This document shows positions 1 to 64,000 of a stretch of DNA of 64,000 bases, piece by piece (position 1 is the first letter of the stretch; each line of letters opens with the position of its first letter). A program made the translations under genes and the position numbers. The notes beneath the pieces were generated by a model. It did not search any database and had not been told where the DNA came from. It worked only from the letters and a program-made list of their open reading frames with translations. Origin of the DNA: Oopsacas minuta (Eukaryota > Animalia > Porifera); NCBI GenBank assembly GCA_024704765.1, contig JAKMXF010000310.1:186001-250000 (forward strand). The letters run 5' to 3'.

Positions 1-672
1 TTAAAGAGGGATACCATGTACAGGGCCGTAGGAAGTGAGGTACCTAAGACAGGACGGCCTGAGCCATCCCATTTTTATGGCTTCCGATGCAAATGCATAG
101 TTGTCAACTTTGTAAAATCCATACTTTTGCAAACCTGAGTGAAGGAAAAAACGGGACGGAAGGCATTAATTTAGCGTGGACATCGCGGGTCCCTTTGTAT
201 TTGTATTAGACTGGACTACAAAAAGCGGGACAATGAGGGCTTCTGGCAAGTTTTGGCGAGACATTAGCTTTATTGGTTTTGTGTATTTCTTGCAATTCTC
301 TCAAAAGTTCCATTTTCCTATCACTCAAATAAGTTAGTATTTCATTGAAATGAGTTTCAATCTCAAGATGTCGAAACCTAATTTCTAGCTATGTATAGTA
401 TACATATACCAATGAATATCAATACTTCTAAGAAACTAGGCTGTAGATATAAACTAGACATCTTCGTGCATCTTAACAATATTGTGTAAATTTGCATCAG
501 AGAAATACCCTACTAAACCAAACAGGCCTGGTGGAACAGGTTTTGAAGTGGTCCGGTGAAACTGTAGCAGCCATACTAAAGTGGTTGAAACCTGACTTAC
601 AATAGCAACAGTACTAACTGCACCAAGAAGTGGTTAGGTTGAAACCGGACCAGTGGCTACCACCCTGCGTAA

Positions 673-767
673 TGCCTACCATACACGATGCAACTTTGTT
701 GCATGCAACAATGCAAGATACACGGCCTAACAAGGTCGCATTACAGTTGCATCGTGTATGGGGGGGC
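673..767. repeat. small MITE-like hairpin element
   Basis: Perfect 17-bp inverted repeat CCATACACGATGCAACT (679-695) / AGTTGCATCGTGTATGG (745-761); superfamily not resolved. Confidence 0.5.
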
Positions 768-1756
768 TTAAACTTATGGTTTATGATAATGGAAAACTTT
801 TCAAGATTTATCTTTAGTAAAATGTATTTCACATCCTAGAAGAAAATAAGTCAACATAAATATTGAGTTTAACCGTGTTCCAAACCAGGGATATATTCTT
901 ATCATCAGTGATTCAGTAGCGCAGCAGCCTTATAGAATAGGTATGACTGACCAGGGCCGGATTTAAGAGTGGGTAGAGTGGGTAGCTGCCCACAAGCCCC
1001 CACAAAAACCAAGAAAAAGCTACATGCCATTTGGTTACCACTTATGGAGTGGATTCAGATGGATCCTTGTCAGACGAATTATTGCTATTCAAAGAGTTTG
1101 TTAAAGAATTGGATCTGATAACACCAGATTTAAATATATTTCACTTCATGTACAAACTATCATTGAAAAGTTTGTACACTGTACCTTTCCAAACATTAAA
1201 ATTGCATTACGCACTTACCTTATACTTAATAATAGCATTTCATCAAAAAGACAGCACAACTAAATGATTTATCCTACAGTAGATACAGTAAAACTCGTTT
1301 ATTACGTACTCAGCCGATATTTTCTCACATACAATAGAAATAATTCTGTAAATATGAACTAGGATAACATACCAAAATTCCTATCGAAAGTATAAAATAT
1401 ATTTGCCTTAGTTTGTTAAGTATGGTTCAGCTTGGTTAATAAGTATACTCTTAAGCAGTAGCGAAGACTAGGGGGTGCTTGACACTCCCAATATTTTCAG
1501 TGAAAGTGTGATTTCATTAGTGAGTGGACAAAATACATATTAGTCAAGTTTGACAATGGTGCACAAAGTAAAATCAAATTGAAAATTTTACTCATAAAAA
1601 ATATTCATACAGATAAGACGTACATGTCAAGTAAGTACATTTTTTGATTACCAAGCTGCTACGTATTGAGTGAGTTGACTCTGTATTGTATTACCCGATA
1701 TGCACTTTCCCTTGTATATAATATGCAAATAATTATTCTAGTATTCTTAACGCCAA

Positions 1757-3637
1757 ATGGCCATGAACGATGATATAGAAGTGTTGCGACCGATTGATGA
1801 TCTACAAGAATCCTTAAATTACGAAAGCTTTGAATCAGAATCTACATACAATATAGTTGAGTCTCTCACAACTTTTGTACAAGACGAGGAGGATGGAAAA
1901 TTTCCAATCTTGATCTTTGTAGGTCCCAAGGTTAAATTGTTTCGAATGGTACGTCTGTTCTGCTTCTTTTTGATTGTCTTACTGTATACTGTGTATTACG
2001 TAAATGCTAGAGAACTACTCATTTCATTAACTAGAGAAAGACTTGAGAAAGATGCTGATATTATCATATTCATGCCAGCGATACTAAACGGGCTGCCGCA
2101 GTTACTTTCAGTAGTATTTGGTTTTATATCAGATTACACTCGCTACCAGAGAGTGTATCTAATTCTTTATAGTTTTATGTTTTCCTCTTGTTCAGCTGTC
2201 TTCATGATGCTATGTAATTTCCTAATTAACCTGCAAATCCCGTATTCGCAGATTGAGCAGGCCTTTCACATTTTACTGTCTTCATCAATTATATTCTACG
2301 TTCTGGGATTGTCTATTTTCCTTCCGTTTTCATTGGCTTATGGACTTGATCTTTTACAAGGCACGAAATGGGAAGTCAAATATCTGTATTTCCCCATATA
2401 TTACATAGTGAGGAACTTGGGTTATTTTGGTGGAGTTTTGCGATACTTTTCATTTTCAGAGTCAAATTTGAAAAACAGTTATACTGCAATTTTCTCCCTC
2501 ATGATATCAACATTATTACTGTTTTTCATTTTCCGTATGTTTCGTATATTCCCAGGATTTGGAAAACCCAGGAAATTCGATGTAATATCAGTTCGTAAAG
2601 CATTTGAAATATTCTGGAATTCTTTGAAAGTGCTTCAAACAGGTCAAAGGTCGCCTCGAGGTCATTGGTTTATCCAGCTCTCATCTGACGCACATTACGG
2701 AAAGTATCCTAGGAAACAAGTGCAGATGGTTGCATCCTTTTTCGAAATAAATTTTTTGTTCATATTTATCATATCATTATTCATAACCACTCAGGCGATA
2801 TTCGATTTATTTGTACGACAAGCGCACCTTCTGAAATTACCAGTTTCTAATCTTACTGAGGTATTTTGTACGGGTGAGCGGAATACATCTATGTATAACT
2901 TCCGTTATATCAACAATGTCACAATTATCTTATTAACTCCATTTATTGAGTATTATTTTTACAAAATTATTTTCTTCTTCAATTCATCAGAAAATATTGA
3001 AAAGAATGATAATAAGAAATCATTGTGGAGAAATATACTGAGATGTCTCCGGTGTTTTGATCGCTATTGGCATATCTATGATCCTTTATTGAAGAGGATC
3101 TTCTGGGGTTCTATTTTCGGTCTCATTACCTTATTATTTGCTTTATCGGTCGAAATATCTCGCATATTAACTTTTGATGCTAGTTTCACATGTCCCAATA
3201 ACACCTTGTTCAACAAATACTCAACTGTCAGTATTTTCTCACAAATTCCCCAATACATTTCTTCTGCAGTCCTTGAGATTATATCTTACATTGGATGTCT
3301 TCAATTCGTATACTTTCAATCAAATAACACGTATAAAGATCAGCTGAAGGGTCTATTCTTTGGGCTATACTTTTTCTACATGGGGCTTTCATTTATAATT
3401 TGTCATCTGATATTTTACGTCATTGTCGTGCTTTGTCGTTCTAATTGCGGATATTGTCTAACCTATGATGAGTTATGTCCTTCTTCTACGTATACATTAA
3501 CTTGGATACCATATGTTATTCTGGGGATAGCCTCGTTTGTAGTTATACTGCTGTTTGCTTGGTTTGCACATTATCGCCATTATCAGCTGTCTAACATTAA
3601 TAGGAAAGGATCTTTCCGAGTTAACGAAGAAGGATGA
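1757..3637 (+). CDS. SLC15/POT (PTR2) family proton-dependent oligopeptide transporter-like MFS protein, single exon
   Basis: 626-aa ORF with many hydrophobic helices; C-terminal SIFSQIPQYISSAVLEIISYIGCLQFVY...LKGLFFG resembles the SLC15A3/4 motif IxWQIPQY...E...GLEF.Y...MGLFF. Confidence 0.7.
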   Translation: MAMNDDIEVLRPIDDLQESLNYESFESESTYNIVESLTTFVQDEEDGKFPILIFVGPKVKLFRMVRLFCFFLIVLLYTVYYVNARELLISLTRERLEKDADIIIFMPAILNGLPQLLSVVFGFISDYTRYQRVYLILYSFMFSSCSAVFMMLCNFLINLQIPYSQIEQAFHILLSSSIIFYVLGLSIFLPFSLAYGLDLLQGTKWEVKYLYFPIYYIVRNLGYFGGVLRYFSFSESNLKNSYTAIFSLMISTLLLFFIFRMFRIFPGFGKPRKFDVISVRKAFEIFWNSLKVLQTGQRSPRGHWFIQLSSDAHYGKYPRKQVQMVASFFEINFLFIFIISLFITTQAIFDLFVRQAHLLKLPVSNLTEVFCTGERNTSMYNFRYINNVTIILLTPFIEYYFYKIIFFFNSSENIEKNDNKKSLWRNILRCLRCFDRYWHIYDPLLKRIFWGSIFGLITLLFALSVEISRILTFDASFTCPNNTLFNKYSTVSIFSQIPQYISSAVLEIISYIGCLQFVYFQSNNTYKDQLKGLFFGLYFFYMGLSFIICHLIFYVIVVLCRSNCGYCLTYDELCPSSTYTLTWIPYVILGIASFVVILLFAWFAHYRHYQLSNINRKGSFRVNEEG

Positions 3638-5283
3638 GTGAAATTGTAGTTGTTTTGTGAAATTTAAAATTTTTATATTTTGTTGTTATATTTTCTTTTA
3701 TCTGCTTTCGTGGATTTTCTTAAAACTATATTTATAACTTTATTTGGTGTAATTACAAACTTCCAATCTATCCTTCTAGTGCTTTAAATCGACGCCATCC
3801 GTTAACTCGAACGTTCGCTATATCAAAGGATTTTGATATCCCCTGAGGTTCTAGTTACCGGAAGTTGACCGTATTTATAAATGACTAAATATTGTTATTA
3901 ATGCAAACAAACGGAGATCTCTATCTACAAATTTTCACATATTCAGGAAGAATTCAATATAATCCTGGAAATAAGATCCAGTAATAACTAATCATTATTG
4001 TGTAGCTAAAGGAACCTGAGCTGCATCCCGTTCTAACGACCCGCGTTTTATCATTGCTTAAACTCTTGTACCATTTGACGATTACATATATAATCCTGAA
4101 GAAATGAAGATTTTCCAAAAGGTGTGGTAATTTCACTTTAGAAAATTTCATACGCCTAGTTCAAATCTCCACCCATAAATGTATATAAGTCTATATCAAT
4201 TTTCGTTATTCAAACCATATATATATTTCGGTTGGTCGATTAGGGGTTTCTACCTAGATTATAGCTGGACCAAAACTGGAATCCTCAAATAATGACAAAA
4301 AAACCGGAAACTAAAGAAAATGAACCTACGTACGATTGATAATGTATTATAATTCTAGATATCTAGACAGAGTTGTGATTTGTGAGAACAAAGAACCTCG
4401 AGGCCTAGCTGATTGAAAAAGATATGAATGAGCATAATCTTGTGAAATTGCAAAAGAGTTCGATAGTAAACAATTATACTATTGGATTAAAATGTGGGTA
4501 TCATTACAGTTGTTGAAATATTAGATTAATTTCCATCATAAATTCATAATACATACAAAGACTGAAAGACATACAGCATCTTATCACATTGTTACTCTGT
4601 ACATTAAGATTCAAACCTAAGAATGTACACAGTGGAATCACGGCTATCAGAGTGCCTCTCGTCCAATAGTTTGGTGCCGCCCTGATATGAGGGAGTGTTA
4701 TCCTCGTGAGTGTATGTTAACTCCAATATTAATGTTAGAATATCTTATCCACTCGGCACAACCAGGCAGTTTAATAATATTTACATATATATTGCTAAAA
4801 ATACATGTTGTAGTAACAAAATATTTTTGTATAAGTCAGATACTATACCGTATGTACTAACTCTTAGAAATTATTCCGGTTTGGTCTAATCGTATCATCA
4901 GGATTCGGCCATTCATAGCATATACATCAACCGAACTGAATTTGATATAAGTAGAGTTCTGCCTTACGCTTAACTTTGTAACGCCATAGCTTATGGTCAC
5001 ACATATCCATGGAATCAATGCAATATTATCTTGGACACTGTAAATATTCTATAGACTATAACGGTCGAAGTATATTAATTTGCATGCAATTATACTATCA
5101 TAAATGTAGTTATACAATCATTTTTTGAACCTGAAATACAAGAGATCAGAGATGTTGACTATATTGATAGACTTTAATAATCTGAACAACGAAATAACTC
5201 AAATACAGCTTGTAACAGCTGTAACCCTATTTTTGGGTTATTAAACAATATTGAAAGCTATGACATAGCTATCACCTTAGTAA

Positions 5284-5675
5284 TCTATATTATTAAATCT
5301 CAATGATTGTTTGTTTGTTTGTCCATTGCCAACGAAAGGACTTACGGTATGCAATTTTGAAATTGTCGCACAACTATGTATTTATCGTGTTTATCAAGGA
5401 AGTGAAAGAATTCAATAATACTGCACTAAATATATTGAAAATCCTAAATCCGATTTTCACACTTTGGGATTAATCATATGAAATTTATTGTTGTTTTTAT
5501 GAATAAAAAGTAAACAAATTTCAAAATTGAGGTAGAATCATACTTTCAACGACTATACTGAGTTTGAATATTGTAAACAACACCAATATTATTAAATCTC
5601 AATTGTTGTTTGTCCGTTGAATACCTCGAGGCGCAATGCGCCAAGTTCATCGCGAAGCGACGAGCCAAAGGCTGG
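5284..5675 (+). mobile_element. non-autonomous Helitron-like element (copy 1)
   Basis: Inserted between A and T; starts TCTATATTATTAAA followed by (TTTG)n; ends with GC hairpins (GGCGCAATGCGCC, TCGCGAAGCGA) then CTGG (CTRR); no TSD; near-identical copies at 37677 and 52903. Confidence 0.7.
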
Positions 5676-6922
5676 TAATATAAATATTATAACCTATCAT
5701 GCATTCAAGGTGTATTAATTAATATTTCAGCATTGTTTATCAAGTAAACAAATTAGCCAAATTTCAAAATATACATACAGGCTTGCTCTAAACGGCTACA
5801 CAGTAAGTTATATTTCGACACAACAAGTGAAGCGGCTGGTACATTTAAACATTAATGTAACTTAAAGAACATCCAGTAAAATAGCTCTGTAAACAATATA
5901 CGTACTTTAATAATGTTAATTAATGAAGCAAATAAAGGTATTCTTGAATGTATGCCTCAAGGGTTCTACAATACAAATTTAGCTATCTAAATAGCAGAGC
6001 CACCTGATCTGAAATCGTGTATTGTTGAAAAAATTCTAAGTAATGGTTTCCCAATTCCAATCAATTCTGTATAATATTAACTACGGCATGGAGATAGGGA
6101 ATACCGATAAAAGAATACTTAACCACACACTTAACACAAGTAGTAATACAATTTTGTGCGCCAGCAATTATCGCCAACATGTGATCATAAAAATACAAGA
6201 CTAATAAATAGTATTATTAATGGGAAACAGTAAAAGTCTGGATTACTAGTTTTAAGTACAATAGATTGCATGCCTTAATTTCGGTGAAATCATTAAGTAA
6301 ATAGATTTATCGGAATTCCATCATTAATTCCATTGCACTTATACAGATGAGTGATCAAGCATATAAATTACTAATAATTATATGTAATTAATGTGGTGCT
6401 ATAGTCTGCATATGATAATATAACACACCAAACTTAATTAATACTCTTTATAGAATAGTTACATTGGAAACAAATATAATTGAGAGGTCCTGACTGTTCG
6501 CCCGATTATACAGTTTATTTAAGTTTCGTTGTTTCGTTGAATTAGCATTTTCAAAATGCTGTGTATATGCTTATGTACAATCTACGTCAACATTCGCTAT
6601 GTTAATTCGAACTCTCAACATTATAAAAATTGGTCGAATTAGCGAAAGAATAAGGATGCTGCCACTTTTGGGTTTCCCCAAGAGTTACGTTTTATTCGTA
6701 TTATGTAACAAATTATTGATTAAGTTTTTAGTGTCAATCAGCCAAGCTTAACTATCATAATAAATACATCCAACCGACTTTATAATTCCTCCAACAAAAA
6801 TATCTTGATTAATAAGATTAATATCTTTGTACTAATCTATTCTTGACGCAAAATTAGAATTAATGTCAGATCAAACAACAGTCCTGGCTTCACTAACAAA
6901 CATACATATTATAGTCTAAGAG

Positions 6923-8480
<1,558 letters not shown>

Positions 8481-9855
8481 TCTAACAAATTGTTATAATT
8501 TTGTAAGGTAATCTGACCAGCCACTACTAATTAGTAATCAGATTATGTCTGCCAAGCTTAGATTATTTAATTATTAATTTGATAATAATTGTTCTGAAGC
8601 ACCAAGATTTTATGCAGAGAGACATAACTGTGCAGAATATTTCTATAACTAGATAAATAAAACAATGAAGGAACCCTGTACATAATTCAGACATTACTCA
8701 AGACATATTAAAAATCGTTGTTCTAATCCACATGCATACACAGATGTCCTTCCGACTTCTTTCTAGCAATGTAGGTAACAAGTAACTAATTAATTCAGTA
8801 TTAATTCAACAAATTAATGCATAATATAACCGTGCGGGTGTATTAACATAAACAGACTTATGAAGAAACAGCATGTGCTACAGCTACCAGCTATAGTGGC
8901 TGTGCAATTCGCTTGAGTCAATGTTACAAGTAATTACACAGAAGAACAGACTGGTTGTGCAGGTTATTATCTTTCGCTATTGTAATCCGTCATAATATGC
9001 CAGGGTGTGTGGTTAGTCGTTATTAGGAATAACGAACTCGCTAATTAATGATAATTATTGATAATTATTGATAATGTTTGCAGTTGATGTAGCAATGGAA
9101 TTATGTCTTTAGCTAGTTTTCAACCTTGTGTACATCTGGCGGCTGTTCATGGGTATTAATCCAATTCTCATTTTGTTAAGACAGAACTTAAATCATTGAA
9201 ACAGATAATGCAATATATTAAATAACGCAATATTTTCACGATCTTGATAATTACAAGAGTGACAGACTGTATTGAGACAGATTTGACTAAGTTCGTCTTG
9301 CGTAATGGGCGCCTCATGTCTTAAGTTATGTCGTCAGTGCACCTGTACATGACTAAAGACATTATGTAGAACCAAATAGGCGATATTAAAATTTAAATAG
9401 TCATACATTGGTACTCATTTCCACCAAGTAAATAGACTCAGAAATGATTACGTCATGGACGGGAACATGGTTAAAGACTGTATTTTCTGCAGTATCGTAA
9501 AATATGATACAGTACAATAACAACCTCGGTTATCCGAATACCTTCGTCTGTTAATTCAAAGTAACTGAAACTGTCCAGGATAATTTAAATGATGTATTTT
9601 GAAATGTAATATTAACTGTTCAGGATTACAATGTGGATTTCGTAATTTAGTATATTTGACTGGATACTATTCAATTCAAATTTTCAGTATTGGTGACATC
9701 GTCCGAAAAACTAGTAGTGAAGCAGTCTGAAGCTCTGTAGGTTCAGATAATCGAGTCAGATAATCTACGAATATCTTACAATCAAAACTATGGTTTTTGT
9801 AGTTTTATCCAGAGGTGATTGAGGAAAATTTGGTACATGTGTGTAATCACTGTAA

Positions 9856-9975
9856 TGTAGGGGATTAGTCGATCAGCATATTAATGATCACGATCATGAC
9901 CCTTCATTAAAATATGATCGAGGTCGTGATTCCGATCCTTGCACCAAAGGATCACGATCATATTTTCCGATCACA
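9856..9975. repeat. partial GATC-rich MITE (same family as 39321-39632)
   Basis: Shares the terminus TAGGG.ATTAGTCGATC and the GATC-rich internal array with the 39321 element. Confidence 0.5.
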
Positions 9976-10014
9976 TTTCTGAAATTTATAAGCACCTTAT
10001 ATAGGGAGATACTC

Positions 10015-10310
10015 TATTACCTGCGGCCGTCCGGACGCCCGCGCGGCAATGCGAAATCTACCAGTCCGATTGCCATGAAAATTAGCACATAGATTTTGTC
10101 AAGGAAAGGGCTATGGAATGTTATATCGAATTCGAATGTCTCAATTATGAGGTGTGGCATAACTATGTACTTATGATTTATTGTGTTTATAAAGAAAGTA
10201 AACAGAATTCAATAAAACTTGACTAAATATATCAAATATGTTGAATCTGATTTTCACACATTTAAATTAATCATATGAAATAATTTGTTGTTTGTATGAA
10301 TATAAAGTAA
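10015..10310 (+). repeat. diverged Helitron-family fragment
   Basis: Contains AAGTAAACAGAATTCAATAA...GATTTTCACAC...TTAATCATATGAAA...ATGAATATAAAGTAAACAA matching the 5284-5675 family. Confidence 0.55.
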
Positions 10311-12400
10311 ACAACCTTCCATATCCAGGCAGTGTAGTCGGGGGTATATGTGACTTAGTATTAGCCGGAAATAAGAACTATAACTCGATGATTTTCCAAA
10401 GCGTGCCCAAATTCAAATATGTTGATGTGTATTTAATTAAAGATTGATATGTCTCTCATTGTTTGTAGTTACTAAATCTTGTTTGACAAAAAGTAAGGCT
10501 CAAGTAAACTCCACCAGAAGTAAAATGGTGAAATAATTCTGAATTAATACCTAGAAGTGTAGTTCCTCGGATTTGGAAGGTCGACAGTGATTACATGTTA
10601 CATGTGCATCACCTGTATTCTACATAATTAGGAATTTTTACATTCAAGGTAAACCAATGTAACCTGAAAGCCGATATGCAACAACCGATATACTTGTATA
10701 TTTAGATTTAAATACAATTGATACACATTCAGAATCTCAATATCGAAGAATTGAGGATAAATATACAGTCAAACCTCTCTCTAGTAAGCACCTTCGGGAC
10801 CAAAATATTTGTTCACCAACGGAAAGTTTCATTGTACTTCAAAGATATATTATTTGCTTAGTAGTCTTAAACCGAAGTATTGAGTATATGTGATATTTCA
10901 TTTTTCATCAAAGGATACATTTGCCCTCCGAAGACCAAATGGACAATAAATAGTCAAATAAGATTTTCCAAAAAGAATTGAGTAGAGAGGTGGGCTCTAA
11001 CTATGCTAGTTTGTGGAACTAATCAAATTACGGATTCAATTAGTTGTATCTGTGCGAGAGGAGATAAATTTGTAGTTAAAGCGAAAATTAAACACAAATA
11101 AATCTGCTCTTTCATAATACGTAGGAAGTATAAAATTACTCGTGAATATTACCAAATATGTTAGTAACCGCCCTCGTAACATAACACTGTTCTAATTCTA
11201 AAGTATAACTTGCTATCCATAAATTATGCAAATAGGAGGAGTTTTTCTAGCAGTATCATCGCAGATATGTTATAACAAAGCCCAATCACATGCTTCTTAT
11301 TATAGATAAGTGAAATATAGTATATTCTAACACTTAAAGGATTAGTGATAGAGACAAAACATTCTAGCAATTTCGCTGGAGACGCTTGTGAAACTTTTCT
11401 AGGCAAGAGTTCACAGAAAATGGGCATGCCAGAAAAGATGGTTGGAGAATACGATCTTGTTACATATCAAGTGTGCATGCGTGAAATGTTAAGTGATATG
11501 ATCTAGTAGGAAGTCCCTCCCATTCGTGGACGGGTATACACGGAGACTGCCATTTTAAGGAAATGTATAAATGCACATTTTCATTCATGACGTAGATGTA
11601 GTGTGGGCATAATCGCTATTTCAACCTACACATTGATAAGATAGTGTAGTGTAAGATAATTATACTTTAGGAATTGCAAATTATTCGTATCTTTAATGTC
11701 AAGCAGATGGTTAGGGTTTGTACTTTACTAACAACTTCATCATATTTAAGAATTCTAACAATTAAATTATAAATTCAGGGGCGGAGATAGGGTAGCTATT
11801 AGTGGGGGTTCCAATTGCCAAACCAATATTCACATAATTGGATAAATTGTGCTTAGACCAAGTGCTATTCAAACCTCAGATGAACATTGAGCACGAGCGC
11901 GGAGTTTGCCAGCAAGGCCTGTCAATGTCAAGGTGGTAGAAGCGTATACAATGTGTGTTGATCCTTTTGTACAAAAAATATAAGGGGTCCGAGCAATGGG
12001 AAACCCCTGCCTATGCACATGCATACGTATGAGGAAATCTGAAAATGAGATAATTGGATTCACATGTGTGGTAACCCTTTTAGAAATTAATTCAGGAAAC
12101 AAATAAAATAATCAATCTCAAAATCGAACCTTTCAATATTCCCAAGAAATTAATAATAATATAATCCATAAAATAGTAGCGCAGCATTATATTAAAATAC
12201 ATTCTATCTAAGATTATGAACAGCTTGTTAAGTAACAAGAGAGAGAATTGTCATTTGAAAGCCATATTTACAAACCATTAACGAGTGAGAAACTTGATAA
12301 GTTGATTGGACAAAATCGATCTTTCAATATTCAATTGGAGCGAGTTGAAAGGCGAAAACTTTCAAATTTCAGATTAATATTAAGAGATTATTTGGAGACC

Positions 12401-15400
12401 TTATTTTGGAGGGAAATGCAATTTCTGTATCGGGGATGAGAGAGATAGGAGTTGTTCTATTCGCTTTACGATTTTTATAGCGGGACCGAGTTCTATCTTG
12501 AGATAGTTTATCAATAACTCCACTTTCAGATCTACAAGGCAAGCCCCATCAATTAAATGTTCTCTGAACTTTGCAACAATATCCTCTACATTAGCTTGGT
12601 CAATGGTACCGATAAAGTCACAAACCTGGCCTACAGTCCAGTCAGCAGGATCAGTGCTGCTCACTTGATGAGGAGGAGAATGTGAATTTCCATTAATATA
12701 GTTAGAAGGAGGAGGGATTACACTGGTGGAGGTGGTGGGGTGAGATTCTACGATTTTAATAATAGGATTGATAGTAGGCACCTGTACTACAGTCTCAACA
12801 TCAGTAACTAATGTTTGATAAGAAGATATGTCAGGTTGGTTCTGAATTATGTTGAGATTCCTAGGTGTAGAAGGTGTTGCTATGCTGTGAATAGGTTGTC
12901 TCAGGTGTATTATTGAAGGATCTGTAGGAATCACATTATTCCGTGTGGATGCCATGTGTATATTCATGTCGCTAGGCGAGCTAGGCAATTGATAGGGTTG
13001 GACTGGAGTAGGGAAGATATTTTTGGATTGGGGGAGAGTGAGTGGAGGAATGCAAGAAGGAATCTTTTCAGGTTGATGCACCTCATGGTTAGCAGGGGGC
13101 GCTCCGATACGAATAAAATCTGGACCGAAATCAAGCTTTTCACGTAATTTATTGAGAAAATTGAAAAGTTCATGAAATGACTTAATATTAGGCAGGAACT
13201 TGCAAATATTAGAAGATGGCTCGTAGAGAAGAGGAACAGCATTAGGAACTGGGTTATCCTCGATCATCTCCCATAACAACTGTCTGTTCACACATGCATT
13301 CAGGAGATTAGTGAGTAGCAGAGCCTGGGCTTGAGAGGGTGTAGTAGGTCCTATGGTAGGAGGGATGAGCTTACATAACTCAGGGTCAAGGTAGGGACCG
13401 TGAGAACTAGTATGTGACACGAAGAGTGTAACAGTAACTTTTGGCTGTAGTTCTTGAACTACCGGGGGGAGAGCTTGAGGAGAATTCACTTCTTCATGAG
13501 AAGGAGGGTCGATATTAGCAACAGGATGAAGAGAGATGGGAGAAGAGTTTGAAGAGGAGTTAGATGGAAGAAATCGAGCGGTAGGAATCGGACAGAGAAG
13601 AGCTGGGGCAGCTTGAGATATATCTAACTCGACAGGTTTCTCAAGTTTGTGTCCAGTGATGTCACAGTATCCGGGAGGAAATATATCCTTTCCATCCACA
13701 TCAAACCAATTCTCCATTTCAGTTGGGAACCCATCATAATGTAATTTGATTTGTTGTTTTTCATTAATAGCGATTACAGTAGCTACACGTATTCTATCCG
13801 GCTCTCTCCAATCAACAGCTTCTAGTTTCATGCCAGGAGAGAAGTAACTAGTCCTACTGAAAGCTTCCAGAGGTACAGGCAGTCTGTTCTTATGAATAAT
13901 AATCTTAGCTAGGAGTTGTGGCCAGTCTTTACTATTGCTTGATTCTTTAGAAGGTCTGAGTTGTTTACGATGCTTGTTAGCCCAGCCGAGTGGACGAATG
14001 TAAGGCGAATCCACAGAAAACTCTTGATAGAATCGCGAAAATTCGCTTAGTTCATCTTCGTTCTGTTCATATAGCAACACAGTCTGTCCTATAGATAGAT
14101 AACATAATAAATAATATAGACAGATAAGTATGATAATCACTGATTAGATTATATACAGAAATGATAACTTCGTATGAACAAATGTTCAGATTTTGCAATG
14201 ATATGACTACACTACAGATAACATACATACATACCTGAGCATCTCTTGACTACACATACACTGATGAGCTCTCTATTGAGAGGATCCATAGCAGCTTCTA
14301 GCAACATGCCAGGACGGAATAGGGTGAAGAACGCACCCATCTCCTGGTCGAATGAGGATCGGAACATATCAATATTAGAGTTGTCCTGCACTGCTAGGAT
14401 GTCGTGTATGTATTCCTGCCAGTTAATGTTTGGAAGAATATCATCAGGAGGTAGATAGGTCAGCCCCCGTTCTGATCCCCACCCCAGGTAATGCAGACGA
14501 TAAGAGTCTACAGTAGTCCATAGGGACTGTCCTCCAGCACTAGCTAATAGCTCTAGTCTCAGACGACTACCCTGTATCTTAGTCACGGACACAGGTCTGA
14601 TGGCAAAGTGTCTGTCAGGCTTCCAGTCCAAGATCTCCAGGTTTGTACCCACAGGAAACATGTTACTCTCAGGCAGGAGACTATTGTTCTGATTGTGCAG
14701 GGCGTAAGGAGCAGGACGGGAGCCAGTCATCTGACAATACTCGTTCCAGTTGCAGAATGTAACCTTGCTGCCTTCAGCGAGTAGGATGCGAGGGAACAGC
14801 TGAGGCTCTATAGCGCTTGGAAGAGGGACAAATGAGCAGGAATCTGATTCAGGGGAATACTCCATATCAGGAAAGGATTCTGTACCGAATGGAGATCCGT
14901 TAAGTTCGTCAGAATTATCATCTCCCTCCTGACAGTAATCCATTTCTTCTCCAGCCTCGTTACGCTCTTTCTTAATTTTAGGATTCTGTACAATCTTACG
15001 AGGTACGCCAGTCTTACGCTTCCTAGGTCCTGGTCCTGGTCCTGGTCCTGAGCTGAGAGATTCAGAACGTTGTCTCTCTGCCTCTTGCTCCGGGTGAGGA
15101 GTTTGATGAAGTAGGGCGGAGTTCTCCACTAACTGTACATAAGGAGAGGTGCCAGGCTCTACTTTAACATGTGCCTGCTGAGGACGATTATTCAGTGGGT
15201 AGTTTTGCAAATGTTTGTGTCCTTTGAGTGCTCTAGGAGGTGATATTGGTTTAGTAGCTTGTGTGGGAGGGATGGGATTAGAGAAAGGAGGAGCTATTAT
15301 GGAGTACTGGTAGTGTCCATTGGTTTGATTGACATCAGAAACTGGACTTAACACAACTTGTTGCATTGGCAGTGATCCCATCTGAGTGGGCTGTTGTCCT

Positions 15401-16028
15401 GACTTAGAGACAGGTTGTATTATTCGGTATGTTTCTGAGGGGTGTCCGGACTGAGAGGTGAGGATGAAACGAGGGGAACCAGGAGGTTGCATCAGTGGAA
15501 CTTGTTGGGATTGTGATACAGGTAAGGTGACGTCATTCTGAGAAATGGGAAAGAACTGTGTATTTACTAGAGAGTCTTGTGTAGGTATAGAGTTGGTGGA
15601 GAGAGGGAAGAGACGAGAAGTTGGTTTGCTGAATCCCTGTATATGTGTAGTAACAGCTAACTCCTCTATCTCTCTATTACTGGAGTTATTATTGTTAGGC
15701 ATCTGCATTACCTCAGTAGTATGTGTAGTTGGTATAGAATTGTCATTTGGTGATTGAATAATCTGAATATACTGTTGAGGTAGTGTCATATAGGATAACT
15801 GGTCGTTCTTAGAGATGATAACTTTATTCGAGGATTCTATTACTGAAGGCACGGGAGTCAGATTTGTAAGTGAATTCAAGTTTTGGTTACTATAATTAGC
15901 TGAGGTGTATGATGGCATATTCCAGTGTGGGTTCTGCTGGGTAACAGCTAGACTGAGGCCAGATAGAGAGTCTTTGACAGGAAGTACTGTTATCCCCAAG
16001 GGTAGGCCAAGAGGAGATGTGAGAGACT
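12401..16028 (-). CDS. MBT-repeat / SLED / SAM Polycomb-group protein (SFMBT/Scm/L3MBTL-like); exons about 16028-14235 and 14088-12401, 5' exon(s) further upstream
   Basis: MBT repeats (FRPGMLLEAA, FSPGMKLEAVD...ATV...HYDGF...WF), SLED-like HGPYLDP, C-terminal SAM (WTVGQVCDFI...IDGACL...LGPAIKI); 146-bp GT-AG intron 14089-14234 joins the ORFs in frame; the ORF-track start at 15999 is TTG preceded by a splice acceptor. Confidence 0.85.
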
Positions 16029-16545
16029 CTAAAAAAGGGATAGATAAATTATTCCCCTAATTAAATTCTTAATAGAAAAACGCAATCATGAATTAACATT
16101 TACAACAATAGAATAATTACAATAGTACTGGGATGAACAAAATTCGCAATCAAATTTAATATTGAATAGCGTGGGTTATCATAATTATTTGGTATATTAA
16201 TAAATAATCTGAATAATATAAACAGATCGGTTTAATTGAAATTTATAATTGATGACTGAAATAATGATGAAATTGGACTTATTAAATATTTAGTAATTAG
16301 TTGACACAACAAAGGACACAATATGCCAACATTTTCCTTCTTTAACTCAGCTATATTGGATTACCAGGACGGCTTGGTTCTAATTCCGCAAATTCAAGCG
16401 GAGTCCCTTATAGCTATACTTGGCCAGTAGAACACGCCTATAACGAACATGGGTATAGCGAAATCATGGGTAAAACGAACTATTATTACGTCTATTTAAA
16501 TTATATTTATGCATCCAGAACACGGTTATAACAAATTCACATTTA

Positions 16546-16696
16546 CAGTGGTTATCGCTTATAAGAACACCCTTGGGAGTAGCAAAATATGTTCTTATAA
16601 TCGGTATGAATTATACGAGAGTATATTAGAACCGTTTTCCAGGAGAAATGGTTCCAATACCCCGATACCAGTGTCGTTGTCCGCGATACCCCACTG
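16546..16696. mobile_element. Tc1/pogo-type MITE
   Basis: Imperfect TIRs TA-CAGTGG(T/G)..TATCGC...ACAC at both ends, TA flanks. Confidence 0.5.
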
Positions 16697-18269
16697 TATA
16701 TCTTAGTAATGGTATAAATAATACATTGACTTATAGGAATTGGAACTAGTCTATGTGCGATTGGTTGCTTTGAATACATAAATTTCTACTAAACAATAGA
16801 TTTTTAAAGTATTCCATTGAAAAGAAATGAGAATGTATTCTAAATGAGAATGTATTCTATTCAAAATATACTTATCGCGTACTTAAGAATAGAAAATAAA
16901 TAGTTGATGACTGCTATTATTATTATTATTAAAAGATGCCCTACATGTTTTTGAAATAATTATAGGCTACACTAATTTAGAATGGAATAGTATTTCGTAA
17001 ATAGACGGATTAATAATAGACCTTTTGTAAACCCAGTGATCTGTATTATTTCGAAGACTCCAATTATAATGCTTTGCCAAAATTAGCTGAATAATTACAA
17101 ATTAATGGAATTATATGCTATGACGAGTAGACGACCATTCTTCATTCTTCGGGTAAGTAATTATTGACGAATGGTTTGAATTAATAAAATGCTTGGATAG
17201 AAAAACAACGAGGAATCGCAACTGTAGATTTACCCAATTAAAACATTGAGTAATATAACAACTAATTCGCAAACTCTGCACTTTAGCAATTGTCTATATT
17301 ACATAATACTTATCTCATGAATTATCGCGTTCTCAAGATTGAAAAGGCAGGTGACTAGCCTAATAACAGACATGGCACATTAGCATGCGATAAAGTGGTG
17401 AGTAATTAAGTAGATACGCTTCAAGTATTCTGAATCGAAGGATAATAAATGGTACATTTGAATTGCTGAGTTCATCGCACCAAGAATCTCAAAATAAAAT
17501 TTCATTCCTAAATACTAATTCACATTTTGCACCAGTACCATCTCAATTAAAAGCAAAGTAGTTAAATACGCTAGTAACTTAAAATAGAATTGTTCAGATG
17601 CTAAGTTGTAAAAGTCAAATATCGCAAATCAACTGCAGTTAGCAACCAAGTATGTGTTGAGGAATTTATGAATTTCATAAAATACCATAACAACATGCAA
17701 CTATGCTATAAATAAAGTAATCACTAAATGGTTTCTGAGGTTATTATGCTACGAAATATATAGCACATTCTTACTTCCCAAATCCGTTCCTAATGGTTAC
17801 TGGATATTAAATTTCGCATACAATAATAGTGCTTGTGTCATACAATAAGTGAACATTCCTCAAGTAATTTACGGTTGCTATAGAGTAATTGCATTATGTA
17901 ACCAGCGTGAAGTTATGAATATATTAATAATCGGGACATAAAGTTGGGTTTGATAGTTTGCATTGGCTATGTAAATAAAATTATATACTTATTAGTGAAA
18001 TAAATTGATTATAAGAGGGAGGTTGGTATATGGGTAGTCATAGCAAATCTGTCTCTAATATGAATAATTTGTCAATAAGTACACAATAAGTTGGTGGAAC
18101 GTAGAATTATGCAAACTAAAATAATCTCCATATAGTCTACAAGTTCACAGGTCAATCTTTTCGAATTAATAGTCAAATAAACTCCAAAATAGATTAGATT
18201 AATTTTATCAGTTTGCGACTCCATGGTAAATAGTTACGAGTATTTGGTGAAAAATAATGCAAGAATTAA

Positions 18270-18554
18270 CTATGTAGAAAAAGAATCATATTTTTGAATC
18301 AGCCAGTATTTAGAATAGCAGGTTTCTAATGAAAATATTGACAGGTTAGAAATGAAAAGTAGTAAAACATGAATTATATAAAATTTATAGTATGTAATTA
18401 TACGACACTCAATATTCTCACCCTCAGAGCCACCAATTGAGTTGGAGTGAGAAGTTTGTATTGAATCCGAGACTGAAACATCTCTTGATTTAAATGAGAA
18501 ATTCGCGGAGCTAGATAACATTTGATCCAATCCGAAATTGTCGACAGAATTCAT
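18270..18554 (-). other. candidate first coding exon of the MBT/SAM gene
   Basis: ATG-initiated Ser-rich stretch (MNSVDNFGLDQMLSSS...) that decays into AT-rich intron-like sequence; same strand and upstream of the 16028 acceptor; splice path not established. Confidence 0.3.
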
Positions 18555-21500
18555 AATAAGTACACAAGTCTATGGGATGTAGAAGAGAATAAACTGTTCA
18601 ATTAGGAGTACTAGACGTAGTTGTTCGTTTATATACTTGTGTATACTTACAATATAAGAAGCGTAGTGTTTGGGAGTTATATTATTGCATGAGCAACGTA
18701 ACAGACTTGCGAGTTTAATTCGAGTAATTATACTATGGATTTGTTTAGGCGGGCAAGTGCAAAGTACGATTAATATGTAGTTCGAATTGTTGAATAACTT
18801 GCGCGTAATTTATAGCGAAATGCTGCTGAGTATGCATATTCCAGACATTCAAGAGCGAATGAAGATTTGTTCAAACTCATTAATTTGGTTGATCAAGTTC
18901 GAAAGATTAACAATCGAATAGCAGACAGAAAACAAGTCTATTTAAATCAATTGAAATAGAATTTACTCAAATCTAATAAAGACTAACTAACCGATATATC
19001 AAATAACCATTTTCGTTGCGTTAATATAACACTGCAAACCGCATTTTCAGCAAAATTTGGATGCTACAGTTAACTGGACCACTTCAAATCCGTCCCGCCG
19101 GGCCCGTTAGTGGATTTAAAATCAAATGTATGTGGATGTATCATACAATATTTGGAAATTCATTGAATAACACAGACAGACCCTTGAAACACCAGTTAAT
19201 TAAAATATACACATGTTGACAAAAATCATTGATAATTAATTTAGTAATGTCATTTTCACGCCATATTATATGTGCCGTAAGAGACTAAGGGTTGAATACT
19301 AATTGTATCAAAAAGCAATACAGTATACACAAATGTGATAGACCCCTATCTTATAATATTGCATGCGACAGAGGCGGCATCCAATCCGAATAATGAGGGC
19401 TTTATAAATATCCTCTGGGAAACACACATAACACCTTAGGTTATGAGCATGGGAGAAAAGAATATATGTTACTCACATAGAGTTCTCAAGTTAAGCGAAG
19501 TGAGTATACATAATTAAGTATGAACAATCTTTATTGTATGAAACTAACTTGAGAGAACTACATTACTCTATAAGCCTCTGCTATATTTAATCTCAAAACT
19601 GACATAATTATGAAAGTTAAAGAACTGGTACAACTAGTAATAATTGAGTACAATCAAGTACAGTATATAATAGATATAGTGATATTTTGGTCCAGTGGCG
19701 GCCCTAGCCAGCAGCTACTGGTGGGGCACAGGCCCCACCCTCGCGCCGTCTCTGTTTTGTTTGGCACAAATATCTGTGCTCCTAGTGTTATCACTATATC
19801 TATTATTTACTGTAATAACATTTACTGCTAGAGGAGATAAATCTTCCATGCCATGCCTACAGTTAGTATTCTTTATTAACCTTTAGAATAATTATTAATA
19901 AATTATGGTAGGAATTGCTCTCGGTTAATTATGTATTATGATAATAGTGTTATAGATAAAAATCTTTGTACAAATTGAACGAAAAATAGGAATTACAAGA
20001 ATCTCGATTTTAATACGATTACAAAATACCTATACTACGCACAACCAACCAACAAACAAGCGCATCTGTGTATTATTAAACGAATGATTAAATAATTAGC
20101 ATCTGCTGAATGAATTTTACAAAGTTATTGAAAGTCAGGTAAACAATATTCGGTTATATTGAGCAACAAGTGAATCTGTATACAAGGTGTATTACATTAG
20201 GTCCTCAGTATATTACCTCGAAATGACCCCAAATTTGCATGTAAATGGTTTAAAACTTAGTTAGTTGGAATTAATTAACGACATATTGTAGCTCAAAAGG
20301 TTTAATATAATCAATCTTATATGCAGAACGTCTATCTGTAGACGGTTTATAATTACTCATAGGACATTATACAACATTTTGTAGACCGAGAAAACCAATA
20401 TCAATAGTTTGAAGATTGTTTTAGCTATGTCCTGGGAAAAACCTGAGTCAACACTATACAAAAAGGCGGTCTGTAATTAAGATTATTCTTTAAGATATTA
20501 TTTGGTAATATAGTTAGGATCGTGTATCATGAGCCCGTTCATTGTAAAATCCTATATTATGAACCAAGTCGATGGCCCTGATAAATGATTAACATATGAT
20601 TTTCATAAAAACTAAGTCGCTTAAAATAAAGCAGGGTTGGAACCGCTCGAACCGAATATCAGTATTTATGTATAGCAGCCTTACCGAATACTGATACGAA
20701 TTCTGATATTATATCCTGTTGGTGACCGAGCATCATCAACTATTCCAAATATTATTCGATTGCAATCTTGATGTCAATTGCTACTATTCCGAATAACATT
20801 GCAACTTGAGAGGATTAAATCAGCAGATTGATAAATATTAGTTTATCTTGGGTGAATAAATATAGTGTCAAAATAATCAAAATATACACATTTAATCCAT
20901 TTTAATAGATCGTATTATGCGTCAGTAAATTTCGTTGAGTCTATAATGTGGGCATAAATTATCTACAAATGAAACTCAAAGCTGTAATTGAATTAAATAG
21001 TGGTAGTTAATGAAATACAAACTATGACATAAGTTGTATGCAAATTTTATTTAACCAATTTCTAAAGAACCACAAAAACAATATACATCTGAATTTATTG
21101 AAAAAGTATACTCTCTAAGTGTTACTAATTAAGTCGTAAGTTGAATGAATTTACCGTACAAATATGCGAACTTTATTAGAAACTATCTCAAGTAATAAAT
21201 AATAGTAATATAGGCAACCATTTCAATACTGGACCACTAAACTACAAGATAGCGGCACAGTAAAAATGAACTCCGTCATCTAGCAATATTGTACGTATTA
21301 TAGTAATTGCGAATAGACGTACATAACAGTACATAACAGTACATAACAGTATATTTGTATATTTGACAATACTTAATTGAATTCTTTTCAGGATTAATTA
21401 ATTTCCTTGGGTAAGTCTAAGAAATAATTATGTAAAGAGAAATTAAATGTAACCTGAGAAATAATATCGTGTAAGATTTAGGAATTAAATAAAACACCAA

Positions 21501-22015
21501 AAAGGAGCTCAAATAAAGTAAATTAAACTATAAATTTCGGTAAAAATACAAATATCAAGAAAGAAGAAATTCGTGAAAAGAAAATACAATTAAACATCAA
21601 TACAAAATGTTGTATCTTGTATGTACTAGAATTGTACCTATTCAAAATTTCCCAATTATGCGAAACAATGCACTAAACTATTTCGATTGGATTCTCATAT
21701 CATCGCTTTGTCGAGAAAATATTATAAATTAAACTATACTATTTTCCTCGACACAAGCAGCTTTGCTTGCACGTGTCACGCGGTTTGCGAACACTCTGTG
21801 TTCGCATGTAGCTCAGCACTTCGTGCCTCGAATTTTTCATAAGAACAACTATTATTTACACATGAGTACGAAATTCGGAATCAACATACTAATTACCCTG
21901 GTATAACAGTAGAAACCAAACTATAAGAAATGTGTTTACTTTACACACCTAAACAACAACAATTGTCAACAAATATTCACAAGATGTTGTTGACAACTCA
22001 TATTTGGAAACAGGG

Positions 22016-24985
22016 CACAGTGGGCATTTTTGGGGGGTGAAATGGAAATAGGAAAACCATGCAAGGTAGAGATATATAATGCATTATTAGCCAATAGAAA
22101 TTACCCCTGAGAAAACGATTTCTGCATAAAAAAATCTAGGTCATCTCATTAAATGTTATGACGTCATGGACACCTTTCATATTATCATAAATTATAGTTT
22201 TTGAGCTTAAAATTCAGTTACTAGAGGCGATAGAAAGCTTATTTTGGATCATAGACACACATTTAACATACCCACATTTTAATAGTATCTTGTGCTTCCA
22301 TCTATTTCAATCATTATTTATTAGCAAGTTAATTGTGAGAAAAGAATTTCTTGGTCTGGAGGTTCAGAAGAGTGGGTTTTCTTGCTTGCTTTTGTAAATT
22401 TTCTATACACATTGAGGACAGGATCACTATTACACATCAGTCGTATAAAGATATCTCGAGTATTCAGAGAAAACGACATTTTTCTGGCAAGGTGTTCGCG
22501 ATACCTTCGAACGAGTTTGTTTGAAACTTCAACTGCTTCTTCAGAGAAGACTTTAAGTCCATGGCTATTGTTACAAGTTCTAATGAGTTCTGAAGAATGG
22601 GCTAGTAATTTATGCAAGGTTGGACTGATGTTTGCCCAAGGGAACCTGATTACAATGTATTTGTATGTGTCCTTGCAAAGAATATCCAGTCTTTCAGTGT
22701 TTATCTCTCGGTCGCTGTTGTAAATACGCAAACATACTGAAAGGTTAGTGTGGATGACCTTTATATTTTCATGGTATTCTGTTGGTATCAAGGAACAAAC
22801 CCAGTAAAGAAATTGGTTTTTGTCCAAGAAACAATTTCGAGCAACATTGCCAGTTGATGTAGTGCCACCATCACTGCTGGGTTGATCAATCTTCATACCA
22901 GCCTTTCCATCAATAAGCCTGAAACAAACTTCATTGAGTTTTTTATGCCTAAGGATGATGGTGACCACTTCCTTGCACCTGATTGCAGATGATAAACCAG
23001 GGTCATAAACCATCTGAAGATGCACAAATATGAATGTAATGGAGAAGAGCAAATTTGTCGATGTCGGAAATAGGTTGGTGAGTCAATCCAAGACGGTCAT
23101 TGGAACTTAGAGATAGAAATTCTACTTCATTCACACTTTGAAACAGTTCTTTAGCCGATGTTAGTGAACGATTAATAGGAAAACCATCTCGTATAAGTTC
23201 GACATCATGCAGTTGTTTGAAAGTCGCAGTACAGAGTTGGCAGTGAGCACCACCGGCTCCAGATAGAATTCCTGCCATTTTTCCATCGAACATGGTCCTG
23301 AGCAATTTTATCCTCACAAGTCCTTGCGAGAGTGGTATCCCATTTTCTTCCATGTCTGCTACGTAAGGATTGATATAAGTATCCATTAGATGACGTACAT
23401 TTCCGCTATTTTCTTTGGCAGCTAGTAAAGTGACTGGGTGAATCTGAAATTGTGAGTTGGGCCTTTCGTTTTCCCAAATAAGTTCGTTTGCGCTGTCGTC
23501 AATCGCGAGAAGTTTGAAAGCAAAGATAATGAAATTTTTGGAACCAATATTTGGTGACTCTTGAATCTGATTATAAACTTGATGGGATCCAGATCCATCC
23601 AAGCCATCTGTTGCAGAAAATGTCAACGGGAATTCAAATTCAGAATCTGTGGGAAGTGATTCGAGTAGGCGGGAAATTGTCTGTTTGATGATAGAGATGT
23701 AAGATATCCCTACTCCCATAGGCGTATCAGACACATTGCGGATAAAAATGAATTCCTTCTCCAGAGTAATATCTGCTCGATACTGGGAAATTAGCTCATA
23801 CTTAGGGAATAGTACATTGTCTGACTTACAAAGTCTCCTCAATTCAATGTACTTTCGCTTACCTATTTCCAGTTGCCCTAGGAGGAACGTAGACTTAGCA
23901 ATTGAGATGTGTCTTTATATTGCCTTGAAATGTGCCTTTGCTGACTATTTCCAGACAGAAGGAACTGGTGGAGTAATCTCCTGAAGAAGATGAGACAAAT
24001 TGCAGAGCCATGGCTGCTATCGTTTTGCTATCCACGTTCTCATTAGCTGCTAAGCTTTTAATCAGGGCTTCAAGAGGTTCCAGATGTACCCTTTGTCCTT
24101 TAATTGTTAATTCTAGGAATGGTTTCCTGATAGCCTTTGCATGAACTTGATTAGGAGTACAAATATCACCTTCAGACAATAACCGCCTCTTCTCTGCCAA
24201 TGTTGAATTGTCAAAGAATATCATATCATCCCATGTATTTAGGTCGTTTCTTTTACGAAATATCTCTCTATCACCCTTCAACTCAACGAATTTGTATCGG
24301 ATACAACTATAATATTTATCATCAAGTTGCTGACTATCCATAAATACGATTGTTGCATCTCTGACAGATTTACGTGAGGATAGAAAGTCAAAAGCTTCCT
24401 TGTTATTCATAATGCTAATATTTCATAGGGAAATTTTACATTAAAGTTACACCCATTCAAATGAATGTTTAATACTTTGGGCGCCCTCCGGCGGGTCTAA
24501 ACTATTATATTTTTTGAATGTATTATTATAACCTACATTTTAAGACCAGTGAGAGTTCACGCAATGAAACGCCACAACAAGTTTCAGCATAAAATATCCT
24601 GTGGACGCCGAAAAAAATGTCCTAAATAGTCATCGTGTTTTATCTAGTTTTAGAATAGAAAGTTAGAAACCAAACGACATTTCAAGATGTAAATTAGATA
24701 CTTGAAATATAAATGTTTCATTATTGTAAAGGAATTCTTTCTTCTTAGTTACAAGTGCTAAAAATATAACTATGAAACTTGATCGATTTTGATATACCAC
24801 ACAACAGAAATTCCAATTACAAGAAGCCGCAAATATTCATCACCATAACAACCAATTTACTTGTTGAATCAGAATGAAATTACTAATTTCTAGGTTTGAA
24901 ACGATTGTGAATTCAATGATAATAAGGAAATACAATTCTGAGGGGGTAAAAATTTCATGCTATTTCCAGCAAAAAGCCCACTGTG
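22016..24985 (-). mobile_element. Transib / RAG1-like DDE DNA transposon, full length (2,970 bp), RSS-like asymmetric TIRs
   Basis: Both termini begin CACAGTGGGC; perfect 5-bp TSD CAGGG (22011-22015 and 24986-24990); internal transposase with Transib/RAG1 motifs. Confidence 0.93.
22321..24410 (-). pseudogene. Transib/RAG1-like transposase, about 696 aa when three single-base frameshifts (about 23905, 23050, 22895) are repaired
   Basis: Catalytic D (GLDGSGSHQVY), D (TMFDGKM) and E (FSEEAVEVSNK); Zn ligands HCQLC and LHKLLAH; WENERPNS; SPLHSYL (in a third frame missed by the ORF track); GGTTSTGNVAR; RRYREHLARK...SDP; N-terminal segment similar to the RAG1 nonamer-binding domain. Confidence 0.88.
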
Positions 24986-27108
24986 CAGGGTACTTGATTA
25001 CCCCCAGTATAACCATTGAAATCAAGTTTCTGAGACTATTATGATATTCGTTTACTATATATACAGAAAAACAACAATTAATCTACATATGAGAAACTTG
25101 AAATTCGGATTCAGAATACTTGGATGCACCATTGTAGCCGTTAAGAGTAAGTCTATACGTATATTTTGATATTTCAATTATTGTTTATTTTATATTTATA
25201 AAGACAACAAATAAATTTACATATGGTTAATACTCAAAAGTGTAAACATCAGATTCAGCATTTTCGATATAATTGTTAAATTTTATTGAATTCTGTTTAC
25301 TCTTTTGGTAAACACAATAAATACGGTACATAGTTATGCGACATCTCATAATTGAGAAATTTGAATTTGATACAACATTCCATAAATTCTTCCCTTGACA
25401 ACGGACAAAATAGCAATTTAATAATATAGATTATTGGTATGTATTGTGTATTACAATGCATGTGTATATGGTATCAAATTGATGTATAGAACATTATTGT
25501 GTGGAATTAGAGTATAAAACCACAGATTATGCACATTCATTCATTTTATTTACTGATAGCAAAACAACATTGCAAAAACAAAACAATTTGCAAATTACAA
25601 TATTAGGACATCTTAGATGGTTTGAATAAATTTATAAAAGAGATCACATTAACTTGGACATTTACTCAGTCTTCAAACATTGAATATTCAAAAATAGTTT
25701 ATATAAATTTGTGCATCTTCAAGTCCAAAAAATACATAGAAAAAGACGACGATAACATTTACCCAATTCAACGGAAAATCGAACAATTTTTACTCAAATA
25801 AGTAATTAGGTTATTTGTTTTTTCTTTATGAGGTTGAACAGAAAACTCTCACAGAAGTTTGATACGTCTATAATTAACACAATTTTGTCTCAGTAATCGC
25901 GAAAAGTTTTGATATACGAATACACATATCATAAATCTTAAACAATTAAAATACACAAACCATAAAAATATACATACCTTTCACAAAATATTCATACTTA
26001 CAAGCAATTAATATATACATATGATGGAGTAATGGTGTTAATGGCGCATAAACGTATAAACCATATGAAGGATGGCTATGAAAGTTGTTAAGTAAATCTG
26101 AATGGATTCCTCAAATCTGGGACCCCCCAAAAAATCGAATACATAAGTGCATTGCGTACACAATACACTTACATTATTTCCTTAGAAAAGTAGCTAGTAC
26201 ACCTAGTGGTCCATGAGCACAGACTAATATTCGAGTAAATATGGTATAAACAATTACGTAGGAGAATCAAAATCATGAATATTTAACATCCAATAAACAA
26301 GAGTTCCGCTTTAAACTCAAATTAGACATAATACAATATTATTCAGCTATATTGTATGTTATCTGCATTTTAATAATAGTAATGAATAATTAAGTTAAGA
26401 ATAACATATAATTCCCTATGACACTAGAGTTCCCCTACAGGAAACCTGCGTATGTCTCCTGAATTGCCTTACAAAAATCCTATACAACTAATTATCTCTG
26501 TCGTAAAGCCTAATGGGTAGAGGAAGTTTCGTATCTATTGCTTGGCTACCCCTTAATTTTGTTCAGGGGATCATTACTCGGTGTTAGAAAAAATTCATTA
26601 ATCTAAGTAGTAAGTACTCGAATCAATTGCCCAAAATGTGTCCTAATTTATATATATTTGACTGGCATCCCTAGTACATATTCTGTATACGATAATACAG
26701 TAACAAATCAACTCAATAATACTACATACTTGAGGAAATAGTCCATACTATAACTATAACTACTAGTGATAAATTGTAATAAGAAAAGAGCTGTTTATTC
26801 ACTCTATTAACTTATCATATTAAAAGCCATGATTAATTTAATTCAAATGCTATACATCATTGCATTTTGTCACAGCAGACCCAGACACTGAGGTAGGCCA
26901 TATTTTACACTACTATCTTAAGCATTACGACACTTTGCATCGTGGATATACCACAAAACTATTCTTGGTTGTTTCTTGTTTATTCGTGATCGTGGAACTC
27001 AACAATTCATATACGTTACAAAGTAATATAATGAATAGTCTCTAGCCTAGTAAAATAATACATCCTCTAATTTCAACAGGGAGGGAGATCATATTTACAA
27101 ATTAAAAA

Positions 27109-28692
27109 TCAGAATATTGGTAACTGCTCTACTGAAATCTGAAATATTACACTGTCCTCATTGCAATAAGTATTTTCTAATATTCTAGTATTTGAAATGA
27201 ATGCAGGAGATCCAAAGGCTTCATTTCTAAACTCAGAAGGCCTACGGAAGCTATTAGGAAATTTCTCCATATCTTCCATTGACACTTCATAACAGCAAAT
27301 TAAATTATCTTCATGGTTAATCTGATCCAGTAGGACAATAGTTAATTTGAATCTGAATGGCCATAGTAGTTGATCATCAAAATCTCCTTTCATTAAGTAA
27401 ATGAAGCAACCTACTCTCCCAGAATCATTACAGTCCCATCTGATATAGCCCTGGAATAAATACAGACCGATATAGAATGGATCACTAAATGTATTCTCTT
27501 TGTTTTGTATCTTATCATTAACTGACTGGATCCTCCATTCTACATTCGCTGCATATAGTGAGTGAGGAGATTCTGGTAATTCTGTATGTGTTAAATAGTC
27601 ACCATTCTGTTTTTCCAAATTGGATAATCTTTCCTTTGCTCTTTCCAATTCAGCACTCATTTTGTCAAAAGCTTTTAGTTTCGATTCTTTCATAACATTT
27701 TGTGTTTCTAACACTTTAACTCTCTCTTGCAAGTTGTCAAGCTTGGCAGTATATTGATTACAGGATATAATGTGCTCTTGTTTCATTTCTGCTAATTCTG
27801 TAATTTTCTTTTCATTCTCATTTTCTAAAAACCCTATCCTCTCGTATGCTTTGTTAAGTCTGTCTTGGATCTGAGTAATAGATAATTTAAAATCAGAGTG
27901 TACATATTTCCTCTCTTCAATATCCTTCTCTCTCTCCTCCATCTGCTCAGAAAGATGAGACTGTACTTTCTGTAGCGGACACTCATCTACCAAATGACCA
28001 AGGACATCTCTTCTCTTCACTTGTTTGGTTACTCCCTCCCCTTCTATTACACATCGGTTTGGACAAAGAACTAGGAAGTCATTACATACCTCCAGGTGAG
28101 GATTCATTTGACAAGCTTTCACTGATTTGCTACAGAATTCACAAATTTGTTCCCTCAAGGGACATGAGTCTCTCTTGTGTGCTGACAACAGTCTTCTCTC
28201 TAGTTTAAGTACTTTCCCTTCCCTCTCTCCTTCTAGAGAGGCACATCCTAGAGGACATAGCTCAGGAAGAAATTCACATTCTCCTAAGTGTAGTTCTACT
28301 TTACTTAATGAGTCAGTCCAATTACAGCCACTGTTCTTCAGAGGACAACAAATCTACAAATAAATAAATATTTGTAACACAAACAGATAACTACAAATAA
28401 ACTGCGTAGTTACCATTTTCTCGTTGACAATAATACGGTTCATTTCTACCGGTTGCCATGATATTCCTTCAGGAATGCAGACTCCACATCTAAATTTCTC
28501 TTGATAGAAACATGCATTTCTTAACAGACCATTACAACAGCTACATAACAATAACTTCTCCTCTACTTTACTTGATAGCTTTTCTAGTAACAAATCTACT
28601 CTCCAGCCTCTATAGCTCCCATCCTCACCCCTCATAAACACTAGGTCTTCTTTTCCCTCAAACTCGGGTAATATTTTAGTCTCTGCTGACAT
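27109..28692 (-). CDS. TNF receptor-associated factor (TRAF)-like protein; exons 28692 (or 28710)-28414 and 28353-27109
   Basis: Degenerate RING (CSCC...RCGVC), TRAF-type Zn fingers, coiled coil, C-terminal MATH domain (VEWRI...FIYLMKGDFDDQLLWPF...LLDQ...FGSPAF); 60-bp in-frame GT-AG intron. Confidence 0.88.
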
Positions 28693-28768
28693 CTTATATA
28701 CTGTAAACATAGCATAATAACGTTATAGAATCCCTACTTTGATAAGCTAGTGCTTGGGACATGTCGAC

Positions 28769-28975
28769 CAGGGCCGGGATAGCTAGGACAAAGAGAAGGG
28801 GTGTACATTCATCCCAAGTGACCAGCAGGATTGCATCAATAACTTGTATTACGATATTAGCAATTTCGAACTATATTCGTCTTAAGATAGACTCCGCTCG
28901 GCTCAAGGAGCCAGAAACAGAACCATACAAAGTATCATTTTACTCCTGTTAATCGGGTCAAAATAGCCTGGCCTG
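28769..28975. mobile_element. hAT-like MITE
   Basis: Termini CAGGGCCGG / CCTGGCCTG, imperfect 8-bp flanks ATGTCGAC / ATGTGACC. Confidence 0.4.
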
Positions 28976-29278
28976 ATGTGACCCTATTTATTAACAAATA
29001 ACAACAATTTTGAAATTAAGAAAGTCCAATGTTAGCGTAACATAATAAGTTAATAACTGAGCCAGATAATATGTTACATATGTATACTTACATGCAAATC
29101 CTGTGTTGACATCTAGAATTACATAATGTATATGTACTAATTATAGAAATAATAGGATCACCTGTATAAGATTGTAAAACTTGCTTCATTTTACAAACGT
29201 ATACGTATATCAAACGTATACGTATATCAAATTAGAATAAATACAAGTATACATCGATTTCAGAGTAAAGTCAAATAA

Positions 29279-30901
29279 ATGGCAGTAGTAGAGAAACCAA
29301 TCGAAAATAAGATAAAACTTATAGCAACGAATGAATACCAGGAGTATGATCCTAGCAAGGAAGTATCATGCTGGGTAGACATTAAGCTTGAAGCTCCTAT
29401 CTTTGAGGAAGAGGACAATAAGCGAGCTGCCGTAGATCTGGTAGCAGTCATTGATCGTAGCGGATCCATGGGTGGAGGTAAACTGGATTTGGTAAAGAAA
29501 ACTCTCCACTTTGTGGTATCCCAATTAGCAGCTAGCGACAGAATCGCACTAATCGTATATGACGGCAATATAGATGAAATATTTCCTCTAACAAAGATAA
29601 CCTCAACCAACAAGTCACAAATTGAGAATAAGATTGATTCAGTTCAAACAGGTGGTAGCACTAACCTATGTGGAGGTTTGCTAAAAGGTATGCAGATGGT
29701 GATAGAGAGAGCAGGGGATAAAGCAGACGTAGCATCAGTCCTGCTTCTTACAGACGGACATGCTAATGCTGGAATCAGTAGCCAGGAAGGAATATTGAGA
29801 GCTATGAAAACACCTTATGATATGGGTATGATGCAGCAGCAGATGTCACCTGGGTTATTCTCTAACACTAACATAGCGATGCCACTATTTCCTCCACAAC
29901 AACCACAAATGCAACAACATATGGCTTCACCTCAACAACTCCAGCAGGCTCCACCTCAACAATTCCAGCAGGCTCCACCTCAACAACTCCAGCAGGCTTT
30001 CCCAGCTCCCCCTCCTCCCGCAATTATAGGAGGAGCCTCTCCCCTTGAACCAGCTGATAAGAAGCACCCAGGAGATTTTGAAGGTACTGTGTACACATTC
30101 GGGTTCGGGAATGATCACAATGCTAGTCTCCTAGAGGAGATCAGTAATCAAGGAAATGGTGCCTATTACTATATTGACTCACAAGAAAAAGTTCCAGAAT
30201 CATTCGCTTCCTGTCTGGGAGGTCTCCTCTCTACTGTAGGACAGAACATTACTATGACTGTAGAGATATCGAATGGGTGTGTAGTAAAGGAGTTTACAGC
30301 AAAGAATAAGCCGAAATATAACGAGGGTAGGACACGAGCAGAAGTAGCACTAGGAGACTTACAGTCAGAAGAAACTAGAGATGTTTTGATGGAACTTAAA
30401 CTGCCTGTATCACCTGCAGGAGACGTTAAGTACTGTTCAGTAGCACTGGCATACTTTAACGTCATCACTGCTGTAATGGAAACTATTAAGCTAGACTTAA
30501 CAGTAGCAAGAACTAATACTGGAAAGCCATGTGTTAGCAATCCTACTATAGACAAGGAGAGGAATAGGATTAATATAACGAATGCTATTAAGGAGGCCAG
30601 AGAGAATGCTAGTGCAGGACAATTTAAGAAAGGACGTGATATTCTGTCTGCATGTGAGAAACAAGTAAAATCTTCGGCTACTTCAGAAGACCCTCTGTGC
30701 AAGGCTATGCTAATCGATCTAGCAGACTGCCTCAGAGGCATGGAGGATGAGCAGAGCTACGCAGGGTATGGAGGCAAGAGGATGGCTAACATGGCACAGA
30801 ACTATTGTAACCAGCGAGCTAATTTTGTTCCTGATGCTATGCAGTCTCAGAATGTCATGTATCAGACTAAAGCTAAATCTGCTATGATGAAGAAATTTTA
30901 G
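29279..30901 (+). CDS. von Willebrand factor A domain protein with C-terminal Vwaint-like helical region
   Basis: MIDAS DRSGSM, GGSTNL, LLLTDG, VYTFGFG.DH, G.YYYI; architecture resembles VWA-Vwaint proteins; Q/P-rich insert. Confidence 0.8.
   Translation: MAVVEKPIENKIKLIATNEYQEYDPSKEVSCWVDIKLEAPIFEEEDNKRAAVDLVAVIDRSGSMGGGKLDLVKKTLHFVVSQLAASDRIALIVYDGNIDEIFPLTKITSTNKSQIENKIDSVQTGGSTNLCGGLLKGMQMVIERAGDKADVASVLLLTDGHANAGISSQEGILRAMKTPYDMGMMQQQMSPGLFSNTNIAMPLFPPQQPQMQQHMASPQQLQQAPPQQFQQAPPQQLQQAFPAPPPPAIIGGASPLEPADKKHPGDFEGTVYTFGFGNDHNASLLEEISNQGNGAYYYIDSQEKVPESFASCLGGLLSTVGQNITMTVEISNGCVVKEFTAKNKPKYNEGRTRAEVALGDLQSEETRDVLMELKLPVSPAGDVKYCSVALAYFNVITAVMETIKLDLTVARTNTGKPCVSNPTIDKERNRINITNAIKEARENASAGQFKKGRDILSACEKQVKSSATSEDPLCKAMLIDLADCLRGMEDEQSYAGYGGKRMANMAQNYCNQRANFVPDAMQSQNVMYQTKAKSAMMKKF
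29927..29998 (+). repeat. coding tandem repeat, 3 x 24 bp (PPQQ[L/F]QQA)
   Basis: CCACCTCAACAA(C/T)TCCAGCAGGCT x3, in frame within the VWA gene. Confidence 0.9.
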
Positions 30902-31606
30902 TTTGTAGTAATAACATTAGATAACCCTTGTGCATGTTCAGTGCTAGATTACATTAACAATAGTAGATTAGTATATTTATTTGCACTAAAGTGATATAAC
31001 TTGTATAGTTTATAGTTATGGTAAATATCTATTGAGTTATTTGAGTATGTATAATAATCGCAATGAAGTATAGAGTTAATTAAGCGATTGCTTGAATAGT
31101 AGGGAGCAGGGCAGAAATATTATTCCGAGTCATAATTGTCATCACAAGTTCGCACACAAAATGCATACGTAGATTTCCTAGTAACAAAGCTGATCAAAAC
31201 ATGTAATATACTACAGAGTATACTATATAATTATCATGCAGCAGGCCTTAGTTATGAAATAAATTACATTAAAATTTAGCTGTGTGATCATGTAACTTCT
31301 CAAATAATTGGCACCTGCATAAACCGACACTAGTTGGGACATGCCATTTTGATGGTTTAGAAAATTGTCGGATTATGTAGGAGAAATTGTATAGACGGAA
31401 GCTATTTCAGATCATAAACACTGTCGGATTAACCAAAATGTTAATAATCCATGAATATAATTAGCAGTTAATTATTATAAAGTTACACTCCAGTAAAATA
31501 GATAAACAGCAATAATGTGAAGTAAGCTGGTGGTGGAAATAATTGAAGTGAGTGATTAGGATTAATCAGCAACAGAATGCATGGTAGAGCTCAAGGTCAG
31601 CATTTA

Positions 31607-33015
31607 TTACATCACACAACTGTCATTGTTACATGGAGATGTCTCTAGGTCCATTATTGACACGTAATTAGAATTAGAATTGAAATGAGATATAAATTCA
31701 TTGTATAATGATGTTAGACTGTCAGATACCCATTCAAATGTTGTCTGTTGTATTTGTGTAGAATCGAGAAGTGTCCTTGAGTTATGAGTAGAGGAGAGGG
31801 AGTGTTTAATATTCAGCTGGTAGAGAGAAGTATCACCTAACTGTCCAAACCCAGTAAACCAAGTACCGCATACAAGACCGAAGCAAAGAACGAATACCAT
31901 GAGACAAGCTCCAGTCTGTAAATTATCAGATCTAGAACCTTTTGCGAGTTTTGATTCCCGTCTGAATTTCTTGACCTCTGTCTCTAAAGCTTGTTTTTCT
32001 CTCTCTATCCGGTTCATCCTTTCCTCAAGAGAACTCACTTGCTTCTCAAAATCTGCTACTTTCGTTTCTAGCTCACTCACGTATTCCTTCTTCCTTCGTC
32101 GATTCTCCATAGCAGCTTGTTTGTTCTTTAGCTTACGTCTCACATCCTTAAGAGCATTCTGCTCGATCTTTGTGAGGGGGAGGGTGGTGGGGATAGGTAG
32201 TCCTGCTGTGTGTAGAGCTTCAATCTCTTCCTCCGTCAATTTTACTTGAGACTTAGAGAACTTATCTATCATCCCGTCAATAACACGAGTCACACTAGTC
32301 ACTACTCCAGGACTCTTCTGTTTGTTATTGTTCAATGTAGGATCCTATAATATAACAATAATACATTATTACTTATGTATTGAACAAAAACAATGTTACT
32401 TACATACGGAGGAGATGAAATATTCTCAGAAGACATGCTCTCATATCCATGATCGGAATTGATCTGAGATGTATTATCTCTCTGTCCACGAGTACGTTTC
32501 CTCTGAACTACAGGAGGGCTTGGATCCTCTTGATAAGTGTGGGTATACTTTCTACGTTCGTTCCCTATTTTCGTTGTTGGGCTATCTGTCAGTGAAGCAG
32601 GGGAATCATCAGGACTAAAGACTGGAGAACTGGCCTGACTAGATTGTGTGATGGAAGATTCAACTGTGCTGGAAGGTTGAGTATCTTGTAGAGGATATTC
32701 TGGGAAAGTGAATGGTTGGTAGTTCAGATCTGTTTCTGGATAAACAGGATCCTCAAACTGCTTCCAGAGTAGGTCTCCTTCCTGACTGAATGAAAAAGGA
32801 TCTGAATTGAACTGATAACAATCTTGACTTGGATAATACTGACTATCCTGATATTCTTCTGAGTTATAAGATTCAAATGCCTCCATCCAGTTTAGCATGT
32901 AATCTGCATCTCTCACTCCATCCCCACATGTTGTATTGAGAGCTGAGGGGAGGGGATGGAGGAACATATCAGCTGTAATTTGATCTGATTCATAAGAGTA
33001 TATTTCTCCAGACAT
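31607..33015 (-). CDS. CREB3/OASIS-family membrane-tethered bZIP transcription factor; exons 33015-32404 and 32344-31607
   Basis: LTEEE...G.PIPTTLPLTK.E..ALK.VRRK.KNK..A...RR.KKEYV..LE bZIP signature, TM segment GACLMVFVLCFG, luminal RTLL site-1 protease motif; 59-bp in-frame intron. Confidence 0.88.
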
Positions 33016-33331
33016 TGTATAGTAATCCTCTTGTTAAAAACTGAATAGAAAATCCAATATATATATTCAACAAAATCAAACTCAATCCTGTTCTTAAAAT
33101 AATTATATATTGCAAAGTTGTCGATTATAAATATGGAAGTAATAATAAGCAATTTAGGTTCAGAGCAAACCACTCAACGTAGCGCATATGAAGTCATAAC
33201 GTAATCTAAATTTAGCTGAGTTTAGTGTGATCAAATTGTCTAATAAACTATAGTATTAATTAATAATAATTAGTACAACGGATACTATATAAATAGAATT
33301 ATTAGGTTACTAATTTTAGAATATTTATCAG

Positions 33332-34348
33332 TTATGTTTTGTGAATTATCCCCAGTATGTTTCTATCTGTCTTCACAAAGCAATCTACACTACATACTGC
33401 TGTACTAAGTGGTAGGTTTGAAATCGAAGAGGTAGGAGAGATTTTCTTAGATTTAACAAAACGCACACATTCTATAAACGTGAAGTAGAAATGTTTGTTA
33501 CAAATAGAACACATCTCAGCATAAAGCAGTGCATCAGTGATACTCTTATCTAGTGTAGAATGTATATCAGGAGTGAGAAGGTGTTTTGAGTCGTTATGAT
33601 TGAGTATAGCTCTTAGACTCAGCTCTTTCAGTAGCAGTACCTCTTTGACTGGTATCCCATCAACAGGTCTCTCCTGTAGCAGACTATTCTGCTCTATATA
33701 CAACTCTCTGAGACGTTTGCACTTAGAGAGTTGCGAAGGAAGGAGCATCATATTATTGATAGACAGATCTAATACAGTTAAGCTAGTACAGAAGCCTATA
33801 GTATAAGGTAGATTCACAAGTTTGTTACGATACATTATTAGTTTCTGAAGTGACTTCAGCTCTCCCAGTTCGTAAGGAAGAGACCGCAAATAGTTATCTG
33901 CCAAGTTCAGTTCTTTCAGGTTTCTCAGCTTACCGATGGTACGTGGTAAGGCCTGTAGTCTGTTTCTATGTAAACTCAGATGTGTAATACTATGTAGCTC
34001 CCCAATACTATCAGGTAGATATTCTATTTTGTTATCATTTAAGTTCAGTAAAGTGAGGGAGGTGAGGGTGTGAATAGAGACTGGTAATATAGTGATGTTA
34101 TTATTGAATAGATGCAATGTTTTTAATTGAGATAGTGTTGTCAGCACGTATGGAAATGTAGAGAAGGAGTTTGATCCTAAGTTTATGTGTTCCAGATGAG
34201 TGAGTAGATCAATATGATCAGGTAGGAAAGAGATCTGGTTGCCTCTAGCAGAGATGAGTCGCAGTTGATTAAAAATAGATAAATCTGGTAATTCTGATAT
34301 ACCACGACAGTCTAAAGTTAGTGAGGGTCTGTTTGGTTTTCTGAGCAT
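33332..34348 (-). CDS. leucine-rich repeat protein, LRRC69-like
   Basis: Tandem LxxLxLxxNxL repeats, LKELSLRAI cap, C-terminal CSIC...FIECVRFV...CSVDCF. Confidence 0.75.
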   Translation of the reverse strand: MLRKPNRPSLTLDCRGISELPDLSIFNQLRLISARGNQISFLPDHIDLLTHLEHINLGSNSFSTFPYVLTTLSQLKTLHLFNNNITILPVSIHTLTSLTLLNLNDNKIEYLPDSIGELHSITHLSLHRNRLQALPRTIGKLRNLKELNLADNYLRSLPYELGELKSLQKLIMYRNKLVNLPYTIGFCTSLTVLDLSINNMMLLPSQLSKCKRLRELYIEQNSLLQERPVDGIPVKEVLLLKELSLRAILNHNDSKHLLTPDIHSTLDKSITDALLYAEMCSICNKHFYFTFIECVRFVKSKKISPTSSISNLPLSTAVCSVDCFVKTDRNILGIIHKT

Positions 34349-34668
34349 TAAATTACTACATAGCCATAATAAACTATTCTCTCTATATATAAATTGATGC
34401 TACGTACCTATTTCAGGAGTAATAAATATTAAGAAAGATATGATTATGCTGGTACACTACAAACAAAAGAATGTATATTGTTGTTAATCTGCTGGAATAA
34501 GTGTTAAAAGATCCCAAAAAGTTACAATTGATAATATATTACTGCTTTGAATAGAGCCGATCGATATCAATAAAAGAAAGTAGCAATGATATGCTCACCA
34601 GCACCACCGCTTTATAATAATACCCTGAGGGGATCATTAGTTAATTATTCACAAAACTTCTTGATTAA

Positions 34669-34796
34669 CCGATTACTGCCAGAAAATGTGTGATTTATGA
34701 CGTCAAAAAAGGTGCTAAAATCCGAATTGGCAAAACGAAGTGGTAAAATTTTAGCGTTGCTTTTCATTACGAATTTAACACTTCGGCCATAATCGG
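34669..34796. mobile_element. piggyBac-like MITE (TTAA-flanked)
   Basis: TTAA on both sides (34665-68, 34797-800), TIR CCGATTA..GCC; related copies at 53468-53607 and 48085. Confidence 0.65.
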
Positions 34797-35180
34797 TTAA
34801 TAATAAGGTTAGATCCTCCCGATTATTAAATTTGAAGAAAGGATAAACGTCTCAATCTTGTACTCAGAAAGTGCTATTTGTAGAATTATTTAATCAAAAA
34901 AGTAATAGCAATCATTTTTGACCAAAAAGGGATAAATCTGCATTATGACAGATCTTATGCCAAATATGACCCTTAAACGTAGCCATGTCAACAATTTATA
35001 GAAAATATGAAACTCTGAATTAATACTTTAGCTTTAGTTTTCACCCGACTATATCAATCCAAAAAGTAATACGTACATCTGTCAATAGCATCATATACGT
35101 ACTTAGTACGATAATTATTTATTAAGCATAGTATACTATGTTTAATAAATAATTATCATTAACGGGCTCCTATGTCGAAC

Positions 35181-35338
35181 AATAACAAGATGATCTTGTT
35201 GATAAAATCTAAAATTGCAATCTGTGCTGACAGCTTAGTCCATTAAATAGACTTGTTAATGACACTTTAAAATTTATTAACTAAGCTGTCAGCACAGATT
35301 GTAATTGTAGATTTTAATAACAAGATCATCTTGTTATT
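35181..35338. repeat. long near-perfect inverted repeat (foldback), 59-bp arms, 40-bp loop
   Basis: Arm 35181-35239 is the reverse complement of 35280-35338 with about 4 mismatches. Confidence 0.9.
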
Positions 35339-35510
35339 CTCAATCTACTCTGAAAATTTCATCCCTTAATCTATTATGATTTTGGCTATGCACCGTCTAC
35401 GGTTAAAGAAAAATATAGGCGGTGATTCAATACTAGTCCACTATACTATATAGCCGGCACAGTAAAAAGAAAATAATAAACCTATTACAAACAAGGACAA
35501 TAAATAGAAT

Positions 35511-37571
35511 TCATAAATATAAATCTATATCTATATCTATTTCCAAATTCATAGATACAAGTTTCTGAAGATATTTGATAAAGGAATAGCGAGTTATCCC
35601 TCCAGAGGTGCACGGTCCGTCTGGTCTTTGAATGCATTTCAGTTTCAAAATTAAGTCTCTACTTCCTGGATTCAAAATATCTGCATTCATCATAATTCTT
35701 TCATAAATATTCAATTCTCTTATTTCTTCTAAGTAATAGTTAGAAGCTTCTATCTTCATATTAGTACTAACACCTCTAGCTCTGTGAATAGTTTCTATAA
35801 TTATTTCAAAATTGAATTTAGAACCGATACTAATAGCACATTTAGAATATTTACAGATATCCTCATCTCCTTCTCCCTCCCAGGTATCACAGTCTTCTTT
35901 GGATAGCGTGCCTTGTCCAAACAGACATTTGAGTCCATCACCTAGATACACTAGTGGGAGTTTATTGAAGTAATACTCCATAGCATTCTCACGACTCTTC
36001 ATACTAACAGATAGAACTCTTCCCTCCACGGATACACTCCTACCAGCTAGATGCAGACATTTTAGCTGATATTTAGCCTCATTAACGTTATCCCAGCCTT
36101 CAGGGGGAGTACACCATTCATAATAGTTGTCCCAGGTGAGCGGAGGTAGTCTCCCAGAGCTGTGAATTAAGCCCTTAACAACACTGATTAATAACAGTAA
36201 TGCTAGCCCCACCCACAAAACACGAGTGAATGTTACATCAAATGGATCAATCGACAGGAACCAATCGTATATCCAGTGCTTAGTAAGGAATTGTGAAATT
36301 AGAATAGATAGTATAGTCAGTAATAAGAAGACACCAATACTCAACAAGCTGTATGACTGATAAAAGAATATTACGTGGAATAGTAGAGGTAATATCAAGT
36401 GGATTATGTAATTCCTTAATATGAAAATGATAAGAATGACTAATAACACTAGTGAGAATCCTTTAATAGACGCACTATCTAAAGAGGAGTATTGTCGTGC
36501 TACGAAGAATGTCTGTCCCCACAAGAGGAAGAACACATGCGGCCAAATCCTCAGTCCTAATCCATGCCCCACATATCTATACACAACCCATACAAATGAT
36601 AAGATGATTAACGTCAGTAGAATAACAGGTTGTAACGCATGTACTTCAATGTTAATAAGATAGAATAGAGCTAGTAAGCCAGGTAGCTTATTATGTCTTG
36701 CTATTAGTTGTGATGTAGAGCTGAGTATTAGGAAGAGAAGAGAGATAGCAGTTATTACACTAGAACCTGTCTCACTGACTGGTACTGACAGCAAGTACAC
36801 TATACAAGAGATAAGGAATACCAAATAAGATAGAGAAGATTTGCTTCTGAAATAATTAGTAAGAAAATTTTTTAAATCCTCTTTCACGGCTATTCTGGGA
36901 ATTATATTCTTTGAAGTGAATAACAGATCGAAGTTAGCTAGGATAATACGGTAGGAGTACACTGTCATGACACCGAAAGAGATGTACGTCATTGCCAGGG
37001 GTAGGATAGTTGAGAATATTCTGGGTTGTAACATTATATTGTACATGTAGAGAATGAATAACATGTGAAGTTCTTTGGATAAAGAAACTCTATTCAGGAA
37101 TAGTTTAACGCTAAAATGTTGTGCATTGGAGAGGCAGGACTTCGCTATTTCATAGAGACACAGTCTAGGAAATTTGAAGATTTTCTTAAATATTCCTGCT
37201 TCATTAAATTCACTCCATTCTGTGACATAACGAGATTGCTCATATGAAATGAATGAGGTTGTTAGAAACCCAGTATTCCCTCCTATAGCATCTTCAAACG
37301 CGACCTTAACGTCATCCCTAGTATAATCCTCTGTATCATTCTTCTTATGAACAAACCATTCTACAAATTCCTTCTGAGATGAAATAGTCAGTGCTTCGTT
37401 AGGGTTGATGGAGGGACCTACAGTCTCTTGAGGTTCTATTGCATCATCCATAGTATCATCTACTGAGTCAGGATGTGATACATATCCTATCCGGTTTCTT
37501 GAGTCTCGTCTCTTGAAATTTACTCTTCGTAACCCAGCCCATGCTGCGTCAATGCTTTTTTCAATATCCAT
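35511..37571 (-). CDS. WFS1: wolframin-like ER membrane protein, single exon
   Basis: Multi-TM core followed by LTWDNYYEWC...AKYQLKCLHLAGRSVSVEGRV, matching the WFS1 luminal motif LTWQQY..LC....TQILCSHLEGH.V.W.G.F. Confidence 0.82.
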   Translation of the reverse strand: MDIEKSIDAAWAGLRRVNFKRRDSRNRIGYVSHPDSVDDTMDDAIEPQETVGPSINPNEALTISSQKEFVEWFVHKKNDTEDYTRDDVKVAFEDAIGGNTGFLTTSFISYEQSRYVTEWSEFNEAGIFKKIFKFPRLCLYEIAKSCLSNAQHFSVKLFLNRVSLSKELHMLFILYMYNIMLQPRIFSTILPLAMTYISFGVMTVYSYRIILANFDLLFTSKNIIPRIAVKEDLKNFLTNYFRSKSSLSYLVFLISCIVYLLSVPVSETGSSVITAISLLFLILSSTSQLIARHNKLPGLLALFYLINIEVHALQPVILLTLIILSFVWVVYRYVGHGLGLRIWPHVFFLLWGQTFFVARQYSSLDSASIKGFSLVLLVILIIFILRNYIIHLILPLLFHVIFFYQSYSLLSIGVFLLLTILSILISQFLTKHWIYDWFLSIDPFDVTFTRVLWVGLALLLLISVVKGLIHSSGRLPPLTWDNYYEWCTPPEGWDNVNEAKYQLKCLHLAGRSVSVEGRVLSVSMKSRENAMEYYFNKLPLVYLGDGLKCLFGQGTLSKEDCDTWEGEGDEDICKYSKCAISIGSKFNFEIIIETIHRARGVSTNMKIEASNYYLEEIRELNIYERIMMNADILNPGSRDLILKLKCIQRPDGPCTSGGITRYSFIKYLQKLVSMNLEIDIDIDLYL

Positions 37572-37676
37572 ATAAAGTTAGCTATTGCTATTAAGTTAAC
37601 GTTACTTATTGCTAACGAATGAGGCCTGATAATATAATAAAAGTGTGACAAGTACAGTGGGTAACACTTATAAGAA

Positions 37677-38116
37677 TCTATAATATTTAAATCTCAATTG
37701 TTGTCTGTCTGTATATTTGTTTGTTTGTTTGTTTGTTTGTTTGTCCATTGTCAAGGAAAGGATTTATGGTATGCAATTTGAAATTGTTGCACAACTATGT
37801 GTTTATCGTGTTTATCAAGGAAGTAAATAGAATTCAATATAACTTCACTTATTATATCGAACATGCTGAAACCGATTTTCACACATTCGGATTAATCATA
37901 TATAAATTTATTGTTGTTTTTTATGAATATAAAGTAAACAAATTTCAAAATTGAGGTAGAATCATTCTTTCAACGATTCTACTGGGTTAATCGAGTATGC
38001 TAAGTCTGATTATTATAAACAACATCAATATTATTAAATCTCAATTGTTGTTTGTCTGTTGAAACTTCGAGGCGTAATGCGCCAAGTTCATCGCAAAGCG
38101 ATGAGCCAAAGGCTGG
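37677..38116 (+). mobile_element. non-autonomous Helitron-like element (copy 2)
   Basis: A|TC start, expanded (TTTG)n, 3' hairpin and CTGG|T end; homologous to 5284-5675. Confidence 0.7.
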
Positions 38117-38131
38117 TACTATGTATATTTA

Positions 38132-38277
38132 TAGGGCTCTCAACCTGGAAACCTTCAAAATCGTGAGATTCGTCAAAAATCTATCCTAAGATGTGCAATT
38201 TAGTATTAGTTTTCTGTGAAAAGACCAGGGATTCTGCAGTATTTAAAGGCCCGAGATCGTGAGAATTGAGAGCCCTG
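38132..38277. mobile_element. MITE with 12-bp TIR (hAT-like termini)
   Basis: TAGGGCTCTCAA ... TTGAGAGCCCTG. Confidence 0.5.
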
Positions 38278-38629
38278 ATGTTTATTTTTTGTTTTTATGA
38301 ATTAAAGTAAACAAGTTTCTAAATATTTCCAGGAGCTTAGTTTCAACGGTTCTTTCAACGTGCTCACATGCAAATGATAGTTGTTCTAATGGAAAATTCT
38401 AAGATCGGTGCCGAGTTAGATGCAAACACTTTGCGAACACTTGTGTTCGCAAGCCACGCAGTGCGAGCAAGCAAAGTTGTTCGTAAATTATAAGAATAAT
38501 CAAAGGAAAAAATTTTATTTTTAATAATAAAACATAAATTACATAATACAAATTACGAAAGGTTTAGGAATCTAAAATCCTAGGAATAGGTATAAATAGA
38601 AATATATTGGAATTAGAGATACATTGAAA

Positions 38630-39290
38630 AATACATTCTAAACAACCATCCATTGTCCCTAACATTAGATTGTAGAAACCATCCTTACACGCGTTGCACT
38701 GTCCTGAATCCTGATACAGTGTTACAATCCGCAGTTATAGAGCCGGACAAGTCACAATTACAAGGTGAACTCCTATAAATAGAGTTACTAACTAAAGGTT
38801 AACAGAATTATCAATCTTAAAATTAAAATTTCCTATGCCGACAAGTATTGCATCTTCTCCCTCCCACGTTATTTGACATTCATATTGACCTGTTGATTTA
38901 TCACATATTCCAAACACATATCTACATCACTAAGGGAACTGTTAGGATTTATGTAGAACATGTCCGCACATATTTCACAATGTATTCCTATAGTATCGTC
39001 CATAGTAAGGTTTGTAAGAAGTAAAGTGTAGAGCTAAGGTATCGAGCTCTACCATAGTCGGAAGAGACAGTGTTAGATTAACTGTGTCAGGAGGGTAGAT
39101 ACCAGTCTCACTAAGCCAAGTTGTAGCTCCTGAAACTACATCTAAGTCAGTGAGATATGAAACAGGATGAGATGAGTTGTCAAAACGACTGTCACAAGTT
39201 TAACAACAGTTAACTTCAATTATAGATTGCCTTACAGAGTATCCTATAGGGCCATTTACACCACATGTAGATTTTGAAGTTACTTCTCTC
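38630..39290 (-). pseudogene. laminin-family (LN + LE domain) pseudogene fragment
   Basis: Hand translation gives STCGVNGP...TCD...HPVSYLTD...TTW.SE...VNLTLSL (laminin N-terminal domain) with an in-frame TAA at 39200-39202, then LE pieces TIGIHCEICADMFY and PCNCDLSGS..DC..VSG / QCNACKDGFYNL...DGCLEC, with internal deletions. Confidence 0.75.
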
Positions 39291-39320
39291 TTAAAAGACA
39301 AGCTTGTAATAATTGGATAG

Positions 39321-39632
39321 TAAGGCATTAGTCGATCGTGTTAAACAAGATCGCGATCGCGATCCCGATCTCGATCATATTTCCGATCGTTTGTGTAATA
39401 TTCAAGACATATATTTTTGATAGTTACATCATTTCTTATGCCAAAAGTAACATAGGTGGAGAATCAACACATTCTACGAACGAATATTACTGATTGTTGA
39501 ACACAAATTTGGAACAATTACCTAAGTATAAATCGAAAAAATGATCGAAAATTTTTGTACAAAAAGGATCGCGATCTTACATCCGATCCTTAATAAAACA
39601 GCGATCAATGATCGTACGATCCTAATGCCCTA
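39321..39632. mobile_element. hAT-like GATC-rich MITE
   Basis: TIR TA(A/G)GGCATTAG..GATCGT; 8-bp TSD TTGGATAG / TTGGATAA. Confidence 0.7.
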
Positions 39633-40129
39633 TTGGATAACAAGAAATAGCTTGTGCTGTGTCTTCATAACAAGATTATTGTAAGTGTAAAGTGAGTGAA
39701 GATTATTAGCAGGAATAATACCAGCGAGAATATACGAGACATTAGTAATTACGATTACTTTATTGATAAACTAGTATTATTTATATTAATTTAGAGATTG
39801 AAGTAATTGAAAATAAATCAAATTAATGCAAGGGAGAGGCAATGAAATTCTGATTAATAATAGGTACGCAAAGTTCGGATAATTTGAATTCATAACCTAT
39901 ATCATTAAAGGAGAATGATCACGTGTAAATTGTGAGTACGTACGTGGTTAAATGGTAACCGTCTTAGCGCACTTTTGCTTTTATGGAATGTTTGTCTATC
40001 TAGAATATGATGCATGTATTTAGATAAAACAAATTTCTATGTCTTATTGTGAGTGCAATTATATTGTGCTAAGGATTTTGTTACGTCAAAATTAAAATAT
40101 TATGTAATAATAATTAAATAATTAAATAA

Positions 40130-41173
40130 TTAATAACGTAACTTTTTCGCTACACTAGCACGTCCGTCATCCAGAGTCCTCTTCTTATGCTCAGAGGATA
40201 CAGCCTCATCATTTGCCAAGGAGGAGCATTCCTGAGGAAGAGGGAGCTGATGACTGATGGTAGGTGATGGTTTCCGTGAGAAATATGCAGACTTAAGTGC
40301 ATCAGTAGCAGTGCATCTTTTAGCTGGATTTAACATTAACATAGACACTAATAATTGTATTGTATCTTCTGAAGCAGCAGTGAATATATCTGATAAGTTG
40401 TATTTATCGTTTTTAACAACAATTTCAATATAAGAAGGCAGGTTAGATACTCCAGGCCATACTTCTTCAGTTGCATTCCCGAATACTTCAAATATCCTAT
40501 AGAGCTGAGCTATATCGTTATCTCCCTGTAGGAATGGAACTCTCAGAAACAGTTCAGCTAGTATACATCCAGTAGCCCAGATATCTACACCTGTTCCGTA
40601 TAGAGTAGCTCCGTATAGCAGCTCGGGACATCTATACCATCTTGTAACCACCTGATGAGTGTAGTTACGACTAGGACTAGCATAAGCCTTAGCCAGCCCG
40701 AAATCTGTTATTTTCAATACTCCCTGTTTGTTAATGAGAAGATTATTTGGTTTGATATCTCTATGTAACACCCAGCGTGAGTGTAAGTACTCCATGCCTA
40801 GTAGAGTCATTAGCATGTATTTCTTTATATGTCTAGCTGTTAGAACTAGACTAGAATCTTGTATTATCTTCTCTAAGTCTGTGTCCATAAAATCAAATAC
40901 GAGACTAACATTAGAATTGTGACCAAAGAATACGTTTAATAATCCAATCACATTTTCATGTTCTATTTCTTTCAAAAGTTTTATTTCTCTGAGAGCAGTT
41001 CTATTTATACCATCTCGTGTTTCTGATCTCTTCCCGAGTTTAATTTTCTTGATGGCTACAATATCGTGTGTTTCAAGATCTTCTGCCTTATATACAGTAG
41101 CGAACTGTCCTTCTCCTAGAAATATAATTTTCTTATAGCGATTCACTTTAGTGCCAGTCTGATTGGATTCCAT
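40130..41173 (-). CDS. CDK7: cyclin-dependent kinase 7 (CAK/TFIIH kinase), single exon
   Basis: [26 protein letters not shown]-loop [16 protein letters not shown]. Confidence 0.95.
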
Positions 41174-41504
41174 TTTTGTTACTTGATAATTTAATACGTA
41201 CTAGCGTACTAGATATATTTCACTATTGGAAGTGCAGTAGCTCTGCTTAATAGAAGGACCGGTTTATCGGATCAACCTTATTAGGATACTTGACCATAAA
41301 CCGAACCGCGCAGTATTAAATTCTTCCGGTAAATCGGGCCAACACCATTACAGCTTTATCTAAAATGCAATGGCATAGTCCCGAAGTGACCCTATCAACC
41401 CATGGCGGTCAGAGCCGGTACGCCAGACCCGATTGTCGGACTCATTTTCGACTAAGGTAAGATTGATAGTAAAGGTAAACAATTTTCAAACCCAATAGAA
41501 CAAT

Positions 41505-42002
41505 CTATAATACATCTAATGCTAATGTATCTGTATTTGTGTGAGAAAGATATTCATTAATTAAAACCAATTGATAAACAATCAAATCTTCCATAGTATT
41601 GATGAGAAAATTTTCTTTTAATTTGTCTTCAGGGCTAAGTTCAACTGTTTGTTCTTTTGAAAACAGACAATTTGATGTATTTAAATGAGGAGAAATATAA
41701 ACAGGAGGACGGCCAGGAAATAAGCAGGGAACAGCTCCTTCTCTTAGTTTAGGTGTTAAACGAGATATCTCTGTAAATGTACCATCACCATTGGGGACTT
41801 TATGTGTCAATACTATATCAGCCTTGAGGAAGTGTTTAATACATACGTACACTTTACGGAGTCTTTCTAGGTCTTCTCTATCAATTGCTACTGTCCATGC
41901 TTGTTTCAACTCTGGTGGACGTAATGGCATTTTGAATATCGGTATCCTATCCTCTGGTTTGTAATTACTTTTACACTTTACGACAGAGCACTTGCTTGGC
42001 AT
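41505..42002 (-). CDS. THAP-domain protein (A)
   Basis: C2CH signature CSVVKC...W...VCIKHF...AVP at the N-terminus. Confidence 0.8.
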   Translation of the reverse strand: MPSKCSVVKCKSNYKPEDRIPIFKMPLRPPELKQAWTVAIDREDLERLRKVYVCIKHFLKADIVLTHKVPNGDGTFTEISRLTPKLREGAVPCLFPGRPPVYISPHLNTSNCLFSKEQTVELSPEDKLKENFLINTMEDLIVYQLVLINEYLSHTNTDTLALDVL

Positions 42003-42650
42003 AATCTACACAAAACGCTAATAATATACTTAATCATGATAAATTAAAGAATTTTGGTAGAAGATTCATTTCTCCCAGATTAGACCTGACTAGCTGTTGG
42101 GGGACAATTCTTTAGGATTTGTTAAGATGTCAATAGGAGAGAAATAATGATAAATTAATTATATGATTGATACGAATGAGAAAATTGGTCGCTAGAAGAT
42201 TCGTAGCGGAAACATCCAAGCAGTATAGCCACTAATCCAGTGAAAATCCTCACTACAACCAGGCCAGGACTGCCTCAAAATGACCTAGATAGACCCTAGA
42301 CGAATCCCCCGTGATTAATATTTCGGTGATGAGTTTTCCGGTAAAGTATTAATACCAGTACAAAGCTGAATTTCTATATACCAGATAACCCGGACTAACC
42401 GTTCGAAACTAATCAGAGTATTCATTCGGTTCAATAAGTTGAATAATACCCAAAAATTAACACATATATCAAGTGTTCATTCATACACGAGATTCATTCA
42501 TTCATCAGCATGGCATGAGGCTATGACCATTCTTTCAGTTTTTTGGGCTGATTTCTTAGGTCCTACCTGCCTCTCTAAACCTATTCATTTTGCCAGCGTC
42601 TCTCAAGGCACATTTTCACGTGTTTGGATATTGATTGTGGTAGGATATCA

Positions 42651-43240
42651 TTACCCAGAATAGCCTGTATAAAAGTTCGAACACATCCCGTATAAGAGAA
42701 ATATATTCATAGATGGTGAATGATTCTCGTATGCAAATGAACACATTGAATAGCTCGATTTATTAATAACCGTTTCTTCCTTGCCTTCCAAACTCTCTAA
42801 AAATTCATTTTCCATCCCCAGCTGCTTCCTATCATCTCTTGACAACCTTTTTCTCTTAATATAGCAGTTAGTAAGATTAGAATCAAAATCTGGAAATATA
42901 CACGGTACTGCATATTTCTTCAGAGATACTCTATCCCTAGGAATTACTATTGTGTGCTGTCCATCAAAATATTCTATAGTCTTCTCTATATCATGTTCCC
43001 TAAAATGTTTAATACATACCTAGAAAATGAGAGATTTGTAAATGATTTACTAATGTGTAACGTTAAATAACATCAAAAACTAACTTTTAATTGTTTATTG
43101 TCCTCGTAGTCTGACCTGGGTCTTGGGATTGCTCTGAACCATTTTTCACGTATTTCTCGAACTTTTGGGAAGTTGAAGGTAGTTGTGAATTTATGTTGAC
43201 TTCTATAGTTAGATTTACATCCAGGAACACTGCAGGTCAT
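42651..43240 (-). CDS. THAP-domain protein (B); exons 43240-43085 and 43019-42651
   Basis: Hand translation MTCSVPGCKSNY...KWFRAIPR...|VCIKHF...AVPCIFP; a 65-bp phase-0 GT-AG intron; only the tail appears in the ORF track. Confidence 0.8.
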
Positions 43241-45238
43241 GATATTTCGTAGAAATTAAAATTGTGTCGAGTAAAGTAGGATTTTGGTGTATACGAGTAA
43301 ACTAGCTGATATAACAAACATTTATCTGAAAATATACAAATATACCGTATTAGTCTGAATAAGCGTCCAGGCGCTTATTCTTTTCGTGAATATTTTTTGG
43401 TCTAAATATTTGTTTGAAATTACAGAAAAAGTTAATAATTATCCTAATTAGTTGCAATGTTAAATGAAATTTCAAAGAAATTCTTCTAGATAGTTGCGAT
43501 AAATTTGTATTCACAAGTCCTGGAGGGTTATGTAGCCCATGATACTTATTCATGGATATACGGTATTAATAGCTAAAATTAATAAATTATAATAATACTA
43601 TCAGAGAAATAACGCTGTTACACAAACCAGGCAGCCAAAGGTCAACTGGTACCGCGTACCTGCAACAGATCTTAGAAATAAAATCCAATTTAACGTAGCA
43701 TGAAGTTAATGAATATGAATATATGCGCATACAATGGCATCAAAACCTGCTTCCAATATGTTAATCACAGGAAACGGCTTTTGATGTCTTGATGCACTAT
43801 GCACTAACCGATAATACTTATAGCTCAGATACTGTTTACCACGATCCGTATTTCCTTACAGCGGGCAGAGCCGCAGAATGAAAGAGGCAAAATTAATAGA
43901 ACGCTGGCGTATTTTTCAAGGAAATACGAAATTGGATATGAAATATTCAATGATTGCTGATTTGGTCACTTACAATATAATTTGATAAATAGATTAAGAA
44001 TCATCGTTAGATTACCTCATCTTGCTTTGTTCTGGTTTGAATAGTTATTGTGAATTATTGTCTATATTTTGAAAAGATAATATAGAGAATCTCGAAATAG
44101 AACTGAGAATCTGCTTAATAATCGGTACTACCATTACTATATTTGTTACTCTAACATTCAGTTAGTGGTTGTAAATACTGAATAATTTGACCATAACACA
44201 CCAACCATGCACACGGGGGCCTATTTAGAATATAGGCCATATATATGTGTCTATATTTACTATAAAACCTTCATTATTGACTACCTTAACGAATTAAATA
44301 TTTTCTTTAGAACGAATACACATCACTATTGGAGGTTAATCAATGCGTAATTGCCGGTGTGAAGAATGAGAACATTTTAGGTTCGCATAACACTATTGTG
44401 AGGGCAGGGGCGTAGATCCGTAATTTTTCTGGGGGGATGGAGAATTTAAAACTAGCACTTTTCTACATATGACAAATATGAATATGCCATAATCGTAGTC
44501 ATTAAACTTCCTACCTCGACAAAAAGATAAATATACAATAATAAAAACAGCTAAGAACAGATCATAGTACATATAATATAATTTATACTTGGTAGTGTGA
44601 AGAGAACCTATTGATTTAATATATCTAGATTAAAGTATAAATTATTCGAAATTGTCAAATATTTTCGGCGTATTTCACTTCTCGTTGAAAACTCTTTTGC
44701 TAGTGTAGCGATATTTATTCTATCAAGAATTTCTTTGTGAACATTACATACACATACTGAATTCAAACGTTTCTGGGTCATTGAATTCCTGAGCCGTCTT
44801 TATTTGAGAGCAAAAATAATGTAGACGTATCTCAAAAGTTAAAATGTAGGGGGGAGATGATTACATAGAGCACCCCCCCTCAGTTTATAAGTGGGGATGA
44901 GCCACATGTCCGACATCTGTGAAATTTCAATAGATTGGTAAGAATGAAGCAGATGACGCATACTTCACGAAAGAGTTAGTATTATACACATATATACAGA
45001 ATAAATACATTATTACTGCAGCCATAGTCTCAATTTCACCGAAATTTTGCAAAAATATCCAAAAAATTGAATGACAATATCTGAATCAAGATCTGATTGA
45101 AAGAAACTGATCATATTTTCGGAATCAGGATAAGCAATATACCCTAGGCATAGAGGAATATAATTTGTTGAGGCAACAAATTTGCTGTTCACCTGTGTTA
45201 TATAATAATCTATTTTGATATTAGCCTACACCCAGGAT

Positions 45239-47215
45239 ATGTTAAGTCTTGATTTGATATCATCCAATAATACAACAGATGATCAGCCTGAAAAAGACAG
45301 CAAAAGTGAAACATCTACTGGTGGTGAAGATGATGTGACAGGGAGTGCAGAATGTAGTTTTTATGATGGTAAATGCGGACTTTGGAAATGTACTCCTGGT
45401 TGGCTTCAATTTTTTAACAACCCGAAATTTCTTGTCATTTCACTTTCATGCTTCGTTCTTCTTCAAGGTTCTGTTGCTACTGGATTTATATCTGTTGGAT
45501 TGTCAAGTATAGAACGTCGCTACAACCTACCTAGCTCTCTGTCAGCTTTCGCAGCAATATCCTATGAGATAGGAGTCATTCTTATTCTCCCTTTTAGTAG
45601 TTATTTTGGTGGTAGGGGTCACAAACCTCGAGTACTGGGTATTTCTCTTCTAACGTTGGGGATAGGTTGTCTTATCTTCGCTTCACCTCAATATATTAGT
45701 GGAGCGTACCAGAGCTTCAATTCAACACTATCATCTGAAATTTGCACTAATAAATCTAATTCCAGACCTATCTGTAGTTCTCCTCTCATATATTACTATC
45801 CTCTTTTCATATTCGGTAATATGATTATTGGTTTTGGTTCTAGCACTCTTTACACGGTAGGTACAGGGTTCATTGACGATAGCACACATCCCAGATATTC
45901 TCCTATATACATCAGTGTGTTCTATATTGCATCTGTTCTTGGTCCAGCAATAGGTTTCGGGTTGGGTGGATTTTTCTTATCTGTATATGTTGACCCTTTC
46001 TCACCTACTACACTGACTAGTACAGACACTCAATGGGTAGGAGCATGGTGGATTGGATTCGTGTTTGCAGGTACTGTGAGTATTTTAGCTTCTACTCAGT
46101 TTTTCCTCTATCCCAGACGTATCAAAGGCTCAAGAGAGTACGATAAGTTGAGGAAAGAAAACCAGCCAGTTGAGAACCAAGGCATTTCATTCGAGGAAGA
46201 TCATAACATCTCCCTATTTAAAATGCTTAAAGAGTATCCGAATTACTTGCGTAGGATACTTAGAAACCTTACATTTCTATTTGCTACCCTTGGAGTAACT
46301 ACAGGTGCATTCGTTATCGCTGGAGTAGTTACATTTTTGCCAAAGTATGTCGAAGTTCAATTCGGAGTTTCTCCAAGCATTGCTTCCTACTTAATCGGGG
46401 GCATCAGTATACCTGCTGCATCTATTGGTATATTTTTAGGCGGGTTAACTCTATTTATTTTCAAAAAGCTCTCTGTTGAACGCTTGGCCCTGATGCTTCT
46501 AATACTTACTCTGATAGAATTAATTATTCCTCCTGTCTTACTAATTACTTGTTCTAATACACGTATTGCTGGGGTGAACTATAATTATCCTAATTCCACA
46601 AAGCTATCTAACTTTGCCATCAGAAATCTTAACGAGAGTTGTTTCTCTAATTGTAATTGTGAGACATATTTATATCAGCCAATATGTTCAGAAGGTGTGA
46701 CTTACATCTCTCCTTGCTTGGCTGGATGTACAGGACAAGCTAATTCAAGCGGATTCTATTCTAATTGTTCTTGTGTACAAGATCAATCTGTAACAATTGA
46801 TGGTAAATGTCCTGAAATGTGTACGGTGACGATTATTATCGCTGCTATACTGCTATTCTTTGCGATTGTATTATTATTCTACAATAATATTCCTTTTCTC
46901 AAACTCTCTCTGAGATGTGTAGCTGATAAAGATCGTACTGTCGCATTAGGTATTCAATCACTGATAACACGAATATTCGGTCAATTACCTGGTCCGCTAG
47001 CCCTGGGAGGTATATTTGATCTGAACTGTGTTCTTTGGCAAGAAACAGACTGTGGAACACGTGGCGCCTGTTTAGAGTATAATAGAGAAACCTTAAAATA
47101 CTCATTTATTGGGTTATTAGGAGGTGGGATTATCATAACCAATATTTTCTTCTTTTTGGCTTGGATTACATGGAAATACAGAAAAATTCCAAAGGAAGAA
47201 TTTCAAAAAGAGTAA
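45239..47215 (+). CDS. organic anion transporting polypeptide (OATP/SLCO, SLCO4-like)
   Basis: SSIERRYNL, WVGAWWIGF, TFLPKY.E.QFG, Kazal-like CNC...YQPICSEGVTYISPCLAGC, G..P.P...G..FD..C..WQ...CG.RGAC..Y; the start could be further upstream. Confidence 0.92.
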   Translation: MLSLDLISSNNTTDDQPEKDSKSETSTGGEDDVTGSAECSFYDGKCGLWKCTPGWLQFFNNPKFLVISLSCFVLLQGSVATGFISVGLSSIERRYNLPSSLSAFAAISYEIGVILILPFSSYFGGRGHKPRVLGISLLTLGIGCLIFASPQYISGAYQSFNSTLSSEICTNKSNSRPICSSPLIYYYPLFIFGNMIIGFGSSTLYTVGTGFIDDSTHPRYSPIYISVFYIASVLGPAIGFGLGGFFLSVYVDPFSPTTLTSTDTQWVGAWWIGFVFAGTVSILASTQFFLYPRRIKGSREYDKLRKENQPVENQGISFEEDHNISLFKMLKEYPNYLRRILRNLTFLFATLGVTTGAFVIAGVVTFLPKYVEVQFGVSPSIASYLIGGISIPAASIGIFLGGLTLFIFKKLSVERLALMLLILTLIELIIPPVLLITCSNTRIAGVNYNYPNSTKLSNFAIRNLNESCFSNCNCETYLYQPICSEGVTYISPCLAGCTGQANSSGFYSNCSCVQDQSVTIDGKCPEMCTVTIIIAAILLFFAIVLLFYNNIPFLKLSLRCVADKDRTVALGIQSLITRIFGQLPGPLALGGIFDLNCVLWQETDCGTRGACLEYNRETLKYSFIGLLGGGIIITNIFFFLAWITWKYRKIPKEEFQKE

Positions 47216-47378
47216 ATTGAAAACTTTGTGTTTATAATTGTTACTTTTTAATATATACATTCTATTTGATCTGAATTTAGTGTGAAGTGTACTCAAGGTT
47301 GTTATAAATTCGATCTATCTTACTAGGTATGTGTGATTATATTTGTTTTAAAGCTATTATAAGATGAATTTCTATATA

Positions 47379-48084
47379 CAAGGGTTGTTCATTATGAGAC
47401 TAAATTGTATAATTATAGAACTAAACTAAAACCTATATATATAATCCGAGTCAAATCTTTCGAAATATCCCCTCTAACTCTATACATCGTTTTCATCGTG
47501 CTGGTAGCTTTTCTAGCACAGTGGCATAGAATTCCTTAGGTGTGTCTATTTCCCAATGTTTCACTTCCCCCTCCAGCAGTTTGAAACAATAAATCTCTTC
47601 CCTCAAAGAGGTCTCTTCATCTCTCCGAATAACCACAGTAGTCGCTGGGAACCAGGTCTTGACTGTAAGGGGGGTGAGGGGGGCATTCGAAACCCAATTC
47701 GTGAATTGCATCCATTGTTTTGGAGCTTACATGCGGCATTGCGTTGTCATGTTGGAGTAGCAGACCACGTGTCTACCTGCCTCGCCTCTCACGCTTAATT
47801 GTTTCAATTATTGGATGTAGTAATCACTGTTGATGCTAGTCTTCTCTGGTAATAAAGAAGTAGAATTCCTTCCATATCCCAGAATACAGTGGCCATTCTA
47901 TTTCCAGCTGATGGTGCGGCCTTCACCTTCTTGGGCACAGGTTCATCGCGCCCTTTCCATTGTTTCGATTGACTTTAATCTCTGGTTCATAATAATGAAT
48001 CCAAGAGTCATCACCTGTTACGATACGGTCCAAAAAAGTTACTATCAGACTTGTACATGGACAATAATTTCTTGCTAACTTTAA
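47379..48084 (-). mobile_element. degenerate mariner (DD34D) transposon, 5'-truncated
   Basis: Frameshifted RIVTGDDSWIHYYEPE, MATVFWD..GILL, LLQHDNA.PH, HPPYSQDLVPSDY; possible TIR TA-CAAGGGTTGTTC at 47377. Confidence 0.85.
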
Positions 48085-48190
48085 CCGATTACGGCAGAAG
48101 TGTTACGGTCGTAACGAACAGGAATACTTTACCACTTCGTTTTAACCAATTTCCGCACCCAGATCGAGATGAGCATCTTTTTGACGTCAT
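48085..48190 (-). mobile_element. end of a piggyBac-like element inserted at TTAA in the mariner relic
   Basis: TTAA (48081-84) then CCGATTACGGCAGAAG, homologous to the 34669 and 53468 MITE ends; the other end was not found. Confidence 0.6.
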
Positions 48191-48704
48191 ACATCAAAAA
48201 AGTTCCCATCTCGATTTGACGTCATCCAATATCCTTCGAACTAAGACAATATAATGGCGGTTCCTTGAAGAGGTCGGAAGACATGACGGACGTCATCATG
48301 GAGGCCCTCATCGCCATTTTCAATTCGTTAGATCCATCTGTATATGATGGCTTTTGAAGGACAATCATTGCCAAAACATCCTGCATTTCTTAAGAATATG
48401 CGAACCAGTATTCCCTTTTTCCGCAGGTACCAAAAATTTGCCGTTTCCCTTCCTTGCTAATATCCATTACTTGAAAAAGTACTCAAGACAATTGAAGCTG
48501 GAATTTGAAAAGCTACTACGAGAATATACATTATACATAAGATTGCCAATATATAAACAATTGTAACGAAATAGTAGGCGTAGAGCTGTCATAAATAGGA
48601 ACGGAAATCGATACAATAGTCTCATTACCCTATGAACAACCCCTATATAATTTAATAGTTAATTAAGGAACAAAATATATTTATAAAGTTATAGAACTAA
48701 ACTA

Positions 48705-49550
48705 ATGGTTACAGCTAATCCTTTAGAGAGAATATTCTCCGTAGACTATAAGAGTAAGATACGACCTGTAGTCAGTGTTTGTAAGTGTGGACGGGGTCTA
48801 GAAAATCTGAATGGAGCAGAAGAAGTGACCATTGATAATACTACAGAAGATATCTATGTAGCAGATGGAGGGAATAATCGTGTGAAAGTATTGGATAATA
48901 ATGGCAAGATTCTGTTCAAATTTGGTGATGAGAGAGGAGAAGGAAAGATGGATTATCCAACTGGGTTAGCAATATGTGGAGATAGAATTCTAATTTCACA
49001 AGAAAGCGACTCTATTCTGAACTATCAAGTGAATGGGAAGTTTGTTTCTAGGATAGGGAAACCTGGGAATGGAGAATTAGAATTTCATAATCCTCATGGT
49101 TTGGCAATTGATGAATCTAACGGAGAGGTATACATATGTGATTGCTATAATGATCGTCTTCAGATACTTTCCAATGAACTGATATTCAAAACACAATTTA
49201 GACATTATAACCTCAAACGCCCTCTTCACGTTCAACTTTCGAAAGAATTCATTTATATTCTAGATCAATCTTACCATTGTGTTCATCTTCTCAATTGTAA
49301 TCTCCTTCTACAGAAGAGTGTTATTTCTCTAGGCCCTGGATTACCTTATCCAACAAGGTTCTTCTATATTGACATATCTAACAATTTTTTTATTACAGAT
49401 TTGGATTCTAGCTCTCTTTCTATTTTCAACTCTCAATTCGAATTGATTCACAAGATATCTATACCTCATCCTAGCGGTGTTACAGTAGATAATCAAGGAA
49501 GAGTTATTGTAGCTTGTAGAGGAAGTAACGAGCGTCTTCACATATACTGA
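48705..49550 (+). CDS. NHL-repeat beta-propeller protein
   Basis: Repeated P.G.A.D...G..YV.D..N.R.Q motifs (IYVADGGNNRVKV, FHNPHGLAIDESNGEVYICDCYNDRLQI). Confidence 0.85.
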   Translation: MVTANPLERIFSVDYKSKIRPVVSVCKCGRGLENLNGAEEVTIDNTTEDIYVADGGNNRVKVLDNNGKILFKFGDERGEGKMDYPTGLAICGDRILISQESDSILNYQVNGKFVSRIGKPGNGELEFHNPHGLAIDESNGEVYICDCYNDRLQILSNELIFKTQFRHYNLKRPLHVQLSKEFIYILDQSYHCVHLLNCNLLLQKSVISLGPGLPYPTRFFYIDISNNFFITDLDSSSLSIFNSQFELIHKISIPHPSGVTVDNQGRVIVACRGSNERLHIY

Positions 49551-49950
49551 TTGTACTCCTGATAATTCCTTCAAATTATCATACGTATCTATTTATTAAC
49601 TAATTCTTATACTTTATCTCTGATAGTTTTCCTCCTATTTTCATATAGTTTGTAACCCTTTTTGAGTTCATACAGTACGAGCGCGCTTCGCTTGCTCGCG
49701 GTACGCGGTTGCGAACACTTCGCGTCCACACTCGGGCCTATAGCCCTCGAGTACATAAACTCATAATCTTAACCGTAGCAAACATGATACTGCCATAATC
49801 TTTAAATCTGTTTACTTTATGTCCCCAAAAGTGAACAAATATTGAGGTATTAAAAAGTACTGTGCGCATAGGGATTCATGTACCATAGTAGGCGTATATT
49901 ATACAGATTAAGTTATATTAGACTGCTTTTCAGATCCCAGTTATTCCACT

Positions 49951-50108
49951 CTAGTAATTAGTCTACCAGTCTAGTAAGTAGTCTATCAGTCTAGTAATTA
50001 GTCTATCAGTCTAGTAATTAGTCCACCAGTCTAGTAATTAGTCTATCAGTCTAGTAATTAGTCTATCAGTCTAGTTTAGTCTACCAGCCTGGTAATTAGT
50101 CTACCAGT
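49951..50108. repeat. minisatellite, 8 x 20 bp (CTAGTAATTAGTCTA[C/T]CAGT)
   Basis: Head-to-tail units with no spacers. Confidence 0.95.
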
Positions 50109-50220
50109 GAGAATATATATAATCCAACTTATCATTCACCTTCCTCTCCGAATTCCAATGTGGAAATATCTCTAAATACTTCTCCAGAGAAATGCCCATC
50201 GTCTCCACTATCTTGGTGAA

Positions 50221-51159
50221 TCGATCCATTCAACACCAAATACCATATCAGAACAGCAACCCGATCACTCACCCTTTACTTCCCCTCAGTCTCTTTTGGA
50301 TACATCTGTAGTTTCAATGGGAGGATTATCAGCAGCAAAGGCTTTAATTCCATTAAATGCAACATTTGTGAGAATTTTAGACGAAAAAGTAAGGGATGAC
50401 TGTCGTAAAGAGCTATCGAATGACAAAACCTTTCTTAGTGATGTGACTATCAACGCCTTTGGGGTAAGCTCTCTCTATGATTTAATTATATTATATTTCA
50501 ATACCATTTATAATCTACGTTCGCACTTCGCTTCGACAAACAACTAAACAACTTTTACTAGGTTACTTAATAAATTATGTTTAGGTTTTGATAAAGAATA
50601 ATTATCCAGACATTGAAGGATTCCAGGATACTATTTGCTTATTTTATCGTCCTGAAAATAATTGGCATTTCAAATTGCATGTCTTTTATCTTATTAGAAT
50701 CGCCAATTTGTTAGAACAGCACTAAATAGTTTTCAAATACACCACGATGGTAAACTACACTGGAAAGTGTCTAGGATTGACGATGAAGGAAATATATCAG
50801 TATATGATTCGTTATTAATCCGGGGTCTAAGTGAAGAGCTGGACATCCAACTTGCACTGCTTTATCGAAGCGAGACTGAAGATTTAAAAGTTACAGTTCA
50901 AGAGCTACAACAACAAAGAGGGCTTTCAGATTGTGGTGTCTTTGCTATTGTAGTTAGTATTGCGTTAGCGAATGGTTTAGGACCAAATATATTGAGATGG
51001 AACCAGGGCAATATGAGACGTCACCTGCGTAATTTCATTATTTCTGAAAAATTATCACCCCTGCCTACAATTTCTGAAAGACTCTGTTCACGGATAAAGA
51101 TTAATAAGAAGTTGGAATATACAATTGAACTTTGGTGTATTTGTTCGCAGTTGAATTAA
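50221..51159 (+). pseudogene. Ulp1/SENP-like (C48) cysteine protease remnant with truncated PHD-like tail, probably TE-derived
   Basis: FLSDVTINAF|intron|YPDIEGFQDT...QIHH...HW...VYDSL...QQQRGLSDCGVFAI...MRRHL, ending WCIC then stop; upstream frameshift. Confidence 0.65.
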
Positions 51160-51160
51160 A

Positions 51161-51253
51161 TCTATATTATTTAATCTCAATTGTTGTTTGTCCGTTGAAT
51201 ACCCCGAGGCGTAATGCGGCGATTTCATCGCGAAGCGACGAGCCAAAGGCTTG
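51161..51253 (+). mobile_element. minimal 93-bp Helitron-like element
   Basis: A|TCTATATTATTTAATCTCAAT joined directly to the family 3' hairpin and CTTG|T end. Confidence 0.65.
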
Positions 51254-51828
51254 TATACTTGTATAACATTTAGGCTCTGTTCTGATTGACGAGGGTCACT
51301 GTAGTTACATATAGGTGTCATACCATTGATTTCTTCAAATCTGACATGAATACTACATAGCAATCTTGCAAACGCCAAGCCTTCTGTTTATCAGCAAGCA
51401 GGTGTACATATTGATCTAGTGTTGGAATAGTTAGCTCCTCTTGTGAAAATATTTCAGTGTATACTTCTTTCTTGGGATGCCTAAAAAAGTATATTGAGTA
51501 ATGTTGTGTTAAATAGTAGAGCATTCCATGGAAATGTGCCTTTTCAATACGTAACTTACTTGGTACAATTTCAAACTGCTCTTCTGATATTGTGATATCT
51601 ACTGGCGAAACATCTGTCTTCGAAATTTCAATTCCTCCAATGTTGAGGGTTGTTGCAGTAATGTCAAATTTCTCCTCAACTATTCTTCGTTTCCTTGGAT
51701 GTGGGTGTTTAATTTAAAAAGTTGAGGTAGAGATATTTTCGGCAATGTTTAAACGGGTGAGAAGGATGAAACTGATTATTTCTTATTGTATGAGACAGTC
51801 AGAGACTTATACCAGAGTACTAATACTA

Positions 51829-52008
51829 TAGTAGACTCTCGTTAATACGTACACAGGGGACTGCAAAATACGTACTCCTTATCCGGAGTACGTATTATCC
51901 GAACTAATTACATTGAAAAGGCATCGAAGGGAACTGATAAAGGGGACAAAATTGTAGTCCTTATCCGGAGTTACGCCTTAACCCTGTTCGTATTAACGAG
52001 ACTCTATT
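51829..52008. mobile_element. MITE with about 20-bp TIR
   Basis: TAGACTCTCGTTAATACG ... CGTATTAACGAGACTCTA. Confidence 0.55.
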
Positions 52009-52204
52009 GATATCGGAATACGTACAATTCGTGATATTACTTTTTCTGACCTGCATTCACAATATATATGCATACAACCGTAGCAACATTATATATGCAT
52101 ACAACAAATTGAATAAATATTTTTACATGCATGCGCACAGTACTTAACGGACATGTGCACAGTACCTAATGGACATGCGCACAGTACTTTTTAATATATG
52201 CAAA

Positions 52205-52645
52205 TATTAATTGAAATATTGTTTACAATATCATATTAGGACTCAGCATACTCGACTACCCCAGTATAGTCGTTGAAACCATGTTTCTACAACAATTTTG
52301 AAATTTGTTTACTTTATATACCTAAAAGTAAACAAATATTCATAATATGTTGTTTAGAATACCATATTCAGATATTCATAAAAACAACAATAAAATATAC
52401 ATATGAGAAACTTAAAATGCGAAATTCGTATTCAGCTAACTGTGTTACCTCTGGGTAGCCGTCTAGAACAAGCCTTTAGTTATATTTTGAGATTTGGATA
52501 ATGTTTACTTTATATTCATAAAAACAACAATAAATTTGCATACGATTAATCCAAAAGTGTGAAAATCGGATTCAGCATGTCCGATATGTTCAGTTAAGTT
52601 TTATTGAATTAAATTTACTTCCTTGAATTAAACACGATAAACATG
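52205..52645 (-). repeat. Helitron-family copy, reverse orientation, partial
   Basis: Reverse complement of the 52903-53321 / 5284 family body. Confidence 0.6.
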
Positions 52646-52902
52646 ATCATACAACTCCTATAATGAAAGGAAATTCATGCTAATTACGAATATCTGTATA
52701 GAAAATCAATTCGGCTTAAACTATGAATTTTATCGGTTTTGGGCCCCAAAATGGACAAATATTGATTTAATTAATTAAAATTAAATATAAACAGTATTCT
52801 AGTGTCAAAAGGTGGGAAAAATACCCGCGGACCAATATTTTCACATTTTTCATAGGCATTCTATGAATTAGCCAGCTTTCAGTGACAAATATCAACAGAA
52901 AA

Positions 52903-53321
52903 TCTATATTATTAAATCTCAATGATTGTCTGTCTGTTGTCAAGGAAAGGATTTATGGGATGCAATTTTGAAATTGTCGCGAAACTATGTATTTATCGTG
53001 TTTATCATCAAGTAAATGAATTCAATAAAACTGCACTAAATATATCGAACATGCTGAATCCGAATTTCACACTTTTGGTTTTATCATATGTAAAATTGTT
53101 GTTGTTTTTATGAATATAAACTAACAAATCTCAAAATTGTTGTAGAAACATGCTTTCAACGACTATACTGAGGTAATCGAGTATGCTGAGTATGAATATC
53201 GTAAACAACATCAATAGTATTCAATCTCAATTGTTGTTTGTCTGTTTGTTTGTCCGTCGAATACCTCGAGGCGCAATGCGCCGAATTCATCGCGAAGCGA
53301 CGAGCCAAAGGCTCATTCTAA
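52903..53321 (+). mobile_element. non-autonomous Helitron-like element (copy 3)
   Basis: A|TCTATATTATTAAATCTCAAT start, same body and 3' hairpin as 5284-5675. Confidence 0.7.
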
Positions 53322-53467
53322 TAAAATTCTAACTCAATGAATTGAAATCAATCTTTGGAAATTTCCAGCCAAAATTCAACAAAAAATAATCCCAATAAGT
53401 CTGTTTTTAAGGAAAATATTCTTCGAAAAACATAAAAGAGACTTTGTTTCCGCATTTTCTATATTAA

Positions 53468-53607
53468 CCGAATACTTCCGGGAAAATATGTGATTTTATG
53501 ACGTCAAAATGGTACTAAAATCTCGTTTTTGGTGCGGGAATTGGCTAAAAGGAAGTAGTAAATTTCAGTGTTTCTTTTCATTAACGTAACACTTCGGCCG
53601 TAATCGG
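53468..53607. mobile_element. piggyBac-like MITE
   Basis: TTAA-CCGAATA...TAATCGG; homologous to 34669-34796. Confidence 0.6.
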
Positions 53608-53961
53608 TAAAAAACGATATGCTATGTCCATCCTTTCGTACGATCGAGAAATATCCCTCAATAATGGGATACCCTTAATTGTCCAATTATAACCGTACTA
53701 GTGGACAACTAGAGAGGGCATTATATACTACGTATATACAATGCAATATCAGCTGATCTTAATTATTAACATTTTTCTAATTCATTTCCTCTAGACTTGC
53801 TAAACAACCTGCTATGCTCTGATGAACGAATATTTTTCAATGTATCTCTAATTCCAATATATTTCTATTTATACCTATTCCTAGGATTTTAGATTCCTAA
53901 ACCTTTCGTAATTTGTATTATGTAATTTATGTATTTATTACAAAATATGCAAATAGTACGA

Positions 53962-54117
53962 TAGTGGAACCGGCATAAACCGACACTAGTTGGGACATGG
54001 AAATTTTGCTAGTTCAGCATATTGTCGGATTCTCAGGAGAATTTGTAATGTCGGAAGCTATTTCACAAAAGAAATACAATCGGATTATAGAGGTGTATGT
54101 TTATGCCGGTTTCACTG
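53962..54117. mobile_element. Tc1/pogo-type MITE (partial second copy at about 31318-31435)
   Basis: TIR AGTG(G/A)AACCGGCATAAAC; internal AAACCGACACTAGTTGGGACATG shared with 31318. Confidence 0.6.
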
Positions 54118-54274
54118 TATTCATAGACTTTTAATGCTGGAAAAAAGTCCGCATAATCATAGGATAATTAATTATTAGAGTAGAAAAAGGTCGCGAACTG
54201 TCCTCCCAATCTATCTACCACCATTTAATACTAACAAACAAAGAAAATCGTACAAATATTGTTAAGATAGATTA

Positions 54275-55438
54275 CTAATTCAAGAAAGGTTCTCTTAGAT
54301 GTCTGTCTTGTTGAGATCTAAAACTTTTATAGCAGTTGATGTGACAAGAGTTCATTTCAGAGAATAAATAAGGTACAGTGAAGAGATTCAATACAAATAG
54401 AGAGACTTGAAAGATCAATAAAGGTACTTTCTCAAAAATATTTACGATATGAATAAGGTAATTCAATACATTGAAGTAGGATGAAGAGAGAAGGACATGT
54501 ATACAAATATCGTAAACCTGGAACAGTTCATTAGGATATAGAAATAATAGAAGTACAGCACAAGCGCGTGATATAGTGTATAAGCAGAATGAATTAACTA
54601 CTATATTATAGATTGAAGCGAACAATTTGAACTTTTTAAGACTTTTAGTATAAGATTTGAATAAGTAATGATCTTCTCCAAATGCTATTTTAGTGTCCAA
54701 TATTTTCCATTTAATAATACGAACAAGTTTAATTGAGTATTTGGCTGTAAGATATGATTGTAGTATAGCAACACTACTCTCAATAATATGGAATAATACA
54801 TACACTTCTATTCTCACAAGCAGTAACATCAGGATGATACTAGCAACAGATGACGTCAATAATAGAATCTTCTGTTCACGAGCTAAATCCACTGATTTCA
54901 ACGAGATATTATAACTTAGAGATTTCTTAGTTATCATTACATAGTATGACATCAGTGTGTAAACCAACGAGAATGTTAGGATCAGGGGAATACCGATACT
55001 AGCAAAAAGAACTCGAGCATTCTCATTCAGATACGAACCAAGGAAAGGGGTTACTACACTGATATTGCATTCATTTGTCATATTTCTAGAATGGTTCGGA
55101 ATTGTCTCATTATGAGAGACGGAATAATTGCCGATGTAACCAATACTGAATATTAATACCTCTGTGTAAGAGTTGAAAGAAAAGATACAAGATACAAACT
55201 CAAATAATACAATAGCAAATAGGAGAAGATACTTACGATATTCTACTTTAGAGTTAATTGCCTCTAAGATAGCATCTTGATTACATGAGAGTATACTGAA
55301 ATACTTAGCTTTCCTTCTGAATTGGATAGAACTGTTGAATAATACGATTACCCACAGAAGTAGTATTATTGATTGAATAGAGAATGTAATAGTAAAGATT
55401 GTAGAGAGTATTAAATAAATCAAACTGTAACCAAACAT
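54275..55438 (-). CDS. uncharacterised multi-pass membrane protein (about 7 hydrophobic segments)
   Basis: 387-aa intact ORF with hydrophobic helices and an N-glycosylation-rich loop (NYS, NET, NHS, NMT, NIS); no family motif recognised. Confidence 0.65.
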   Translation of the reverse strand: MFGYSLIYLILSTIFTITFSIQSIILLLWVIVLFNSSIQFRRKAKYFSILSCNQDAILEAINSKVEYRKYLLLFAIVLFEFVSCIFSFNSYTEVLIFSIGYIGNYSVSHNETIPNHSRNMTNECNISVVTPFLGSYLNENARVLFASIGIPLILTFSLVYTLMSYYVMITKKSLSYNISLKSVDLAREQKILLLTSSVASIILMLLLVRIEVYVLFHIIESSVAILQSYLTAKYSIKLVRIIKWKILDTKIAFGEDHYLFKSYTKSLKKFKLFASIYNIVVNSFCLYTISRACAVLLLFLYPNELFQVYDICIHVLLSSSYFNVLNYLIHIVNIFEKVPLLIFQVSLFVLNLFTVPYLFSEMNSCHINCYKSFRSQQDRHLREPFLN

Positions 55439-55808
55439 TGCAGTTAAATATTGTAATATTTTTCACAATAAACATATTTGACAACAAAAACTTTTATACT
55501 TTTCTTGATAACTAGTTTGATTCGAAGAATACTTACTTATTGGAAGAATAATATCCTGATATGATTTTCAATACATCATTGAAATATGCACAAATATACT
55601 AATTAATTAGATTAAGTCATTATATTATACAAAGCATAAATCTATGCTAGGGTTAATTACTTCAATTTAAATCATAATTGTTACTATTACTATTACAAAA
55701 CTTATCTTTAAGAGAATTTATCTTCAACTAGATAAGTGGACCTACATGTGTACTTCATATAAGTATTGTAGCTGAACACTTTTAATAACACATACATTAC
55801 AAGGATAT

Positions 55809-56051
55809 TTAAGTGTCAGGTTTTTTCATCATAGTTCTCCTGTATAAACCGATTTTCTGCAACTCATGTGTTGTCAGGAAGGGTGTGTTAAGAAGCTCTA
55901 AATTAGTTCTCTTTCTTTCTTCAATCATTCTTTTAGTTGATAAGACTGTATTTGTTATTGGTTTTTTTCTTCGAACTTTTCCTGCCCATTGCCTACCTGG
56001 GACTCCTCTGCTCCTTGGGACTGCACGTAACAGAAGCAATGTTAACTGCAT
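55809..56051 (-). CDS. MRPL57: mitochondrial ribosomal protein mL63 (MRP63)-like
   Basis: RGVPGRQWAGKVRR...MI......N...L.TPFLT matches human MRP63 RGRIPGRQWIGKHRR...MI...ENHYWLSMPYMT. Confidence 0.75.
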   Translation of the reverse strand: MQLTLLLLRAVPRSRGVPGRQWAGKVRRKKPITNTVLSTKRMIEERKRTNLELLNTPFLTTHELQKIGLYRRTMMKKPDT

Positions 56052-56624
56052 CGATTAGTGATAATATAACAAGCTCTGTGAACTATCCGGAATTAATATT
56101 TTGAAATATATCTATCAACTAAGTATGGTAAAATGTAAGTTATCTGCAATTCGCAAATAAAATTCCAAATTTTCTGGGATTAGTTGTATACCTTTCGTGT
56201 GGGTATTGTTCCAAATATTTGTGTAGTACAATTTAACCAAATCTTTGATGCTGGAACAGGTTAAGGTTCCACATGCGGAGTTACATTTTAAATAGCTCAT
56301 GTGGAGTCTAGAATCACTCAAACCCGAATGCGGAATGCCTCGATCCGCGGGCGGAGGCAACTTATTTAATACCTCCAATTTGGATAATATAGTAATCACG
56401 AGGCATAAAGTGCGGAGATTGACTATAATTCAATATGTAATACAAATACAAATAAGTAATAAGTATCAATTGAATAATAACATTCACACGGTGTAATTAA
56501 CAATGTAGAATAAGAATAGAAATTGTGTAAATACAAGTGAAATACAAATGATATACTTTACACCTGTTATATGTACGGTGCATATATATATATGTTTTCA
56601 AACATTTACAAACTCTTCAATAAA

Positions 56625-57674
56625 TCACCACACAATCGAATTATCTAAGCTGAAAGTTAGCAGAGACATCCTGTCAGGGTCTGTGAGAAAGATATGACCT
56701 TTTGTATCAATACATACATCCCATGGCTTATGGAAGGAGGTCTCTCTGTCACTAGGGTACACGAAACAGGAGGTGAGATTGTGATGGAAGCAGTAAATAG
56801 ATCCAGCTCCACCTCCACACACAAAAATATCTCCCTGTAATGTGACTGACAATCTTGATGAGTCTTTGAGCTCACCAGCCTCAATACAATGAGTACTGAA
56901 GCTAGCCTTTGGTTCTCCACTGAATGTGTATATATTAATAGAGGTTATTCCAGCATGCAGTACATACACATCTCTGTCTGGTCCCAAACAAACAGATCTA
57001 GGTTTCCTTAGCGTGCCTGGCATATTGTCAAACCAACCAATGAAATGTGAGTGAGCATAGTTCCGCAGGACCTGTACACGAGAGTTATCTCTCTCACATA
57101 CCAACAAATGGTCTCCATGAGTAGACAGGTCACTTGGACCTAGGAACTGATCCTTACTCCTCCCGCTTGAACCAATCGTCTTCTCTAACTTTCCTTCCTT
57201 GCTCAAGATGTATAGCACATCTTTATTGAAGATAGATATTACTATCTTATCTTTTAGTCTAGCTACACCACCTATTGATAAATCTGGAGATAGACTTCCG
57301 AAACTTTTTAAAGCTTTATCTTCATTTGAATCAACTATGCTGAAGGTCTTCTCAGAATCATCCGTCACTACAAGCAGCTCATTACCTGATTGGGAGTGTA
57401 GACATATTGGTTTAGAGGAAAATAGAGTTTCTCTGTCTGGCTTAATGGCTGATTTAGCGTCCAATACAAGTCTCCCTAGATGACGTAATACTTGTAGAAT
57501 AGATTTGTCAAATGCTATCCGGCACTGCACCTGCTCCTCCATATCAGTTGATTCGGCCAGTTTCCTTTCAATTCTATCCAGCTCTTCCATCAGTTCCTGC
57601 TTACGTTTCATTAGTACTTCAAACGCTTCATCGAAATGTTTGGTTAAGGATTCTCTAAGTTTGTTCATTCTCAT
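56625..57674 (-). CDS. coiled-coil + NHL-repeat protein (TRIM-NHL-like, without RING/B-box)
   Basis: N-terminal heptads; GSSGRSKDQFLGPSDL...LLVCERDNSRVQV, KPWDVCIDTKGHIFLTD. Confidence 0.8.
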   Translation of the reverse strand: MRMNKLRESLTKHFDEAFEVLMKRKQELMEELDRIERKLAESTDMEEQVQCRIAFDKSILQVLRHLGRLVLDAKSAIKPDRETLFSSKPICLHSQSGNELLVVTDDSEKTFSIVDSNEDKALKSFGSLSPDLSIGGVARLKDKIVISIFNKDVLYILSKEGKLEKTIGSSGRSKDQFLGPSDLSTHGDHLLVCERDNSRVQVLRNYAHSHFIGWFDNMPGTLRKPRSVCLGPDRDVYVLHAGITSINIYTFSGEPKASFSTHCIEAGELKDSSRLSVTLQGDIFVCGGGAGSIYCFHHNLTSCFVYPSDRETSFHKPWDVCIDTKGHIFLTDPDRMSLLTFSLDNSIVW

Positions 57675-58300
57675 ACAAAACTAATTATAAGAATTGTAAT
57701 TGTGTATAATTAACCCTTTAACAAATGAACGTACGTACGCGTACTAGACATACTGATATTGTAATGGCGGTATTACTTAACACAATGTACGAGATGACGT
57801 GACATCTATCAAAATATAGGAATTTTCAATTTTTGCCATTTTGCGAATTGGAGAGAAATAATATTCAGTAGATTCATGGACTACGTACTACTGAGAATTT
57901 GCATAACTTGAAGCAGTCAATTGATCCACTCTAGATCTAGCTTATACAATGAAACTCAGCTGATTCTGTATTAGCAAAGGGTAATAAATTTAAACTGATC
58001 TATTCTCTAACCCTCCTCCTTCAAACATTTACTGAGTACTATCCTTTGTATACAGTCAACCTCCGTTAACTTAAACATTCGCTATCTCGAACATATCCTC
58101 CACTGAGTGTTCGAGTTCCCAGATATTAATTGTGTTCCAATTATCTCTCCCAAAATATGGAATAATAATCATCTAAATAGATATTCCTGAGAACAAAAAT
58201 TACAACATACATATAATACTACTAGTTTGAGCTATTATGAATACATACACAACAAGCTAGTTAGCTAGTCTATTGAGAATAAACTCATACACAACCTGTA

Positions 58301-59359
58301 TTATAATATTGGTATGTAATTATGTATCTTAGCACGATGTTGCTGAGAAATACACTCAGATATCCACACAATATTCCTCTGCTCTTGTTCCTTCATCCTT
58401 ACGAAGGAATAGAATACTCCAAAGTGGAATTGCTGCATGAATGAGATTTTGTGAAGTTCCATTTCGAACTCGAAGAACTTGTCTTCGAGTGTCTTACCGT
58501 CTGGACCTCCTACCCCGTCAAATATCTTCCTGTAGTCTGAGTAGTAGGCTGCAACCTGTCTCACCTGGTCCTGATCATCTGCCTCTGATAACTTAGCCAA
58601 ACCTTCAGGATACAGATGTCCACACTTGGGATAGAGATTCTTCCTATCATCCTTACTCAGTTCTGTACCAAATGAATTTATGGTTATCATGAATGCACGT
58701 CTGTCTGCTTCAAATTTCAGTATTCTCCCCATCACCTCAGCAGTAGACCCTCCTATCTCCTGGCAATAGTCATAGAAACTCTGTAAATAAGCTTTATATA
58801 GAGTATTCCTGATAACTTCAATGTTCATCTCATCCAAGTCTTGCTCGCTTAGACAATCCTTAAAGTATGGTCCGAGAGGACTATCCACCAAAACTGCATT
58901 GTATAGATCAGCTGTGTTGGCTACAATAGCTATTGTTGGTAACTCCTCGAAGCTGCCTAACGGATGACACTTAGGCATGAGCTCATCAAGACTACGAGCA
59001 TGTAATGTACCAGAAATCAACAGGATTATATTATCTATCATGTAGCTATAGGTGATATAGTCTAGGAACTTAGTGAGAGGATTCATAGAGTGATTCTGCA
59101 AGTGAGTAAACTCTATTATTAGTCTCTCTCTCAAACGATCGTCTAACGTGCTTACAGCTATAGGGGATGGCTCGTTCTGCAAGAAGTTACCATAGTCAGT
59201 TCCTTGCAGGTGTAGTTTGAGGTCCTCTAGAGTTTCGCACTGGGTTAGATTTGTGTAGTCGAATTCTTTCAGTAATCCAGACTTGAAGCCCCTGACCAGA
59301 CCCTCTAAGTAGCCATGGTCTACGTTGAACAGTAAATCAGTACTTGCCATCATCGACAT
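58301..59359 (-). CDS. ATP6V0D1: V-type proton ATPase V0 subunit d, single exon
   Basis: [67 protein letters not shown]. Confidence 0.96.
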
Positions 59360-59834
59360 TTTATTGGCTAAACAATTCACCAAAATATTATTAGAATTTA
59401 GAAACTTAAATTTAAATACAAATCAGGTGAGGAATGTATTAAATCTTTAATTTAAAGCCCAGAGAGTTGTGCAGTGACAGACACATAATACGAAGACATT
59501 TCTCTAGCTGTATAACGAGAATAAAGTGATATTTATTCTCGTATATACGTATATCAATTGAGGATAGGCTATCACCTGACAAGCTACGTTATGTGTAATA
59601 CGTAAAGTAGAAATAAGCTACTTGGAAACAGTGCATGAAGCTATCATAGAACTTGAGCATATTATTGGATGATACAAGTAGTGGAAGGATGCCTATTGAC
59701 AATTGTAATTGAATGAACACTAAGACAGCCTGCATTATAGAAGGGGTATGGCCTCTTGTGTTGTTGAATAGGGTTCCATCATTCAGTAGCTAATGGCACA
59801 AACTCCAATAGCTTTACTCATTTCTTCCAACCAC

Positions 59835-60415
59835 TCAATTGGATATGATAACACAAAAACTTAGAAATATTTGCTTTACCGATTGAGCTAAGAATAATGT
59901 GTCAATACCACTTCCAATACTGTATATTTGTTCCGCACCGATGCACAACCTTATGTAGTCGATCCCTATCAGGCTCCTGCTATTTAAATAGATCCACGCC
60001 CCGTTTCTGAACTCCTCAAAAAAAGGATCCCGAGTCGGATCGTACGATCTTTGAAAGAAAGTTCCAGGTACACGAACATGATACATAACTATACTTTCAG
60101 TACACAATTGAGCATTCATATTTAAATTCTCGTTCGGGTTAATTAACCAGACAGGCCAGTTAAAATGTATGTTACCACTTTTAGAAATGATCCCGCCCAT
60201 GTTTAAAATAAGATCTTGTACACAAGGTATAGATTAAAGTCATGGTTAGGTAACGGGATGGAGGTTGCGCCCGGATTGAGCGAGAAAAATGGGAAATCTA
60301 CTGATATCCTCGTACTGTACGTGTAAATGTCATCAACGAGATGATTAGCGACTTTTACCAGTGGCGGCATGCCCTGCGTGTTTGGCCACGTGTAGTAAAC
60401 GGTAGTTATCCCCAC
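59835..60415 (-). other. two abutting orphan ORFs (70 and 121 aa) in a CpG-rich island; possibly one frameshifted gene
   Basis: Stop of the first ORF lies 2 nt before the ATG of the second; CpG-containing codons are frequent compared with neighbouring host genes; no homology recognised. Confidence 0.35.
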
Positions 60416-61133
60416 AAAATAACAGTATACTTATACAAATACACCTACTACTATGAAACAAGTTGTTTAGAACTTTGATCTAGAGCAATGCAAGGAATTA
60501 TCTAGGACGCAGGACACCCCCCTAGGCGTATAATTTTAGGCAATATTATATTTAGGAGCGTGAAAATTGAGAATATTTCCCTATAGTAACACTAATTTCC
60601 TGGTTTAGGCGTATGAAAACTTGAGAGGAGAGCTAGGAGCATACTTCGATGACCGGTATAATCATCTCCCTGATGCAATGAGTGTAGAATTACCATGTTT
60701 AATCCTATAGACGGATAGTATTTCGTTCCAGTTGTCACAATAATTATGGCTAAAATAGCTTACAATTCAACTACAGAGTAACCTCGTATCTGAGCAGTAA
60801 ATTATCAGAATTTTATAGAGTTAGTCCAGATAAATAAGTTTACACTGTATATACAATTCTAAACTAATCAATGGTTTGTCATTATATTAATTAAGGATTC
60901 TCATATTAAACACAATTAACAACAATCACACGAAAAACCACACATAATTGAAAAGAAACGCTGCAATAAGTAGTATAAAGATGTAGATGTAAATGTATAA
61001 TATCGAAGTGCGAGAACAAGCTTTGCAAAAATATACAAGCATTTTATACAATAAAAGTGCCTTGTTACATCTACAGGTAAATGCTCCGGCAATATCTACA
61101 AGATGCTGAGCTTACTATTCACAGGGAGAGCAG

Positions 61134-62971
61134 CTACACTTCTGTACAGCATGTAGTGCTTGTGCGGACTGACAGAGGGAAAGTTCTTGTTATTGAAATT
61201 CTCTTTATCTGAACCTGTTTCAAATTGACGGGGGAAGTCTGAGTCCCGGTCTCTCTGAGGAGAGGAGGAGGGAAGGATACAGTGAGTGAGTGTGAGCTGC
61301 TTGAAGCAGAGAGAGCTCCAAGAGAACATGAGCTTACACTCGAACTAGATCTGTTATCCACACCATCTGAACCTATTATAATACAGGGCATTCAATAAGT
61401 ACTAATCACTCCAAAAGTTTATGGTATGCAGACAATTGAATGCGTCATTATTACTATAGTTAGGTGAACCACATTTCTACTCTTGATTAATTTTAGTTTA
61501 GCTCTATCTTTGTGTTAGTTACATAGATTTACCATGGTTCATTCTTACTATTGAGTTTTTCATGGCTTCTGTGCGAAGAAACCTAGATATTTACGAGCGA
61601 GCCGATCCCAGGAGACTATTTGAAATTGTGACGGGAGATGAAACGTGGATACCACTCAGTCCACAAGTACTCGTGGATTGAAATTCTTCACGAAAATGCC
61701 AGGCCGCATAAAACTTTGGCTGTAAGACAAAAATTAAAGGTATGCGGATGGAAGAGGTCCTACACCCTCCTTACTCACCAGATATAGCGCCGTGTGATTT
61801 CTGACTGTTTCGCAATTTGAAAGACCACATTTCTGGATATGATTTGAGGATCGAGTCAGCCTCGGACGAGCTATTTATCATTACCTCTGACATACCCAAA
61901 GAAGAGTACAAAATGACATTTGAAAATTGGATTAAGAGGTTGAATTCAGTTGTCGAGTATGGAGGAGACTATTTCGACGAGTAATTCTTATGGATAGTGA
62001 TGAGTATTTATTGAATACTCCGGTATAATCAGTAATATTAAATATGTGAAGTAAGATAGACAGAATGTTTGAACATACTTCTCTTAGCTGGCTTCTTTAG
62101 AATAGATTTCAGAGGTTTGTTTGGAGATTTCTTAGGAGTTTTCTGAACAACATCAGTGCTTACTTGGATATACTGATTCAACTGAACCTGTAAAGTACAT
62201 TATTATTATTAGATAGCTAATTAATAAAATACGAATACTAATTCGAGGATGTCCGTTTGTGAAATTCGCCTATTTATTAGCCAAAGTTTAATACAGTTAC
62301 AAACCTTAGTTTTCTTCTCTGCATCATCAGGTATAGGACTGGGAGGTTGAGCAGATATCTTCTTAAGTATAAACATTCTATACAGATCCCTCCATCGCGC
62401 AGCATATCTCTTCCTTGTACTCCTGAATAATAAGAAATAAATCATATCATGATTGAGTAAAGTACAGTATAGCTAATTGCTTCTGTTTGGGGAATTCGAA
62501 AGGTGATTTTCTGGAGACGTAGTTTCACGAAAGTGATATTATATTACTTATTTGCAAACAGTGTAAACGAACTGAAGACTAGTGCCAAGAATATCCCACT
62601 GCAACAACTCAAATTGTGCGTCAAATATGCTGTAATCACACCTTGTATTTGTTTGCAAATAAAGAATTTAAGCGATATAAGAGGGTTAGTAACCAGAGTT
62701 TCCTTTAAGGGGGGGGCTCCCCCTTGCCAAAATGTCTGGATGGAAGACTAGTTAGCGATACAAATATCGATAATGTCCCTGTGTAAGTATCAACGAGAGC
62801 TCATATATACAGTATTTAGATAAACAAACTTCAATTGATGCATAATCTGATCATCCCATTCAAGAGGAGGGTCATCAATAACAGAGGATAATCTAGTAGT
62901 AGCACTGCAACACAGAGTAAGAGCAATAGCTATGTCATCTGTACAGGCAGACATGTTGAAATCTTCCTGAG
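61134..62971 (-). CDS. 3' exons of an uncharacterised multi-exon gene (62971-62830, 62422-62305, 62187-62079, 61372-61134); continues toward or beyond the window end
   Basis: Four exons with phase-compatible GT-AG junctions give one open frame ending ...RETGTQTSPV...CCTEV*. Confidence 0.7.
61384..62023 (+). mobile_element. internally deleted mariner (DD34D) transposon inside an intron
   Basis: TA flanks, about 27-bp TIRs (CAGGGCATTCAATAAGTACTAATCAC / CCGGAGTATTCAATAAATACTCATCAC), remnants IVTGDETW, LHENARPH, HPPYSPDIAPCDF, W.KR...V...G.YF. Confidence 0.9.
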
Positions 62972-64000
62972 CTTTCAAACACGTAGCACTATAGATAAAG
63001 TGTGTAATAGTTGTTCATAGCTACGAAGATGTGTAGGAACGTATAGATAAATCTCTACGTATAAACGACTTCAGTTATACAATAATTGTGCTAAAATTAA
63101 TTGAATCCAAATACCAACTACAGTAAATAGTTCTAAGCAACATTGGAACGAAGGATATTCCCCAACATATCAAATAAATAATTACGTTAACTTTTGGTAC
63201 TAGAACTATCATAATGTCAATTATGTAATTGACATCATAGAAATTAACTAACCTCGCTATTTCCCTTATTTCACGCGCCTCAATTGTCGAGTGATAGTTT
63301 TGATTTTGTATGTAGTTGTGCATTGAGGAACTTTTAGAATTTCTCATACCGTTTAGAGGTGGAGTAGTAGGAGCTAATTGAATATAAAAGTATTTCTATA
63401 GTAATATCGTGATAGCTGTGAATATTTATAATTGAGATTGATTCCGAATAATCATATGTTTGTTACTCGTACTTACATCTGTATTGTCAGATAGACAATA
63501 GGATATTGGTATTCAAAGGATACCGAGATTATTAGGAGGATGATAAAAGAAATGAGATAAGCTATACTACACTATACATAACAGGGTCTGTCTAGAATAT
63601 ACTCATTTGTTTACATGAATGATAAGTCTATGAGGTGCAGAATAACTAAATAGTAATTTGAGATTAATTACTAGTTCAGGAGCGACTGTAAATTATACTC
63701 TGTACATTATGTAATACAGTGAAACTGCCGTCATAGAACACCTCGCAATAGTGTACACTAATTTCCGGTACCAAATTTATCAGCACATCAAATAATATTA
63801 GGAAGAAACCTGTCTTTAATGAACACCTCTTATTAGTGATTACATGAATATAAGTAAAAACTGTATACCTGGTGTCTAGATTATGAAATCATAGTAAAAT
63901 GTGTTTTCAGTTACTTTAATACTTACAAGAGCGGACCTTCGAATTTTGTACTTCTTATTCAGAGTACGTATTAACCGGAGCAATGTCAATTGAATAACCA

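Follow-up and report, generated by a model that had tools for sequence, protein, structure and literature searches.

Transib transposons whose 5' end resembles an RSS12 and whose 3' end resembles an RSS23 have been known since 2005, when families such as Transib5 of D. melanogaster and Transib2_AG and TransibN1-3_AG of A. gambiae were described and the 12/23 rule was derived from them (Kapitonov and Jurka 2005, PMC1131882). The short-5'/long-3' design was generalised in 2022, non-bilaterian and bacterial Transibs included, and all 'Subgroup I' Transibs were found to combine asymmetric TIRs with an equivalent of the nonamer-binding domain (NBD), in a survey that takes in ctenophore, fungal and bacterial elements and whose text names no sponges (Tao et al., 2022, PMC9435367). 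Asymmetric ends are also a property of RAGL transposons (PMC9435367; bioRxiv 10.1101/2023.08.20.553239). A Transib with a solved structure is HzTransib from Helicoverpa zea, for which nick-hairpin cleavage and a target-site duplication (TSD) of 5 bp are established and for whose TIRs the similarity to the RSS nonamer is described as 'little or none' (PMC4840297). How the 12/23 rule arose is debated: it has been linked to RAG2 (Carmona et al., 2016, PMC4840297), whereas a case for asymmetric ends being older than RAG2 is made, on sequence grounds only, in the Transib surveys of Kapitonov and Jurka (2005) and Tao et al. (2022). The sponge element described below adds no new principle to this picture but is a good experimental model.

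A Transib element in a glass sponge

The element occupies 2,970 bp (22016-24985) of the window, by which we mean the entire 64-kb stretch of DNA from the sponge Oopsacas minuta that was analysed. Its boundaries and ends, with 5' and 3' given in transposase orientation, are as follows.

22011..22015, no strand: target-site duplication, left copy, CAGGG; the identical 5 bp lie directly outside both heptamers
22016..22051, minus strand: 3' (long) end; heptamer 22016-22022, 20-bp spacer 22023-22042, TGGAAATAG 22043-22051
22052..22075, minus strand: 3' subterminal stretch GAAAACCATGCAAG..., similar in the closest relatives
24411..24959, minus strand: 5' non-coding region from the short end to the ATG, without a transposase-related ORF; presumed promoter and leader
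24960..24985, minus strand: 5' (short) end; heptamer 24985-24979, 10-bp spacer 24978-24969, TGGAAATAG 24968-24960
24986..24990, no strand: target-site duplication, right copy, CAGGG

A 5-bp target duplication is a hallmark of Transib and RAG. The perfect CAGGG direct repeat on either side of the element (22011-22015 and 24986-24990) was absent from the preliminary description of this DNA. Contigs derived from other insertions end at 22014-22016 and continue into many different flanks, which confirms the element boundary, and a paralogous flank repeat free of the insertion was found as well (joint 21996>24991). Between these limits lie one minus-strand gene of about 696 codons, encoding a RAG1-like transposase, and short non-coding ends. 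No RAG2-like gene was found in the 2,970-bp element, which has neither room nor an ORF for a second gene, and the 64-kb window holds no further Transib or RAG ORFs outside the element's own gene. The 5-bp TSD, the CAC tips, the RAG1-core DDE transposase and the absence of a RAG2-like gene assign the element to Transib. The preliminary description had spoken of a RAG2-less, RAG-like transposon in a non-bilaterian genome; the lack of RAG2 and the host are borne out, while 'RAG-like' has to give way to Transib, as distinct from the type carrying both RAG1L and RAG2L. Altogether, the locus probably represents a decayed member of a Transib DNA transposon family that is young and multi-copy in this glass sponge and would move by cut-and-paste with a 5-bp target duplication.

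Both tips read CACAGTG, and in this copy the inner block common to the two ends, TGGAAATAG, measures exactly 9 bp. The spacers of 20 and 10 bp, the heptamers and the repeated 9-mer are precisely those of the preliminary description (22016-22051 and, reverse-complemented, 24985-24960). The arrangement CACAGTG-N(8-24)-TGGAAATAG occurs at two sites only in the 64 kb, namely the ends of the element, and was produced by none of 100 dinucleotide-preserving shuffles. Further TGGAAATAG matches in the window (35537 and 47898) lack a nearby heptamer and are due to chance. In contigs of the genome's own sequencing run the long end (22016-22051) shows zero indels, and in those of other runs variants are limited to a minority differing by +/-1.

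The likeness to insect Transibs (PMC1131882) extends to the single gene, the lack of RAG2, the 5-bp TSD, the CAC heptamer tips, the second block behind a short 5' spacer, the 3' spacer longer by about one helical turn and the polarity of short 5' and long 3' ends relative to the transposase gene. Unlike those elements, which have 12/23 spacing and A-rich inner blocks of the ACAAAAACC/AAAAAAATC type, the sponge element and its relatives have spacers of 10 and 19-20 bp and inner blocks resembling TGGAAATAG, and the sponge element resides in a glass sponge and encodes a transposase with a recognisable NBD-like domain. Asymmetric TIRs and an equivalent of such a domain are likewise found in 'Subgroup I' Transibs. 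With the RSSs of vertebrate RAG1/RAG2 the element shares the CACAGTG heptamer, the heptamer-spacer-9-mer order, a pair of spacer classes differing by one helical turn and the conservation of spacer length above spacer sequence. However, the sequence of the 9-mer and the spacer lengths differ from those of RSSs, RAG2 is absent and the element is a mobile transposon rather than a domesticated recombinase. RAGL transposons (AanRAGL 4/13, ProtoRAG 27/31 and PflRAGL-A) likewise combine a 5-bp TSD with bipartite ends that differ in length by 9-11 bp (or 4 bp), but they carry the RAG2L gene that the sponge element lacks.

A broken transposase gene with an NBD-like N-terminus

The transposase gene is spread over three reading frames, on the minus strand throughout.

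23908..24410, minus strand: coding segment 1, N-terminal; ATG at 24410, closed by a private deletion of 2 nt around 23907-23913
23997..24131, minus strand: NBD-like three-helix domain (IRKPFLELT...AAMALQF), matching the RAG1 NBD by profile and fold
23057..23911, minus strand: coding segment 2, with pre-RNase H, RNase H and ZnC2, from alignment to HzTransib 6pqn and RAG1 and from invariant columns
22905..23054, minus strand: coding segment 3, in the third reading frame, between private 1-nt deletions (~23056 and ~22904-22907), from a tblastn frame map
22324..22917, minus strand: coding segment 4, C-terminal; stop codon 22321-22323

Candidate catalytic residues are D (23597-23599) and D (23285-23287) in segment 2 and E (22528-22530) in segment 4, and the zinc ligands comprise a CxxC in segment 2 (23240-23242 and 23231-23233) and an H..H pair in segment 4 (22612-22614 and 22597-22599). 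Introns were ruled out as the reason for the split ORFs, for the other copies have 2, 1 and 1 extra nucleotides exactly at the breaks, including an A at 23055 and a T at 22903. The three frameshift deletions (2, 1 and 1 nt), scored as gaps relative to the second genomic copy (L001), are thus private to the window copy, and because they break the gene the transposase cannot be made and this copy is dead. Its intact ends could nevertheless be mobilised in trans.

Pfam returned only sub-threshold RAG1 matches for the three ORF pieces, and it was the PDB sequence and profile searches that proved informative. The best solved relative is HzTransib (PDB 6pqn; Hencken 2012; Liu 2019), with E 7e-7 and 2e-13, the match to RAG1 being much weaker (E 0.2 versus 2e-13); a profile built from full-length relatives gives 3e-99 for HzTransib, 2e-50 for BbeRAG1L and 4e-38 for RAG1. 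HzTransib, which is also the closest solved structure, has the same catalytic core and the same CxxC/H..H ligands, although its solved chain aligns only after the NBD-like region and is without about 50 residues past the CxxC. These correspond to some 50 profile positions that are absent from HzTransib, aligned in RAG1 and BbeRAG1L, and present in the window copy. By position only, the segment can be likened to the ZnB (alpha11-alpha12) of Subgroup I, which is lacking in Subgroup II/HzTransib.

An idea of how the 9-mer might be recognised comes from the N-terminus. Profile searches with this region match RAG1 NBD regions only (3jbw, E 5.6e-5; 3gna, E 1.6e-4), its AlphaFold model has a pLDDT of 82, and the best 21 Foldseek matches in the PDB are all RAG1 chains (3gna_A, TM 0.71), although for a helical domain of 60-70 residues the match is statistically weak (E ~1e-4 by profile, 0.17-3 by Foldseek). 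Where RAG1 has its GGRPR motif, the window copy has AIRKP instead. By profile and predicted fold, the domain is homologous to the RAG1 nonamer-binding domain, and since it resembles the RAG1 NBD on both counts it is the likely reader of the 9-mer.

The opposite end of the protein varies among relatives. The CTT1 tail of 'Subgroup I', a CCHC (CCGHC) zinc-knuckle, is present in close relatives of the element (L012, L003, L010, L004, P0025, P0018 and P0027) and has been lost from the window family, where segment 4 ends without it, and from its 76%-identical sister family L007. Such a tail is used by other invertebrate RAG1-like enzymes to grip their ends. In combining an NBD-like domain with the absence of this tail, the sponge family parallels vertebrate RAG1.

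Spacing of the ends in other copies and families

The preliminary description had asked whether heptamer, 10/20 spacing and 9-mer recur in other copies, and held that copies without the 9-mer or the asymmetry would speak against its reading. The second genomic copy, L001, is 98.5% identical, has the TSD TATAG and the same ends. Copies with 95-99% identity also turn up in the sequencing runs of other organisms (B-D), whether through vertical descent among close relatives or through horizontal transfer. L007 (76% amino acid identity; TSD AACCA) also has 10/20 ends, and its long spacer has been kept at 20 bp by compensating indels; over the whole elements it is 66.6% identical to the window copy at the nucleotide level, with about 4% gap positions. 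In L012 (63% amino acid identity in the transposase) the ends are 10/20 with TGGAAGTAG at both, while L010 and L011 (55%; TSDs CTCTT and CCTAC, respectively) have 10/19 spacing and AAAGAATAG at both ends. Single ends could be scored in L003 (10), L013 (10) and L008 (20). The 10-bp short spacer is thus found also in L001, L007, L012, L003, L013 and L010/L011, the six short ends across relatives being every one exactly 10 bp, and the 20-bp long spacer in L001, L007, L008 and L012. Complete relatives measure 2.9-3.3 kb (the search within them covered the transposase alone).

The pattern therefore recurs in L001 and L007 and, as regards a 9-mer and the asymmetry, in L012 and L010/L011 too, though not at the 5' end of L004. 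This relative (50% identity) has a 3' end of the long type, with 19 bp, but no recognisable short 5' end with a 9-mer at 10 bp, so the asymmetry is not universal; L004 was retained as a counter-example and the fit was not forced. For L003 only a 5' end is available, the candidate 3' ends lacking a matching TSD; no ends were found for L009 or for the gene of L008 itself, where the long end scored belongs to a neighbouring element (at 9431). Three metagenome contigs (L002, L005 and L006; 44-46% relatives) were left unscored, since each either lacks the 5' end or is truncated.

The tip heptamer in relatives is CACAGTG or CACAATG. Averaged over pairs of sequences, identity amounts to 0.95-1.0 in the heptamer and 0.75-0.94 in the 9-mer, compared with 0.40-0.59 in the spacer and 0.36-0.51 in the 15 nt that follow the 9-mer. 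In other words, the CACAGTG heptamer is near-invariant, the spacer keeps its length while its sequence drifts, and the 9-mer co-varies at both ends, in families that are related rather than independent samples, so that simple common descent could explain some of the constancy in spacing. Directly inside the 3' 9-mer, a GAAAAC(C/T)AT... stretch is common to the window copy, L001, L007 and L008 and absent from L012 and L010.

What the asymmetry might do

A working model can be put forward in which a transposase dimer would cut at the heptamers by means of its RNase-H-like core while a dimer of the NBD-like domain would hold both 9-mers. With an offset of one helical turn the 9-mers would point to the same side of the DNA at unequal distances, which would make a short and a long end, hence the two termini of a single complete element, the easiest partners for a productive synapse. 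The components of this model differ in strength. The 9-mer is probably a selected transposase-binding site. A helical-phase pairing rule, which the preliminary description had taken to be already in use, is for this element something that we infer, and a strict RAG-like requirement for 'one short plus one long' end, although quite possible, has somewhat less than an even chance of being correct. It is more doubtful still, albeit plausible, that the transposase alone might enforce 10 + 20 pairing through its NBD-like dimer, with neither RAG2 nor a CCHC tail.

The difference between the ends might instead serve function without any pairing rule, through unequal affinities, order of assembly or room for a promoter or terminator, with any enzyme-bound ends being cut. 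Left and right ends differ in many DNA transposons, and in the closest relatives the 3' end has extra conserved sequence past the 9-mer and the 5' end none, so the ends differ by more than spacing; the missing short 5' end of L004 fits as well. Moreover, the 12/23 preference of RAG1 disappears without RAG2, and pairs of two 12-RSSs (12/12) are substrates for HzTransib (Carmona et al., 2016, PMC4840297), so a pairing rule is not a necessity for an enzyme lacking RAG2. What this explanation accounts for less readily is that a difference of 9-10 bp, one helical turn, has been held in several diverged families despite spacer drift, and that a step of 9-11 bp recurs in RSSs, AanRAGL (4/13) and insect Transibs (12/23). 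We consider it rather unlikely, if a serious contender. Much less probable is a neutral origin, in which a 10-bp indel became fixed in an ancestor, heptamer and adjacent bases are all that the transposase requires, and the 9-mer is a remnant of a longer perfect repeat. The two ends of the window copy do align as if by a single indel (heptamer, GGC(A)TTTTTG, a 10-bp insert, 9-mer), and the shared ancestry of the families works in its favour. Yet the 9-mer co-varies between ends (TGGAAGTAG/TGGAAGTAG in one family, AAAGAATAG/AAAGAATAG in another) where the sequence just inside is unalignable, the compensating indels of L007 preserve the 20 bp, and the short ends all stay at 10 bp in spite of a whole-element identity of only 66.6% with about 4% gaps between the window copy and L007.

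Transposons of the RAG1L+RAG2L type carry convergent RAG1L and RAG2L (kelch +/- PHD) genes between their TIRs. That the sponge element descends from one of these by loss of RAG2L might be suggested by the NBD-like domain and post-CxxC segment of its transposase group, both lacking in HzTransib. However, no convergent RAG1L/RAG2L pair was found between 22016 and 24985, the TSD-bounded 2,970 bp being filled by one gene of about 696 codons and short non-coding ends; complete relatives (searched for the transposase only) are no longer than 3.3 kb, and in sequence the transposase resembles Transib far more closely than RAG1 or RAG1L, which makes such a loss exceedingly improbable.

Significance

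To judge from the literature that could be searched, the element extends the documented Transibs to Porifera. Since the family is young and multi-copy, with a single gene, clean 10/20 ends, an NBD-like domain and no zinc-knuckle tail, it offers a convenient natural pair of substrate and enzyme in which a RAG2-independent origin of the 12/23 rule could be put to the test. If the transposase alone did turn out to enforce the pairing of its ends, a 12/23-type rule would be both older than RAG2 and independent of it, and would be open to study in a simple one-protein system.

Termini of the element

The Transib DNA transposon under study (window 22016-24985, 2,970 bp, transposase gene on the minus strand) has a short end at the 5' side of its transposase gene and a long end at the 3' side.

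22016-22051, plus-strand reading: long end; heptamer CACAGTG (22016-22022), 20-bp spacer GGCATTTTTGGGGGGTGAAA, 9-mer TGGAAATAG (22043-22051)
From 24985 inward, other strand: short end; heptamer CACAGTG, 10-bp spacer GGCTTTTTGC, 9-mer TGGAAATAG

This agrees exactly with the preliminary description, which had claimed CACAGTG tips, 20/10-bp spacers and an identical 9-mer at both ends. The ends align as heptamer + GGC(A)TTTTTG + 10 additional bp in one end + 9-mer, and the inner block common to both is, in the window copy, exactly nine bases. Both heptamers are directly flanked by a perfect 5-bp direct repeat (CAGGG), absent from the preliminary description. Searching the 64 kb for heptamer-N(8-24)-9-mer returned only the two element ends, and 100 shuffles gave no match. 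Against an expectation of 0.74, the window contains the TGGAAATAG 9-mer six times. Two more exact (C)TGGAAATAG copies lie within the coding region (23863-23871 and 23945-23953, minus strand), oriented as in the 5' end; because both encode a conserved L-E-I motif, these may be coding coincidences, or they could be internal transposase-binding sites.

Identity and state of the transposase gene

The gene appears as three overlapping minus-strand ORFs (171, 279 and 243 codons), of which the middle and C-terminal pieces match, among solved structures, the Helicoverpa zea Transib transposase (HzTransib; 6pqn, E 7e-7 and 2e-13), matches to RAG1 and amphioxus RAG1L being far weaker. No further RAG- or Transib-like ORF was found elsewhere in the window. 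With a single gene and 6pqn as its best match, the element is a Transib and not a two-gene RAG-like transposon; the preliminary description was correct that RAG2 is lacking, 2,970 bp leaving no space for a second gene between the ends.

The possibility that the ORFs are exons was rejected: contigs from the genome's own run carry +TG at ~23907, +A at ~23055 and +T at ~22903. The three gaps recur when the window copy is set against a second genomic copy, and a tblastn frame map gives four collinear coding segments in three frames. The window copy is therefore dead: three frameshift deletions, all private to it, interrupt a ~696-codon gene. It still encodes the candidate catalytic residues (D at 23597-99, D at 23285-87 and E at 22528-30), together with the CxxC and H..H zinc ligands.

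Host, copies and mobility

The host was rightly taken to be non-bilaterian, Oopsacas minuta being a glass sponge (Porifera, Hexactinellida); NCBI assigns close homologues to this species. The nearest copy (L001:3401-6377, assembly GCA_024704765.1) is 98.5% identical, sits at a different site with its own target-site duplication (TSD; TATAG), and has 10/20 ends as in the window plus private frameshifts of its own. Reads from the genome's own run give a k-mer depth that drops to ~130-240 at the unique junction and reaches thousands inside the element end. Several distinct flanks abut the element at 22014-22016, and one paralogue of the repeat around it is uninterrupted at the insertion site, with no element there (joint 21996>24991). 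Together, these findings show a young, multi-copy family that has transposed.

The element lies within a satellite-like repeat that is present in many copies in the sponge genome (window 21700-22015 and 24986-25300); TTCGGAATCAACATACT-containing units recur on either side, and summed contig depth there is ~1,200-6,400, compared with ~130-240 at the unique junction. The family is also present, mostly at 95-99% identity, in sequencing runs of three other organisms (X5, X6, X8), where its copies have different flanks and the flanking repeat was not found, which suggests either that these organisms are closely related to the host or that the family moved by horizontal transfer.

Conservation of the end layout

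The ends of diverged relatives were located by heptamer plus TSD in the DNA surrounding transposase relatives.

Paired ends of loci holding transposase relatives (heptamer + spacer length in bp + 9-mer)
L007, transposase 76% aa (66.6% nt over element): 5' CACAGTG + 10 + TGGAAATAC; 3' CACAGTG + 20 + TGGAAATAG
L012, transposase 63% aa: 5' CACAGTG + 10 + TGGAAGTAG; 3' CACAGTG + 20 + TGGAAGTAG
L010 and L011, transposase 55% aa: 5' CACAGTG + 10 + AAAGAATAG; 3' CACAGTG + 19 + AAAGAATAG

Single ends with matching spacers were found at L003 (5' end, 10 + GGGAAATAG), L013 (short, 10) and L008 (long, 20). Averaged over pairs of ends, identity is 0.95-1.0 in the heptamer and 0.75-0.94 in the 9-mer, compared with 0.40-0.59 in the spacer and 0.36-0.51 in the following 15 bases; such conservation of heptamer and 9-mer above their surroundings is the pattern of a V(D)J recombination signal (RSS). 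As the compared families are kin, part of the constant spacing is inheritance. Co-variation of the 9-mer and compensating indels are stronger arguments: L012 has one and the same 9-mer base change at both ends, its long spacer having only ~9/20 bases in common with the window's, and in L007 two compensating indels (T5>T6; TGAAA>TAAG) preserve 20 bp. No indels in the long end were seen in O. minuta read data, and the runs of other organisms have only +/-1 variants, as a minority.

The layout, whose presence in other copies was a proposed check, is thus 10/20 in L001, L007 and L012 and 10/19 in L010 and L011. One relative departs from it, L004 (50% aa), in which the 3' end is of 19 bp and a short 5' end is lacking. 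The element at L004:3290-6372 is flanked by a perfect TSD (GTGTA), and its terminal repeat is perfect over 12 bp. A short-spacer 9-mer is missing from the 5' end, which bears a GGCAGT block typical of long ends; the element could be a rearranged variant, or one with two long ends.

The L008 end (9431-9466; CACAGTG + 20 bp + TGGAAATAG + GAAAACTATGC) is a long-type end of another, oppositely oriented Transib, most of which lies outside the locus; a distance of ~3.8 kb separates this end from the queried gene. The 10/19 copies L010 and L011 are both from O. minuta (contig JAKMXF010000299.1, ~104 kb apart); their 480-aa and 223-aa products are identical and their TSDs differ (CTCTT and CCTAC), so this second family also looks recently active.

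Nonamer-binding-like domain and possible end pairing

An N-terminal profile of the element and its relatives matches only RAG1 in the PDB, at the nonamer-binding domain (NBD; zebrafish RAG1 3jbw, E 5.6e-5; isolated NBD-DNA structure 3gna, E 1.6e-4); the small size of the domain accounts for the modest E-values. AlphaFold models the window's own N-terminal segment as a confident three-helix unit (pLDDT 82), whose best 21 Foldseek PDB matches are all RAG1 chains (3gna_A, TM 0.71, rmsd 2.4 Å). The RAG1 GGRPR motif reads AIRKP in the window element. The solved HzTransib chain is alignable only downstream of the NBD-like region, and ~50 residues after the CxxC, common to the sponge group, RAG1 and RAG1L, are absent from it.

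In RAG structures, a single NBD dimer holds both nonamers. The mechanism of RAG and HzTransib, nick-hairpin cleavage and 5-bp staggered integration, is established (PMC10629977). By extension from that mechanism and those structures, the catalytic core would read the heptamer, an NBD-like dimer would read the two 9-mers, and the one-turn offset would favour synapsis of a short with a long end. As a putative transposase-binding site the 9-mer is well supported by its conservation. A strict short/long pairing rule in the sponge Transib is hypothetical, and the loss of the 12/23 preference by RAG1 without RAG2 makes it less certain (PMC4840297).

Relation to known Transibs

Transib families with RSS12-like 5' and RSS23-like 3' ends, of the same polarity as the sponge element (short 5', long 3'), have been described by Kapitonov & Jurka (2005, PMC1131882), according to whom the 12/23 rule is derivable from Transib TIR structure; a later hypothesis is founded on these 12/23 Transibs (Yakovenko et al. 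2021, PMC8355894). Tao et al. (2022, PMC9435367) reported asymmetric TIRs in all 'Subgroup I' Transibs, an NBD equivalent in both subgroups and a protist RAGL with 4/13 spacers. Martin et al. (2023) listed asymmetric TIRs, CCGHC tail and NBD as already identified in Transibs. In its features the sponge group is similar to Subgroup I. The preliminary description stands for the ends it observed, and its interpretation is only partly supported; the asymmetric Transib end design was already published (PMC1131882, PMC9435367). No paper describing Transibs in sponges was found in the searchable literature: the host phylum is new for Transib, the end design already known.

Unlike their relatives, the window family and L007, the sister at 76% identity, lack the CCHC tail. 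The relatives (L012, L003, L010, L004) terminate in a CxxCGxxGH...C zinc knuckle of CTT1/CCGHC type, which the window family and L007 have lost by in-frame replacement (window 22324-22420), with the last ~15 residues kept; this loss parallels vertebrate RAG1. As tail-dependent enzymes have been proposed to be insensitive to TIR asymmetry (Martin et al. 2020), a tail-less, NBD-bearing Transib is a sharper test case.
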